Assembly (NCBI GenBank): GCA_963729045.1
Contig: CAVSMN010000013.1
Location: forward strand, 43,642 to 107,641
Direction of reading: 5' to 3'
From: an uncultured Nitrososphaeraceae archaeon
GTDB taxonomy: Archaea; Thermoproteota; Nitrososphaeria; Nitrososphaerales; Nitrososphaeraceae
DNA: 64,000 nucleotides
Made by a program: the position numbers and the translations under genes. Position 1 is the first letter of the stretch; every line of letters starts with the position of its first letter. Under the pieces are notes generated by a model that did not search any database, was not told the origin of the DNA, and saw only the letters and a list, made by a program, of their open reading frames with translations. Shown here piece after piece: positions 1 to 64,000 of this stretch.

Positions 1-160
1 CCTTCCCCTCCATCCGTTTCAAAGATATCTTATTTCATATGAACAGATTTAGAAAGCATTTAATCTTGAAATGGTTTTAGCAAATAGAATTTGGCAAATA
101 AAATATGATGAGAAAATGGATTTGTTATTCAGATATCACCTTTATATCTAATGAAAAAAA

Positions 161-1180
161 TTGAATGATGTATTGGTGAATAAATTGCCTGAAGCTTCAG
201 ATCAAAAAAGAACTATACTCAACTTATATAATTCAGGAATTGAACCAGAAATAATTTCACTTGAATTAGATATCAATGAAGACATCATAAGAGATATTAT
301 TAAAAATGAGAATAAGAGGGAAGGAGGAAATACTAATAATAATTTATCAAATTACCTTTTGAATAAATTCTATCTTGATGCGATTATAGACATCAATTCA
401 GTCGTAAAGGAAGCACAATTCAGGACATGGAATGCACTCAAAGCAAAACCTGAACTAAATATCATAGTAAAAGAAACTCAGAATATTTTGGAACAGAACG
501 CCGAATCTAAATTGAGATTAGTAATGCTGCATATTGACCTAGTTGGTTCTACGAAAATGGCCTTAACCATACCTATAGATCGATTGACCACCATAATCAG
601 ATCATTTGCTCAGGAAATGACAAACATAATATCATTGTACGGCGGTTATGTTTTAAAATATATCGGAGATGCAGTTTTGGCTTTTTTCGTTATAGAAGAT
701 ACTACTAGTGAAGAACAATACATGAACAAAGTGAAAAATTCGGGAGAGGAATCAGAAACCAACAATGGTTTCTCCTCCCTCCAATTCAGTAATGGGATTA
801 GTTGTGCTTTGACCATGATCAGAGTTATTAAAGAAGGGATCAACCCGATTTTAAATCAATATGACTATCCCGAGCTGAAAGTAAGGGTAGGAATTGATTT
901 TGGGGAAGTTGCTGTTGTGCAATATGGAATTGATATTTACGAATTTGAAAAAACAATGCTAAAAACTCCTCATTTGGACCTTATAGGATACACCATAAGT
1001 GTGGCAGTTAAGATGACGTCACTTGCGGAGGCTGACCACATTGTAATTGGTCAAAAATTATATGATCAATTAGATATCAAAGATAAAGACTCATTTAGAC
1101 AATTGAAGACTAATACTGAAATTTGGAATTACGCCAATCATACTGATGGCGAGCTTTATAACATCTTTACCAATAATTAG
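161..1180 (+). CDS. Class III adenylate/guanylate cyclase domain protein
   Basis: 339 aa ORF with cyclase motifs HIDLVGST, KYIGDAVLAFF, RVGIDFG and DLIG. Confidence 0.85.
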   Translation: MNDVLVNKLPEASDQKRTILNLYNSGIEPEIISLELDINEDIIRDIIKNENKREGGNTNNNLSNYLLNKFYLDAIIDINSVVKEAQFRTWNALKAKPELNIIVKETQNILEQNAESKLRLVMLHIDLVGSTKMALTIPIDRLTTIIRSFAQEMTNIISLYGGYVLKYIGDAVLAFFVIEDTTSEEQYMNKVKNSGEESETNNGFSSLQFSNGISCALTMIRVIKEGINPILNQYDYPELKVRVGIDFGEVAVVQYGIDIYEFEKTMLKTPHLDLIGYTISVAVKMTSLAEADHIVIGQKLYDQLDIKDKDSFRQLKTNTEIWNYANHTDGELYNIFTNN

Positions 1181-1492
1181 TTAAATATCTAGTCATTTGA
1201 TTTGGTAATCCCAAGTACGGTCCAACTTTTTTTGATTATTATCTAATTACACACACGGTCTTTTGTTTTACGTCTACTAGACTAGGTCAATATTTTCTTG
1301 AAGATCAGTGGTATTAGATAACCAAAACAAAATCACTTTAGATTCTAAACAAAATCACGAAAAGGTAGGAATAAGAGGTATTGTCTGAATAATTGTAAAT
1401 AATGAATTTTGACTGCCTGTTGTTAAAAAATCTTTATTATCTTTGAAAAATTTGAACAAAGTTAGAGTAATAGTAAAAAAAGAGGAGGAAGT

Positions 1493-1765
1493 TTATTGTT
1501 GACCTAAGGCTAAGTTACCTTCGTTGTTTTGGAACAGGAAGCCTAAGTTGTTGCATGATGCTAAGGTGAATTCACCGGATACACACTGTGCATTCTGTTC
1601 GTTCTCTTGGTCTTGTTCAATTGCCTGTTCTGCGTCATTAGATTTTTTGTGTTTTCCGCCTGCATATGCCATGTTGTCTCCAAATGCTACTACTGAACCA
1701 ATTAGAGCAGCTGCGATAAACATTGCAAAAAGTCCAACTTTATAGTTTTTTGTTATGTTACTCAT
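1493..1765 (-). CDS. Small secreted protein with C-x2-GE-x4-SCNN motif
   Basis: Hydrophobic signal peptide ending AYA, Gln-rich segment, Cys pair shared with 10203..10871. Confidence 0.75.
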   Translation of the reverse strand: MSNITKNYKVGLFAMFIAAALIGSVVAFGDNMAYAGGKHKKSNDAEQAIEQDQENEQNAQCVSGEFTLASCNNLGFLFQNNEGNLALGQQ

Positions 1766-2131
1766 TATTATCTAAATCTATACCTGAATTTTGATATATC
1801 ATGGTTTTGATACTAATTTCTGTATTATTTTTATGTATATATTTGCTCTTACTTTGTAATGAAAATTGATTTCGATATTATTTATTATATTGTTACTATT
1901 GTAGATAATTAGGTAAGATGATACTGTACAAAAATAGAAATTAATATCCTATCTTACTTGTGCTGTGAATCGTTCAACTGTAAGACAAATTTGGGGATTA
2001 AGGAAGGTATCAAAATTTACATCTTTTTGTTTTTTAATTGAAATCTTTATGAATTATTAAGTGAATTTTGTTTCACTCCAAATGGCTTTCAAGTTTTTAA
2101 ATGAGAACTCTAATATTGCTAATGAAGAGAT

Positions 2132-2590
2132 TTGACAGAAATGAATCCTCAAGAAGTCATGAACTTCTTAAATCTTGGCACAATGACCGCTAAAGTTTCA
2201 ACAGCATCTTTAGATGGTATACCTCACGTTGCTCCAGTTTGGTTTGTAGTTGATTATGATCCTCGTAGTAGCAGTAATAAAGATTTTACAGTTATTTTTA
2301 CAACTTTTTATAATTCAGTAAAGGCAAGACATTTGATATCTAATCCTAAAATATGTCTCAGTGTAGATGATCAAAAACCTCCATTTTCTTTCATAATACT
2401 AAATGGAATCGCAGAAATAGATCAAAATCCTAACTATGATGAACTTTTACGTCTAACCAGTCGATTAGCTGAACGATATATGGGAAAAGAGAATGCCGAA
2501 AAATACGGTAAGAGAAACGCCGTCAAAGGGGAATGCATCATAAGAATAAAACCTAGCAAAATTATTGCTCAAAAGAATGTTTCCGAATAG
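2132..2590 (+). CDS. PPOX-class (pyridoxamine 5'-phosphate oxidase-like, probably F420-dependent) oxidoreductase
   Basis: Motifs STASLDGIPHVAPVWF, K..HL..NPKICLSVDD, LAERY. Confidence 0.85.
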   Translation: MTEMNPQEVMNFLNLGTMTAKVSTASLDGIPHVAPVWFVVDYDPRSSSNKDFTVIFTTFYNSVKARHLISNPKICLSVDDQKPPFSFIILNGIAEIDQNPNYDELLRLTSRLAERYMGKENAEKYGKRNAVKGECIIRIKPSKIIAQKNVSE

Positions 2591-2826
2591 AAAGGCGTTA
2601 TTTGCTTTTTTTTCTCTCAATCTTGATAAATAACCTTTATTTACATTGTTCTCGGAAATTTGTCTCAAAGTGTATGTTTAGTAGACTCTAACAGAATATC
2701 CATTTTGAATGTCAGAAACAAAAGCATATCGGCCTCGGTAGACTCAAATATACTACTATCTTGTCGATATTTTCGAATTTTATAAATGGGTACAACTATT
2801 TAAATCATGATGAACTAAAATCATTA

Positions 2827-3302
2827 ATGAAATATCTATCATTATTGCTACTTTCTGTATTGTTTATACCGATAGTTCAGGTGGCACATGCACAAAATAT
2901 CGTAGAGGAAATTGGTCAAGCCTTTAACAATTTGACTTCAGGAATGATGGGTGGAAACCAAACAGCAGGCAATGCTTCAAGCGCTGGTTCAGGTAACGAA
3001 ACAGCAGGCAATGCTTCAAGCGCTGGTTCAGGTAACGAAACAGCAGGCAATGCTTCAAGCGCTGGTTCAGGTAACGAAACAGCAGGCAATGCTTCAAGCG
3101 CTGGTTCAGGTAACGAAACACAACAGATGTCGGATCCATTCAAGAATTACAGAACTTAACATCTGGAAATCAAGAAATCTTGACTAATAATACATCCTTA
3201 GCAGGCGGTAATACTTCATTAGGACAAGGAATGGAACAGGAACAGTATGTAGAGCCTGAAAATCAAAGCAATGCTTTATCATCTGCAAACAGCACACAGT
3301 GA
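2827..3302 (+). CDS. Secreted low-complexity protein with 13-aa repeats; one frameshift near 3138
   Basis: Signal peptide MKYLSLLLLSVLFIPIVQVAHA. After ...SDP another frame continues IQELQNLTSGNQ...ANSTQ to TGA at 3300-3302. Confidence 0.65.
2960..3120 (+). repeat. 39-bp tandem repeat, 4 exact copies (encodes TAGNASSAGSGNE)
   Basis: Unit aaacagcaggcaatgcttcaagcgctggttcaggtaacg read directly. Confidence 0.95.
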
Positions 3303-3803
3303 GAGATTTCAATCCTCTCCAGTAAATTAGAACTCTAACTATTTTTTAGCCTCGATTTTTCATTTATTAAAAGTATTTAGTCATGTTATATCTAAACATT
3401 TTTACTTGCTAATTTCTAGAAAACATTAAAATAACAATTATTCGAGAACAATTGTTTTTTAATCCTGATATGGTTTTACGATTCAATAATATTTTCAACC
3501 TTGCTTTGTCCATATTCATCACAAATCAGTTTTCTAACGCTGACATCCGATTTGATTTAGCAGTGATCTATATCCTGTTTATAAACCTCTCTTAATTATT
3601 CTCTACAGATGTAATTAGGGTAAATTGAGTTAATAAGTTAATAGTCTTGGTCATGTCATTGTCTTATTGACTCATGCTTTTAACAATCTTTTAATATTGA
3701 ACCTTAGACAATAACGTTATTCAAGTATAAATACTAGATATTTTTTGAACAGAATGCGATTATTATTCCAATCATTTATATAAATATTGTTGACTTAGAT
3801 ATC

Positions 3804-4251
3804 ATGATGGAATCGTTTTTGAAAATAATTGTTCCAGTTATCATATCCCTAAGCTTGATGATGATTTTAAGTACAGCAAGCTATAGTGGTTATGGTCAAC
3901 CGGTAGCAAATACCACTACTACTATTGCTAATACCACTGCTCCTGACATTAGTAACCAAACCAACCAGAATGTAAGCCAACTTGTCCAACCAAGCAGACA
4001 TCGACCAAGCAGAACCACAAATACAATCACAGGCAAATCAAACTAATTCTACATCCGCCGCCGATTCTTCAGATTTACTGATGAAAGAAAGATTATTAAA
4101 TTACACGAATGACGCTATTTTGGCATTGAATGACGACAATGAAACTGCCATACAACAAAACTTGGTTCAAATTCAAAATACTTTGATTAAAGCGATTGGT
4201 AAACCAGTAGTAATTGTTCCGGCTCCTGCACTCAATCTAGATTCTGATTAG
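3804..4251 (+). CDS. Secreted hypothetical protein split by a frameshift near 3990-4020
   Basis: ORF 3804..4046 has a signal peptide; overlapping ORF 3982..4251 continues the same N/Q/T-rich style. Confidence 0.6.
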
Positions 4252-4397
4252 AAATCCGTTCAACCTTTATTATTTTTGAATTTGAATTATTTGAAAATAT
4301 GAACCAATTAATCAATCAAGTACCCAACCAGTCACTTGGGTAAAATTTCGTAATTCTGGAAAGATTAATTTATCCGAGATGTGATATATCTGTATAG

Positions 4398-4808
4398 TTG
4401 CTAACAGAATCCACCATAGATAACAAACATTCTATCATATTAGTAGAGGATGATATTGATGTCTCTAATATTTTAGCAGGTCATTTCACTTTGGCCAAGT
4501 TTAAGGTATACAAGACCGCTAGTGCAACAGAATGTCTAGATAAGCTGAAGGAATTGAATAACAGGGTGGATATGATATTAATAAATGGCACGATTGCTGC
4601 TGATAGAGGTCCCATGTTAATCGTAAATATACGAAAATTGACTCTTGATGTAAAGATATTTGCACTTGCTGAAAACGAAAACACAAAGACCAGAGTCTTA
4701 GATTACGGTGCAGATGAGTTTGCGGTAAAACCAATCAGTCCAACTACTGTCGTAGAAAAGATAAGTATGTTATTGATGAAGAAGCCTATCGAATCTCAGA
4801 TCAAATAA
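4398..4808 (+). CDS. Single-domain response regulator receiver (atypical, phospho-Asp replaced)
   Basis: IILVEDD start, GADEFAVKP; DMILIN where DxxxxD is expected. Confidence 0.85.
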   Translation: MLTESTIDNKHSIILVEDDIDVSNILAGHFTLAKFKVYKTASATECLDKLKELNNRVDMILINGTIAADRGPMLIVNIRKLTLDVKIFALAENENTKTRVLDYGADEFAVKPISPTTVVEKISMLLMKKPIESQIK

Positions 4809-4860
4809 ATAAATGTTTATTTGATATCATTAAACCTCATATTACCTTTCGTAAATATCC

Positions 4861-6645
4861 TTGTTTAGGGGTGTATTCAAACAATTGAATGACGTATCTT
4901 CAGATCCAAATAAATATCTAGACATCTGTAGAATTACCTCTAAATACATCTTTTTTTGTGGACCATATTCATCATTTTCAAAATCGCTTGGAATCAGTAA
5001 TGATTCTTTCTTCAAATTATTATCGGATCTTAAGGAAGACCAGATTGAAATCAAGATTTTAACAGAAGTCAGTCTATCTAATGAACACAAGATAAAAGAA
5101 CTATTATCAGTTGCAGATATACGACATGTTGACGAGTTGAATCTAAAATTTATGGTTAATGAGTCAGCCTGTGTATTTCTTCCCAAAACTGATAATGGGA
5201 ATAATATTATGAGTGACTTGAATTATATTACTAATATAAATAACGAAATGATAGCACAATATAGATTAATATTTGAACAGTTATGGCAATTTGGAATAGA
5301 TGCAACAAAGAAAATACATCTTCTAGAAACTGAATTTGATGTGGCTTCTGTTATACGTGAAGTTGACAAGAATGGTATAAACCAATTTGTTGAAAAATTA
5401 ATAAGTACATCAAAACATGAAGTCTTGTTTTATACTTCTACCTTATGGGGGAGCAATAATTTCATATCAAAAGATCTATTTGGGCTCTTAAAAAATATGG
5501 TTTTGAAAAATAAGATAAAAGTCAAATTTATCATTCCATCTCTTATAATACTAAAGTCAAATAATTTGAAACACATAATTTTGGAATTAGGCATAATGGA
5601 ACAACAAGAGGAGTCACATTTCTTGTTTAGGGCTTTACCAAAAGGCGATGATATTGAACTTGAATCTTTGATCCTGATCGTAGATAATTATCATCTACTT
5701 ATTGTAAATCCTCATCTAAATGACGAACATCCATCAAACGATGATAATCATAAAGGTGATTATTCTTATTTTTACACCACTCAATTAGACTCTATCAATA
5801 AATACAAATTGTTGTTTGATGTGCAATGGGGTAGAGCAGAATTAGCAGAGAGACTGTACATTCAAGACATAATGCAAAGAAACTTGATTGATACCATAGC
5901 TCATGAATTACGAACTCCTACACAAGCAATTTTAGGATATTCGGAAATGGCAACGATAGATATTAATAACAATGAGGCAGGTCAATATTACAAACATTAT
6001 TTTGATTCTATCATACGAAACGCCAATAGATTAAACTCTATCGTAATTAACATACTAAATGTTGCTAAAATAGACAATACCACTTTCAATTTGAATAAAG
6101 AAGAAACCAACATTTATGAAATAGTTTCTGAAGCAGTGAACGATTATAGGTACGTATCTAAAACAGACGACAATCTAAAAAATAAGAATATTCAATTCGA
6201 GGTGGCTGAAAGTTCTGTGAAATCGGTAAGGGCCAATGTAGATAGAATTCGAATTTATGAAGTGTTGACAAATCTGTTTAATAATTCGGTGGAATTCATT
6301 CAATCCATTGGTACAGTTACAGTACAAGTTACAGTTGTAGATAGGCATTACCTAGACAAAATAAACCAAGTAAAAAGTCATGATTACGAAAGTTTAAACA
6401 AACATGATCACAAACACGATACTGACAATTTCATTCTGATCCAAATAAAGGATGATGGAAAAGGAATAGATAAATATGTTCTCTCAAAACTATTTAACAA
6501 ATTTGTCTCTACAGTCGATAATCATATAGGTTTAGGACTGTATGTTTCAAAATATATTATAGAATCCCACGGTGGCAGAATTTGGGCCCAGAATAATACT
6601 GATAGACAAGGATCAACTTTTTCATTTATACTTCCTCTCGCATGA
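4861..6645 (+). CDS. Soluble sensor histidine kinase
   Basis: H-box AHELRTP, N-box NLFNNS, DDGKGID, GLGLYVS...HGGRIW. Confidence 0.92.
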   Translation: MFRGVFKQLNDVSSDPNKYLDICRITSKYIFFCGPYSSFSKSLGISNDSFFKLLSDLKEDQIEIKILTEVSLSNEHKIKELLSVADIRHVDELNLKFMVNESACVFLPKTDNGNNIMSDLNYITNINNEMIAQYRLIFEQLWQFGIDATKKIHLLETEFDVASVIREVDKNGINQFVEKLISTSKHEVLFYTSTLWGSNNFISKDLFGLLKNMVLKNKIKVKFIIPSLIILKSNNLKHIILELGIMEQQEESHFLFRALPKGDDIELESLILIVDNYHLLIVNPHLNDEHPSNDDNHKGDYSYFYTTQLDSINKYKLLFDVQWGRAELAERLYIQDIMQRNLIDTIAHELRTPTQAILGYSEMATIDINNNEAGQYYKHYFDSIIRNANRLNSIVINILNVAKIDNTTFNLNKEETNIYEIVSEAVNDYRYVSKTDDNLKNKNIQFEVAESSVKSVRANVDRIRIYEVLTNLFNNSVEFIQSIGTVTVQVTVVDRHYLDKINQVKSHDYESLNKHDHKHDTDNFILIQIKDDGKGIDKYVLSKLFNKFVSTVDNHIGLGLYVSKYIIESHGGRIWAQNNTDRQGSTFSFILPLA

Positions 6646-6848
6646 GTTAGCATTCGAAATAGAGAAGCGTATTCACGATTAGTATCATTTTGCATGAGCC
6701 TCCGTTTAAAGAATTTGATTTCCGGGTGCTTTTTTTATGGGCTGTCTCTAGAGAGCAAACAAACATGTTAATGGACTGGTCGAATTTTGAATTTATCATA
6801 TGTGTTTTCTAACTTAAATATGCTGTAATTGTTATAACTTTTTAACAC

Positions 6849-8543
6849 ATGAATAATGATATCCTGTATTCGATTAACTATCATGAAATGACAAAGCATT
6901 CTGAATTTAGTGTTATGAATTCAAATTACTATCTGGATTGGAGTAATCGGCCTAAACCATTTAAGGTGTATAAAGAATTATCTTCTTTCCCTCTTCCAAT
7001 AGATTTTCCTCATCCTACCTTGAATGCTATGACCGCAATAAGTAATTTATCAAGCGACAATGAATCATTTAATAACAGGACCCAATTTGCTTCTCCATTA
7101 TCCTCTTCAAAGGATGTTTCTAAAATTATTACATTATCTGATCTATCTTCCCTGTTGTTTTATTCTTGTGGTATAACACGCGTGATGCGTTTTAATTCTG
7201 TTGATTATTATATGCGTGCTGCTTCTGCAACAGGAGCCCTCTATCCAATAGAAACCTACGTGGTTACTAAAGGTCTTGGTTCTGAATTGCATGCAGGGGT
7301 GTATCATTTTAATCCAGGTGAATTTAGTTTGACTGCTATTCATAAAGGTGATTATAGAAACTTTCTGGAAACTATTGCTGGTAACAATACCGATATTACA
7401 ACATCTCCTGTTTCCTTAATATTTACATCTTATGCATGGAGAAATGCATGGAAGTATCAATCACGATCTTATAGACATTGGTTTTGGGACGCTGGGGTTA
7501 TAGTTTCTAACCTACTGGCCGTCTCAAGTTCTATGCATCTTTATACCAGATTAATTATGGGGTTTCTGGACGACCAATCTAACAGATTGCTGGGACTAGA
7601 AGATCATAAAGAGGCTTCCATATTGATTGCAGCCATTGATGCAGACTCTTTGAAAAACAATGTTAACCAAGAGCAATCAATGCAAGAAAAGATTCTAAAT
7701 TCACCTACTCCAAAGGTTTATCCCCTTTCGTTAGAAGAAATTGACTATCCTGAAATTTGGAAAGCTTACAACAGTTCTAAATTATTCGATAATGCTCAGG
7801 TCTCCCAATGGATTAATCACAAGAGGATTGGAGAAGTTGACGAACTAGATAAAAAAGATAATTCTAATACGGGTACTTTAAGACAATATTCCTTGCCCAA
7901 GCCTTGTGTGGATGACAACGGCCCTGATATTGGAAACACCATTTTGAAGAGAGGTTCTACGAGACAATTTTCAAGGCTACCCATCTCCTTTTTGACTTTA
8001 TCTAATATTCTTTTAAATTCAACAAGAGGAATTCCAATGGATTACAAAAGTGATTCAGATAGTCTAATTGATTTATTTCTTGTAGTTAATTCAGTTGATG
8101 GGCTTGAAAAGGGTGGGTATTTTTTTAATCAGAGGAATAATTCTATAGACTTGTTAAAGTATAGACCAGGTCATAATATCTCCGGTCATCTTTGCTTAGA
8201 TCAATCTCTTTTTGCAGACGCAAGCGTTGTGATATTCATAATGACTGATCTAAAACATATACTTGATATGTTGGGTAATCGGGGCTACAGAGCAGTACAG
8301 ATGGAAGCAGGGATCACTGCAGGAAAAATTTATCTTTTATCTTATGCCAGTGGCTTGGGAGCATCAGGTTCCACTTTTTATGATAATGAAGTGATCGAAT
8401 TTTTCTCTCCTCATGCTAAACAAAAGGAAACATTGATTGCTATCGGAGTCGGAATTCCATCATACCAATCGAAACCGGGTAGAGTACTACCAGTCAGACT
8501 AACACGCGAACAAATGATAGATGCATCTAGTACGGCTAGTTGA
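6849..8543 (+). CDS. SagB/ThcOx-like nitroreductase-family dehydrogenase with two domains
   Basis: RAASATGALYPIE, WKYQSRSYRH.FWDAG, RGSTRQF, RGYRAVQMEAG motifs. Confidence 0.85.
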   Translation: MNNDILYSINYHEMTKHSEFSVMNSNYYLDWSNRPKPFKVYKELSSFPLPIDFPHPTLNAMTAISNLSSDNESFNNRTQFASPLSSSKDVSKIITLSDLSSLLFYSCGITRVMRFNSVDYYMRAASATGALYPIETYVVTKGLGSELHAGVYHFNPGEFSLTAIHKGDYRNFLETIAGNNTDITTSPVSLIFTSYAWRNAWKYQSRSYRHWFWDAGVIVSNLLAVSSSMHLYTRLIMGFLDDQSNRLLGLEDHKEASILIAAIDADSLKNNVNQEQSMQEKILNSPTPKVYPLSLEEIDYPEIWKAYNSSKLFDNAQVSQWINHKRIGEVDELDKKDNSNTGTLRQYSLPKPCVDDNGPDIGNTILKRGSTRQFSRLPISFLTLSNILLNSTRGIPMDYKSDSDSLIDLFLVVNSVDGLEKGGYFFNQRNNSIDLLKYRPGHNISGHLCLDQSLFADASVVIFIMTDLKHILDMLGNRGYRAVQMEAGITAGKIYLLSYASGLGASGSTFYDNEVIEFFSPHAKQKETLIAIGVGIPSYQSKPGRVLPVRLTREQMIDASSTAS

Positions 8544-8761
8544 TTTAACTGATCCTTTATGTCATCCACCACCTCCATATTCTGTTATGGTCCTATGATG
8601 TGATTGTTGATTTGAACTCCGGATTCAATAGATTAATGTCCTTCAAAAATGAAAAAAGACTATTTTTCCCTTAATTTTAAAACTATCAAAAAGAATCTCA
8701 CTAGATTAGAAATGTCGCATTGTGGTGATATCTATTTAAAGCTTAATAAATATGAATAGAT

Positions 8762-9052
8762 ATGAGCGAACTTTCTAATAATAGTGGAAACGAGAATGTA
8801 AATAACAATTCTGACCGATCAAAGAACTCATCTAAAGAGCACATTTCAGAATGGTCTGAATTAATTTCAAGAATCATAGACAAATTGACCGGCAAGGATT
8901 TGCAAGTTACTTACTCTTTTGATAATTTGGAAATCGAGATCCCAAAAGCTTACGGTCCTGATGGTCGAGAACTAGGGGGTGCAAAGTGGAAGGTGGATGG
9001 TAAAATAACTATATCAACGGAACTAATTAACGACGAGAAAAATAGCCTCTAA
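8762..9052 (+). CDS. Hypothetical protein
   Basis: 96 aa ATG-initiated ORF with AT-rich TATA-like sequence upstream. Confidence 0.65.
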   Translation: MSELSNNSGNENVNNNSDRSKNSSKEHISEWSELISRIIDKLTGKDLQVTYSFDNLEIEIPKAYGPDGRELGGAKWKVDGKITISTELINDEKNSL

Positions 9053-9608
9053 TGGCTACTAATGTGAGTCACTGTTGTCCATAATCGATAACTAAATTTT
9101 TTTCATATTGTTAATACTCTTTTTCAATATTTTACCATCAAATCTAATCAGATCGGGTTGAATGAAATGATTGAAGCTTTTATTACTAAATACGAAGGAC
9201 TAAAATGATGATGCAAAATTTCATATATTCTTGATAAGGTTATGATATATGATGATCCTAATGCCTATGGATATTCTAATATTATATTTCCTAAAGATAA
9301 GAATGTAGTATTATGGATACGAAGATGTTTAGGCCGTTTCTAAAAAAACTGATTATAGGGACTATTTAAAAGATCAACTAGTTTTATTATCGAATGGCCG
9401 TATGGTACAGTAAATACGAACCAATTCGATGGATTGTATGAATGCATTATGCAATTATAATATATCAGAAAAATTTTATGTAGTTCTAATAATTGTTTTA
9501 GAATCAATGAGCATATAGTTACCACCGGGAATGTTTTTAGACTGGCCTTAAATGAATTTTAATCTCAGCAACAAATTTAAACAATAGGGAAAAATATTTG
9601 CTATACTA

Positions 9609-10154
9609 ATGACTTTGCCTTCCAATAAAATATCTGACAACAAATCAAAATTGTATCCATATCCTAGTAATTTAAACCACATTGCTGTAAGTGTAACTAA
9701 TATTGAAGATGTAATAGCGTGGTACACAAAAGTTTTGGGTTTTAATGTTGTAAAACCACCTTTCGAAGCCGTTGCAGATGACACTCACATAGGCAAGATC
9801 TTTCAAGATGTTTTTGGCAAGAACTTTAAGAAACTAAAGATTGCTCACTTAAGCTTTGGCAATCAAATTGGGTTCGAAGTTTTCGAATTCATTGAACCTA
9901 AAGAAGAGAAAAGGGAGGACAATTTTGAGTATTGGAAGACCGGATTCTTTCATATTTGCATAACTGATCCTAATATCGAGGAAACCACGGAAAGGATTGT
10001 TGATAGTGGTGGTAAACAGAGAACTCAAATATGGGAGTTAACGAATGGAAAACCTTTCAAGGTAGTATCGTGTGAAGATCCGTTTGGAAACATCATTGAT
10101 ATTTATACTCATGGCTACGAATACCTTTGGAGATCTGAGAATTATCAAAAATAG
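9609..10154 (+). CDS. VOC/glyoxalase (lactoylglutathione lyase-like) family protein
   Basis: NHIAVSV...WYTKVLGF, FEVFEF, GFFHICI, EDPFGNII. Confidence 0.88.
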   Translation: MTLPSNKISDNKSKLYPYPSNLNHIAVSVTNIEDVIAWYTKVLGFNVVKPPFEAVADDTHIGKIFQDVFGKNFKKLKIAHLSFGNQIGFEVFEFIEPKEEKREDNFEYWKTGFFHICITDPNIEETTERIVDSGGKQRTQIWELTNGKPFKVVSCEDPFGNIIDIYTHGYEYLWRSENYQK

Positions 10155-10202
10155 GATTCAAAAATACTATATTATAAAAATATCAAAAGAGTAAATGCAT
10201 TT

Positions 10203-10871
10203 TTAAGTTTGTCTTAACATTTTAAGTCTATCGCTAATCATTTCTTTAAGATCAAAATTATTGCAAGAATTGTTGTTATCCTCTCCCGCCTCGCATTTTG
10301 AGTTTTGTTTAGATACTTGAACCTGATTTCCTCCGTCATTACCATTGCCACCATTGCTAGCGCTCCCACTGCCATCATCATCGTGTCTGGATATGCTTAT
10401 GTTATTGCAAGAATTGTTGTTATCCTCTCCCGCCTCGCATTTTGAGTTTTGTTTAGATACTTGAACCTGATTTCCTCCGTCATTACCACCACCATTGCTA
10501 GCGCTCCCACTGCCATCATCATCGTGTCTGGATATGCTTATGTTATTGCAAGAATTGTTGTTATCCTCTCCCGCCTCGCATTTTGAGTTTTGTTTAGATA
10601 CTTGAACCTGATTTCCTCCGTCATTACCATTGCCGCTAGCGCTCCCACTGCCATCATCATCGTGTCTGGATATGCTTATGTTATTGCAAGAATTGTTGTT
10701 ATCCTCTCCCGCCTCGCATTTTGAGTTTTGTTTAGATACTTGAGATTGATCAAAATCTTTTTTTCCATGCGCACTATATTCCATAGATCCTAAGAAAGAA
10801 AATGAGGTTACAGTTAATAGTAAAACCGTTAATATCATTACAGATGTTTTTAAACGATGTTTAATCTGCAA
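10203..10871 (-). CDS. Secreted protein with four Cys-containing 46-48 aa repeats
   Basis: Signal peptide, then QVSKQNSKCEAGEDNNNSCNN x4. Confidence 0.8.
   Translation of the reverse strand: MQIKHRLKTSVMILTVLLLTVTSFSFLGSMEYSAHGKKDFDQSQVSKQNSKCEAGEDNNNSCNNISISRHDDDGSGSASGNGNDGGNQVQVSKQNSKCEAGEDNNNSCNNISISRHDDDGSGSASNGGGNDGGNQVQVSKQNSKCEAGEDNNNSCNNISISRHDDDGSGSASNGGNGNDGGNQVQVSKQNSKCEAGEDNNNSCNNFDLKEMISDRLKMLRQT
10258..10742 (-). repeat. Intragenic tandem repeat with 138, 141 and 144 bp units
   Basis: ttattgcaagaattgttgttatcctctccc starts at 10258, 10402, 10543 and 10681. Confidence 0.92.
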
Positions 10872-11182
10872 ACTTTTACCCGTATATTTTTAAACAATAA
10901 TATATAATATTACTATTTTTAAAGATTTGTATATAACTTATTTATATATCATAATAATACTAAATAATTCTATTAATTTTATTATTATAATATCTTGAAT
11001 TGAGGTTCTACAGAGATGAGGAAAATACTATCCTAGTATCATGCTTATCATCCAGAATAACAACCATTTTTTTTAATTATCATGGCGCGTCACATTTTTT
11101 TGTGATATTTGTCAAAAGGTCAGATTTATTTCAAAATAACTTTGACAATGTTTTTCGTTGCTCAGACTTTTTCTTGATTCTC

Positions 11183-11214
11183 CCTCCCCACCTCCCCACC
11201 TCCCCACCTCCCCA
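11183..11214 (-). repeat. (TGGGGAGG)4 repeat, potential G-quadruplex
   Basis: cctcccca x4 on the + strand. Confidence 0.8.
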
Positions 11215-11376
11215 CATACTTCAGGGACTACTACCAATTCTTTCAATTCCTATCTTTAACTTCATCGAGATCAATCCATCCTTCATAACTTCTCTTGGGA
11301 CTTCAAATATAGAATTCCTGGTTGAAGAAAGTAAGATTAATCTTGGTAGATCAGAAAAGAAAAAGAGAAAGATAAA

Positions 11377-13443
11377 TTGAAATACTATATAGGTTGCAGT
11401 GGATGGAAGAGCCCAGAATGGGCCAAGAAATTTTATCCTGCTGGATTGGAATCAACGCAATATCTTTCGTATTATTCCAAACTTTTCAAATTTGTGCATC
11501 TTGACCTCGGCAAGAGCTTATTTCCTCCAAGCTCTATTGCTCTAAAAAAATGGGCGAATGAAACTTCGGATGATTTTCGATTCTCTATAAAAATTCCTCA
11601 AAATCTTATCAATAAGACCATGAGATCAGACCAATTTGAATCACTTGGAAGGTTTTTGGAAGATTTACAAGTGCTAAAAGAAAAAATTCTTGTAATTTTA
11701 TTGTCACCACCCCCCCAAGTATCCTTACGAAATACTGGACGTACCTGGTTAGAGGAAATACTGCATAACGCTACTTATCACGGTTTTTCTGTGGCTGTTG
11801 ATTTTGGGAACACTAATACATGGTACCAAGAATTAACGTACAATATTTTAAGAAAACATAATTCATCTTTTGCTTGGTCACATACCGGATATCGATATTA
11901 CTATCCAGCCGTTACTTCTAATTTCATTTTCCTTAATCTTGATAATGCTTCTATCAATAATGACCGAGCTATGAGATGGATCAATTTGATAAAGCAAAAG
12001 GAAAAGGAAACAGGTTATCCAAAATATACCAATAATGTTATTGATTATTCAATTATTGTACTCCGGAACCCGTCCATGGTTCATCTTATTCAAAATTTGA
12101 TAATTCCTAAACCTAAAAGTGTTAATTCATCAGAAGATTCCCAAAAGCCTTCTCTTGCTACCCAAATCTGGTCGGGAAAAATTATCATGCACATTGACAT
12201 GAATGCTTTTTTTCCAGCCTGTGAAGAACTGAGAGACTCTTCTCTTAAAGGTAAGGCCCATGCAGTAATAATGACTCCTGAAAGAGAAGGCAGCTTGATA
12301 ACAAGAGGAGCCGTCGCTTCTTGTTCATACGAGGCTCGAAAATTTGGCGTTAGATCTGCAATGTCTTTATCAAAAGCCAAGGAGTTGTGTCCTAGCCTTA
12401 TACTAAAACCTGTAGACAAAGAATATTACAATTCGATCTCTCAACAGGTAATGAGACTATTGGAGGAATATGCCGATGCATTAGAACAAACTAGTATCGA
12501 TGAGGCATACATTGATTGCACTAAAAAAATTTCGCAGTATCAAAAACAGAATATTTCAGGAGATAATCCTGTCAATCAGAAAAAATTGAAAAATACCCCT
12601 AATAATTCCACAAGAAAATATGACATCCAGGAAGGTTTTTCAATCCGGGAATTTGCATTAAATATTAAAGATTCTATCAGGTCACAGTGTAATGGACTAA
12701 TTTGTTCAATTGGAGTTGCGTCAAACAAGTCGGTTGCCAAGATTGCATCTGATTTTCAAAAACCAGATGGGCTTACTATCGTTTATCCTCAAGACACTAT
12801 AACATTTTTGTCCGCACTGGCAGTAGATAGAATATCTGGAATTGGAATAAAAACTACACGTACACTTAAAGACATGGGGATTGAGACTATAGGACATTTA
12901 TCCGATTCGAATATCCAAAAACTGTCTGATCAATTTGGGAAAAAACAAGCACTGTGGATGTGGCAGATAGCAAATGGCAAAGAAAATGAACCTGTTATAC
13001 CGCGCGAAAACAACCTGTCCTTAAGTACCGAGGAGACATTGTTAAGACCCCTAATTAATAAAAAAGATATCCTGAATATTCTTGTTAATGATATGGCTGA
13101 TGATATTTATGAACGTGTCAGGAGAAAAGGATACAAGTTTAAAACTGTTGGAATCAAGTTAGTTAGGACTGATTTTTCAATTGAAACCAGAGAAATTACC
13201 TTTTCATCATATCAAAAGACTAAAGAAAGTATAATATCTGTTATGGGGACATTATTGAATCGATTCAGTCTTAATGATGATGACAGCAACACCGAAGAGA
13301 TTGGCGAAGGGGATATTCATACTGCCAATAGCTATGATGTAAATTCCATGTACATAAGAAAACTTGGCATTAAAGTGTCCAACCTGTTAAAAATAGATAA
13401 GGATGGAAGAAATCCTCAAAAATCCATAATGGATTTCCTTTGA
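11377..13443 (+). CDS. dinB: DUF72 domain fused to Y-family DNA polymerase IV (DinB/Dpo4)
   Basis: N-terminal YIGCSGW...YYSK.F...FRFSIK (DUF72). C-terminal HIDMNAFF, SYEARKFGVRSAM, SIDEAYID, AKIASDFQKPDG. Confidence 0.9.
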   Translation: MKYYIGCSGWKSPEWAKKFYPAGLESTQYLSYYSKLFKFVHLDLGKSLFPPSSIALKKWANETSDDFRFSIKIPQNLINKTMRSDQFESLGRFLEDLQVLKEKILVILLSPPPQVSLRNTGRTWLEEILHNATYHGFSVAVDFGNTNTWYQELTYNILRKHNSSFAWSHTGYRYYYPAVTSNFIFLNLDNASINNDRAMRWINLIKQKEKETGYPKYTNNVIDYSIIVLRNPSMVHLIQNLIIPKPKSVNSSEDSQKPSLATQIWSGKIIMHIDMNAFFPACEELRDSSLKGKAHAVIMTPEREGSLITRGAVASCSYEARKFGVRSAMSLSKAKELCPSLILKPVDKEYYNSISQQVMRLLEEYADALEQTSIDEAYIDCTKKISQYQKQNISGDNPVNQKKLKNTPNNSTRKYDIQEGFSIREFALNIKDSIRSQCNGLICSIGVASNKSVAKIASDFQKPDGLTIVYPQDTITFLSALAVDRISGIGIKTTRTLKDMGIETIGHLSDSNIQKLSDQFGKKQALWMWQIANGKENEPVIPRENNLSLSTEETLLRPLINKKDILNILVNDMADDIYERVRRKGYKFKTVGIKLVRTDFSIETREITFSSYQKTKESIISVMGTLLNRFSLNDDDSNTEEIGEGDIHTANSYDVNSMYIRKLGIKVSNLLKIDKDGRNPQKSIMDFL

Positions 13444-13618
13444 CGTTATTATTAATATTTTAATAAAATTTTGACCATTCTAGGACATTTAGGAAACTCT
13501 GGATAGATAAACAATAAAGAAAAACATATTTTTTGCCCTGTAATGGATTGATATCGACACTTTATATACATCCTTAAATTTATAAAAACAGTATTCTAAT
13601 TATTATTAGCCAATATTT

Positions 13619-14338
13619 ATGAGTGTACCATCTTCTTTCAACCACAAACATAAAATTATTTATGACAACAATGTTTTAGAATTTCAAATAATTCGGACAC
13701 AAAGAAGAAGAAAAACTAACGAAATTTTGATTGAATATGGCAATGTGTCAGTACGAACTTCAACATCATCATCCTTGAAAGAAATCGAGTCACTCGTAAG
13801 TAAAAAGGCAAAGTGGATATTTCAAAAAATCAAAGAACAAGATAATCCAGATGCATCAATTAAAGTACCCCTTTATCAAAATAATTCTACTTTACCATAT
13901 CTTGGAAAGAACTATGGATTAAGGATTATTGGTCATAATTCGAATCTATTGAGTTTTTCTAATGATGGATTTATTATTTACACCAATAGAAGAAACGTAA
14001 AACGCATTTATGAACAATGGTTAGCTAACATGGCTTATCCGATTATTAGTCCAATAATAGCAAAGTATTCAAAACTTCTAAATGTGTCACCTACAAAAAT
14101 ATTGCTAAAAAAATTGAAAAGTAGGTGGGGCAGTGCAACATATCGTAATATCATAAATCTTAATATCCATCTTTTAAAGGCTCCAATGGATGTAATTGAG
14201 TATGTGGTATTACATGAACTAAGTCATCTCATTGAAAGAAATCATTCTAAGCGATTCTGGAAAATAGTATCAGATAATATGAGTGATTATAAAATCAAAA
14301 TAAGGTGGCTCAAAGTCAACGGCCCTTATATTTTATGA
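13619..14338 (+). CDS. YgjP/DUF45-like zinc metallohydrolase (M48-like)
   Basis: LKSRWGS, YVVLHELSHL...NHS.RFW. Confidence 0.88.
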   Translation: MSVPSSFNHKHKIIYDNNVLEFQIIRTQRRRKTNEILIEYGNVSVRTSTSSSLKEIESLVSKKAKWIFQKIKEQDNPDASIKVPLYQNNSTLPYLGKNYGLRIIGHNSNLLSFSNDGFIIYTNRRNVKRIYEQWLANMAYPIISPIIAKYSKLLNVSPTKILLKKLKSRWGSATYRNIINLNIHLLKAPMDVIEYVVLHELSHLIERNHSKRFWKIVSDNMSDYKIKIRWLKVNGPYIL

Positions 14339-14512
14339 AGGTCTTCTTTTAGTTTTAGATATTTCATGTCTGTACTTTTTTTGACTAGCATCTTATTATT
14401 ACTAAAGATTAGATAACCTTAGTGTCGCGGTCCTCACTGTACTTTTACTTAGAGTCGTGAGTCGTGTGATGCTAAACACTAAATAAATAAAACAGACCTT
14501 TCAATTAATTGT

Positions 14513-15313
14513 GTGTTCACGCTAAGGAATTGTATTCTTCACACTTTTGCAGTTATTTTTGCACTATTTTTTGTTCTATGGTATGTTGAAGTTGAAGTTG
14601 AAGTTGAACCTAAACTTGCTAGTGGTCAAAATATGAATCCAGATGCGAGTCTATTTAAGTGTGATTCGTATGTTGGCGAGTTTTATACGCTAAACAAGTC
14701 CTTGGATTGCGATTTTGAGAATGGTATATCAATAAATACCAATAATACTGTTATTAATTTAAATAACTTTTCTATTTTGGGTTCAGGTTACTTGAACCCT
14801 TATACCGGCATTTTGATATCAAATAAAGAAAATGTTACTCTAACGGGAAATGGAATAGTTGGTCATTTTCAAATTGGAGTCTACATAAATAACTCCAAAA
14901 ATGTTGATATATCTAAAGTTAACTTCACAGGGAATGAAATTTCCATTTATGCTGCAAATTCTTCAGGAATTCTCATAGACAATAATCGATTCTATACTAA
15001 CACTGCCGGGATTAAATTCTTCACAAATGGTGATTCTATGATTTCAAATAACACATTTGATTCTAATGATATTTCTTCTATTTCTTTATTTGGTTCTCAT
15101 GATAATATAATAAATGATAATCTTATATCCAGCAGCTTGAATGGAATATTTGTTGATACTAAAAGTACAAATACTTCTTTGAATTCTAATCATTTTACAA
15201 GGAGTTTTGGTGTAGACATAAACATAGGAAATGGAGGAAAATTTAACGAAATCGGTAATTCAATTTCAAATAATACTTGCTCTATAAGTATACCTGAAAA
15301 ATTGTGTAAATAA
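14513..15313 (+). CDS. Secreted right-handed beta-helix (NosD-like) protein
   Basis: N-terminal TM segment and Asn-rich parallel beta-helix repeats (GI.I..S.N..I..N). Confidence 0.8.
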   Translation: MFTLRNCILHTFAVIFALFFVLWYVEVEVEVEPKLASGQNMNPDASLFKCDSYVGEFYTLNKSLDCDFENGISINTNNTVINLNNFSILGSGYLNPYTGILISNKENVTLTGNGIVGHFQIGVYINNSKNVDISKVNFTGNEISIYAANSSGILIDNNRFYTNTAGIKFFTNGDSMISNNTFDSNDISSISLFGSHDNIINDNLISSSLNGIFVDTKSTNTSLNSNHFTRSFGVDINIGNGGKFNEIGNSISNNTCSISIPEKLCK

Positions 15314-15393
15314 CCAATACAATAATCCATATATATTAATCGATAAGTAATTCAAAATTTTTATACCATTTGTGTATAGTAGGTTTCGACAAT

Positions 15394-15576
15394 ATGAGTA
15401 ATCAAGATGCCGAAAGGGATGAAATCAAAGATGAGACCCATGAACTACAAGACGATGAGAGCGATATAGAGGAAGAGGAGGAAGAGGAGGAAGAGGAAAA
15501 GGATATAGATTTTGAAGATGAAGATGAAGATGAATCCGAGGAGGAAAACAGTGACCCACAGCCCGATAATGGCTAA
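15394..15576 (+). CDS. Small highly acidic protein
   Basis: ATG-initiated D/E-rich 60 aa ORF. Confidence 0.55.
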   Translation: MSNQDAERDEIKDETHELQDDESDIEEEEEEEEEEKDIDFEDEDEDESEEENSDPQPDNG

Positions 15577-15639
15577 CTGACTGATAATTATCCATTCTTT
15601 AGTAGCTGGAGGCAAATGCAAAGACAAAGGGTAACTGGC

Positions 15640-16500
15640 CTAATTGATGAATTCATTTCTTTTATTCTTTTTTGAAATATGGTCGGTAATATGATATTTG
15701 TTATACCAAAATAGGGCACCAGACATGATTATGAAATCAGCGATGTAAAATAAATCCCACGGTAAAGCCGATGCTGAACCGTTGATGTAATCATTTGTAT
15801 AGCCATTATCTGCTATAGCGTTTACTAATAACGATAACGAAGCTAGTACCCAAGGTACCGAGTGTTGGTACTCTCTATATATATTCAACAATATGGTTAT
15901 CGAGGGAATAATTAAACATAAATCTAAAATTGGATATAGTAAAGTAACTACAAGATCTGACCATCCATAACCTTTTTCAGCAGCATCAATCTCCCCATTA
16001 TTTAAGAACGATTCTGGTAAAGGTAGGAAGCTAACAAAATTGACTATAACAAACCCTATAACAACTGCAGAAATAATTGTCAGAGTTACAGACAAGTTTC
16101 TAATCCTTATGGTTCTAATAATGGATACCAAATGAAAAATAAGAAACAGATACCCGCCCAACCATAGCATATCTAATAGAGTTATTCGCTTAAATTCATC
16201 CACATGTAAGACAAAATAAGAGTACATTATTCCCAAGTCTGCTGCAAACCACAATGCAATACCAATTGTTAAAAACAAATAAGATTTTCCATGGCTTCCA
16301 GAAATTCCATGTCTTACAACCGCTATTACGCCCAAACCCGTGGCAGTAGCACCTGCAATATTAAGACTAATTATTGCAATTGCATGCTGAAAATGTTCAT
16401 CAGGGATTAATACTATGGATAAATCGACAAATATAATGCTCGAAACCATCAAAATTATTAGATACTTTAATGTTTTTTTATAACTTGATTCGTTTGCCAA
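15640..16500 (-). CDS. Multi-pass membrane protein of unknown function
   Basis: About 8 hydrophobic segments; LYPILDL motif. Confidence 0.8.
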   Translation of the reverse strand: MANESSYKKTLKYLIILMVSSIIFVDLSIVLIPDEHFQHAIAIISLNIAGATATGLGVIAVVRHGISGSHGKSYLFLTIGIALWFAADLGIMYSYFVLHVDEFKRITLLDMLWLGGYLFLIFHLVSIIRTIRIRNLSVTLTIISAVVIGFVIVNFVSFLPLPESFLNNGEIDAAEKGYGWSDLVVTLLYPILDLCLIIPSITILLNIYREYQHSVPWVLASLSLLVNAIADNGYTNDYINGSASALPWDLFYIADFIIMSGALFWYNKYHITDHISKKNKRNEFIN

Positions 16501-16725
16501 TTTATTTTACGTTAATGCCTTTCATAAATACCTTAATTGATGGACTATTTATCTATTATCTGTGGATTTTTGCCTAATTGTGATATGACTTGATTGGTCT
16601 GGTCCTCTTTATCATAGTGTTTATCATAATTACTGTTTGTAATAATCTTAATTTTCTTAAACGTTCTAGCTTATTTAATTGGAATCCTGCTGAAAATATT
16701 TGGTAATTATGTCTAAATGGAATTA

Positions 16726-17238
16726 CTATTCGCCTACAAATTTTAGACCATACTTTGTTTCTCCTATATGAAGTGTTATTCTATCATCATCGGTTTTGAT
16801 ATTGGGGATATTGGTATTATAGTCATTTTTAATAGGCATCCCTACTTCTTTGAAATAATTTTCAAATCCTGCCGGAGAAATAATCATAATTAATTTACCT
16901 TCCTCTACCCCAATTTTCTTATATGAGTGAAAAATATTACTCTTTAAATTCAAAAACATTCCCGGATCCGCTTTAATACTTTTGTCTCCATACTCGAAAA
17001 GAAAATTTCCTTTGACCACATAAAATACAATATTTTCATTACTATGTTTGTGAGGAGGTACATTCTGCTCGACCCCTGCTGGAAATAGTAGTTCTAAGAC
17101 CGAATAATTTTGATCAGTTTCTTTTCCTGTAATACCTATGGTATATATCAATCCTCCCAAAAAATATCTAGAGCAATCATTTTTTGTACTCTCGTTTAGA
17201 TGATTGTGTTTTATGAGGCTGTCTTCATTCATAACCAT
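16726..17238 (-). CDS. Cupin domain protein
   Basis: PPHKH.NE..FYVVKG and HSY...ISPAGFENYF. Confidence 0.8.
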   Translation of the reverse strand: MVMNEDSLIKHNHLNESTKNDCSRYFLGGLIYTIGITGKETDQNYSVLELLFPAGVEQNVPPHKHSNENIVFYVVKGNFLFEYGDKSIKADPGMFLNLKSNIFHSYKKIGVEEGKLIMIISPAGFENYFKEVGMPIKNDYNTNIPNIKTDDDRITLHIGETKYGLKFVGE

Positions 17239-17418
17239 AGTTAGTAATTATTGATATAAGCATTCTAGTTGTGCTTTACCAGTCAAAAATTTAGGGTGTA
17301 AACTGTGAGAATAAAATATACATTCAACATTGTATTATCATTCACCATTGTCAAATTACCATTTTAATTTATACAAATGAGAGTAACTTTTTTAAGAATT
17401 AAGAGTTCTTACAATCTT

Positions 17419-17708
17419 TTCGGGATATTTGCTATCCATAGTCCAGAAGCTTGTCCATTAAATAATACCAAAAAGAGGTCTTTAAAGAGATCTTTAATAA
17501 ATTGCAGTCAAACTCTGAAAAATATGGGGTAAAAAATATCAGTGGATTCTATATGTCTGTGCTTAAGCATGAGTGGATTATTATGGTTGAAGCAAACAGT
17601 GCTCATGATATAGAACAACTCTACATTGATTCAGACATCTTTTCCTTTAATACAGTGAAAATAGTTCCATTGAAAAACTATCAAGACGTCGTAAGCAAGC
17701 TTGCCTGA
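17419..17708 (+). CDS. Small DUF3303/GYD-like protein, frameshifted near 17470
   Basis: FGIFAIHSPEACPLNN lies in a different frame just upstream of ORF 17502..17708 (HEWIIMVEA). Confidence 0.45.
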
Positions 17709-17776
17709 TATTATTCATTTACTTTTGTATTTTTTATATATTTATAGAGAACCATGCTACTATAACTTGATATTTT

Positions 17777-18163
17777 TTGGCTAGTGCGAATAATTTTGGA
17801 ATAGAAAAGGGAAAAGGCGATGTAGCGATAAAATGGATAAATGAATTTATCATAAAGAGCAACAAATCTTTCAAAATTTCTATTACAAATAATCAAATAC
17901 ATACCTTAAATTTTGGAGATTTTGATTTGGTGGAATGGAGCGGTGATTGGAGCATAGCCAGAAACGTCATAAAAAAATCAAGTACAAAATTAAATATCAA
18001 AGTAATTGAGGCTGGATATCATAAAAAACATAACATCCTTGAAGCATTTTTTGGAATGAGCCAAGAATTTTGCAAAGTTTATAGCAGTGGAAAATTTGTT
18101 GGGACATTGATCCTTAAAAGAAAATCAGGCAATTGGATTGTAGATAAAGAGAAACGCGGATAG
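17777..18163 (+). CDS. Hypothetical protein
   Basis: 128 aa ORF; start uncertain. Confidence 0.6.
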   Translation: MASANNFGIEKGKGDVAIKWINEFIIKSNKSFKISITNNQIHTLNFGDFDLVEWSGDWSIARNVIKKSSTKLNIKVIEAGYHKKHNILEAFFGMSQEFCKVYSSGKFVGTLILKRKSGNWIVDKEKRG

Positions 18164-18216
18164 CTAATGATCCATTCTTATTTTCGTCATGTTTGTAGAC
18201 TTTATTATTAATATTA

Positions 18217-18684
18217 TCAGGAAGACACTCTTATGCCTTCATTTGTAATGTTTATATCTTTATTATTTGCATCGACCTTATCATGCATTATCCACTTTTG
18301 GGTCGGAAGAATAATGTAGTTTTGTGTAATTGTGAGTTTTAGATCATCAACGTAAAAAATTCCGCTTACTAGAATTGTTTTTTTATCTAGGATTCTGGAT
18401 TCAAATACTATTTCACCAGCTTTATCAACAATCAAAACATGATCAAGATCTGATTTTTTTATTTTCAGATCTGGGGAACAATATTTGCATACGTTCTCTA
18501 CGACTTCAATTACTAACTTATTGTCGGGATCGACTATATTGACCGAAATAAAAGGATTTTGTGAATCTGATATTTGTTCTAATTTGAATAAAGATTTTTC
18601 GTTATACCTTATGCTTCTTGGACTATTTGATATAAAGTTATTACCAATCAATAATGTAAAAGTCATGTTATATGTGTGATCCAT
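18217..18684 (-). CDS. Hypothetical protein
   Basis: 155 aa ATG-initiated ORF. Confidence 0.65.
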   Translation of the reverse strand: MDHTYNMTFTLLIGNNFISNSPRSIRYNEKSLFKLEQISDSQNPFISVNIVDPDNKLVIEVVENVCKYCSPDLKIKKSDLDHVLIVDKAGEIVFESRILDKKTILVSGIFYVDDLKLTITQNYIILPTQKWIMHDKVDANNKDINITNEGIRVSS

Positions 18685-18775
18685 TACGTATCTATTTTAT
18701 TCTTCTCATTTGGAAATTACATATACATTTAAAACTGTTCTAATATGCTCAAAGATTGTGTCACTAAAGAGCGAT

Positions 18776-19657
18776 ATGGCGATTGGTGTAATTGGGGTTG
18801 GCATGTTAGGTACTGGGATTATAGAACGATTAATAGAACTAGGTACTAAAGTGAATGTTTACGGTAGGAATAAAGCCAAACTCACTTATTTTCAGGATAA
18901 GGGTGCAAAAATATTTAGCGATGCCCGAACCTTGGCTGAACAAAGCGATTTAATAATAACCTGTGTTACTAATTTTGAATCATTGAAGGAAATTCTGTTT
19001 CAGAAGAATGGTGTGATGAAATGTAGTAACAAGGAACTAATCATTGCAGATTGTACAACCGTCAATTCTGATCAATCTTTGTACTGTTCAAATCTTGTAA
19101 GGGAGCGGGATGGATTTACGTTCCTGAGCACCCCGGTGATGGGTGGACCCAATGACGCGAAAAAGGGGGAACTTATTTCTCTTGTTTCAGGAAATGAAAC
19201 CTCATTTAAAGAAATCCGTCATGTTTTGGAAAAAATTTCCAAACACGTATTTTATGTTGGCCAAATCAATGGGGTTTCTAATTCCATAAAATTGGCACTC
19301 AATCTAAATATAGCCATAATTACCTTGTCCTTGTCTGAGGGATTAATTTTAGCCAAACATAGTGGAATAGATCCAAATCTCTATTTACAAATCCTTAATC
19401 TTACTAAGCTTAAAACTGGAATTAGTGAAAGGAAAGGTCAAATGATGATAAATAATGATTATTCGCCTTCTTTTTTCCTAAAAAACATGTTAAAAGATAT
19501 AGATCTAATGATGGATGCATCACAAGATTTGCGGCTGTTTCTACCCATGACCTCCTTATCACAGCAGCTTTTTAGGGCAGCTAACAATAGTGATGATAGA
19601 AAAAATAAAGACTACTCGGTAATCTACCAGTTTTTGGAGGAACTAAATTCTAAATGA
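18776..19657 (+). CDS. NAD(P)-dependent beta-hydroxyacid dehydrogenase (3-hydroxyisobutyrate/6-phosphogluconate DH family)
   Basis: IGVIGVGMLG Rossmann motif, PVMGGP, F.LKNMLKD. Confidence 0.9.
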   Translation: MAIGVIGVGMLGTGIIERLIELGTKVNVYGRNKAKLTYFQDKGAKIFSDARTLAEQSDLIITCVTNFESLKEILFQKNGVMKCSNKELIIADCTTVNSDQSLYCSNLVRERDGFTFLSTPVMGGPNDAKKGELISLVSGNETSFKEIRHVLEKISKHVFYVGQINGVSNSIKLALNLNIAIITLSLSEGLILAKHSGIDPNLYLQILNLTKLKTGISERKGQMMINNDYSPSFFLKNMLKDIDLMMDASQDLRLFLPMTSLSQQLFRAANNSDDRKNKDYSVIYQFLEELNSK

Positions 19658-20009
19658 AACCATCTCATGATAGATGAAAAAATGTTAAATTAAGAACTGT
19701 CATGACCATATTTTTATGTTAAAAAATCTAAGACATTTTGATTTTGATAAGGAAGGCAATCTATTATGGTGCCGGGCCGAAATTAATGTTTTTCACACAA
19801 TCGTCAGTAAATTTTTTTTAGTAATTTATTGCAGATTTTATGTATCATCATTAATATAATTTAGTGAAAATGGATAAAATATCATACCAGGCATAGCACA
19901 TAAAAACTCGATCAAAAATAAAGGCATTATATGGGGAGAAAACCCTGAATTTCTCGCAATTATTAGGAAAACTATATATCATTTAATCACGCTATTATAG
20001 TATATCTTT

Positions 20010-20525
20010 ATGCGAAGTGTTGACAGTAGTGAAGATCCTTTTGTAAAAATTGCATCTCTAATAGGAGGGGAAGAATATCATCATGTTGCCAAAGCACTGT
20101 TAAAGACTGAAGATTCAACCGACGAAGAAATTGCTGTTGCAACAGGTCTTCGAATAAATATTATTCGAAAAGTTCTATATGATCTTTTTGGAAAGGCTCT
20201 GATAACGGGTATTCGCGTTAAAGATGAGAAAAAGGGATGGTTTGTGTATAGATGGAGAGCAAAGAGAGATAATGTAGATAATTTTATTGACAATCAGAAG
20301 AAGAAAATATTGGAAAGATTGCAAAATAGACTTGAATATGAAGAATCATCCGAATTTTACCATTGCGGTAATTCTGCTTGTGATAGAATAAAATTTGATT
20401 ATGCAATTGAACTATTCTTTAAGTGTCCTAATTGTAAAGAACCATTGAATATGGTAGATAACAGTAAATTGAAAGATGCATTAAGGTATAAAATAGAACA
20501 ACTTAGTTCAGATACCGTAAAATAA
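20010..20525 (+). CDS. tfe: Archaeal transcription factor E (TFE alpha)
   Basis: TDEEIA, RKVLYDL, GWFVYRW, C-terminal Zn ribbon (FKCPNC). Confidence 0.92.
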   Translation: MRSVDSSEDPFVKIASLIGGEEYHHVAKALLKTEDSTDEEIAVATGLRINIIRKVLYDLFGKALITGIRVKDEKKGWFVYRWRAKRDNVDNFIDNQKKKILERLQNRLEYEESSEFYHCGNSACDRIKFDYAIELFFKCPNCKEPLNMVDNSKLKDALRYKIEQLSSDTVK

Positions 20526-20532
20526 CAATTTC

Positions 20533-21240
20533 TTATTTTATTTTGATATTTTTATAATGTAGTATTATTTCACCATTATTTTTTTTTTGTATTCGTGACA
20601 ACTTTATTTTTACACTTTCTTTTATTGTCTTGTAGCCTTCTCCACCCACTAATGATATCGCCTTTTTCCCACCAATTATGAGCGGAGATATAGTGATTAT
20701 TATCTCATCAAACAAGTTATTTTTTATGACGGACCAATTTATTTCTCCTCCACCCTCCACTAAGACATTTGATACACCCTCCTTTTCTAATTGATCAAAT
20801 AATTTTTTCAAATTCACCTTTTCTCCATTGTCTTCTCCTCTATCCTCTCTATCCTCTTCTGTTCCTTGGTCTAGCACAATTATTTTGATACCTCTTTCCT
20901 CCAATTTTTTCAAATTCTTAGATGGGGCTTTTGAGGTTACCACTACTCTGGTTTCAATTTGATTTGCTGTTTTTACAATTTTGGAATGAAGGGGGATTCT
21001 AGCTTTGCTGTCTATTATTATTCGAATAGGATTTTTAGTACCTTTTTTATTCATACCATATCGTATCGTCAATAATGGATCGTCGTTTATAACTGTAGAA
21101 ATACCCACCAAAATTACATCTGTTTCTCTTCTTAATCCGTGAACACGTTTGAGATCTAATGCCGATGAAATTTTTGTGTCGCCATTAACAGTCGCGATTT
21201 TTCCATCAATACTAATAGCCGCATTTAGTATTATTTTCAT
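20533..21240 (-). CDS. arfC: 2,5-diamino-6-ribosylamino-4(3H)-pyrimidinone 5'-phosphate reductase
   Basis: AISIDGKIA, DDP.LT, VLVEGGG RibD_C motifs; riboflavin operon context. Confidence 0.9.
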   Translation of the reverse strand: MKIILNAAISIDGKIATVNGDTKISSALDLKRVHGLRRETDVILVGISTVINDDPLLTIRYGMNKKGTKNPIRIIIDSKARIPLHSKIVKTANQIETRVVVTSKAPSKNLKKLEERGIKIIVLDQGTEEDREDRGEDNGEKVNLKKLFDQLEKEGVSNVLVEGGGEINWSVIKNNLFDEIIITISPLIIGGKKAISLVGGEGYKTIKESVKIKLSRIQKKNNGEIILHYKNIKIK

Positions 21241-21255
21241 TCGTCGCTGATACCT

Positions 21256-22641
21256 TTATCTTATTGATGTTTTTTCCAATACAAAATTACCATCAATCAT
21301 AACTGCTTTTAGTTGTCTCTCAGTGCATCTGTGTACTATTGACATGTGGGGATCATGAATCGGATATAGATCTAAATCGTATTTATCAATAAAAAGCAAA
21401 TCTGCCTGAAATCCCTTTTCAATACTTCCGATATTTAAGTTAAAAATTTTACCGCCATTTATTGTAGCCATTTTTAGCACCTTCCTTGCATCTAGAAATC
21501 TAGTATTCCTTTCAACAGCTCTTTGACTCTTTATGAGAAAATCCATTTCTCTAAACATGTCCGGAGAATTAAGCATAACATTATCTGTTCCGATACCTAA
21601 TTCAAAATTATATTCTAACATTTTTCGTAATGGTACAAAACCTGTTCCAAGCACTCCATTGGCTCTCGGGCAAATGACTATTTTCTTTTTGTTCTGATAT
21701 AATAATTGCAGGTCTGAGTTCGATGGATTGGTAACATGAATATATATGTCAGGGTTTAACGTATTAACGGTTCTTTCAATTTCAGTCTTTTTGTACTTTT
21801 TTACAGATTCCATTACTGCTGTTTCGGCCTCCGCAGCATGTATTGCTACCACTGGATTCTTCCTATGACTTTTCAATTCAGTTTGACCCTGACCTTGACC
21901 TTCTTCATATTTCATAATTATTTTATTATACAGCCGTAACATTTCATCAGTATTTTCGTTTGCACCACTAATGCCAAAGCCATCACAATTCTCAATTATT
22001 TTACTACCCTGATTAATAATATGGTTTTCTTCTATCCGGTTCGGGTTTCCTAAAGTTTTACTCTTTGACCCGATATCTTTACCATTTTCAAGAAATCTAG
22101 TGGTAGTACCCGTTTCCTCATAATTCACATTAAAATCAATTCTTCCCAGTATGATCTTCTTTATAGGTATATTTTCTAAAGCATTTTGTATGAGGGTTAT
22201 TCCTTCTAGTCCTCCTTCCCTGAAATCCACAAAGGTAGTTATTCCCTTATGTAGCATTGACATTGCTGCATTTCTAATCATTTGCATTAACTGAGAACTT
22301 GGAGTTCTTTCGAGTATTGTCTTCTTAATACCATACTGTGGATGTATTCTTTGATTTAAATCCGAACTAGCTGAGACGTCTTTTCCTATGGCGTCTCCTA
22401 TATGAACATGAGAATTTATTAATCCTGGGAGGAGAATAAAACCTTCTGCATCAATAATGTCTATTTTATTATCCTTATTGACTGAATTGTTTATTACATT
22501 GCCTTTTTTTTCTGTATTTTTTTTGGATGTGAATACATCTTCAATCGTTCCATCTTCATTAATTAGTATAGATCCATTCTGAACTATTTGAAGTTCCTTA
22601 CCAAACAAAATGTACGCATTTTTTATTAATGATTTTTTCAA
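21256..22641 (-). CDS. Amidohydrolase-superfamily (deaminase-like) protein
   Basis: LPGLINSHVHIGD, IHAAE, GIGTDN metal-binding motifs. Confidence 0.85.
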   Translation of the reverse strand: MKKSLIKNAYILFGKELQIVQNGSILINEDGTIEDVFTSKKNTEKKGNVINNSVNKDNKIDIIDAEGFILLPGLINSHVHIGDAIGKDVSASSDLNQRIHPQYGIKKTILERTPSSQLMQMIRNAAMSMLHKGITTFVDFREGGLEGITLIQNALENIPIKKIILGRIDFNVNYEETGTTTRFLENGKDIGSKSKTLGNPNRIEENHIINQGSKIIENCDGFGISGANENTDEMLRLYNKIIMKYEEGQGQGQTELKSHRKNPVVAIHAAEAETAVMESVKKYKKTEIERTVNTLNPDIYIHVTNPSNSDLQLLYQNKKKIVICPRANGVLGTGFVPLRKMLEYNFELGIGTDNVMLNSPDMFREMDFLIKSQRAVERNTRFLDARKVLKMATINGGKIFNLNIGSIEKGFQADLLFIDKYDLDLYPIHDPHMSIVHRCTERQLKAVMIDGNFVLEKTSIR

Positions 22642-23435
22642 TTCGATTCAAAAACATTAATTATTTTTCCGCTTCTTCTGTAGGCTCTTATTGAATCAAG
22701 TGATTTGGTTGCTTCCTCTGCAGCTTTTCTTGCGTTAATGCCATTTCCTATACCGCAATTCAGCTTGATTCCAGTTGAATTTATTAAAAAATTAACTATT
22801 TCTGCTATTTTTTTTATTTGGATATCATTTTTTGCAACAATCATAAAATTATCTCCTCCCAAAAAGAAAGTCAAACTTTCTTCCTTGAGGAATGAATCTG
22901 ATATTGCCAAATAAAGTCTCATTATTAAATTTGTGATTTCGTAGGTTGAAAGATTTTTAGCTATCGAGGTAGAGCCATTGACGTCTATGTGTAATATTTT
23001 TAAGTTGTTATGGCCTCTTTGATTTTCTAATTCAATAGTTTGTTGGCCCTCTTGTACCTTGAAATTTTCTCGTATACCGTAAATATTTGGAAAGATCATG
23101 TTTTTTGCATCTCTTTTTATCTCATGTATTGCCTTGTCAGCTTCTAGTGGAGTTTTTCCAGTCCCTATCGTCATTGATATCTTTATGTTTTCATTTTTTT
23201 TTGAAACCCTGTCATGGATTTCTTTATGATCAGGTAAGCTAATTTCATTTGTAACTGCAATAAACTCATCAAATCGGTTAGAAAATACTAATCCGTTTTT
23301 AGCAGAAAAACATTCTTGAAGATCTGCATACATTTTTGACTGCAGAATTTGTAAAGCATATTCCCTGTCACTACCTAGGGTTAGAGTCCATGCACCATAA
23401 CCCTCTAATTTTATTACTGTTATTTGACAAACCAA
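22638..23435 (-). CDS. gch3: GTP cyclohydrolase III (IIa)
   Basis: YGAWTLTLGSDRE, RFDEFIA, FFLGGDNFM. Confidence 0.92.
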   Translation of the reverse strand: MVCQITVIKLEGYGAWTLTLGSDREYALQILQSKMYADLQECFSAKNGLVFSNRFDEFIAVTNEISLPDHKEIHDRVSKKNENIKISMTIGTGKTPLEADKAIHEIKRDAKNMIFPNIYGIRENFKVQEGQQTIELENQRGHNNLKILHIDVNGSTSIAKNLSTYEITNLIMRLYLAISDSFLKEESLTFFLGGDNFMIVAKNDIQIKKIAEIVNFLINSTGIKLNCGIGNGINARKAAEEATKSLDSIRAYRRSGKIINVFESN

Positions 23436-23436
23436 C

Positions 23437-23895
23437 CTAATCTACTATTTGTATATCGTTACTTTTCATTTTATTATTTCTTATTTTTCTTAGTCTCTTT
23501 CCCATCTCGATCGCGGTATAAACTGCATGATGAGATGTGGGAATTATTCTTGCTTCGGCCTGCTCAAATGTCATATCTGGCCCGGTGATCCCTAAGGATA
23601 TGGGTTTATCATATTTTAAAGAAAGTTCGCAAAGTAACTTGGCTGTGCTGTTAGCTATTACTCTGTCATGACTGGTATCACCTTTTATTATTGCCCCCAG
23701 GGTCACTACTGCATCAACATCCTTTTTTTTTAGAATCGCTTGTACTACAATAGGCATATCAAATACACCGGGAACAAAGCAAACGTAGGTTATTTTTGAT
23801 GAAAATTCCTTTGCATATTTCTTGGCCTCACTCAGCATAGCAAAGGTTATTTCATTATTAAATTCTGAAACAACAATCCCAATTCTTATTTTCAT
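23437..23895 (-). CDS. ribH: 6,7-dimethyl-8-ribityllumazine synthase
   Basis: IGIVVSEFN, VPGVFDMP, LGAIIKGDTSHD. Confidence 0.95.
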   Translation of the reverse strand: MKIRIGIVVSEFNNEITFAMLSEAKKYAKEFSSKITYVCFVPGVFDMPIVVQAILKKKDVDAVVTLGAIIKGDTSHDRVIANSTAKLLCELSLKYDKPISLGITGPDMTFEQAEARIIPTSHHAVYTAIEMGKRLRKIRNNKMKSNDIQIVD

Positions 23896-24605
23896 CTCTG
23901 TTTTTCGAATGATTCCGCATAGGTTATCAAATCTTTTGCCTCGATGATTACTAGATTGTTTTCCTTTGCATATTCGACTGCATCCTTATACGATAAGGCT
24001 TTGTAACTGTGGGGATCTAACATCTCACAAATAGTTGTGACGTTCGTCATATCAGCAATTTTAGTAAGAAAGATTGACATCTCTGTGTGTCCTTTTCTTT
24101 CATTGAGTAACCCTTTCGAAGAAATTAGAATAGGTACGTGTCCCGGTGTTCTAAAGTTGCTACGAAACTTTTCAATCGTTTCTTTCTGATCTTTCTGATA
24201 ATCACTCAAATCATTACAAATATTTGCTAGTGATGAAATGGTTAAAGCTCTGTCACGATCAGTTATTCCAGTGTAAGTGTTAATGTGGTTTAGCGTAACG
24301 GAAAAAGATGGTCTGTCACCATACGGTGAGCTGTTACTATTAATAGAAGAAATGGTTTGATTCGTGGGTCCAAAAATATTTAGTACATCGTAAATAAATG
24401 GCAACCCCAATTTTGTGGCTATCTCCTTTGATATTGCCGTGCAGATCAACCCTCCAGCATCCTTTCTCATTGTAGCAATGTGTTTCGGAGATATATTATT
24501 AGAAGATACGACCATGTCAACCTCGTCTTCACGACCATCATCATCATGAATTAAAACGAAATTTCCATTCTTTAACGAAGTTATGGCTTCAGATATCCTT
24601 GTCAA
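23892..24605 (-). CDS. ribB: 3,4-dihydroxy-2-butanone 4-phosphate synthase
   Basis: DDDGREDEVD, TGITDRDRA, FRTPGH, GHTE, ICEML. Confidence 0.95.
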   Translation of the reverse strand: MTRISEAITSLKNGNFVLIHDDDGREDEVDMVVSSNNISPKHIATMRKDAGGLICTAISKEIATKLGLPFIYDVLNIFGPTNQTISSINSNSSPYGDRPSFSVTLNHINTYTGITDRDRALTISSLANICNDLSDYQKDQKETIEKFRSNFRTPGHVPILISSKGLLNERKGHTEMSIFLTKIADMTNVTTICEMLDPHSYKALSYKDAVEYAKENNLVIIEAKDLITYAESFEKQR

Positions 24606-24628
24606 TTATATTTTTTTATACTTTAATG

Positions 24629-25285
24629 TTAATATATCTTACTATTTTTCTTGTTATTACCAGAAAATTGGTAGATATTTGATATATATCTTGATAGTAT
24701 GTCTACCTCAATGTTAACCGCATCGCCTTCCTTCTTGATTCCCAGTGTTGTGTTCTCCAAAGTATGAGGAATCAGTGCTATTTCAACGATACTCTTTCTA
24801 ACGGTTACGACAGTGAGACTTATTCCGTCTATTGCTATAGAGCCCTTTTGAGCAATAAGAGGCAATAAATCTTTATTTAATATTTCTATCTTAATTCTAC
24901 TTCCCAGGTTCCCTCTTTCTAATTTTTTGATTATGCCAATGCCATCGATGTGCCCTAGCACAAAGTGTCCTTCCAGTTTACCTCCAAGGCTTAGACTCCT
25001 TTCAACATTTACTTTGTCTCCTATCTTTAAATCAATAAAATTAGTTCTATTGATGGTTTCATCAATGACCTGAAAAGTGGCTTTGGAATGGTTTAACTTT
25101 GAAACAGTTAGACAAACTCCATTTATTGATACACTATCTCCAATTTTGATATCTTTTGGTTCTGGTAAAACTAGGGTAATTTCGGTGTGGTGATTCGCTT
25201 TAATATCGCTCTTCTTAGTCTTTTTACTTTTGTTTTTTTTAATGTTTTCAATTTCACCTAAATATTCTGTAATTCCGGTAAACAC
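24629..25285 (-). CDS. ribE: Riboflavin synthase, bacterial-type alpha chain
   Basis: N-terminal MFTGI, GDSVSINGVCLTV, GHFVLGHIDG, KGSIAIDGISLTV. Confidence 0.93.
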   Translation of the reverse strand: MFTGITEYLGEIENIKKNKSKKTKKSDIKANHHTEITLVLPEPKDIKIGDSVSINGVCLTVSKLNHSKATFQVIDETINRTNFIDLKIGDKVNVERSLSLGGKLEGHFVLGHIDGIGIIKKLERGNLGSRIKIEILNKDLLPLIAQKGSIAIDGISLTVVTVRKSIVEIALIPHTLENTTLGIKKEGDAVNIEVDILSRYISNIYQFSGNNKKNSKIY

Positions 25286-25361
25286 ACTTTGTAATAAACG
25301 AAAATATAATTTGAAGATTGTTGAAATCCATCAAATGTTGCTCCTGATAATTTATTTTCTC

Positions 25362-26237
25362 TTACATTGAGTCTAAAATTCTTCTGGCCTGTTTGTAATG
25401 GACCGCGTCTATCATCTTCCCTTCTAACTTTACTGCACCTGCATTAGTGTTTTTCGCGCTGTCTAAGGCTTGTACTACTTTTTTTGCCCATTCGATGTCC
25501 TGGTTTGAAGCATTAAATGCGTTGTGTACATGCTCAATTTGGGATGGATGAATAATACATTTTCCATTATAACCCATTTTTTTACCTAGGGCAAGATCTT
25601 TTATCAAACCGTTATGATCATGAATGTCTTGCCAGATGGAATCAATAGAGTCAATGCCTGCAGCTCTAGCATCTACAGGAACTTTTGCTCGACCATACAT
25701 GAAACCAGCAATGGTCTCCATATCCTGATTATCAATTTTCATGTCGTGTAAGAAATCAAAAATGCCAAATACCAAAGTAGTAATTCTCGGATCTGATTTA
25801 GCTATATTATACGCGTTAACTACTCCCAACGCAGATTCAATAGATGGAATTATTTTAATGATCCCTCTTTGAATGTTTTTTGCACTCTCTTCTTTTTCAA
25901 TTATTCTTGAAATTTCTGCTATTTGTCTGTCATCATCGACCTTTGGAATTACAATTGCATCAATCCCTGGGGTGATTATCTTTTTCAAATCTGTAACCAT
26001 CTGATCGGATGTTGGGGAATTGATTCTTACCGCCAGGATTCGCTCCTTGTTAGCATCATCAATCTTATTTATCTCTTGAATTGCTCTTCTTACACTTTCT
26101 CTTGCAATTTCTTTATCTTCTTGAGGTACAGAATCTTCTAAATCATAACAGATTATGTCCGAATTTATTGTTCTAGACTTTTCTAAAAATCTCTGATTAT
26201 TTCCAGGAATAAAAATTAGACTTCTTGATCTTCCCAC
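25362..26237 (-). CDS. HpcH/HpaI aldolase / CitE (citrate lyase beta, malyl-CoA lyase-like) family protein
   Basis: RSLIFIPGN, DLEDSV, IESALG, GK.IIHPSQI, GKMIDAVH. Confidence 0.88.
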   Translation of the reverse strand: MGRSRSLIFIPGNNQRFLEKSRTINSDIICYDLEDSVPQEDKEIARESVRRAIQEINKIDDANKERILAVRINSPTSDQMVTDLKKIITPGIDAIVIPKVDDDRQIAEISRIIEKEESAKNIQRGIIKIIPSIESALGVVNAYNIAKSDPRITTLVFGIFDFLHDMKIDNQDMETIAGFMYGRAKVPVDARAAGIDSIDSIWQDIHDHNGLIKDLALGKKMGYNGKCIIHPSQIEHVHNAFNASNQDIEWAKKVVQALDSAKNTNAGAVKLEGKMIDAVHYKQARRILDSM

Positions 26238-26272
26238 AATATACCTGTATTTACAGACTGGATATAAAAAAA

Positions 26273-27323
26273 TTAAAGTTTTTGGGGAGTGGTTAAGATC
26301 TTTCCTATTTGTTCGGCCCCAGCCATCATTACATGACCTTCCACCATATTTGAGAAAGGCAATGTAGTGGCAATAAGTGGCTTTATTTTATTTTTGCTTA
26401 ACCAATAAATGACCTGTTCTAATTCTGCTTTTGTCCCTTGAGTGGAACCAAGCAAGTTGGTACCTTTGAAGAATAAGAATCTCAAATCTAAGGTAGAATC
26501 ATAGCCTGTTGTAGCTCCTGTAGCAACGAGTGTGCCTCCCATTTTTAATAGGCCAACTTCTTGGGGGAAAACGTTTTTTCCAATGTGCTCAAACACCACA
26601 TCCACACCTTCCTTCTTGGTAATTTCTCTTACTTTTTTATACCAATCAGCCTCTCTATGATTTACAACGTTATCTGCGCCAAGTTCCAGACATTTATCCA
26701 TTTTTTGTTGATTTCCTGCTGTGGCAATGACATTACAATTATACAACTTTGCGATTTGTATGCCTGCCATGCCTACACCACTTGTTCCACCCATTATCAA
26801 TACCGTTTGACCTGGAATTATTCTTGCCCGTCCAACAAGCATGTGCCATGCTGTCATTCCTACCATTGAAATGGCAGCAGCATCCTCAAATGATACATTT
26901 TCTGGTAGTTTTGCCACATTTACTTCCGGTAGATGTGTATATTGAGCAAAACCTCCCCACAGCGGACCTGTTTGGAATCCCCATATGGTTCTCTCTTTAC
27001 AATCATACTCTCTTCCTGCTGTACATTGCTCACATATTCTACAACTCATATTAGAATGAGATACGACTCTGTCGCCAACCTTGAACTTTGTTACATCTTC
27101 TCCTATCTCAACTACTGTTCCTGCCTACATCACTTCCAGAAATGTGAGGAAGCGGTGTTTTAACCGGATCTCCCCATATTGCCCATAAATCGTTGTAATT
27201 ATATGATGCCGACTCAACTTTTATCAAAACTTCATTTGCTTTTATTTTTGGTACGTCGATGTCTTCAATTTTTACTACTTTAGTAGGATCTTTGTTATAT
27301 TCTCTAAAAACAGCTGCCTTCAT
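26273..27323 (-). CDS. Zinc-binding medium-chain dehydrogenase/reductase; +1 frameshift near 27125
   Basis: PHISGSDV continues as AGTVVEIG...VGDRV...CRICEQC after removing one G; GGTSGVG Rossmann motif. Confidence 0.85.
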
Positions 27324-27433
27324 GGGGAGAAGATATTCTAAAACCTTAATATAGTTAACTCAAAATCAAAGGTTACTAGATAATAACCCTTAAAACTTAA
27401 ACAAAAAATTTAAAATTTATTTCAAATCTTATC

Positions 27434-27727
27434 TTATCTTCTATTGATTTTAAAATCCCTTTTTGGTTGTTGAATTGTAGAAAGTATTTGTTTTAATTCA
27501 TCGTCTGTTATTGCTCTGTTTAATCTTCCAGTAGTAGCTGCATTTAATAGATAATTTTCAACAGCTGAAGCAAGCTCTGGCTTGACCATCTTTACATTCA
27601 TGAGTCTTTGCCTTGCCTCAACATCTAATAACATACCTAGGGCTTTTTGCTTCATTGCCTCAGCTTCAGCCTGTTGCCTTCTAATTTCATCGTCAGAAGG
27701 CTGATGAGATTGTGGGGGGCCAGACAT
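27434..27727 (-). CDS. PDCD5/TFAR19-like dsDNA-binding protein
   Basis: EARQRL.NVK.VKPELA..VE; usual position downstream of rps19e. Confidence 0.9.
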   Translation of the reverse strand: MSGPPQSHQPSDDEIRRQQAEAEAMKQKALGMLLDVEARQRLMNVKMVKPELASAVENYLLNAATTGRLNRAITDDELKQILSTIQQPKRDFKINRR

Positions 27728-27737
27728 GCTAGATCCT

Positions 27738-28190
27738 CTATGCGTATCTTTCTAAATCTTTATTAAGTTTAGATATCTCTTTAAAAATTTCAGTGGCTAG
27801 TCTGTCAACTCTTTTCATACCTTCGCTTGATATTGATCTACCTTTGCTCTTTTTTTCTACATATCCTGATGCCTCTAATTGTTGTAAGGCATTTCTAATG
27901 ATTGCGCCACCAGCATCTTTATGGTGATCTAAATTATAGCCAATTCTTTTTCTTCCTCCATAATAACTTTTTAAATCCGAAATTCCTATTGGGCCATGTA
28001 AGTACACCTTTCTTACTAAAGATGCACATCTAGTATACCACCAGTCTCTGTTTTGAGGAATTTTTTCTGCATGAGTGCCGGTTTTTACATAACTGGCCCA
28101 TTCTGGAGGATTTATTTTCTTATCTTTTTTAAGTTGATCTGATAATTTTGATATCAAGTCATCTGCTGGAACATCAAAAACCTTTGCCAT
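27738..28190 (-). CDS. rps19e: 30S ribosomal protein S19e
   Basis: PPEWASYVKTG, DWWYTRCAS, IIRNALQQLE. Confidence 0.97.
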   Translation of the reverse strand: MAKVFDVPADDLISKLSDQLKKDKKINPPEWASYVKTGTHAEKIPQNRDWWYTRCASLVRKVYLHGPIGISDLKSYYGGRKRIGYNLDHHKDAGGAIIRNALQQLEASGYVEKKSKGRSISSEGMKRVDRLATEIFKEISKLNKDLERYA

Positions 28191-28275
28191 TTAATATTAC
28201 AAATTTCTTTCATTAATTTTCCCTTATAATCCTTATTCTTTATCTTGTCATCTGTATGCCCAAATGAACAAAATA

Positions 28276-28584
28276 TCAGATTTGATTGGGTTTTTCAATA
28301 ATTTTTCTATAAGTGTGACCACATAATTTGCAGGTTATCCTTAAAGCCTTTGTATTCGATCTACCTATCCTAATGATTGAATCCCTACCTGGGATGATAA
28401 ATTTTTTACATTGCTTACAAAAAAGAAGCTTGTATTCAAAAGGTATTTTTAGTTTATACTTTAAGATAATTTTTTTAGCAATCACAATATGGTGGTCAGA
28501 GAATTCATCTCTAGAATATAGTGCTCTATCAATCAAAACCTTTACTCTTTGCATCGCTATTTGTTTTATAACGCTCTTCTTCAT
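28276..28584 (-). CDS. rnp4: Ribonuclease P protein component 4 (Rpp21)
   Basis: IA.QRV..L, FCKQC...IPG, ITCKLCG. Confidence 0.9.
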   Translation of the reverse strand: MKKSVIKQIAMQRVKVLIDRALYSRDEFSDHHIVIAKKIILKYKLKIPFEYKLLFCKQCKKFIIPGRDSIIRIGRSNTKALRITCKLCGHTYRKIIEKPNQI

Positions 28585-28601
28585 GACATACCTTTTTGTG
28601 A

Positions 28602-29351
28602 TTGACTTGCTGTTTGCATTATATATCTTTAAATAATAATTATTTCCCTTTAAATCAGTATCATTTGTTAAATTTGATCATAGCAGATACTTCTCTTGAA
28701 ATTATACCTATCAATGTTTTCAAGCATCCATCTCTTAAAAAAATTCGTAATAGTGGGAAAAAGCCCAAAGAAATCTTGTTAGATAGATCTCTTCACCATT
28801 TCGCTATGATGTCTGCTAAACTGGATGAGGATTATAAGAGGGGGAGACCAGATATCCTTCACATTGCTTTGCTTAATGCATTAGCCACGCCTCTATACAA
28901 ACGAAACCATCTTAGGGTGTTTATTCATACAGTTGATAATAACGTTATTTTAGTAGGGAATAATGTTAGGTTTCCCAAGTCTTATTTTCGATTTGAAGGT
29001 CTGATGTTAAATCTTTTTAGAGATAAGAAAATAATTTCAGAAGATGGGCAGTTATTATTGGATCTTCGACCTAATACTAATTTTGGAGATTTATTAAAGG
29101 TGTTTGTTAAACCTGAAATAGTATTGGGTTTTTCAATAACAGGTACCTATGAGAGCCTTGAATCGATAGGTGCTGATCTGGCATCATATACAAATGGATG
29201 TGTTGTTATTGGAGGCTTCCCAAAGGGACATTTCTCAAAAAACATTGAATCCTATTTTGACAAAAAGTTATCCGTATCAGACATGGGATTAGAATCCCAA
29301 ATAGTTATCTCTCGATTGTTATATGAATATGAAAAAAATATTCTAGTCTAA
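28602..29351 (+). CDS. nep1: 16S rRNA pseudouridine N1-methyltransferase Nep1 (true start probably somewhat downstream)
   Basis: LLDRSLH, RGRPDILH, RFPKSYFRFEGLM, IGGFPKGHF. Confidence 0.92.
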   Translation: MTCCLHYISLNNNYFPLNQYHLLNLIIADTSLEIIPINVFKHPSLKKIRNSGKKPKEILLDRSLHHFAMMSAKLDEDYKRGRPDILHIALLNALATPLYKRNHLRVFIHTVDNNVILVGNNVRFPKSYFRFEGLMLNLFRDKKIISEDGQLLLDLRPNTNFGDLLKVFVKPEIVLGFSITGTYESLESIGADLASYTNGCVVIGGFPKGHFSKNIESYFDKKLSVSDMGLESQIVISRLLYEYEKNILV

Positions 29352-29365
29352 AAAAATTAATGGGC

Positions 29366-29488
29366 TTATCTTGCCCTTCTGGCCATCGATGCTAATGCAT
29401 AAATTAGACCAATCCCTAAACCGACTGCTAACGGTACCCAAACTCCAAAAGCTTCAGGGTTTATCACAACTTGTAAGAACTGCAACAT
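29366..29488 (-). CDS. 40-aa single-TM small protein (not in the ORF track)
   Basis: MLQFLQVVINPEAFGVWVPLAVGLGIGLIYALASMARRAR*; TATA-like cttatata about 23-30 nt upstream. Confidence 0.65.
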   Translation of the reverse strand: MLQFLQVVINPEAFGVWVPLAVGLGIGLIYALASMARRAR

Positions 29489-29694
29489 TGAGGGTTATAG
29501 ATCATGGATGTATATAAGGTTTGTATTGCCTTATTTTTTATTCTAAATACGACATTATTGAATAAAAAACAATCGATTACTATGATATTATATTTTTGTA
29601 AATCGATATAATATTATCATATTCTTACGAAATCGTGGATTCTAGTGGACTATGTATATTTACTTTAAATTACCCTCTCGAACTGATTTTATAT

Positions 29695-29973
29695 ATGAAG
29701 ATGCAGAAAGAGCTGCGCAAATTTTGTCCGAAATGTAAAACTCATACTACTCAAGCTGTTTCTACTTATAAAAAAGGTAAAGATAGAAAGGGTGCTCAGG
29801 GTGCCAGGCGCCACGCAGAAGATAAAAAGGGCTATGGTGGTCAAAAATTCCCTGAATTAAAAAGGACCGCTAAAACTACTAAAAAAGTAACCCTGAAATA
29901 TACTTGCAAAACTTGTCAAAGAAAGACGATGAAACAAGGAATGCGAATTAGGAAATTGGAGATCCAGGCTTAG
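29695..29973 (+). CDS. rpl44e: 50S ribosomal protein L44e
   Basis: FCPKCKTHT, GYGGQK, K.TKK..L...C..C. Confidence 0.97.
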   Translation: MKMQKELRKFCPKCKTHTTQAVSTYKKGKDRKGAQGARRHAEDKKGYGGQKFPELKRTAKTTKKVTLKYTCKTCQRKTMKQGMRIRKLEIQA

Positions 29974-29982
29974 TTGGAGTGA

Positions 29983-30186
29983 ATGATTGTGAAAAAACAT
30001 AACATTATGATCCCAAAACCTCGTAGTCACTTTGTAAAAGTTGAATGTGATTCATGCAAAAATATCAAAGTCTTGTATACTTTCGGTACAAAACCTATTT
30101 CATGTCCATCTTGTAATGCTGAACTTTTGGTAAATACCGGTGGCCAGGCTAAAATACTTGGCAATATCCTAGAAACCTTGGATTAA
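29983..30186 (+). CDS. rps27e: 30S ribosomal protein S27e
   Basis: PRSHFVKVECDSC...CPSC...TGG.A. Confidence 0.95.
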   Translation: MIVKKHNIMIPKPRSHFVKVECDSCKNIKVLYTFGTKPISCPSCNAELLVNTGGQAKILGNILETLD

Positions 30187-30212
30187 TCATTTCTTGATTA
30201 TGGCTTCACATC

Positions 30213-30887
30213 CTACAATCCAATAAATTTTTCTGCTTTTTTCAAGTCGTCAACCGTGTTAATATTATAAACTAATTCCAGATTACTCATGATCACTGGT
30301 ACTTCTTTGATTTGGTCTATATGCTCCAATCCGGCAATAGTGTGAAAGTCTAATATCGAAATCCCCGTATAACAATAATCAACTTTACTAATTTCTGTTA
30401 CGAAAGTTGAGGGAACGAAATTGTTCTGAATAAACATTTTCTTGTCTACAACTATTGCAATACTAGGACTACTCTGATACAAATCTGTAATTTCGTCTAA
30501 GGTTTTAGATGATATCAAGGGAAGATCGGTAGGTAAAAACAAAATTTTATTATTAGCAAAATCTTGAATTCCATTTTCCCCTTTGTTTTCTTTATCTTTG
30601 AAGAATTGGAGTACAATTAGGTAATCATTTGAAAATCCGCTACCAGTTGTCTCTATCAGTGTTATATCATTACAGTATCTGCTTTTTAGGAACTCTTTGG
30701 TTTTTACTGCATTCTTACTCACTGCAGCATATATCTTAAAATTCTTTTTTGAATTCTGTACCGCCTCTATCATGTATTCTATCAGTGATTTATTCTTCAA
30801 TTCTAAGAGGGGTTTTTCTACTTTGACTGTTGGATCTGTATTCAGTCTACTTCCTTTTCCTCCACACATTAGAACACAACTAATCAT
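30213..30887 (-). CDS. cobY: GTP:adenosylcobinamide-phosphate guanylyltransferase
   Basis: MCGGKGSRL, EKPLL, DLPLI, NINT..DL; downstream of cobS. Confidence 0.82.
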   Translation of the reverse strand: MISCVLMCGGKGSRLNTDPTVKVEKPLLELKNKSLIEYMIEAVQNSKKNFKIYAAVSKNAVKTKEFLKSRYCNDITLIETTGSGFSNDYLIVLQFFKDKENKGENGIQDFANNKILFLPTDLPLISSKTLDEITDLYQSSPSIAIVVDKKMFIQNNFVPSTFVTEISKVDYCYTGISILDFHTIAGLEHIDQIKEVPVIMSNLELVYNINTVDDLKKAEKFIGL

Positions 30888-31260
30888 TTCTCTCTTTTTG
30901 TCAATTTGATTTTGTTAATTTAACAACTAATAAAATTTGCTCCTTAATTATGACATTCTTTAATTGATTTCCTAGTGAATTTTATTATTCTTATTATCTT
31001 GCTATTTGTTCAAATTGCTAATCTAAATGTTCATAAATCCATCATCAATCAATCAATCAATCAACTTATTTCATTTTTAGTTTCGCAAAATTACCACTTC
31101 ATGCCTATCCAGATTCGATAGACTGTAGTTGATTTGAATATCACCTATCTACATGTCTTTACTACATCAAATTTAATAAGATAAATATTGGCTAAAGGTT
31201 CATTCTTTTATTTTTTCAATCTGCCTGTAATTTGCTCATTACAAAAACAAGATTGAACTT

Positions 31261-32013
31261 TTATGACAGGGATAAGAGTGAACAAAGTCTTACTATTTCG
31301 TTTGTTGCTCCCATTACATCTCCTGTAATTCCTCCAAAGTTCTTTTTTGAAATATAAATGACAATAAAACAACAAATAATTCCTACAATAAATATCTGCA
31401 ATCCAATCACACTCATATTTGAAATCAAAGCTATCAAAGCTATCAAAACTATAGTAATGATTGTTGCGATTGCCATTTTCTTTTTTGATTTCATATTTTT
31501 TGTAAACAATGAACTATATCCATCCCAAGCTGACTCACAATAATGAGACTCCAGTACCATAGAATATTTCGACATGATTTCGGAGAGAATTATTGCAATC
31601 ATTAACCTATCCAAACTTGTGATTGAAGAGATTGCTATTACCATTCCAATAACATATCCTGAAATCGCGACAGTTCCAGCTGATCCAATTCTTGGGTCAT
31701 GCATTACGTTGTATTTCTTTTCTTTGTTTCCTCTTACCATAATACCATCGGCAAAATCTGCGAGGGCGTCAGTATGATGTATGCCTGTTAAGACTATTAG
31801 AAAAATTGTTACTATGAATGCCGATACAAATTGATTAAATAAATAAAAGGAAATTAATACTACAGGAATAGTTAAAAGTCCTATTAATAGTCCAATAAAA
31901 GGGAACAAGAACATTTTTTTTGAAATGTTCTCTAAACCATCACTCTTACCAAATTTTCCAATAGGTATTATTGTTAAAAATGAAATGATCTCTAAGATGC
32001 TTTTAAATACCAA
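31261..32013 (-). CDS. cobS: Adenosylcobinamide-GDP ribazoletransferase
   Basis: SFLTIIP, TGIHHTDALADFADG, MHDPRIGSAG, FGGITGDVMGA. Confidence 0.95.
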   Translation of the reverse strand: MVFKSILEIISFLTIIPIGKFGKSDGLENISKKMFLFPFIGLLIGLLTIPVVLISFYLFNQFVSAFIVTIFLIVLTGIHHTDALADFADGIMVRGNKEKKYNVMHDPRIGSAGTVAISGYVIGMVIAISSITSLDRLMIAIILSEIMSKYSMVLESHYCESAWDGYSSLFTKNMKSKKKMAIATIITIVLIALIALISNMSVIGLQIFIVGIICCFIVIYISKKNFGGITGDVMGATNEIVRLCSLLSLS

Positions 32014-33007
32014 ATAATATTGTCCACCAATTAAAATAGTTCAAAATCATGATAACAGGAATTAGAAAACTGAACATAAATATCAGTGTCGCTATCTTGC
32101 TTATTTTTAAGGATGTTTTGCATTTTTGGATAGTAAGTTGTTCTTTCATATCTCCTAATTTATAATGATCAATTTTCTCTAACTGAATATTCAATCCTCC
32201 AGCCATAATTGACATTGGTACACCTGCATTGAAACTTTCGGTATTTTGGTAGTCTCTTTTACATATTTTTATTGCATTTTTCCAATCTTGTCTGCAAACC
32301 ATCATGGAGATAATCAAAAAAACTGATGACAATCGTGCAGGTATGGCATTTACGATGGTATCAAGTTTAGCTGACATCCATCCCACTTTATTATAGTAAT
32401 CATCCTTGTAAGCGATCATGGAATCTAATGTGTTTATGGTTCTATACATCATAGAACCTGGAATACTTAAAAGACCATAATAGAATAGTGGCGAGAGTAT
32501 ACCATCTACAAAGCTTTCTGCTACACATTCGATACAAGCTGATAGAATTCTGGACTCTGATAGATTCCGTGTGTCTCTGCTGACAATTTTTGATAAATTT
32601 CTGCGAGCTTTATCCAAATCATTTTTGTCTAATTCCTCCAAGATCTCCTTGATATGGTTATCCATAGCTCTTATTGAAAATGTTGTTTTTAACAACGCTG
32701 CCGATACTATGACAAAAAAAATAATACCTAACAAAAAAAGTGATTGCATGCAAATATAATAAACTACCAAACTAACCATGACTGTTAATCCTAATGCTAA
32801 AATCGATCCCATTACCTTTTCAAAATTTTCTTTATCTTTATCTTTCATGTATTTAGAAGCATTTTTTATTATTTTAATAAAGAAGTTTATGATTCTACCA
32901 ATCAATACAACGGGGTGTATCCTATTTGGCGGTTCGCCTAAGGTGATGTCTATCAAAGTCGCGATAAATAAAATTGATATGATTTCTGTTACGATTTCAA
33001 GTGACAT
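32003..33007 (-). CDS. cbiB: Adenosylcobinamide-phosphate synthase CbiB
   Basis: GEPP..HPVV.IG, VSRDT, ES.VDG..SPLFY, YRTINTLDSMI.Y, IPARLS. Confidence 0.95.
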   Translation of the reverse strand: MSLEIVTEIISILFIATLIDITLGEPPNRIHPVVLIGRIINFFIKIIKNASKYMKDKDKENFEKVMGSILALGLTVMVSLVVYYICMQSLFLLGIIFFVIVSAALLKTTFSIRAMDNHIKEILEELDKNDLDKARRNLSKIVSRDTRNLSESRILSACIECVAESFVDGILSPLFYYGLLSIPGSMMYRTINTLDSMIAYKDDYYNKVGWMSAKLDTIVNAIPARLSSVFLIISMMVCRQDWKNAIKICKRDYQNTESFNAGVPMSIMAGGLNIQLEKIDHYKLGDMKEQLTIQKCKTSLKISKIATLIFMFSFLIPVIMILNYFNWWTILFGI

Positions 33008-33019
33008 GGCTTGATTTTT

Positions 33020-33955
33020 TTATCTGATTATTTTTTTTAGAATATAATCCATGTTGATTGATGATTCTACTTTTTCTGCAAACCTGCTGATCTCTGCGTC
33101 TAAATCTGACTGATCTGTCGTTTTTTGATGATTATTTATTTTGTCATTTTTCTTGATCGATCGGGCATATGTTCTCTTGTTTTTGTTTTCATTCTGACCT
33201 TGTTTTATTTCATTGTCATTATTATCTCTGTCTAAGGAGTCCTCTTTTGGGATATTGTGATCTATTTTAGGAACGATACCTAGAAATGGTTTTGCTATTT
33301 TTGACTCGATCTTTTTTATCGCGGGGAATAATATTGTATTATCTCCACGAAATTTGTTAATTATGATTCCTTTTACTAATCGTTGATGTGATGGTTTTAA
33401 CAACATCATTGTTCCTAAAATGCTAGCGAAACATCCTCCACGTTCAATATCTGAAACCAGGATTACTGGTGCATTTACTTTTTCTGCAAAAATCATATTG
33501 GCGATGTCGTATTTTTGTATATTTATTTCAGCAGGTGAGCCTGCTCCTTCTAATATTATTATTTCGTATTTCCTTCTTAATTCTCTGAATGCGTCCAATG
33601 CTATTCTAAAACCTTTATCGAGAACAAAATCTGAATAGTAATCTTTAGCTTCCATTACCGACAAGAATTCACCGTTTGCATATATTCTGCTCTTGCTGTT
33701 ACCTATTGGCTTTAATAATATTGGATTCATGTTAGAGTCAGGAATCGCTCTACTTGCTATAGCCTGAATCGCTTGAGCATTTGCTATCACTTTATCTGTG
33801 TTTTCTATTTTATGTGTAAATGAGGACATGTTTTGGGATTTGAAGGGAGCTACTTTGAATCCTTTGTTGGTCAAAATTCTGCATAGTGCAGTAACAAGCA
33901 TACTTTTGCCAGCTCCCGAAGACGTCCCCTGAATCATTAACAGTTTTGATTTCAA
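33020..33955 (-). CDS. cobQ: Cobyric acid synthase, synthetase domain only (no C-terminal glutaminase domain)
   Basis: IQGTSSGAGKS, PFKSQNMS, MNPILLKP, EGAGSPAEIN, DIERGG, INKFRGD; only 311 aa. Confidence 0.9.
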   Translation of the reverse strand: MKSKLLMIQGTSSGAGKSMLVTALCRILTNKGFKVAPFKSQNMSSFTHKIENTDKVIANAQAIQAIASRAIPDSNMNPILLKPIGNSKSRIYANGEFLSVMEAKDYYSDFVLDKGFRIALDAFRELRRKYEIIILEGAGSPAEINIQKYDIANMIFAEKVNAPVILVSDIERGGCFASILGTMMLLKPSHQRLVKGIIINKFRGDNTILFPAIKKIESKIAKPFLGIVPKIDHNIPKEDSLDRDNNDNEIKQGQNENKNKRTYARSIKKNDKINNHQKTTDQSDLDAEISRFAEKVESSINMDYILKKIIR

Positions 33956-35043
33956 AGTGCTCCTTCCAATGATTCTAAAAGGACATTATTCTCTTTTGGA
34001 GTCTTGATGGCTACTCTAATAAATTTGTCATTCATACCTCTAAAACTCTTGCAATCTCTCACGAGGATTCCGTTCTTTATTAATAATTTGCTAGTTAGTT
34101 CTGTGGATGTTTTCTCATTTAGTATCTCGATCAAGTAAAAATTGACATCACTTGAGATTACCCTTATTTTTCTGTTTTTTTCAAGCAATTTGAAAACTCT
34201 TTTCTTTTCAGAAATATTGTTTTTCCTAGCGGCTTTAATATGAGATTTGTCTTTTAGCGCTTCTATGGCAGCAATCTGGGCTAATCCGTTTACGTTCCAG
34301 CTAATCAAATTGTTGTTTAATTTTTGAATATTCTCGTTGGTCGATAGCGCATAGCCTACTCTCAAACCTGCTAGACCGAATGTTTTTGTAAGCGATCTTA
34401 AAATCACTAGATTATTGGAATCCTTTATTAGATTAATAAAATAGTTATTGTCGTTTTCCTTTTTAGTATCGGTAAATTCGATGTAGGATTCATCTAGCAG
34501 GATTGGAATCTTTTTATCGATCTTTTCTAGTATTTCTAGTATTTCTTTTCTGAAAAACTTTCCTGTAGGGTTATTTGGATTGCATAAGAATACTGATCCT
34601 ATTTCATTGTCTGGATTGTTTGTTAGCTTTGCAATAGAATCTGAATCAATTTGAAAGTTATTGTCAAGAGGGGGTACAAATACCAATTTTGATTTCCTGC
34701 GTCTTGCAGCAAGCTCGTATTCACAAAAGGTGGGTATTGGAATAAGTGTTTTTTTTCGGGCAAAAGCAGCGGCGAAATAATGTATTAATTCTGTGGCGCC
34801 ATTTCCCGTTATTAAATTCTCATTTACTTCAAGATTAAATTCACAATCGATATACTCTATTATCTTTTTTTTCAATTCAGTGCATTTTGGATCAGGATAA
34901 ATATAGGCTAGTTTGATATTGGTTCTTAATTTTTCAAAAACTTTCTTGGAAATTCCAAGAGGATTTATGTTCGAACTAAAATCTATTCTTATATTCTTTT
35001 GACTATTTACAGAATAGATTCCACCATGATGACAATGTTGCAA
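33952..35043 (-). CDS. cobD: Threonine-phosphate decarboxylase (class I/II PLP enzyme)
   Basis: HHGG, DFSSNINPLG, CNPNNPTG, SLTKTFGLAGLRVGY; first gene of the cob cluster. Confidence 0.85.
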   Translation of the reverse strand: MQHCHHGGIYSVNSQKNIRIDFSSNINPLGISKKVFEKLRTNIKLAYIYPDPKCTELKKKIIEYIDCEFNLEVNENLITGNGATELIHYFAAAFARKKTLIPIPTFCEYELAARRRKSKLVFVPPLDNNFQIDSDSIAKLTNNPDNEIGSVFLCNPNNPTGKFFRKEILEILEKIDKKIPILLDESYIEFTDTKKENDNNYFINLIKDSNNLVILRSLTKTFGLAGLRVGYALSTNENIQKLNNNLISWNVNGLAQIAAIEALKDKSHIKAARKNNISEKKRVFKLLEKNRKIRVISSDVNFYLIEILNEKTSTELTSKLLIKNGILVRDCKSFRGMNDKFIRVAIKTPKENNVLLESLEGAL

Positions 35044-35174
35044 AGTCGATTCAATCAGATGATTTCTTATCTTTTTTTTTAGTATGAAAAGATCTTTTCA
35101 TCTATTGTATAATAGTTTTAGTTTTTTACACTTTAAAAAGGATTATTAATTGTTTTATTTCTAACCATTTCAAT

Positions 35175-36257
35175 ATGTTAAAAGTAGCGTTAATCGGTTC
35201 AACTGGCGCTGTAGGTCAAGAATTTGTAGTTGCACTTGACAAACATCCTTGGTTTAATTTAACTCATATTGTCTCTTCTGAAAGATCTGCTGGCAAAAAA
35301 TATGTGGACGCAATTAGAGATCCTCAGTCGGGTATACTAAAGTGGCATAATCGAGAACAAATCCCTGAATATGTTAGAGATAAAACCATATCTAAATTTG
35401 ACGACATAAATCCAAAGGAGTTTGACTTGATTTTTACTGCTTTGGAATCTGATGACGCACAAATAATAGAACCAAAGTTAGCTGCTCATGTTCCTGTTAT
35501 TAGTACCGCTGCTGCTTTCAGATACGAAAACGACGTTCCAATTTTGATACCTGGAATCAATGATGACCACACTGATCTTTTAAAAAAACAGCAGAAAGAG
35601 CGTCAATGGAAGGGCTTTATTGCCCCAATGCCTAATTGCACTACTACTGGGCTCGCTATTACTCTAAAACCTTTGATTGATAGCTTTGGAGTGAAAAGCG
35701 TCTTTATGACCTCAATGCAAGCATTGTCTGGAGCAGGTAGGTCTCCTGGTGTTATTGCTTTGGATATATTAGACAATGTCATTCCATACATTCCTAAAGA
35801 GGAAGAAAAAGTTCAAATAGAAACCAAAAAAATATTGGGTAAATATGATACAGAATCTAAAGAAATCTCTGTTAATGATGTAAAGGTTAGTTGCACCTGT
35901 ACCAGGGTACCAGTGTCTGATGGTCATACTGAGGTAGTTTTTGTAGAGACAATCGAGAATGCAGACCCCTCGTCAGTTAAAAAGAAAATGATGGAATTTT
36001 CTGACAATGTATCCATAAAGAATCTTCCTACTGCTCCACGAGATTACATTGTTGTCAATGATGATCCTACAAGACCTCAGCCACGAGTAGACAGAGAAAT
36101 CAACGATGGTATGACCACAGTGGTTGGTAGACTGAGAAAGGATTCCGTGTTTGACAATGGTATAAAGTATGTTCTACTGACTCACAATGAAAAAATGGGT
36201 TCGGCGAAAGGAGCAGTATTATTAGCCGAGTTGTTCAAAACAAAAAAAATTATATAA
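35175..36257 (+). CDS. asd: Aspartate-semialdehyde dehydrogenase
   Basis: GSTGAVGQ, PNCTT, QALSGAG, CTRVPVSDGH. Confidence 0.95.
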   Translation: MLKVALIGSTGAVGQEFVVALDKHPWFNLTHIVSSERSAGKKYVDAIRDPQSGILKWHNREQIPEYVRDKTISKFDDINPKEFDLIFTALESDDAQIIEPKLAAHVPVISTAAAFRYENDVPILIPGINDDHTDLLKKQQKERQWKGFIAPMPNCTTTGLAITLKPLIDSFGVKSVFMTSMQALSGAGRSPGVIALDILDNVIPYIPKEEEKVQIETKKILGKYDTESKEISVNDVKVSCTCTRVPVSDGHTEVVFVETIENADPSSVKKKMMEFSDNVSIKNLPTAPRDYIVVNDDPTRPQPRVDREINDGMTTVVGRLRKDSVFDNGIKYVLLTHNEKMGSAKGAVLLAELFKTKKII

Positions 36258-36333
36258 ATTTTTTTAAAAATAAACAAACTTTATAACAAAAATAAAAATT
36301 ATACATTTATTAACCACGAAAAAATAGTATATT

Positions 36334-36804
36334 TTGAAAATTATGGGAAGAATTGACGATCTTGATCTAAAAATATTAAGCGAGTTGTCAAAAGATGCAA
36401 GTATATCGGTTCCCAGGCTTTCAAAAAAAATCAATATCAATTCCTCTGTTGTTTATAGTAGAATCAAGCGACTTGTAAAGAGAGGTTTGATTAAGAAATT
36501 TACTATTGTAATAAATGATGAAGCCTTAGGTTTTAATGTTAAAGCACTAACTGGAATTACCATGGATTCTAAATTAAGGGATAATGTGCTTGCAGAGCTT
36601 TTTAAAATTCCCGAGGTCAGAGAAGTAGCCGAAGTTACTGGAAGATTTGATGTGTTGGTTACCATGACTGCTCGTTCTCTAGATGAAATGCATCAAATCA
36701 TATCTGAAAAGGTGGGACGGATTGAAGGGGTACAGAAAACTGAAACATTTATTGAGATGAGAAAGACTTCAAGAGAAATAATATCAAATTCTGTATCTAA
36801 ATAA
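36334..36804 (+). CDS. Lrp/AsnC family transcriptional regulator
   Basis: DDLDLKIL..L, RIKRL...GLI, EVTGRFD. Confidence 0.92.
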   Translation: MKIMGRIDDLDLKILSELSKDASISVPRLSKKININSSVVYSRIKRLVKRGLIKKFTIVINDEALGFNVKALTGITMDSKLRDNVLAELFKIPEVREVAEVTGRFDVLVTMTARSLDEMHQIISEKVGRIEGVQKTETFIEMRKTSREIISNSVSK

Positions 36805-36869
36805 AAAAAGTTCTCTCAAGATATAAATAACTATTTTATTTATAATATGGTGGTAGGTTAATAGACTAT

Positions 36870-37760
36870 TTGGTTTTAGAGATGAAGACAGTTGGTAACC
36901 AAGTTAAAAATTATTATGAGCTTACAAAACCAAAAATTTGGTATTTACTAGTTTTCACAGCTATAGCTGCTGCGGTATCAGCATCCTGGTTATTTGATGT
37001 TCAGGTCAGTTGGATGACTTGGGCTTTATTGTTCTTTGCAATCGCAGCAGGCTCTGCAGCTGCGGATACACTTACAGGATATAACGATAGAGATATTGAC
37101 GCAATAATGGAAAGAACCAAAGGTCGTCCGATTCCCTCGGGAAGAATTTCTCCACGTAACGCTTTAATTTTTGGGCTCATTTTAACAGGAATTTCTCTGG
37201 TTTGTTCTTGGTTCATAAACATATGGGCATTTGGGTTAATGGCATTTGGCTTGTTTGATAACATCATAGTATACAGCAAATGGCTAAAACGAACCAGTCA
37301 ATCTAATATTATATTAGGTGGATTTTCTGGTGGCGCTCCAGCATTAATTGGTTATATTGCAATAACATTTCAACATGTGGAAATAGGCATTGCAATGGCC
37401 GGACTGGTCTTTTTCTGGATTCCTACACACATCTGGAGTTTAGCCTTACATGTAAAAGAAGATTACAAAAAGGCCAATGTTCCAATGCTTCCCGTTGTAT
37501 CAAGCGAATCTAAATCTGTAAGGATAATAGCACTAACAACTTTGATGATGGTTGTATTTAGTATACTGCCATTTTTCTTTAATCAATTTGGTTTGATATA
37601 TCTATTGACTGCTACCGTATTTGGTATTGTGATGATAATTTTGTCTGTGTGGTTATTGCTAAAACCAAGTGAAAAAACTTCTTGGTTAGTATTTAAATTT
37701 AGCAGTCCATATTTGGCAGCATTATTTATTGCTTTTATGGTAGATGCGTTCTTTCACTAG
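36870..37760 (+). CDS. ctaB: Protoheme IX farnesyltransferase
   Basis: ELTKPKI, DRDIDAIMERT..RPIPSG, WIPTHIWSLA, DY..A.VPMLP. Confidence 0.95.
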   Translation: MVLEMKTVGNQVKNYYELTKPKIWYLLVFTAIAAAVSASWLFDVQVSWMTWALLFFAIAAGSAAADTLTGYNDRDIDAIMERTKGRPIPSGRISPRNALIFGLILTGISLVCSWFINIWAFGLMAFGLFDNIIVYSKWLKRTSQSNIILGGFSGGAPALIGYIAITFQHVEIGIAMAGLVFFWIPTHIWSLALHVKEDYKKANVPMLPVVSSESKSVRIIALTTLMMVVFSILPFFFNQFGLIYLLTATVFGIVMIILSVWLLLKPSEKTSWLVFKFSSPYLAALFIAFMVDAFFH

Positions 37761-37819
37761 ATCGCTTTCTTTCTTGTTTTTTTCTAATCAGGACAAATCA
37801 ACTCTAGAATTCTGCTTGC

Positions 37820-38245
37820 TCATCCTTTTTGAAATTCATCTAGTTTTTTCACCTTCAAGTCGAACTTTTCTTTGAATTTGGGAATATTGATAATGAACCT
37901 TTCATGCTTTCCCTCTCCTATCTGTTCTAAATTGTCTTCTGTAGATACTTTGAATTGAACTCTTCTTCCATCAACTCCTATGATTTCGGCTTTCAGAATT
38001 ATCTCCGCCCCTACAGGGGTTGCAGCAGTATGATTAATGTCTACAACGGTACCTACCGAATCCCATTCTGAATCAACCTTTAGAAATTGCTCTTTTAATA
38101 GCAGTCTACAGGTTTCTTCCATTTCTGATATCATTGAAGGTGTCGAGAATACATTTTCACCTTCCCAAAGAAAACTGGTAGTCTGATTGTGACTAACTTT
38201 AATTCTCCTTTCATTTTTGGTTCCTAATTTTATGTCAAAATCCAT
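37820..38245 (-). CDS. Fluoroacetyl-CoA thioesterase-like hotdog protein
   Basis: VFSTPSMI..ME, SVGT.V...H.AATPVG, G.HER. Confidence 0.85.
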   Translation of the reverse strand: MDFDIKLGTKNERRIKVSHNQTTSFLWEGENVFSTPSMISEMEETCRLLLKEQFLKVDSEWDSVGTVVDINHTAATPVGAEIILKAEIIGVDGRRVQFKVSTEDNLEQIGEGKHERFIINIPKFKEKFDLKVKKLDEFQKG

Positions 38246-38377
38246 AAGAATTATTCAGTTTGCTTTGATAAATTATTTGTTGATCTTGATCTCTATCTTT
38301 TTTGGTATTTTATTTGTGAAACCTATAAAAGGGGCTTACCGAAAAATTGTACCATTCTATTAAGGTGATATGAGAAC

Positions 38378-40073
<1,696 letters not shown>

Positions 40074-40411
40074 TCCATTCGTTTATTCTGCAAAAAAAAA
40101 GATTAATTTTTTTTATACATGTCCACCGTTTTATTCCATTTATTTTTTAAGCCTTTCTGATACCATTATATTTATCAAAATTCAAAATTCATACCGTGAA
40201 TCCTTGGACTTTTATTCCAGCATCTCCTATTCCATTTCCTAGCTCTCTCTCATCACCGTTTTTAGATTTGTCTTGTTCATCAAAGTCTTTAGAAAGTATT
40301 TTTTCTTCAACGGGTAATGATTCATTTCCACGTCCAAATCATAATCAAAATCTTCATAAAGAAAACACAAACCAGTCTGACAGAAGAGTTAAAACGGAAA
40401 ATAGGAAGAGT

Positions 40412-41571
40412 TTGACAAATCAGATTTTTGGGGATTCCCATACTCGTGATATTCTCAGAAACCTGTTGATCAAACTTTCAGATATAAAGGAAGATAAGTA
40501 TCATCAACCACAGGTTACCATTTTGCCTGATTTTTTTGTGGATAGAATTATTGAAGTATTGGACTATCCCATTTTTATGAATGATATCCAAAAAAAGATT
40601 GTTGCGGGAGGTGGAAGTATGCGAGGGTATTCTAGTGTGGATATCAAAGGTGGTAACGCAGTCAATATGGCATATAGTCTAGCAAAACTCGATGTTCGCG
40701 TAGATTTGTTTACCATAGCAGATGAAATTGGTTCTGCTATTTTGCGTTCTGTATTTTTGCCCTTCAAGACAAACGTAAATCTTCACATTATGAAAGGAAA
40801 ACATGGATTATCGACAGTATTTGAATTTTCAAATGCCTCCACACCTCCACCTCTACCTCCACCTCCCTACCTCAAATGTGATGGTAAGTGATGTAGGTGA
40901 CAACGATAATTTTGGTCCAGAACTAATTGAATCACAAGAAGTAAGGATGATTTTGCGATCATCTGATGCTGTGATAATGACAAATTGGGCGTCAAATCTA
41001 AGAGGAACCGACTTGTTAGATTATACCTTTTCGAATTCTCCTAAATCGATTCATTTTTTGGATCCCGCTGATATCGAAAGGAGATGTTTTGAATTCATTA
41101 ATGTGCTAAAAAGTCGTTCCAATTTAGTAGACTTTCTAAGTATCAATGAAAATGAATATAATCTGATAATCAAAGCATTAGAGAGCGTAATTGGTTATGA
41201 CAATAGTACTCTTATTGACCTTTGATAGCAATTTATCCCCTGATAATATTAACGCCTTTTGCGAATCAGCAAAGTTCCTTGCTAATTTTATTAATTTAAC
41301 AGTATGTGTACATACAACTAAGGGTTCTGCAATATCTGATGGTCAAGAATCGTTATTTGTAAATTCTATTGTTCCATCCAAAATAGATATTGTAAGTGGA
41401 GCAGGAGATTCATGGGATGCTGGTTTCATTTTTGGACACCTATATGGATTCACAACTATAGAGAAAATTTGTTTTGCCAATTTATTATCCTCACTCCATG
41501 TAGGAAATCCATTTGGTGATAACCCTTCATTATCTGAAATTATTGATTATATCAAATCTAGTTATTTCTAA
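40412..41571 (+). CDS. PfkB family carbohydrate kinase, two frameshifts (near 40860 and 41217)
   Basis: PDFFVDR, GGNAVN, SINENE and GAGDSWDAGF spread over three overlapping ORFs. Confidence 0.8.
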
Positions 41572-42115
41572 ATACATTATCATTGTGGAGGGTAAAATAA
41601 TATAGGAATATTGCCGTAACCGTCTTACAGTCTATTATTGTACCATCATAACAATATTTGATAGCATCCTTTAATTCAACAACAAAATTAGTAATGTTTT
41701 CATCCTCATCCATTTTATTTGGATTCTCCAGTTTAGACATATTTTCTGCAACGAAAAAATGCATTAATTCGGTGTCATAACTTGGAGCCAAAAAACATCG
41801 AGTAAGCGGTTTTAATACCCCTGCATATCCTGTTTCTTCTGCTAATTCCCTTTTTGCTGCTTCATGGGGTAATTCATTACTTTCAATCTTGCCTGCAGGT
41901 ATTTCAATTAAATATTTGTTTACGGCATGTCTGAATTGTTTAATTAACAAAATCTCTTTTTTATTAATGATGGGAATAATTCCGACAGAAGGACTATGCT
42001 CAACTACTTCCTTTCTAAAGACTTTTCCTTTGTAGTTGAATGTATCTATTCTTAACCTTACTGGGCCCTCATGGACCACCTTCTTGTTTATGACGCTGTA
42101 CCCTTCTTTAGACAT
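41558..42115 (-). CDS. NUDIX hydrolase (ADP-ribose pyrophosphatase-like)
   Basis: QFRH, EIPAGK.E......AAKRELAEETG. Confidence 0.92.
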   Translation of the reverse strand: MSKEGYSVINKKVVHEGPVRLRIDTFNYKGKVFRKEVVEHSPSVGIIPIINKKEILLIKQFRHAVNKYLIEIPAGKIESNELPHEAAKRELAEETGYAGVLKPLTRCFLAPSYDTELMHFFVAENMSKLENPNKMDEDENITNFVVELKDAIKYCYDGTIIDCKTVTAIFLYYFTLHNDNVFRNN

Positions 42116-42306
42116 TAACTCATTAAAAGTAATTTTTGACTAATATTTACTAATTGTGTCTCTATGGTGCTATTGGTCACCATACGTTGCTTGCTCTTCT
42201 CTCTTTTTCATATCTAATTACAAGTAATTATTCTGTGCGGGATTTGATGAGAAACAAATAAAATTAATCTCCGATAAAATTCCAATTAATAAACGGGATA
42301 TGAATC

Positions 42307-43380
42307 ATGAATGACCAAAAAGCTGAAAGAAATTTCGATATAGATGTTGATAAACAAACTGTTATGACTTTGGGCTCACATTGCTCATTACAGGTATTAA
42401 AAGGAGCCAAAGATGAGGGGTTCAAAACCTTGTTAGTATGTGAAGAAAAACGATTTGACATGTACAAGCGGTTCAAATTTATTGACAATATTGTATCGAT
42501 TAAAAATTTTAAAGAAATAGTAAATAAGAATTTTCAAGACGAATTAATTGAAAAGTTTAGTCCAATCTTGATCCCTCACGGAACCTTGATTTCTACATTA
42601 AATATGGATGAACTGGAGAGTATTAAGATACCCATATTTGGTAATAAATGGATCCTAAGATGGGAATCAGATAGAATGTTAAAACAACAATTAATGGACG
42701 AATCAAAGTTACCTTCGCCGACTCAAATATCCTCTAAGAATGAAATCGATGGTTTGTGTATAGTGAAATTACATGGAGCAGCTGGGGGAAAAGGGTATTT
42801 CTTGGTCACTGATAAAAAGGGATTCGAAGAACAGGCACAAAAACTCATAAAATCACATGTAATAGAGTCCGAGGAAAATTTGTTTATACAAAAATATGCT
42901 AACGGAGTCCCAGTTTATTTACAATATTTTTATTCACCTATTACCAATGAACTCGAGTTATTAGGGATAGACAGACGTTATGAAACTGATATAGATGCAA
43001 TAGGGCGAATCCCATCAAAGTATCAAATAACTTCTAACATTGAGCCGTCTTATACTGTTGTAGGAAATATACCAATCGTCCTAAGAGAATCTTTGCTTCC
43101 AGAGGTTTACTCCATGGGTGAACGATTTGTTGAATCATCAAGAAAATTAGTCCCTCCGGGAATGCCTGGACCCTTTTGCATCGAAGGTGTTTATGATAAT
43201 AATGCTAATTTCATAGCATTTGAATTTTCAGCGCGCATCGTAGCTGGAACAAACTTGTACGTTTCGGGTTCACCTTATTCAGATTTATTGTTTGAGACTC
43301 CGATGAGTATGGGGAGGAGAATCTCCTTAGAAATAAAAAGGGCTATTGAATCATCCAAAATTGGTTTAATAACGACTTGA
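42307..43380 (+). CDS. purP: Formate-dependent FAICAR synthetase
   Basis: TLGSHCSLQ...GAKDEGF, GGKGYF, LRESLL, FEFSARIVAGTN, MSMGRRI. Confidence 0.95.
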   Translation: MNDQKAERNFDIDVDKQTVMTLGSHCSLQVLKGAKDEGFKTLLVCEEKRFDMYKRFKFIDNIVSIKNFKEIVNKNFQDELIEKFSPILIPHGTLISTLNMDELESIKIPIFGNKWILRWESDRMLKQQLMDESKLPSPTQISSKNEIDGLCIVKLHGAAGGKGYFLVTDKKGFEEQAQKLIKSHVIESEENLFIQKYANGVPVYLQYFYSPITNELELLGIDRRYETDIDAIGRIPSKYQITSNIEPSYTVVGNIPIVLRESLLPEVYSMGERFVESSRKLVPPGMPGPFCIEGVYDNNANFIAFEFSARIVAGTNLYVSGSPYSDLLFETPMSMGRRISLEIKRAIESSKIGLITT

Positions 43381-43456
43381 TTTTTTCAATCTTATAGTCA
43401 CAATGGTTGGAAAAAAAGAAAGTTTACTCGCATGAAATCAAATCAAGCAGATTAAA

Positions 43457-43729
43457 TCAAATTAGTTTTGTCGATAATGTGAAATCTTTTCTCTTATCTA
43501 TTTCAACCAACAAATCCATTCCTTCCTTAGTTATGACATAATACTTTGAATTCTTTAATACATAATTTTTCATCCTTTCTAGGTGATAATAGATAGATCC
43601 TGTAGATAGACCTGTGATGGTTCTGATTTCAGAAAAACATGCGGATCCATTCTTCTTTACAATAGCTCTCAATATTTTGATCCTGGTTCTTTTTGCCCTA
43701 AGCTGTGTATCACCCATTGACTCTATCAT
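43457..43729 (-). CDS. Winged-helix (ArsR-like) transcriptional regulator
   Basis: TRIKIL, FSEI...GLSTGSIYYHL, Y.IT.EG. Confidence 0.75.
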   Translation of the reverse strand: MIESMGDTQLRAKRTRIKILRAIVKKNGSACFSEIRTITGLSTGSIYYHLERMKNYVLKNSKYYVITKEGMDLLVEIDKRKDFTLSTKLI

Positions 43730-43925
43730 ATAATCCTGTTTTTTTTTATTTCTTGTGGTGTTGTTTATTATAACTTAATTATATAAGAATCGATTAACTG
43801 TTCTCTTTTTATGAGTGCCATCTAACGTCATAGTGATTTCACGGTTACAATCTCGTCCCAATTTGCGATAGCAGTAGTATGCATCTTTAACTATCTCTTA
43901 ATTTTGGTTATTTTTAGACCTGGAA

Positions 43926-44519
43926 TTATTGTTTATTGTTATTATTGTTATTATTGTTGCTACTTGAGTAGCCCGGATTCCTCTTTATTACATTTTTTCC
44001 CTTATCTGAAGGTATGATTTTCATTTTTTCATCCAAAAAACTCTTGTTAAACTGGTTGCCTTCAAATATTCTATCTAGAAAAATTGCTAATGCAGCAATT
44101 TCTGAGTGAGGTTGACTGCCGATTGCAATGTTATAATCAGCAAGAAAATAAACCTCTTTTGGAACCTTTTCTGCTCCAATTATGACTAATATTCTTTGAC
44201 TTAATTCTTTGATCTCTTTTATTTTTTGATTGATTGGCGCTCCATACATTGTAAGATGAACAACTTTGCCGCCATTTTCTTTCCATGTTTTCAGTATCTT
44301 TTTCCAATTGTCAATGATTTCAAGTCTAAATTCTTTTTCTCCTCCCCATCTTTTATTGACTTTATCTAGTGTTTTTTTTATTTCATCATCCACATCAGTC
44401 ATGTAGATTACTTCGCTTCCCATAGCCCTTGATACCAACACAGCGTGAGTAGTAGTTCTGTCATCTCTTACCAGTCTGTGTCCTATTCTAAGTACTGCTA
44501 CAGATGGTGGCATAGTCAT
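43926..44519 (-). CDS. trm56: tRNA (cytidine(56)-2'-O)-methyltransferase
   Basis: LRIGHR..RDDRTTTH, VHLTMYG, GAEKVP, QPHSEIAALAIFLD. Confidence 0.95.
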   Translation of the reverse strand: MTMPPSVAVLRIGHRLVRDDRTTTHAVLVSRAMGSEVIYMTDVDDEIKKTLDKVNKRWGGEKEFRLEIIDNWKKILKTWKENGGKVVHLTMYGAPINQKIKEIKELSQRILVIIGAEKVPKEVYFLADYNIAIGSQPHSEIAALAIFLDRIFEGNQFNKSFLDEKMKIIPSDKGKNVIKRNPGYSSSNNNNNNNNKQ

Positions 44520-44618
44520 TAGCTAATCTTCATCACGACCCCTGCTATCATCTTTTCAGTCACCAATGGAGATTTCTAAAAAAAATAACAAGATTACACT
44601 TTTGTTGCTTTTACTATT

Positions 44619-45134
44619 CTATTCTTCTACGTTCTCTTCATTGGGGTTTATAAATAGCGTTATTCCCAAAAACCGTTCAAGTTTCTTTGCTATAATTTCA
44701 TCAGGCCTTATCGAACCTGTTTCGATTTTCTTTATCAGCGTCACTTTTTCGTTAATTTTTTGTCCAAGTTGTTCGTGTGTTAGCCCCTTTTTACTCCTGG
44801 CATTTCTTATTAAAGATGGAAATTCCGGATCAAGAATCAGTTCATCAACCCAGTTGATTTTCTTTAAGGGTGGTGGTTTAATCTTTGGAGGTGCTCTTAT
44901 TTTTCTGGCATAAAGATTCTTTGAACCTTGTTGGGGGCCAGATGCAGGTTTGGGGGATAAATATCCTACAGGGGTTGTCACTTTTGGTGAACCTATGTTC
45001 TTTGAAACATTATTGGATTCTACTGCTTTGCCTCTTTTTGAACAAGACAAACAGACACTCATAATTGATTTCTCAATTATTACTTTCTTGCTTACCTCGG
45101 TATGTTTTCCGCATAATTCACAAAAAGAAGCCAT
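44619..45134 (-). CDS. mbf1: Archaeal multiprotein bridging factor 1 (Zn ribbon + HTH)
   Basis: CELCG...VC.SC, IR.AR..KGLT.EQL, KIETG..RP. Confidence 0.9.
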   Translation of the reverse strand: MASFCELCGKHTEVSKKVIIEKSIMSVCLSCSKRGKAVESNNVSKNIGSPKVTTPVGYLSPKPASGPQQGSKNLYARKIRAPPKIKPPPLKKINWVDELILDPEFPSLIRNARSKKGLTHEQLGQKINEKVTLIKKIETGSIRPDEIIAKKLERFLGITLFINPNEENVEE

Positions 45135-45165
45135 GTATGTACTAATCGGTTCTAATTTATTAGGA

Positions 45166-45227
45166 TTTGGCGTCTTTGTGCGTCTTTGGCGTCTTTGGCG
45201 TCTTTGGCGTCTTTGGCGTGTTTGGCG
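45166..45227 (+). repeat. 9-bp tandem repeat (tttggcgtc), about 7 copies
   Basis: Read directly; one copy has an extra t, the last copies are degenerate. Confidence 0.9.
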
Positions 45228-46161
45228 GCCTACTTTTCTCTGTTGTTCGTGTCTAGGTATATTGCAACTAACGAGAATTATCTACAACTAGGATGATTTC
45301 TAAGCATATACTCGATTTTGTTTACTGATATTTCATTTAATAGGCTGTCTGCTCATGGCTTATCCAAAATAAAATCAAATGACTGCATGATTTCTTCTAA
45401 CCTTTGATTTGTCCATACTGGATTGGTAGAATTAAAGAGTATTAATCTGTTAAAGGAGGTCACAGCCTACAGTATGTGGCATAAAAACAGAGGGTATTGA
45501 TATTGGTTTTATTTCTCTTCTTGCAGGCTGTAACAATAACCTTAGACATTTTCGCACCTGACCTGTAGGAATCCGGGTATACGTTTCACTATCGGATTTA
45601 TCTTTCATCTGACTGTCAAATTCTCTAATTGTACGTGATATGATGGTATATGATGGAAGCAAGATACACAGACCTGAAACTGTTAGTCTTTTAGACATTT
45701 ATAAATAGTTTAATATATTAACTATTTGGACTGTGTCCATATTCTTTGCTATATTTAATAAAAAGCGACACCAAGAGCATACCGTTGTATGTCATAATTA
45801 ACCAATAATATATGTATATACTTATCAATGATTTGCTTATATAACATTAGTATCCTTGGACCTGAAATATGATATGCAAAGAAGCAAGAAAACATTGAAC
45901 TTTTAATTAGTTTATACTAAGTTTTTGACATATTGGAAATAGTAAGGAAAATTATAAAAAACTATCATTATTGACGATATTTACATAATATAATCCAAAT
46001 ATTGTAAAAATTATGACTAATGATAAAATGTTGACAATTTTCAAGTTACAGGAGTGATTTGTTGAATGGCAAAATACTCTCCATCTTACTTCTCAGAGGT
46101 TCCTTACCAGTTAGCAATCCAGATGGTTTTTATTGTAGACATCTCTAGTTAGGTTGTTTAA

Positions 46162-46677
46162 TTGCAAAAGCTATTTCTAGATCCGTATCAGAAAATATGC
46201 TCTCATGTGGATTTTCTCTTTGGAAGGGATATCAGCTCAATTCTTCCAAAAGATTTAGAGCTTGAATATTCTAGAAAAACTGGGAAAATCAAGAGTTTTA
46301 GCATAGATGGAAAATTAATCGGAACCTTTCGAACTGATGGGGGAATTGCATTAACTATTGACGGTGCCAAACTTTTTCTAAAACAAAAGGGGTATCAATC
46401 CAATTGTGTTATACCTATTGAAGATGCCATACCTTTCGTATCCGAAGGTAGATCCCTCTTCGTAAAGCATGTGTTAAAATGTGGTGAGAACGTTAAAAGC
46501 GGGTCGGATGTTGCAGTAATAGACAAAAATCAATCTGTTTTGGCTGTAGGTCGATCTTTGTTGCCTTTTTCATACTATTTACAGTCATTAGATGATATTG
46601 CTGATCATAATATGGGCTCGCTTATCCGTGGTATAGGGATAAAAATTAGAGAAGGAATAAAAAGCAGAAGTACGTAG
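46162..46677 (+). CDS. PUA-domain RNA-binding protein (archaeosine TGT C-terminal-like)
   Basis: SRKTGKI, R.DG...LT..GA, GRSLFVKHV, LAVGR, KIREG. Confidence 0.85.
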   Translation: MQKLFLDPYQKICSHVDFLFGRDISSILPKDLELEYSRKTGKIKSFSIDGKLIGTFRTDGGIALTIDGAKLFLKQKGYQSNCVIPIEDAIPFVSEGRSLFVKHVLKCGENVKSGSDVAVIDKNQSVLAVGRSLLPFSYYLQSLDDIADHNMGSLIRGIGIKIREGIKSRST

Positions 46678-46685
46678 GGATTTCT

Positions 46686-47024
46686 ATGATGCGATCGGGC
46701 AATAGAGATATGCGCAGAATGCTTGACCGGATGGGTTTAGACATGAAAGATTTAGGTTCGGTAGAGGAAGTCATTATAAGAACCGATATGAAAGAAATAT
46801 TTCTTAAAAAACCCCAAGTTGTTGAAATGAAAGGCAAAGATAGTACTATTTTTCAGGTTATTGCTACCGATATCGAAGAAACTAACAGGGATGTTCCTTC
46901 TTTTAAGGAAGAAGATATTATTTTAGTTATGCAACAGGCAAATGTCTCAAAAGAAAAAGCGATCGTTGCTTTGACAGATACTAAGGGCGATATCGCACAA
47001 GCAATACTTAATTTGACAGTTTAA
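46686..47024 (+). CDS. nac: Nascent polypeptide-associated complex protein
   Basis: MRRML.RMG, EEVII, EDI.LV.QQA.VS...A..AL...GDIA.AI. Confidence 0.93.
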   Translation: MMRSGNRDMRRMLDRMGLDMKDLGSVEEVIIRTDMKEIFLKKPQVVEMKGKDSTIFQVIATDIEETNRDVPSFKEEDIILVMQQANVSKEKAIVALTDTKGDIAQAILNLTV

Positions 47025-47363
47025 CAAACGCTATCTCTTTATCAATTAATTAGGGATACGAAAAGACTCAAAATATTTAATTATATTATAATTTTAAAGA
47101 ATTATTAATAATTATTTGGAAATTATATGATGATTATTCCGATATTCGATTGATTTTTAGAAACATTGCATGTAAAAATGTTGTTTTTATTATCCGATTC
47201 TCATTACGCTAATAATCTGTGCCTTAACTTGAGGAAAGTCACTACGTGATTACATTTGGATTTGGATCGATTTGAAATTTGTGTAATTCTTGCATTTTGA
47301 TTACCTGAAAATTATACGTAATCTTTAATAGGCTTATAACATCACGCTAAAGTAGCAATAGAA

Positions 47364-48014
47364 ATGTTCAACTTAACAAGTTGTCCACCAGTTATTGTTG
47401 CGACAGTATCAGGCCGTTCCTATTATAAAATAACAAATGTTTTAAAGTCGCTTGACTTACGTTATTTGTCGTTATCACCTGAAGAAGCGGCGCTATCAAC
47501 CGGGAAAGTTATAATTACAACCATCGATGAATCCAAAATCGTAAATAGAGATAACATGTATTTGGATACCCAATTAGAAGAATTTCCTCTGTCCATAAAA
47601 GCAAAAATTCTACAAAATTGCATGGGCTACTTTGGTTCCTCTAAAGAACAATTGATAATCGGGATAGATCCTGGAAAAAGGATTGGCATTTCTATACTGT
47701 ACTGCTATTTCGAACTAGATAGGATAGTTTTGTCTTCGGTTAATTCCACAGTTGAAAAAATCAGTTTTGTTTTATCCTCAATCGAGTCTCCAACTAAAAT
47801 AGTTAGAATTGGTGATGGAAGCTTGGCTCTATCTCATCAAATAGCTGGAATTCTAAAATCGTATTTCAAAGACGAGGTAATTATTGAAATTGTAGACGAA
47901 TATGGAACCTCTATAAGACAAGGTACGGAAAAAAACCGAGGTGGGATCCGTGATATTAGCTCTGCTAGAAAAATTGCTTTTAGAAAGGGGAAAATATGGA
48001 ATAGTTGCAAATAG
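47364..48014 (+). CDS. Conserved hypothetical protein with RNase H-like (GIDPG...VDE.GTS) domain
   Basis: IIGIDPGKRIG, RIGDG, IVDEYGTS, RD..SA..IA. Confidence 0.75.
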   Translation: MFNLTSCPPVIVATVSGRSYYKITNVLKSLDLRYLSLSPEEAALSTGKVIITTIDESKIVNRDNMYLDTQLEEFPLSIKAKILQNCMGYFGSSKEQLIIGIDPGKRIGISILYCYFELDRIVLSSVNSTVEKISFVLSSIESPTKIVRIGDGSLALSHQIAGILKSYFKDEVIIEIVDEYGTSIRQGTEKNRGGIRDISSARKIAFRKGKIWNSCK

Positions 48015-48061
48015 CAGACCAGCATTAAGTTATTAATACCGTCTAGTTAATTTTATTTCAG

Positions 48062-48136
48062 GCGAGGTTGGCCCAGCCTGGTTAAGGTACGAGCTTCCCA
48101 AGCTCGGGATCGCGGGTTCAAATCCCGCACTTCGCA
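48062..48136 (+). tRNA. tRNA-Gly (anticodon CCC), intronless, CCA not encoded
   Basis: Acceptor GCGAGGT/ACTTCGC + discriminator A; anticodon arm CGAGC-TTCCCAA-GCTCG; T arm GCGGG-TTCAAAT-CCCGC. Confidence 0.95.
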
Positions 48137-48137
48137 C

Positions 48138-48145
48138 TTTTTTTT
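48138..48145 (+). terminator. Oligo-T archaeal terminator after the tRNA
   Basis: T8 run just after the tRNA 3' end. Confidence 0.65.
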
Positions 48146-48222
48146 GAGATTGATTTGAACCCGCTTGTCAAAATGGTGTACAAAAATTAATGTCGGATTC
48201 TTCTTTCCTGCTTGGTCACCTA

Positions 48223-49254
48223 CTATTTTACAGTCGACAAAAATGTTTCTATTACATTACCGACTTTCTCTGGATATTGATCTGGAACTGCATGACCAGC
48301 GTCTTTTATCTGTACAAGCCAGGCTCCTGGAACTTTACTTGCAATGACTAAAGAGTTTTCATGTGGGACGTAGAGATTATCGTCTGTTCCTGCTATAACT
48401 AACAGAGGCTTGTTTATCTTTGCAAGGTCGTCACAAGCACCATTCCAGTCGGAAGCCACCCAAGCAAATCCAGCTTCCTTCTGATTGTTCAATGTTTCAG
48501 CGGAAAGACTAGGTTTCATTTCCTGGAATGTGATGTTTTCTGGAATCGCTGCAGATTCTGGGTGTAGTTTTATCCAACCCGGTCCTAATGAGGCCGTTAC
48601 AAGCGACTTCATTTCATCCTGAGATACAGGTATATTATTTTGGGTTTTGTTTACAATACCTGCTTGTAATTTGTCAAACTCAGCAGGTCGAGGTATACCA
48701 TCTTTCCCACCACAGGAACCCGCAATAAGTACAATGCTACTAACCTTATCAGGATGCGTAATTGCAAATTGTTGCGTTATGTATGTACCCAAAGAATATC
48801 CAAGAACGTTTGCTTGTTGTATTTTCAAAGCATCCATTAAACCCGCAGTATCATTACCAAGTAATTGTATAGAATACGGTTCGGTCCCTGCAGTGGTATT
48901 TCCGATTCCACGACTGTCAAAAATAATTACCGTATGATTTGACGCTAGTCTAGTTAGAAGGGCTGGATCCCATGCATCCATATTATCAGAAGCACCATTA
49001 TGAAGTATCAAGGGATCTCCTTTACCAAACATTTTATAAGCCATTTCAATATCTCCAACATGGACTTTTTCTAATGGAATGTCTTGTATGTTTACCAAAT
49101 TGTTAGTATTGGTGGAGTTGGCCTGAGTAGCATTTGTTTGACCGTCTACTATATTAGTAAAACCGTTAACCCTAGTCATACTTGAGAAAATTAGAATAGC
49201 TAAAACCGCTACTATGAAAAGATAATCTTTTCTTATCTTGCTATTACTATACAT
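48223..49254 (-). CDS. Secreted alpha/beta hydrolase, paralog 1
   Basis: N-terminal TM, FDSRGIG, GYSLG nucleophile elbow, DAGH; start at 49254 supported by TATA spacing. Confidence 0.9.
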   Translation of the reverse strand: MYSNSKIRKDYLFIVAVLAILIFSSMTRVNGFTNIVDGQTNATQANSTNTNNLVNIQDIPLEKVHVGDIEMAYKMFGKGDPLILHNGASDNMDAWDPALLTRLASNHTVIIFDSRGIGNTTAGTEPYSIQLLGNDTAGLMDALKIQQANVLGYSLGTYITQQFAITHPDKVSSIVLIAGSCGGKDGIPRPAEFDKLQAGIVNKTQNNIPVSQDEMKSLVTASLGPGWIKLHPESAAIPENITFQEMKPSLSAETLNNQKEAGFAWVASDWNGACDDLAKINKPLLVIAGTDDNLYVPHENSLVIASKVPGAWLVQIKDAGHAVPDQYPEKVGNVIETFLSTVK

Positions 49255-49275
49255 AAGCACTTTCATTTGAGGAAG

Positions 49276-49283
49276 TATATAAA
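49276..49283 (-). promoter_or_regulatory. TATA box (TTTATATA) of hydrolase paralog 1
   Basis: Same motif at the same 22-nt offset from the ATG in all three paralogs (also 55209-55216 and 63529-63536). Confidence 0.7.
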
Positions 49284-49350
49284 GAGGGTGAAGTCTTGTA
49301 AGAAGATTATCTTGGTCAAATTATCACTCTAATACCAAAAACTAGTGATA

Positions 49351-49423
49351 GAGGAATCGAAGGTTCTCTTCTCCAACAATAATCAAAGGGATTTAAATCC
49401 TCATGGTGAACCCGTTCACCATG
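49351..49423. repeat. Degenerate tRNA-derived site with two palindromes
   Basis: gaggaatcgaaggttctc resembles gagggatcgcgggttctc; ggatttaaatcc; catggtgaac-cc-gttcaccatg. Confidence 0.55.
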
Positions 49424-49685
49424 CGACCTGGAAACCATGATATCAAATTAATTTATTGTGTTTTATGTAATCCTTTAGAATTTGTACAAAAAGAGATTTG
49501 AGTCTCATAAGTGGGGGATCTCAATAACATTTGCAGAGATATATCTGGTTTGCAGGCTAAAAAGCGTATTAATCTATAAAACCATGCTGCTCTAAACCGA
49601 CTGTCCCTACATCAAAAAATCCACTCTATTATACTCACTATATCACATCATATAGTTGACATCTTCAGAATCAGCCTCGATTTCA

Positions 49686-50963
49686 TTACCGTGCTTCTTG
49701 ATTGACCTCTCTTGCGGGAGATGTGAGCCATTCATACATATCCTGTAATACATATTCTTCCATTTGATGACCACCTGAGGTTACCCATTGATTGCTAGGA
49801 ATAAAATTATGCCCAAGATCTGGATAAACAATAATTTGATGGTCAGGATGATTTACTTCTGTTAATCTTTGTTGTAATAACAATGCTTGTTGAAGAGGGG
49901 TTTGACTATCATTTTGCCCTTCTAGGGTAAGTATACTAATATTTGAAGATACGTTCCCTATCATGCCGATGACGCTAGGGAGGGCAGAAAAAGATTTTCC
50001 AATACTAGGACAACCAATTACGCTTACGCATTTGGCTGACAGCATTGAGGTATTTGGTGATGTATCATTTTCATATCCTCTTACAAGTGCAGGCTTTAGC
50101 ACACCTTCAATACTAATCAAGTCATCACTCGTGTTGTTTTTTTGTTCAGGTAAAATATCGGTGCCATTATTACCGGTAACGTGAGTCGGGTTAAGAAGAA
50201 GTTGAGTTAGGTTTCCACCAACCAACTTTTGAAAGATAGGATCTTTTGATGCTTCCTTCACTGAGATCTGTCCAGGATGACCTTTATCTAATATGTTCTC
50301 AGCATAAAGAATAGGATTAGCGACTTCTTGGAAATATATAATATCAGTCCATTTTTCAGCTACTGGAGCCATTAGGACTATATTTCTGACTTTATCGGGG
50401 TTTTCGGCGGCAATTCTTGGAGGGAAGGTAGTACCCTCACTGTGTCCAATCAAAGTAACCTTTTTAGTTGCATTTACTTCAGGTTGTTGTAATAGTACTG
50501 ATAAAGCCTTCTCAGCATCATGCTTCAGATTGTCAAATGTAAGATTGCCCCATGCATTACTATCTGATATCGTGAGATACGACCCCACACCCCTCTTGTC
50601 ATATTTAAGAACGGCAAATCCTCTCTCTGCGAGATACTCAGCTAGATGTCCATAGAATATTACCTTGCCATATGACGGTGTAATTACTGAACCAGCACCA
50701 GCGCCCGGAAAGATAATTACACCAGGGTATGGTCCTTTTCCAATAGCAGGAAAAATCAATTGAGCGTTGGTCTTTAATCCATTATCAAGATCAATAGTCA
50801 GATTTCTATATTTGACCGTTTGAATATCATGTTGTGCCAATGCATTCTGAAACACAGACGAACCAGACGATAATAAATAAGTCACTAAAATTAAAAATGT
50901 ACCAAAAAATATTCCAAAAACTATTAAGGGTTCTCGCTTAAATCTTATTAAAAGCAATAACAT
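49686..50963 (-). CDS. Secreted alpha/beta hydrolase (serine aminopeptidase S33-like)
   Basis: N-terminal TM, GFAVLKYDKRGVG, GHSEG, G.ND.Q, YPDLGH. Confidence 0.88.
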   Translation of the reverse strand: MLLLLIRFKREPLIVFGIFFGTFLILVTYLLSSGSSVFQNALAQHDIQTVKYRNLTIDLDNGLKTNAQLIFPAIGKGPYPGVIIFPGAGAGSVITPSYGKVIFYGHLAEYLAERGFAVLKYDKRGVGSYLTISDSNAWGNLTFDNLKHDAEKALSVLLQQPEVNATKKVTLIGHSEGTTFPPRIAAENPDKVRNIVLMAPVAEKWTDIIYFQEVANPILYAENILDKGHPGQISVKEASKDPIFQKLVGGNLTQLLLNPTHVTGNNGTDILPEQKNNTSDDLISIEGVLKPALVRGYENDTSPNTSMLSAKCVSVIGCPSIGKSFSALPSVIGMIGNVSSNISILTLEGQNDSQTPLQQALLLQQRLTEVNHPDHQIIVYPDLGHNFIPSNQWVTSGGHQMEEYVLQDMYEWLTSPAREVNQEAR

Positions 50964-51120
50964 TAGTAATAAACCCTCTATATATAAACAAACAATGATT
51001 TTTAGAATAAAAGTCAGTCAACTTCGGTGAAAAACAAATCTTCATCCTTTCCGTATCATCTCCAATAGTATTCTTCTTGCTCAAATCAAAAATAATCCGG
51101 AAAGGATCTTTAAAATGAGT

Positions 51121-51229
51121 AGGATCTCGTGGTCCTTTATTTTATTATCGGGATTTGAACTTTACAATAAAACGGAGGGATCGCGGGTTCAAATCCCGCA
51201 CTTCGCACTTTTAACGCGGGATTTAACCC
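51121..51229 (+). repeat. Composite site: 31-nt tRNA-Gly 3' copy (51177-51207) with flanking inverted T-arm copies
   Basis: gggatcgcgggttcaaatcccgcacttcgca identical to 48106-48136; cgggatttgaac at 51149; cgcgggattt at 51215. Confidence 0.92.
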
Positions 51230-51728
51230 TTGAATTCTAAAATCTCATCGAAAGCATTGTTCAGAATTTTTGTGTTCTAACTATCTTACTCAATATTTTT
51301 AATTGTCTATCATTGTTTGGTAGACCTCGTAAAAAATTCAAATGGTCAAACCCACCTTCCATAACCATGATAATCTTCAGACCATAAGAAAATTTACATG
51401 GAATGACATATGATCTACAGATTACAACTTTGACTTATCTACCACAATGGATGTAGCAATTATACTCACTGATTATTATGGCGTTTGCAGCGGCCGAATT
51501 TAATCATGTTTTATTAAATCATCAAATAGTTCAGCATTATGTAATTCAGAGTAGACTAGTAATATATAGACATGGTAACAATCAGATCACCTATTCAATA
51601 TATTCCATTTAAATTCGTTAATCAGATACAAACCAGAACGCAATATTTAATTCTTATATAAATTTGATCTATAACAAATTTATCAAATAGATATTATACA
51701 GAAATGAGATTACGATTGTAACATAAAT

Positions 51729-53382
51729 ATGCATAGTGATAATTCAAATCGAAAATTATCTACTAAATCGTTAATGTTACTATCCTTGATACTTATCGTA
51801 TCTGTTTCCATGTTTAGTTCACCCTCATTATCTAGTTTAATGTATTCTCTCCCAAGTCCCTCTTCACAATTAAGATTACAACAGGCATTTGCTCAAAATG
51901 GGGAGGACAATGATGAAAGCGATAGCAGTAGTGAAAGCGATAGCAGTAGTGAAAGCGATAGCAGTAGTGAAAGCGATAGCAGTAGTGAAAGCGATAGCAG
52001 TAGTGAAAGCGATAATCCAGACTCTACGAACCCCACAAACTCTGCACCACCACCACCAACCAGCTCAGACTCTACAGCCTCGGCGGCCACTGATCCATCT
52101 TTATCACCATCTCCAATAACTACAATCCCACCAACATTACAAAATCCCGCTACTCTAACCGATAACGATGACAATTCTTCATCCTCTTCCCCGAATGATA
52201 ATAATGGAGAACAAGAATTGGATTGTGATGATATCTCTGATATGAGATTTCATAGTATCCTCTAATGATCCAAATGGATTTGATCAAGATAATGATGGTA
52301 TAGGTTGTGAAAGCAACGGTGGAAATAGTAATGGAAATGTGACTACCTCCTACTCCTGTAGGGGAATGATGAAGGACCAGATGGAGATTGCTTGTTTAAT
52401 CCTGATTTACCAAAATGTGCTTCTGTTGATGGAGAATGTCCTGATGGATTCTTTCAAAATGAGGATGAACAATGTGTTCCAGATCATCGTGACGGCTGTC
52501 CAGATGGATATCATTCAGTGTAGATGATGATGAAACTGGGCGATGTATTCCAGATTCAGACGGATGTCCAGCAGGGAATGATATTTAGACCTGACCGGAA
52601 AAACCTGTGGCTACAAGGACGATATATGCAAACAAAATCCAGGTCTTGATGATTGTGTAGAAACACCTGATGAATGCGATAATAATAGAGATGATGATAG
52701 TGATGGCTTAACTGATTCTGAAGATCCAGATTGTGGACAACAACAATGCGACCCATCATATCCAAATAATTGCATCCCCTCCCCTCCGCCCGATCTCGAC
52801 TGTGACCAAGGTGGAGACCTTGAGGATGACGAGATTCCTTACCATAACTTCAAGGTAAATGGGCCCGACCCACACGGTTTTGATGGAAATGATAACGACG
52901 GTATTGGATGTGAAACAAATGATAATGACGATAATGATAATGATAATAACGGTAATTCAGATGTGATCAGAGCTTCACAAGATACTTGCGATGATATCTC
53001 TGATACTATAGACCTATACCCTGGTCAACTAGATTCTGAACGTGTGAAAATTATTGCATATTTTGAGGACTGCAAATTAGATGAGGCCTCATTGAAGTTA
53101 AACCTCGTTGGAGATGATGATCTCAAACTAGTCGCTGCAAACTTTGAGGATGGTGAATCAGACGCCGTAGAGGTTGAATTAGAGCCTGTGGATGATGAGG
53201 ATTCTTCAGATAATTCACTATATGAAGCAACTATTTCTGGCACTCAGGAAGGATTAGACTTGGAAACCGGTGAATCTAAAACGATTAGCAACGTGAATGG
53301 AATAGTGTTATGGAATAATGGCGATGATCCAATACAATTTGCTGAAAATAATTCCATAGAATTTGACATTGATTTCGACTGA
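51729..53382 (+). CDS. Large secreted acidic Cys-rich (excalibur-like Ca-binding) protein, several frameshifts
   Basis: Signal peptide, ESDSSS repeats, DPNGFDQDNDGIGCE / DPHGFDGNDNDGIGCE and CDPSYP..CIP.PPPDLDC motifs across frames. Confidence 0.65.
51915..52014 (+). repeat. 18-bp tandem repeat x5.5 (ESDSSS)
   Basis: gaaagcgatagcagtagt read directly. Confidence 0.95.
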
Positions 53383-53456
53383 AGAAGTATCATGGTTGGA
53401 ACCGATCTCTCCTTTATTATCTGATCCAACTTACTATCTTTGAATCAAGGCTTGGT

Positions 53457-53786
53457 GCGGCCGAAACAAATGAACAAACAGATCTTACGTTTCAATTGAC
53501 AGTCACTAATGAAGAAGGTATATCGAGTGAACCAGATGAAGTGATAATAACCATAAATCCTGTTAATACTCCACCACCACCAAATGAAGACCCAAAGACA
53601 ACTGGTGACTTTATCAAAGGTATTATTCAGAATCCATTGAATGTGACAAACTCTATAGATGCTGCAAACCAGATAAAGAACTTACTGTCATATAACAATC
53701 CGAGAAATGACAGGTCGGTCTGTAATTTACTTGATGAACTAGGTAAAGAACAAATGTATAATGTCGGAAACTTGTTGAACTGCTAG
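53457..53786 (+). pseudogene. 3' remnant of a PKD-domain surface protein gene
   Basis: AAETNEQTDLTFQLTVTNEEG.SEPD matches the gene region at about 62053-62135; no 5' part present. Confidence 0.7.
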
Positions 53787-53955
53787 AATGATGGAGAGTT
53801 ATTAGTATGGAGATTGTTTCATTACTCTTCAATCTTATTGGCGAAAGAGGTCGAATCAAAACTTACGCGTATCAATACTGAGTATGCCCTGAAGATCTAC
53901 AGGTCAGTTTGATAGTGAAACCATACATTCTTGATAAATTAATTAAAAGAATATT

Positions 53956-54080
53956 GCGAGGTTGGCCCTTTACGAAGTGGCGGGATCATATCACTATTAA
54001 TATATTTTTGTTTTATGCGAAGGGATCGCGGGTTCAAATCCCGCACTTCGCACTTTTTTTTGAGATTGATTTGAACCCGC
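53956..54080 (+). repeat. tRNA-Gly 5' 13-mer (53956-53968) + 31-nt 3' copy (54022-54052) + inverted T-arm (54069-54080)
   Basis: Exact matches to 48062-48074 and 48106-48136. Confidence 0.92.
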
Positions 54081-54131
54081 TTGTCAAGATGGTGTACAAA
54101 AATTAATGTCGGATTCTTCTTTCCTGCTTGG

Positions 54132-55187
54132 TCACCTACTCTTTACAGTCGACAAAAATGTTTCTATTACATTACCGACTTTCTCTGGATATTGATCTGG
54201 AACTGCATGACCAGCATCTTTTATCTGTACAAGCCAGGCTCCTGGGATTTTTTCTGCAATAATTAAAGAATTAGCAGCTGGTATAGTAACATCTTCAGTT
54301 CCAGTCATTACCAAGGTAGGTTTGGATATATTTGGAAGCTGACTGCATACACCACTCCAGTTGGTTGACTTCCAGTTTTGTACTATATTGTTCTGCTGTA
54401 AATAAGTATCAAGAGTCATACCAGAAGGTAGCAAATCTTTGGGGTTTGTTGGAATGGTTTCAAGGAGGTTGGGATGCAGTTTGATCCATGTTGGTCCGTA
54501 GCTGAGAGATACAGCCGTTTTTATTTCCTGTGGTTCTATTGGAGTGTTATTTACAATACTACTGAGGAACTTCTTAGCCAGTTCTAAATCTGCAGGGGTA
54601 TTAGGTATACTCTCTTTCCCACCACATGTTGAAGAAACAAGTACAAGCCTGTTGACCTTCTCTGGATGAGTAAGAGTAAGCTGCTGAGCTATAAATGAGC
54701 CCATAGAATGTCCCATAACATCTGCTTTTTGAATCTTCAGAGCGTCAAGTAAACCAGCAGTAGTCATTTGCAAATTGCTGAATTGAGAATTGTTTTGTAC
54801 CAGCAGTTGTATTTCCAACTCCACGATTATCAAATATTATTACAGTATGATTTGAGGATAGTTCTCTTAAAATAGTTGGTTCCCAGTCATCCATAGACCC
54901 ACCAACACCCTGAATAAGCAAAATAGGGTCGCCATTACCAAACATCTTGTATGCCATTTCAATATCTCCAACATGGACTTTTTCTAATGGAATATCTTGT
55001 GTGTTTACCAAGCCCGTAACATTATTGGTGGAGTTAGTATTGCTTGAATTGGTCTGGGTAGCATTTGTTTGACCGTTCACTGTATTAGTAAAACCGTTGA
55101 TCACAGTCATACTTGAGAAAATTATAGTAGATAATGAATGCTATAATGAAAAGATAGATCTTTTCTAATCTGTCTATTATTATACAT
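54132..55187 (-). pseudogene. Secreted alpha/beta hydrolase, paralog 2 (frameshifts near 54763 and 55135-55160; may be sequencing errors)
   Basis: Joined ORFs give FDNRGVG...GHSMG...DAGH; N- and C-termini homologous to paralogs 1 and 3. Confidence 0.8.
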
Positions 55188-55289
55188 AACCAAATTCACT
55201 CGAGGAAGTATATAAAGAGGGTGAAGTCTTGTATGAAGACTATCTTGGTCAAATTATTACTCTCTCTATAACCAATAACTAAAGATAGA

Positions 55290-55375
55290 GGGATCGCGGG
55301 TTCTCTCTTTAATTATCGGGATTTGAACTTTACAATAAAGCGAAGGGATCGCGGGTTCAAATCCCGCACTTCGCA
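55290..55375 (+). repeat. Composite site with 31-nt tRNA 3' copy (55345-55375)
   Basis: gggatcgcgggttc (55290), cgggatttgaac (55317), then the 31-mer. Confidence 0.92.
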
Positions 55376-55432
55376 CCTCTTTTCTTTTTGAGTTAGAAAT
55401 AACCATCAATTTCAAAAATGGTTAAAAGTGAA

Positions 55433-55720
55433 TTAGCTAGTCGGAAGTGAAGTTGGAGGTCCGCCAGTAATTTGGGTTGGGTTATCTTTATGAGCTTTAG
55501 AGGCGGTGAAGTTATCCTGATTTGTAATCTTAGAATCTGAAGGAGTAGACGATGGGTAGGCGATAGTCATAACATCTTCAGAACTCCCGCCATAAAGGGT
55601 TGCATACACTTCATGTTGTTCAATCAAACCAATTGGATAAGTCATCGCAGCTAATCCTAAACCTAAAACTATAGGAATTACTGAAAATACTTTATTCACA
55701 TTCTCTATTTTAGATTGCAT
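55433..55720 (-). CDS. Small secreted/membrane-anchored hypothetical protein
   Basis: 95 aa with N-terminal hydrophobic segment ending VYA. Confidence 0.6.
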   Translation of the reverse strand: MQSKIENVNKVFSVIPIVLGLGLAAMTYPIGLIEQHEVYATLYGGSSEDVMTIAYPSSTPSDSKITNQDNFTASKAHKDNPTQITGGPPTSLPTS

Positions 55721-55754
55721 GTATAATAATATTCCAGTAGTAACATGTAATATA

Positions 55755-55923
55755 TTGTTTCTAAGTGAAGATACTTAATCGGGTCTTGCATAAGCGGCTT
55801 GTGGATATAATGCACGACCCTTCTGAAATTACTTTGGGAGTTGGTTATCACTATCTTGATGGGTTTAAAACACCATATATCGATAGTCATGTTTCACTTT
55901 GGTTACAATTTACATTTGAACAA
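55755..55923. repeat. Diverged noncoding repeat of about 170 bp with hairpin, copy 1
   Basis: Aligns with 56912..57093; gggtcttgcat...atgcacgaccc. Confidence 0.7.
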
Positions 55924-56179
55924 CGATAGGAAAATAGTGAGCGCTTGCCCCCGAAATCAACCTAATAGTATTTAGAATAATGACCACCTAACTTGGCTTG
56001 ATTTTATTTCGATACGGTCATCCCTACTAAAATTTTTAAGATATATGATATTTATTAATAGAACAATAGGTCTATAATTCTGAAACATGATGATAATCCT
56101 TCTAAGTCAAACAAAAATATTAGTCAATTAAATAAATATAGATAAAAGGAGAATTGGATGTGGTTCGTCAGTTATTTTA

Positions 56180-56803
56180 TTACTTTATTTCCCATACACT
56201 AGCTGATGTATTTCCTTCATTGTCTACTTCATAATCAAAGAATCCCACTTTATTATTCAGGTAGGATAATTCTCCTTCAGATGCTGTATGAAAGAATAAT
56301 GAACCTTCAAATCTAACATCGCCTTCTGGGTTCGTATTGCCTACGCCTTCTGCTGTCCATGTTACGAATTCCCCGTCTGTAGCAGTATTTATTCCATGTC
56401 CTTCGCCATGAACAGAACCGTTAGGATAGAGTGTTGCCCAATATGTACCAAGGTCATGTGCTGGTATATCCCCAAGTATAGTTGAGTTCGCAACAAATGT
56501 TGATTCAATTATTGGATGAGGATGAACTTCAAGAACCCTTTGATTTGTGATTTTGCCCTGTTCTTCTATGATTAATACTATTTGAGGATGAAAACTTGAT
56601 TTTTGTTGTTGATCCATTGCTAAGGTTGTATTAGTATTGTTGGAAGACGACGAGGTAGTAGTATCTGTCTGAGCAAATACTGTATCGATATTATCACCAA
56701 AGAAATTAAGCCCAGCAACTGTCAACATAGTTATACCTAAGGCAATATAGAATTGTGTCTTTGATAGAGCTATCTTATTTGTTTTTGATAAATTGCGTTT
56801 CAT
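56180..56803 (-). CDS. Secreted hypothetical protein
   Basis: Signal peptide ending VFAQ, S/T/N linker, beta-rich C-terminal domain. Confidence 0.8.
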   Translation of the reverse strand: MKRNLSKTNKIALSKTQFYIALGITMLTVAGLNFFGDNIDTVFAQTDTTTSSSSNNTNTTLAMDQQQKSSFHPQIVLIIEEQGKITNQRVLEVHPHPIIESTFVANSTILGDIPAHDLGTYWATLYPNGSVHGEGHGINTATDGEFVTWTAEGVGNTNPEGDVRFEGSLFFHTASEGELSYLNNKVGFFDYEVDNEGNTSASVWEIK

Positions 56804-56911
56804 TGCAAATTAATTACATTACTTCTATTTAAGTTGTGCTTAAACTTGTTGGTTAGATTGTATCAGATCCGATTTGTTCGGATTGTATGGTCTTTTCTTA
56901 GGCTTAATTTC

Positions 56912-57093
56912 TTGTTTCTAAGTAAAGATACTTGAAAGCGGGGTCCTGCATAAGGAGCGTAGAAATCTAGAGATGCAAGACCCGACTGGAACATTGCTGG
57001 GAGCTAATGTTAACCTTGACTATCCTGATGTGTTTAAAAACACCATGTATGGATACATATGTTTAACCATAGTCACAATATAGTTTTGAACAA
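56912..57093. repeat. Diverged noncoding repeat of about 180 bp with hairpin, copy 2
   Basis: Aligns with 55755..55923; gggtcctgcat...atgcaagaccc. Confidence 0.7.
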
Positions 57094-57155
57094 AATTAGT
57101 TTATAGAACAAGTTTGGGATTTTAAAAGCGGAACACGCCTAAATTACTACAGTGA

Positions 57156-57247
57156 GGAATCGCGGGTTCCCACTTTCGGGATTTGAACTATACATAGCAA
57201 AGAGCGGGTTCAAATCCCGCACTTCGCACTTTTAACGCGGGATTTGA
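57156..57247 (+). repeat. Composite site with 25-nt tRNA 3' copy (57204-57228)
   Basis: ggaatcgcgggttc, cgggatttgaac (57177), gcgggttcaaatcccgcacttcgca, cttttaacgcgggatttga. Confidence 0.92.
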
Positions 57248-57375
57248 TCACATGAATGATAATTATAAGAATATGATCTTCTAATGTCATCATTATCTTA
57301 ACTCAAAAGACATTGATACTCTATAGTTAGGATCACATCATCATTTAAATATTCTAGAGACTATCAGTATGGAAC

Positions 57376-58092
57376 ATGGATAAAGACGTTCAACATATTT
57401 TCCGACCGTCTTTGAGAAACAAATTTTTGGTCGAAATCGTCGGTACTTTTATTTTAGTTTATGCAATTGCTTCTGCTGCAACCGTCTATTCTGATAGTGG
57501 ACAGTTAGGAGTAATTGGAATAGGTTTGGTTCATGCTCTAGTCCTAACTGCAATTGTTTATGCTATAGGATATCGTTCTGGTGCACAGGTTAATCCTGCT
57601 GTTACAATCGGTCTGTTAGTGGCCAAGAAAATTGGTAGAAAGGAAGCAGTTGTGTACATCATTGCTCAGATTATAGGTGCCGTGCTTGCCGCTGCAGTTG
57701 TCTATTCAATTTTTGGCTCTGAAATGTCAGCTAGTGTAACATTGCCTTCCGATGATAATGTGATAAGAGCCCTTATATTAGAAACTGTAATGACGTTTAC
57801 GCTGGTATATGTTGTTTTAGCAACAACCACTTCAAAGAACTTTAAGATAGTTCCATTGGCTGGAATAGCCATAGGTTTTACTCTCGGATTCAATGTTATA
57901 TTCGGAGGCTCAATTACTGGAGGGTCATTAAATCCAGCTCGCTCCTTTGGCCCTGCCTTAATAACCTGGGATTTTGCTTATCAGTGGATTTATTGGGTAG
58001 CACCAATTGCTGGTGGACTAATAGCAGCAGGAGTGTACAAATTGCTTAATACTGAAGAGGAACAGGAAGAAGAAAAACTTCCACCAGAATAA
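57376..58092 (+). CDS. MIP family channel (aquaporin)
   Basis: Two NPA motifs (QVNPAVT, SLNPARSFGP) and six TM segments. Confidence 0.95.
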   Translation: MDKDVQHIFRPSLRNKFLVEIVGTFILVYAIASAATVYSDSGQLGVIGIGLVHALVLTAIVYAIGYRSGAQVNPAVTIGLLVAKKIGRKEAVVYIIAQIIGAVLAAAVVYSIFGSEMSASVTLPSDDNVIRALILETVMTFTLVYVVLATTTSKNFKIVPLAGIAIGFTLGFNVIFGGSITGGSLNPARSFGPALITWDFAYQWIYWVAPIAGGLIAAGVYKLLNTEEEQEEEKLPPE

Positions 58093-58109
58093 TATTTGTA
58101 AAAGAGCCT

Positions 58110-58679
58110 AGATTCAAACACTGATGAGGTTACAGATACCCTGTCCGCTGGAGGAAACCCAGGTGGAATAGCCTACAATCCCTGACAACGGTAACATGTA
58201 TGCAGCAAGCACAAATTCAAACTCTGTCTCTGTAATTGGGTCAATAATGCCGATTGCAGATGACGGACTTGACCAAACTGTAGACTCTGGTGTGACAGAG
58301 CATCTAGATGGCCGTGGTGGTACTGACCCAAGGAATGAAACAATGACTTACCAGTGTACTCGCACAAACGGACTTGGAGTCACTCTGAATAACTTAATAG
58401 CAGTAAATCTTCACGGCATCCCGGACCATATTCCAACAAACGTTCGCATGTGAACTGGTTGTGACAAACGAGTAAGATTCGGTAAGTAAACGTGATAACG
58501 TCACTATAACTGGGGTTCTAATTTTGAAGGCAAATTGATTAAGGTAATAACATCAATATCCAGGTTAAAGAAAACTCTGGTAATAAAGTAGGCGACGGTC
58601 TGGTAAAGGAAATATGTATTCTGACTCTCCTATTTTCCAAGGATAATCTAAAGAGGAGGATAGTCAAGTAATACCTTAG
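58110..58679 (+). pseudogene. Heavily degraded YVTN/PKD surface-protein gene
   Basis: GIAYNP..., DQTVDSG and a 3' end (tattctgactctcctattttccaagg) homologous to the end of 61507..62343; many stops and frameshifts. Confidence 0.7.
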
Positions 58680-58750
58680 AGTTTTAAGTCTAAAATTGAA
58701 CCTACTCATCTAGAGTGGTTTCAAAATACATCGCTCTAAATTTAAGAAGA

Positions 58751-58881
58751 GGGATCGCGGGTTCTCTCTCCTTTATTTTCGGGATTTGAACTTTTACTAA
58801 ACAAGAAGCGGGTTCAAATCCCGCACTTCGCACCTGATGTTTAGAGATTCTTTGCAATTACTGTATTTTGTGCGGGAATTT
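58751..58881 (+). repeat. Composite site with 25-nt tRNA 3' copy (58808-58832)
   Basis: gggatcgcgggttc (58751), cgggatttgaac (58780), 25-mer, inverted gtgcgggaattt (58870). Confidence 0.92.
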
Positions 58882-59265
58882 GCCTGTTTTTTTTGGTTCT
58901 ATGATTACCCACAACCAGATAGATTCAGAAACAACTTTGATTAGTGTCTCATTAACGACATACTCTGATACATTCCTTCTACGATATGACAACTTTTGCG
59001 AATGGTACTTTTGAATCCAGTTCCCAATCGATACATGGTTTCATTTGATAGAGCAAGCAAGTCTTTCGGAGGTTTTTCTTAATGATAAGCCTGAAAAATA
59101 CAAATACAGACCATAGCATACATATACTTTGAAGATGTTCTGTTTCTGTTAATCACATATGAAATAGAGCACTTTCAAGATATAGGCTTATCATTAAGTG
59201 AACAGAGCCAAAAAAAACCAATAAAGTATCAAATAAAAGGAAATTTAGAGTTAGTGGTTCCCCTG

Positions 59266-59586
59266 CTACTTATAGAGTGGGGGCTTTGGGTCACTGATAC
59301 TTTTATATGATGATGACTGCGGGTCAGTACTACTACCCTCATCGTTTCCTTCATATCTATCATAACATGTCACTTTATCATTTATATCACAGTAAGGATT
59401 GCCATAGCATCCATCAGACCCTTTCGAGCAATCATGCATAGAACCAGAATCAGATTGTGAGTCCCCTTTTGCAAAAGCTATATTGCTTGATGGTACGTAA
59501 ATTGTTACCACAGAAGTTATTACCCCTAAAATCACAGTAATGCCAATCAATGACAAAATCCTATATACCATAGAACTAATAAACAT
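59266..59586 (-). CDS. Small secreted Cys-containing protein
   Basis: Signal peptide ending AFA, 4 Cys, TATA-like sequence upstream. Confidence 0.7.
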   Translation of the reverse strand: MFISSMVYRILSLIGITVILGVITSVVTIYVPSSNIAFAKGDSQSDSGSMHDCSKGSDGCYGNPYCDINDKVTCYDRYEGNDEGSSTDPQSSSYKSISDPKPPLYK

Positions 59587-59779
59587 AAGATATATATAAA
59601 GTTATTCTTGAATGGTTTCGAAATGATGTATGATAACTTTATAAAATTATATGTATATTCAAAATTTATAAGTATATTATTATATTCACTAAATTATTCA
59701 TATAATGCTATTTAAGGTCATGACTTAAAGAATTTTACTCATTCCTGGTTGACTAGATCACTTGCGTAATAAAGGCAAA

Positions 59780-60010
59780 TCAGGATATGAGAATATGTAT
59801 TCTGTTGCTAAACATGTCTACATGGATGATGGAAAAGTAGATAGTAGCCTTTTTGCGTATATTGTGAATCTTTTTGGATGTTTTGAGAGTAAGTATCAAA
59901 AGTTTTTCCCTACTCCTATCATAGTTAAACCATATCGGAAGTATATTGGGATCACCTTTCTTATTTATAGTACCGATTTGCAGAATCAAATTCTTTTGGA
60001 GAAAAACATC
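59780..60010 (-). pseudogene. Fragment of a PPOX/pyridoxamine-oxidase-like gene
   Basis: LQIGTINKKGDPNILPIWF...SKK.HNI...IYFSI, truncated. Confidence 0.55.
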
Positions 60011-60104
60011 TATCTCCTCCTTACTCTAGGAGGTGTACCTGCAATCGCACCTATTACTTTCATGGTACCTATTCGGAATTCAAGCAGAAAAGGTTTACTA
60101 CTCG

Positions 60105-61155
60105 TTATATGTTATCTGCTCCAATGTCACCAAGTTGTTCACGAAGTGCAGGAGCTACTTGTGTACATATTAACTTGGTAGCTTGTATCAGTTTCTCTTG
60201 AGGTAACGATCCAGGGTTCATCATAAAAGTGAACCTAGAGATACCACCTAGTGCTTTGCTGTGTCTAATGATCTTTTCAACTACCTCAGTTGGATTGCCT
60301 ATGACTAGTGCTCCTTCGGGATCACGCTGAGCATTAAAACTTGTTCTTGTCATCCTGGGCCATCCACGCTCTTTTCCAATCTCAGTCATAGTATGAGCGT
60401 AGCCTGGAAAGAAATCATCGATTGCTTCTTGAGTTTTATCTGCTACATAGCCAAGTGAATGTATGCCTACTTTCAATTTGTCAGGAGAATGTCCAGCTTG
60501 TTTACCTGCCGTCTTATAGAGATCAATCAATGGGCGAAAATAACGTGTTCTCCCTCCTATTATAGCAACCATTAGAGGAAGGCCAAGGTTACCCGCACGT
60601 ACAAACGATTCAGGAGTCCCACCAACACCTATCCACATGGGTAGATGGATTCTGCAAGGGTCTTGGATAGATTCCTTGTCCAGTCAGAGCAGGTCGATAT
60701 TTACCAGACCAATGGACATGCTCATTTTCACGAATCTTTAACAGCAATTCGAGCTTCTCCGAAAAAAGGGTATCGTAGTCATCCAACTTCAGGCCAAACA
60801 ATGGGAATGCCTCAATGAATGAGCCGCGGCCCACTACCATCTCCGCCCTACCTTGAGACAAAAGATCCAAAGTTGCGAATTCTTGGAATATCCTTACGGG
60901 ATCGGCTGCACTCAATACCGTTACTGCACTGGTAAGGCGTATATGTTTAGTTCGTGCTGCGGCCGCTCCTAGGATGACAGCTGGAGCAGAATCAAGGAAT
61001 CCGTGACGGTGATGTTCTCCTACTCCAAATACATCCAATCCTAGTTTATCAGCTATTTCGATTTGTTCGATCAATTGTTGCAAACGCTCAGCTGCGCCAA
61101 TAGAGAGGCTTTTATCATCATGGGCAGCTGCAAAGCTATCAATCCCTACTTGCAT
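60105..61155 (-). CDS. LLM-class flavin-dependent oxidoreductase; +1 frameshift near 60645
   Basis: [31 protein letters not shown]; then [12 protein letters not shown] in the next frame. Confidence 0.88.
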
Positions 61156-61506
61156 TTAATATTTGTAATACAAATTTACTATTTATGCTAACCATTAGTT
61201 TACATTTATCCTGAATAAATTACTATATCTAGTAATAATCAATAGGTTAAGACTTATTCCACTACTATTAGATTTCATAAATGTATTATGTTACCAAGTA
61301 TAATATTCAACTAATTAAAAACCTCCATATTTAGAAAACATCCTCAGATGAATCATTCCCAAGTATTATGACATCATTAATTGACAGATATAATAAAGAA
61401 TCGAATTTACATTCTATGTTGTCCCTAACTCTTCAACATTCTACAATTTTTGTATCAGGATATTGGATGACTCTAATAATTAATTATGGTAGAACTGAAA
61501 TCTTGA

Positions 61507-62343
61507 CCGTTTGCCAATGATTATCCTTTCGCATTAGAATACAATCCTAGCAATGAACAAATATACGTAGCCAATCTTGAATCACAGGATGTATCCGTCA
61601 TTGATACTTCAATTAATACAGTTATTGATACTATAGAGGTGGGAACCAATCCAATTGCAATTGAATATAACCCCCGCAATGGAGACATTTATGTTACTAA
61701 CCTTTCATCAAATGATGTTTCAATTATAGGCGAGTCAACCAATACGGTAATTGACACATTAAGAGTTGGTGTTCATCCGTCATCATTGGAATATAATCCA
61801 AGCAATGGCGAAATATATGTGGCAAACGAAATGTCTGGAGATGTTACTGTTATTTTTACGAACACTTCAACAGATAGAATACCATCTGCTAATGCAGGTC
61901 CAGACAAAACAGTTGATAGTAGGGAAGTGGTTCAATTAGACGGTTCAAATAGCTCCGATCCAAATGGATCGGCTTTGACATATCAGTGGACTCAGACATC
62001 TGGCCCAGAAGTAACATTAAGTGATTCAACCTCTGCATCTTCATCATTTACAGCGGCCGAAACAAATGTGCAAACTGATCTAACATTTCAATTGGTTGTC
62101 ACCAATGAGGAAGGGATGGAAAGCGAACCTGATAGCGTTACTATAGATATAAACCCTTCCAATTCTCCATCGGCACCTCCACCATTTGAAGGTATTGTAG
62201 GCTCAGGTAATAACGTAAACATCCAGATCCAAGAGAATTCTGGTCATAATTCGGGTGGACAGTCTGGTGATGCAAACCTGTACTCTGACTCTCCAATCTT
62301 CCAAGGTCAATCAACTGAACAGGATAGCAAAGTAGTGTCTTAG
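61507..62343 (+). CDS. 5'-truncated YVTN beta-propeller + PKD domain surface protein
   Basis: Three EYNP.NG/E.IYV repeats, ANAGPD...LDGS.SSDP..LTYQWTQ.SGP; no signal peptide; in-frame stop at 61504. Confidence 0.75.
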   Translation, partial: PFANDYPFALEYNPSNEQIYVANLESQDVSVIDTSINTVIDTIEVGTNPIAIEYNPRNGDIYVTNLSSNDVSIIGESTNTVIDTLRVGVHPSSLEYNPSNGEIYVANEMSGDVTVIFTNTSTDRIPSANAGPDKTVDSREVVQLDGSNSSDPNGSALTYQWTQTSGPEVTLSDSTSASSSFTAAETNVQTDLTFQLVVTNEEGMESEPDSVTIDINPSNSPSAPPPFEGIVGSGNNVNIQIQENSGHNSGGQSGDANLYSDSPIFQGQSTEQDSKVVS

Positions 62344-62368
62344 CTATGTAGAGTAAATATCAAGGTTA

Positions 62369-62419
62369 GCGGGTTCAAATCCCGCACTTCGCACTTTTTT
62401 ATGATTGATTTGAACCCGC
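62369..62419 (+). repeat. 25-nt tRNA 3' copy (62369-62393) + oligo-T + inverted T-arm (62408-62419)
   Basis: Read directly; same right flank as the tRNA and the 54022 copy. Confidence 0.92.
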
Positions 62420-62475
62420 TTGTCTATATTGCGTACAAAATTAATATCCGATTCTTCTTTCCGCTTGGTCTCCCA

Positions 62476-63507
62476 CTATTTTACAGTCGACAGGAATGTT
62501 TCTATTATTTTACTGACTTCCTCTGGATATTGATCTGGAACTGCATGACCAGCGTCTTTTATCTGTACAAGCCAGGCTCCTGGAACTTTACTGGCAATGA
62601 CTAAAGCATTCTGATGAGGTTCGTACTGGTTATCGTCAGTACCTGTTATAACCAACAGGGGCTTGTCTATCTTTGCAAGGTCGTCACAGACACCGCTCCA
62701 GTTTTTTGCTTCCCAGGCCACACCCAAGTTGTTTTGATTGTTCAATGTATCAGGAGAAAGACCAGGCTTTGTTGATGCTAGTGTCATATTTTCTGGAATA
62801 TCAAGAGATTCAGGATGCAGTTTTATCCAACCAGATCCTAATGATGCAGTTACGAGAGCTTTGAAATCTTCTTGAGGAACGGTTACATTATTTTGAGATT
62901 TGTTTACAATATCAGCCTGCAATTTTAAAAACTCAGCCGGTTTAGGTATACCATCTTTACCACCACAGGAACCAGAAATAAGTATAATGCTACTAACCTT
63001 ATCAGGATGTGTGATTGCAAATTGTTGCGTTACGTATGTACCTAGAGAATGTCCAAGAATGCTTGCATTTTGTATTTTCAAAGCATCCATTAAACCCGCA
63101 GTATCATTGCCAAGTAACTTTACAGAATACGGTTCGGTACCTGCAGTGGTATTTCCTATTCCACGACTATCAAAAATAATTACTGTGTTATTTGACGCTA
63201 GTCTAGTTAAAAGGGCTGGATCCCATGCATCCATATGATCAGAAGCACCATTATGAAGAATTATGGGGTCACCTTTGCCAAACATCTTGTACGCCATTTC
63301 AATATCTCCAACACGGACTTTTTCTAATGGAATATCCTCTGTATTTACTAAGCCCGTAACATTTGTGGAGTTTGCTTGGGTAGCATTTGTTTGACTATAC
63401 GCAACATTAGTAAAACCGTTGATCAAAGTTGTACTTGAGAAAATTATGGTAGAAATGAATACTACAATGAAAAGATAATCTTTTCTTACCTGTCTACTAT
63501 TATTCAT
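62476..63507 (-). CDS. Secreted alpha/beta hydrolase, paralog 3
   Basis: GHSLG nucleophile motif; clearly similar to paralog 1; TATA at the same offset. Confidence 0.9.
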   Translation of the reverse strand: MNNSRQVRKDYLFIVVFISTIIFSSTTLINGFTNVAYSQTNATQANSTNVTGLVNTEDIPLEKVRVGDIEMAYKMFGKGDPIILHNGASDHMDAWDPALLTRLASNNTVIIFDSRGIGNTTAGTEPYSVKLLGNDTAGLMDALKIQNASILGHSLGTYVTQQFAITHPDKVSSIILISGSCGGKDGIPKPAEFLKLQADIVNKSQNNVTVPQEDFKALVTASLGSGWIKLHPESLDIPENMTLASTKPGLSPDTLNNQNNLGVAWEAKNWSGVCDDLAKIDKPLLVITGTDDNQYEPHQNALVIASKVPGAWLVQIKDAGHAVPDQYPEEVSKIIETFLSTVK

Positions 63508-63562
63508 AACCAATTTCACTCGACGGAGTATATAAACCAAATCGAGTCTCAGATGAGAAATG

Positions 63563-63600
63563 GCGGGTTCAAATAGAGCGATTCATCCCTGATCCCGAGC
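63563..63600. repeat. Partial tRNA-derived site
   Basis: gcgggttcaaat (63563-63574); gatcccgagc (63591-63600) is the reverse complement of tRNA 48102-48111. Confidence 0.55.
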
Positions 63601-63634
63601 AATGATCACCATTTGACACTATTGAACTAGTCCT

Positions 63635-64000
63635 CTAATTGCTATTCACAACTTCAAGACTCTTGACTTCGTTCCAATATTTTTCAAATAGAATCTCTTG
63701 AATCATTACATTATGCTCTTCATTTGAAAATGAGGCAACTATTTCATTTTGTTGGTCATATTTTATTTGTAACACATATCTATTATCACTTAACATTATG
63801 AATTCATTAAATTCGCCTAACTTGTTACTATATCCAAATTGCATTGGATTATCTTTGTTTGTTTCATTTATTTGAGCAATATGACTCATTAAATGTTCGT
63901 CAATATCGTCGGTTAGAATTTTAATTGTTATACCCCTTCTTAGTAATGAGTCGAAATTATTTACAAAGTTGTTCTTGTTAAGAATAGTATAAATTATCAG
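63635..64000 (-). CDS. Partial gene running off the window end; domain resembles the N-terminal sensor region of the kinase at 4861
   Basis: IKILT...D...LFEKYW pattern compared with IKILT...IFEQLW. Confidence 0.55.
   Translation of the reverse strand: MIIYTILNKNNFVNNFDSLLRRGITIKILTDDIDEHLMSHIAQINETNKDNPMQFGYSNKLGEFNEFIMLSDNRYVLQIKYDQQNEIVASFSNEEHNVMIQEILFEKYWNEVKSLEVVNSN

Follow-up and report, generated by a model that had tools for sequence, protein, structure and literature searches.

Putative accessory core-type half-sites in a three-part arm beside the cassette seams at a Nitrosocosmicus tRNA-Gly(CCC) gene

The DNA analyzed here, a stretch of 64,000 nucleotides referred to below as the window, belongs to a genome of the soil ammonia-oxidizing archaeon Nitrosocosmicus (Nitrososphaeraceae) and carries a row of integrase-less gene cassettes stacked behind a tRNA-Gly(CCC) gene, with hydrolases, an aquaporin and other proteins as cargo. 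The tRNA gene (48062..48137; detected by ARAGORN and scoring 58.3 bits against the Rfam tRNA model) anchors the array at one end and, like every site, core and box given coordinates below, lies on the + strand; its last 31 nt (48106-48136) serve as our reference core, and six 25- to 31-nt copies of this 3′ end follow downstream as direct repeats, identical to the intact tRNA 3′ end, that bound the successive segments. A Pfam scan of the 20 ORFs between 46 and 64 kb returned hydrolases, MIP, a luciferase-like protein and PKD, and no integrase. The cassettes span 1.3-3.5 kb and hold one or two housekeeping-type cargo genes each, while the rows in relatives run to more than 20 seams; the cassettes are flanked by att sequences and carry no genes for recombination or transfer, and autonomous elements use this site in relatives, all of which gives the row a CIME-like, tandem-accretion character. 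Homology among three copies of the aquaporin cassette begins exactly at the core, and contigs from other soil samples carry different DNA directly after the tRNA end and after the core ending at 55375; because of this sharp homology boundary and the alternative neighbors at core edges, the cassettes can be said to behave as units. None of the 10 joints listed for the other-sample contigs falls at the half-core or the 11-mer described below.

Beside the cassette seams lies a module of ~50 bases that consists of two partial copies of the tRNA T-arm. As the first-pass annotation had claimed, a three-part arm is present at all four of the sites it named: a half-core, a pyrimidine-rich tract, an inverted CGGGATTTGAAC, an A-rich spacer and then a copy of the tRNA-Gly(CCC) 3′ end, with tracts of 7-15 nt and spacers of 15-16 nt. 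At site 1 the half-core (ggatctcgtggtcc, 51122..51135) is degenerate and was not recovered at ≤2 mismatches, and the inverted 12-mer (51149..51160) precedes the 31-nt core copy 1 (51177..51207); the half-core claim thus holds clearly at three sites and only in degenerate form at 51121. Site 2 combines half-core GGGATCGCGGGTTC (55290..55303), 12-mer (55317..55328) and core copy 3 (55345..55375), site 3 a variant half-core with one mismatch (ggaatcgcgggttc, 57156..57169), 12-mer (57177..57188) and the 25-nt core copy 4 (57204..57228), and site 4 a half-core (58751..58764), 12-mer (58780..58791) and the likewise 25-nt core copy 5 (58808..58832). Motif searches recover these boxes far above expectation: within the window CGGGATTTGAAC at ≤1 mismatch occurs 12 times where 0.26 matches are expected (no shuffle out of 100 attains that count), with exactly four perfect + strand copies at 51149, 55317, 57177 and 58780, and half-core GGATCGCGGGTTC at ≤2 mismatches has 8 matches against 0.17 expected, three of them being the half-cores at 55291, 57157 (1 mismatch) and 58752. 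At every one of the four sites the 12-mer is the exact reverse complement of a core segment 19-26 nt further downstream; both boxes, half-core and 11-mer GGGATTTGAAC, are copies of core sequence. The DNA upstream does differ among the four sites, as had been noted, but each flank has homologues elsewhere (for example at C10:149275 and C10:170516). A decayed three-part arm that has lost its core (ggaatcgaaggttc ... gggatttaaat, 49353..49398) marks the fused junction between two hydrolase cassettes.

The right side of the cores carries inverted boxes related to that of the left arm, which the earlier reading had missed. The tRNA gene itself and the cores at 54022 and 62369 have no left arm and instead show an inverted GATTTGAACCCGC box on their right; this type A box, an inverted copy of the core left half plus T-loop, is found at 48152..48164, followed by ttgtcaa/gtgtacaa repeats, and by motif search at 54068..54080 and 62407..62419. 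The second of these follows core copy 2 (54022-54052), itself the end of a pseudo-tRNA (53956..54052) that joins a 5′ acceptor/D fragment (gcgaggttggccc) and filler to the core and weakly matches the tmRNA model, and the third follows the 25-nt core copy 6 (62369..62393). A second kind of box, type B (GCGGGATTTGA, 57237..57247), stands at the start of the aquaporin cassette, and 3′ of core copy 1 lies a type B-like box (gcgggatttaa, 51216..51226), which repeats the T-loop and right half in inverted, degenerate form. All seven window cores have one exact inverted GATTTGAAC within 45 nt. Across 190 cores type A boxes lie 3′ of 40 and type B boxes 3′ of 10, and one type A arm adjoins an intact integrase (L048). 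The TTGTTGAC-like direct repeats in the right arms might be true arm sites; the left-arm boxes were considered as lambda-type (heterobivalent) arm sites and rejected as such, since half-core and 11-mer copy the core and are not core-unrelated sequence for a separate N-terminal domain to read.

The left arm occurs in 9 of 34 Nitrosocosmicus genomes and in soil metagenomes, and was found neither in 167 other genomes of the family nor in 400 genomes of the phylum. To gauge conservation we took the 161 non-tRNA cores of the 34 genus genomes and picked arms by the half-core alone (≤2 mismatches, 30-100 nt upstream), which retrieved 34 arms, with 115 of the 161 cores having no arm. The 11-mer is exact in 28 of these 34, with one mismatch in 4 and two in 2, a level (≤2 mismatches) that shuffles reach in 0.6%, and its mean top-base frequency of 0.98 and that of the half-core (0.95, with its TTC 100% conserved) compare with 0.66 for the first 13 nt of the spacer and 0.50-0.66 for the pyrimidine tract. 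The inverted box is thus conserved at ~98% against 50-66% for the spacers, so that the outcome which the first-pass annotation had named as its refutation, a box conserved no better than its spacers, did not occur; the invariance originally ascribed to the full 12-mer narrows to near-invariance of the 11-mer across genomes, the first base being c or a. In the reverse direction, 27 unique metagenomic arms picked by 11-mer plus core have a half-core at ≤2 mismatches in 18 cases, where the null reaches ≤3 in 0.15%. Tract and spacer lengths range more widely across genomes (8-22 and 15-25 nt), and two copies of the aquaporin cassette whose flanks are 87% identical have identical boxes and very different tracts and spacers. 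Judged from sequence, the boxes are under constraint, because the 11-mer is near-exact in arms picked by the half-core alone, and extra core-type copies beside a crossover site that outconserve their surroundings are what accessory core-type sites look like. Conservation at the start of the spacer, T(T/A)TACAA, is moderate, with 68-85% at each position.

The three parts form one repeatable unit, a point absent from the earlier reading: pyrimidine tract, 11-mer, spacer and GCGGGTTC, inserted in the T-loop. Among 52 unique stretches of half-core, tract and box, the unit is compact and uniform in 51, with a core within 45 nt in 45 and a second unit following in 2. Across four genomes or metagenomes, one hydrolase-cassette flank carries no unit, a single unit or two units. 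Arms are furthermore mosaic at the half-core, in that a single upstream flank is joined to tract class ttattttc in 5 arms and to taagcaaa in 3, and an identical tract occurs beside unrelated flanks.

A candidate recombinase is provided by the relatives, five of which carry intact integrases of 365-371 aa directly after tRNA-Gly(CCC), and a broken one lies inside one array. These proteins match Pfam PF16795 at 34-36 bits, in fold they come closest to the catalytic domain of the SSV1 integrase (3vcf_A, probability 1.00, TM 0.62), and their N-terminal 200 aa have no Pfam match. No integrase was found in the window or beside the tRNA-Gly-type arrays of this assembly, which is 87% complete and in which both such arrays end at contig ends; profile searches of the assembly gave no match to PF00589 and four to PF16795, all on other contigs, the closest paralogue, at tRNA-Ala(CGC), being frameshifted. 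The cores of arm-bearing cassettes match the target of the SSV-type tyrosine integrase at tRNA-Gly(CCC) in relatives. In the P arms of integrase-bearing elements the core is made a perfect palindrome, CGAAGTGCGGG-TTCAAAT-CCCGCACTTCG, which places the overlap on the T-loop; two cores are truncated exactly after TTCAAAT, and site L006 joins the left half of a Gly core to the right half of another tRNA's end. The three-part arm is absent from the next downstream core in the 7 integrase-bearing elements examined, and autonomous elements therefore do not need it.

We propose that the small integrase-less cassettes behind tRNA-Gly(CCC) have attachment sites whose P-side arm is the three-part left arm, and that the boxes of this arm are putative accessory or secondary core-type integrase half-sites, a reading to which we give a probability of about 0.5. 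The crossover site would be the T-arm, with GCGGG, the 7-nt T-loop TTCAAAT as overlap, and CCCGC plus the acceptor strand as the presumed strong right binding element. Into its T-loop the arm would be set as one ~45-60-nt unit (pyrimidine tract, GGGATTTGAAC, A-rich spacer, (GGGATC)GCGGGTTC), giving a predicted layout of a left half-site ending in TTC, an inverted half-site of overlap plus CCC, and the full core. To the ~365-aa SSV-type tyrosine integrase the two boxes would then offer additional core-type half-sites, which would bind further protomers next to the core's weak left half. The half-core may in addition be a secondary strand-exchange point, with putative cleavage at GCGGG^TTC; exchange there would explain the changes in unit copy number and the mosaic arms. 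Of the functions raised by the first-pass annotation, accessory recombinase-binding sites thus fit best, with binding putative, in that the boxes copy the presumed core-type site, outconserve the tracts and lie in the P arm. Several points count against such sites: the tract and spacer are variable, with no fixed spacing or helical phasing, and ill-suited to a rigid cooperative protein array; the 11-mer covers only 3-4 bp of a presumed 12-bp binding element; box conservation could stem from repeated exchange with intact cores and not from selection for binding; and there is no integrase by the arrays, no three-part arm at the next core of the integrase-bearing elements examined and no listed joint at half-core or 11-mer.

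Some of these same points invite the doubtful but serious possibility that the unit is a functionless scar, the leftover of a collapsed cargo-less cassette or of unequal T-loop exchange, copied along with neighboring cassettes and with boxes that look conserved through exchange with intact cores. The unit is dispensable, the same cassette end occurring with 0 units and most non-tRNA cores being armless; integrase-bearing elements do without it, decayed copies lie at 49353-49398 and 51122-51135, and its tract plus box resembles by eye the combination of T-rich tract and GATTTGAAC seen in type A right arms. Within homologous arms, however, the boxes stay ~98% identical while tract and spacer fall to 50-66%, identities of 11-14 nt are short for homologous conversion, and a unit uniform in 51 of 52 stretches is not a range of deletion remnants. 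The resemblance by eye also fades on scoring: a type A right-arm profile gives three-part arms 2.80 bits against 3.21 for flank-shuffled controls, and descent from a collapsed cassette is therefore not supported by the profile.

Distinctly unlikely is the other function first suggested, an attC-like or CTX-like single-strand hairpin in which, within one strand, the 11/12-mer is base-paired to the core's T-loop and 3′ T-stem, the recombinase acting on, or being blocked by, a fold that competes with the T-arm hairpin. The folding itself stands: the 12-bp stem with a 19-26 nt loop is the minimum-energy ssDNA fold at all four window sites (from -13.7 to -18 kcal/mol, with z -1.8 to -4.7; the T-arm alone reaches -5.6 kcal/mol), 0 to 10 of 200 shuffles fold as well, right-arm boxes can pair with this T-loop as well, giving alternative hairpins, the arrangement of conserved inverted boxes about a variable center is reminiscent of attC, and variable spacing fits a hairpin loop better than a protein array. 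Matched changes appear at two junctions (L036:5395 and, partly, L036:9713) and speak for the hairpin. On the whole, however, the pairing is not kept when sequence changes: 13 of 14 junctions that vary in the 11-mer or its partner are uncompensated, the remaining one being partly compensated, and 26 of 27 varying type A junctions are not fully compensated. The 12-mer varies freely between c and a at its first position, the stem comprises the 7-nt T-loop overlap and only 4-5 bp and does not rebuild two binding arms, and the well-conserved half-core has no pairing partner in the arm; membership among integron attC sites was likewise rejected, as the integrase family present is PF16795, with no integron-type (PF00589) match in the assembly. 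Very improbable, finally, is a transcription signal or small RNA, in which either the A-rich spacer tTTACAATAAAg would be a TATA-like promoter directed over the core, or the hairpin would function as a terminator or RNA element. The partly conserved spacer start and T-rich tracts 3′ of cores speak for it, but no Rfam family matches the arms, covariation is absent from a small 5′ hairpin (5.03 of its 8 pairs, compared with 4.99 when partners are shuffled), genes 3′ of the arms lie on either strand, and the listed RNA-library contigs, weak evidence as contigs only, cover genes and not arms.

Accessory core-type half-sites have counterparts in known systems. The FRT site of the yeast 2-micron plasmid has a third, dispensable 13-bp symmetry element beside its minimal two-element site, an extra core-type element as proposed here, but in fixed position and single copy on a eukaryotic plasmid, whereas in the arm the spacing varies and one box is inverted. 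In CTX phage attP(+), a folded hairpin mimics part of a duplex site. Like it and like attC, whose inverted boxes surround a variable center (PMC8946536), the arm can fold to mimic part of the duplex site; unlike them it has no covariation, no IntI or Xer, and a stem too short for two binding arms. For class 1 integrons the same source describes the supplementary integrase-binding direct repeats DR1 and DR2 at attI1, which the basic reaction can do without and which are proposed either to favor one combination of partners or to filter by topology. There as here, a cassette platform has extra recognition-sequence copies, dispensable in both, to one side of its crossover site. The arm differs in its candidate SSV-type archaeal tyrosine integrase in place of IntI, its derivation from a tRNA T-arm, its one inverted box and its putative binding, and, in place of a single attI, boxes stand at every unit-bearing seam with varying unit copy number. 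SSV1/SSV2-type integrase sites are portrayed in PMC8371274 as core-type inverted repeats around an overlap on a tRNA loop; they share with our case the SSV-like catalytic domain, the tRNA-gene site and a stem-loop providing binding arms and a 7-nt overlap. By contrast, the relatives' integrase gene is unsplit and intact beside the tRNA, the arms carry additional putative half-sites, and the overlap would lie on the T-loop and not the anticodon loop. Archaeal integrated elements in tandem arrays re-use one att site, according to Krupovic et al. 2019 (PMC6563490), where the name Nitrosocosmicus does not occur and the sections consulted contain no description of an arm architecture. With CIMEs and tandem accretion at tRNA genes the row shares tRNA 3′-end direct repeats, small integrase-less segments and autonomous relatives with integrase at the same tRNA; it departs from them in its 1.3-3.5 kb cassettes, housekeeping-type cargo and, in relatives, more than 20 seams. 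Among the papers listed by our literature searches, none was on Nitrosocosmicus cassette arrays or the three-part arm.

The ~50-nt unit might even be an active recombination module, an unlikely joint claim of GCGGG^TTC exchange, resolution by replication and the 11-mer as partner. The integrase would exchange a single strand, with a full T-arm core as one partner and a site lacking its right half (half-core plus pyrimidine tract) as the other; replication would then resolve the junction, as it does when integron attC recombines with attI or when CTX integrates, and the inverted 11-mer would, by folding or binding, supply the missing partner.

To our knowledge there are no genetic tools for ammonia-oxidizing archaea, and we know of little on how they gain accessory genes. 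The rows suggest that soil Nitrosocosmicus shuffles single-gene cassettes at tRNA genes, and the arm, paired with a named candidate integrase, offers a concrete site grammar of core, half-sites and right-arm repeats. Should efficiency or direction be tuned by the half-sites, this would account for integrase-less cassettes remaining mobilizable or fixed in place, and the integrase and att pair could then serve as a candidate integration tool. Were the unit an active recombination module, the Nitrosocosmicus tRNA rows would amount to a genuine gene-capture system in archaea, one that has a cassette-site grammar of its own and rests on a tRNA T-arm together with an SSV-type integrase.

The window holds a tRNA-anchored row of cassettes without an integrase. 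Its sole tRNA gene, tRNA-Gly(CCC) at 48062-48137 (Rfam 58.3 bits), is joined by six further copies of GGGATCGCGGGTTCAAATCCCGCACTTCGCA, the last 25-31 nt of that gene, all in the same orientation (+ strand, starts at 51177, 54022, 55345, 57204, 58808 and 62369), and the segments between these cores measure 1.3-3.5 kb and yielded no integrase in a Pfam scan of 20 ORFs. Their cargo comprises three alpha/beta-hydrolase paralogues (one broken), a hydrolase of S9 type, a MIP aquaporin, a luciferase-like monooxygenase in split form, a PKD protein and several family-less proteins; the window ends where contig C13 ends.

Four of the cores are preceded by a three-part left arm consisting of a half-core, a pyrimidine-rich Y-tract, an inverted 11/12-mer and an A-rich spacer. 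The first-pass annotation had placed these arms at 51121, 55290, 57156 and 58751, and exact + strand copies of CGGGATTTGAAC are indeed found at all four sites (12 matches in the window at up to one mismatch vs. 0.26 expected). The half-core held up at three of them: the 13-mer has 8 window matches at up to two mismatches, against 0.17 expected, and three good half-cores are among these, but the copy at 51121 is degenerate. Right arms, 3′ of the cores, carry inverted boxes of their own, with GATTTGAACCCGC (type A) following the tRNA and cores 54022 and 62369, and GCGGGATTTGA (type B) following core 57204 and, in degenerate form, core 51177. Because these right-flank boxes add to the four left arms, each of the seven cores, tRNA included, has one exact inverted GATTTGAAC no more than 45 nt away, on the left side for four cores and on the right for three. 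A decayed arm lacking a core lies at 49353-49398, and two more arms on contig C10 bring the genome total to six.

Several cassettes and their neighbors merit description in their own right. The alpha/beta-hydrolase paralogues (48223-49266, 54132-55110 and 62476-63540, - strand) sit in cassettes that each have a type A right arm at their start; the middle paralogue is divided into two ORFs, and the same cassette occurs in the rows of three relatives (G043, G168 and G186). The assembly contains three copies of the aquaporin cassette, 87-94% identical (window 57204-58832; C10:168906-170558; C10:144235-142697, - strand), and homology of the third copy ends 1-3 nt before the half-core, followed by a gene with a GSGKT helicase motif. 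ORF 51729-52265 contains six 18-nt tandem repeats (51896-52032) and encodes a repeat protein, acidic and rich in Ser/Asp/Glu, that matches no family. The luciferase-like monooxygenase (60105-61155, - strand) is broken into overlapping ORFs of 181 aa and 177 aa and is probably frameshifted or a pseudogene. Directly 5′ of the tRNA, a 216-aa ORF (47364-48014, + strand) shares synteny with G168 and G073, and DUF460 is its sole, weak match (E 3e-4). Partial tRNA-Gly copies, in which the 5′ acceptor/D part is fused to the T-arm and the anticodon arm is absent, mark cassette ends at window 53956-54052, in the C10:168906 region and at two loci of relatives (L039:400 and L027:18108); those in relatives include even promoter-like upstream flank, and their junction is a perfect 11-bp palindrome centered on the T-loop. 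Contigs from two other soil/rhizosphere read runs (X2 and X7) diverge directly after the tRNA end (48138/48142) and after core 55345-55375 (55378), and cassette order thus varies between populations. The mapped runs consist of short Logan contigs interrupted at repeats, and uncovered parts carry no meaning; among the 10 sample joints listed, most connect paralogous hydrolase genes and none falls at a half-core or at an 11-mer.

Conservation was assessed on 190 unique cores of the genus (29 tRNAs, 46 cores preceded by an 11-mer-like box and 115 lacking one), from which arms were picked by the half-core alone to avoid circularity, giving 34 of the 161 non-tRNA cores. The 11-mer is exact in 28 of these arms and carries one mismatch in four and two in two, a match level reached by 0.6% of shuffles. 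Its top-base frequency is 0.98 (1.87 bits), that of the half-core 0.95 with TTC at 100%, that of the spacer start 0.66 (0.77 bits) and that of the Y-tract 0.50-0.66; Y-tracts span 8-22 nt and spacers 15-25 nt. The arm survives this comparison, the refuting check named in the first-pass annotation, as a genuine feature because its inverted box is far better conserved than the spacers (0.98 vs. 0.50-0.66), although the 12-mer originally called invariant must be trimmed to 11 near-constant bases, its twelfth (c) not being conserved. Similarly, two aquaporin-cassette copies with 87% identical flanks have identical boxes and strongly different Y-tracts and spacers. A half-core at up to two mismatches is also present in 18 of 27 independent metagenome arms picked by 11-mer and core, a count that leaves out arms with less than 45 nt upstream and four pattern-matching loci (L133, L141, L151 and L156) that are perfect palindromes unrelated in sequence. 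In seven of the 34 arms a further box, AAGTGCGGG, lies 17-25 nt 5′ of the half-core; this box corresponds to the core's 3′ part inverted and also stands ahead of two plain cores.

The arm is a single unit of ~45-60 nt, namely Y-tract, GGGATTTGAAC, spacer and (GGGATC)GCGGGTTC, set between the TTC and AAAT of the T-loop, as follows from a survey of 52 unique half-core, Y-tract and box stretches and from the varying unit number on one hydrolase-cassette flank. Forty-five of these stretches have a core within 45 nt downstream, two lead into a second unit (L016 and L123), one into another half-core and two into cores truncated exactly after TTCAAAT; of the remaining two, one leads into a degenerate core and the other is a chance match. 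On the hydrolase-cassette flank ctctctataaccaataactaaagatagag, the unit number is zero in G043 (where a plain core follows), one in the window and two in G180 and a soil contig. Furthermore, the half-core is a point of mosaicism among arms: within one flank family two Y classes occur (5 and 3 arms), and one identical Y-tract is shared by unrelated flanks. At L006 (G148:C96) and L005 (G180:C114), three-part arms precede cores with the right half of a different tRNA (…CCCGGCCGGAGCA), hybrid sites whose switch point lies within the shared T-loop.

Taken across genomes, the three-part arm is a real, conserved att-site module restricted to the genus. The pattern GGGATTTGAAC-N10-24-GGTTCAAATCCCG occurs in 9 of 201 family genomes, all congeneric (8 of 33 others plus the present one), and is absent from the 167 family genomes of 17 other genera; a looser pattern has no match in 400 other genomes of the phylum (160 other genera), and the arm pattern none in viral contigs, with 41 matching stretches found in metagenome contigs. 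The tRNA-Gly(CCC) end itself is present in 34/34 genus genomes, mostly in multiple copies, and rows in relatives reach more than 20 seams across about 56 kb. Eight tRNA-Lys sites, CCACCGAAC, on C21 of the same genome exclude the T-arm and lack any inverted box.

The assembly (87% complete) contains no PF00589 match and four PF16795 matches, none beside tRNA-Gly-type arrays, both of which run into contig ends (that of C13 at the window end, and C10:170558). The closest integrase paralogue follows tRNA-Ala(CGC) and is frameshifted; at this locus (C11:165591-167017) a T-arm identical to that of tRNA-Gly(CCC) is succeeded by a type B-like right arm and the same-family integrase in two pieces (187 and 169 aa). 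In five relatives an intact 365-371-aa integrase gene immediately follows tRNA-Gly(CCC), and the G168 row retains a broken copy. This protein matches PF16795 at 34-36 bits, and its structure model (mean pLDDT 81.7) has as best Foldseek match in the PDB the SSV1 integrase catalytic domain (3vcf_A, E 3.5e-3, probability 1.00, TM 0.62); the whole-model search did not resolve the N-terminal domain, where sequence and two predicted helices give the impression of a putative ribbon-helix-helix at residues ~12-45. There are 176 homologues, which their sources call "integrase" in Nitrososphaera and Ca. Nitrosocosmicus, and one of them is a 360-aa protein of the cultured relative Ca. Nitrosocosmicus arcticus. 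In integrase-bearing elements, right arms have an inverted ATTTGAA or type A box and then two TTGTTGAC-like direct repeats, their far ends a partial tRNA copy whose core is the perfect palindrome CGAAGTGCGGG-TTCAAAT-CCCGCACTTCG (L039:400 and L027:18108), and none of seven examined ends in a three-part arm. Locus L008 (G168:C2:610229-613274, - strand) encodes a second, PF16795-like integrase family (303 aa) whose first 16 codons, MLRPGFEPGIVALRGQ, read as the 3′ half of another tRNA in reverse complement, an SSV-style att site within the gene; immediately upstream are a small Zn-ribbon ORF and a three-part arm whose core has diverged. The L008 family-1 integrase begins MLRPGFEPG, encoded by another tRNA's T-arm in reverse complement. 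A reading of the arms as remnants of SSV-type integrase 5′ ends was rejected, as Y-tracts do not come in multiples of three nt and the arms share no ORF.

From the ends of integrase-bearing elements, palindromic cores included, we infer an attachment site of 11-12-bp binding elements flanking a 7-nt overlap on the T-loop, a placement that fits the hybrid core at L006 (Gly left half, right half of another tRNA) and the two cores truncated after TTCAAAT; in the tRNA itself the left element appears weak. We favor, at a probability of about 0.5, reading the two boxes as putative extra core-type half-sites for the integrase: the half-core would correspond to the left element extended by the first three bases of the overlap, the 11-mer to the inverted overlap plus CCC, and, if integrase binds them, both would recruit added protomers next to the core's weak left half, with the cleavage positions and any effect on direction equally conjectural. 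Against this reading stand the variable spacing, the merely 3-4 bp of binding element in the 11-mer, the dispensability of the unit and an array without integrase. Dispensability, like the decayed copies, agrees with the unit being a neutral scar without function, which we nevertheless find doubtful: the contrast in conservation between boxes and spacers does not fit it, and a profile test of whether Y-tract and 11-mer derive from type A right arms by cassette collapse was negative (2.80 bits vs. 3.21 flank-shuffled), albeit in a fixed frame that is weak given varying Y-tract lengths.

The first-pass annotation had offered accessory recombinase sites or an attC-like hairpin, and the core-like, well-kept boxes speak for the former. 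At 4/4 window sites, single-stranded DNA is predicted to fold with minimum energy into the 12-bp stem and its 19-26-nt loop, and a site in which 11/12-mer and core pair so that the fold matters to the recombinase would have favorable folding energies and accommodate variable loop lengths; it is improbable all the same, since pairing is uncompensated at 13/14 variant 11-mer junctions and not fully compensated at 26/27 variant type A junctions, and the stem is unable to rebuild two binding arms. A second small hairpin (agaggga/tctctct around the half-core), conserved at first sight, was rejected as a purine/pyrimidine composition effect without covariation, with 5.03/8 in-register pairs vs. 4.99 after partner shuffling (833/2000 shuffles at or above the observed value). 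Least probable is a promoter or RNA role, as this small hairpin does not covary and the arms have no Rfam match at E up to 1; RNA-library contigs overlap some cassette genes but cannot reveal transcript starts or ends.

The closest functional analogue of the arm is attI1, whose DR1 and DR2 are supplementary sites for the integrase (PMC8946536), and the closest setting tandem accretion with integrase-less CIMEs and archaeal integrated-element arrays (PMC6563490, PMC8371274). Unlike attC, the present system has neither IntI nor covariation, and unlike a lambda-type arm its boxes are core-like. A literature search, including the text of Krupovic 2019, found no paper on these rows or the arm, and the module appears undescribed within a kind of system that is itself known. 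In the proposed half-site mechanism, the half-core would double as a secondary exchange point, from which both the 0/1/2 unit polymorphism and the mosaic arms of these rows would come.
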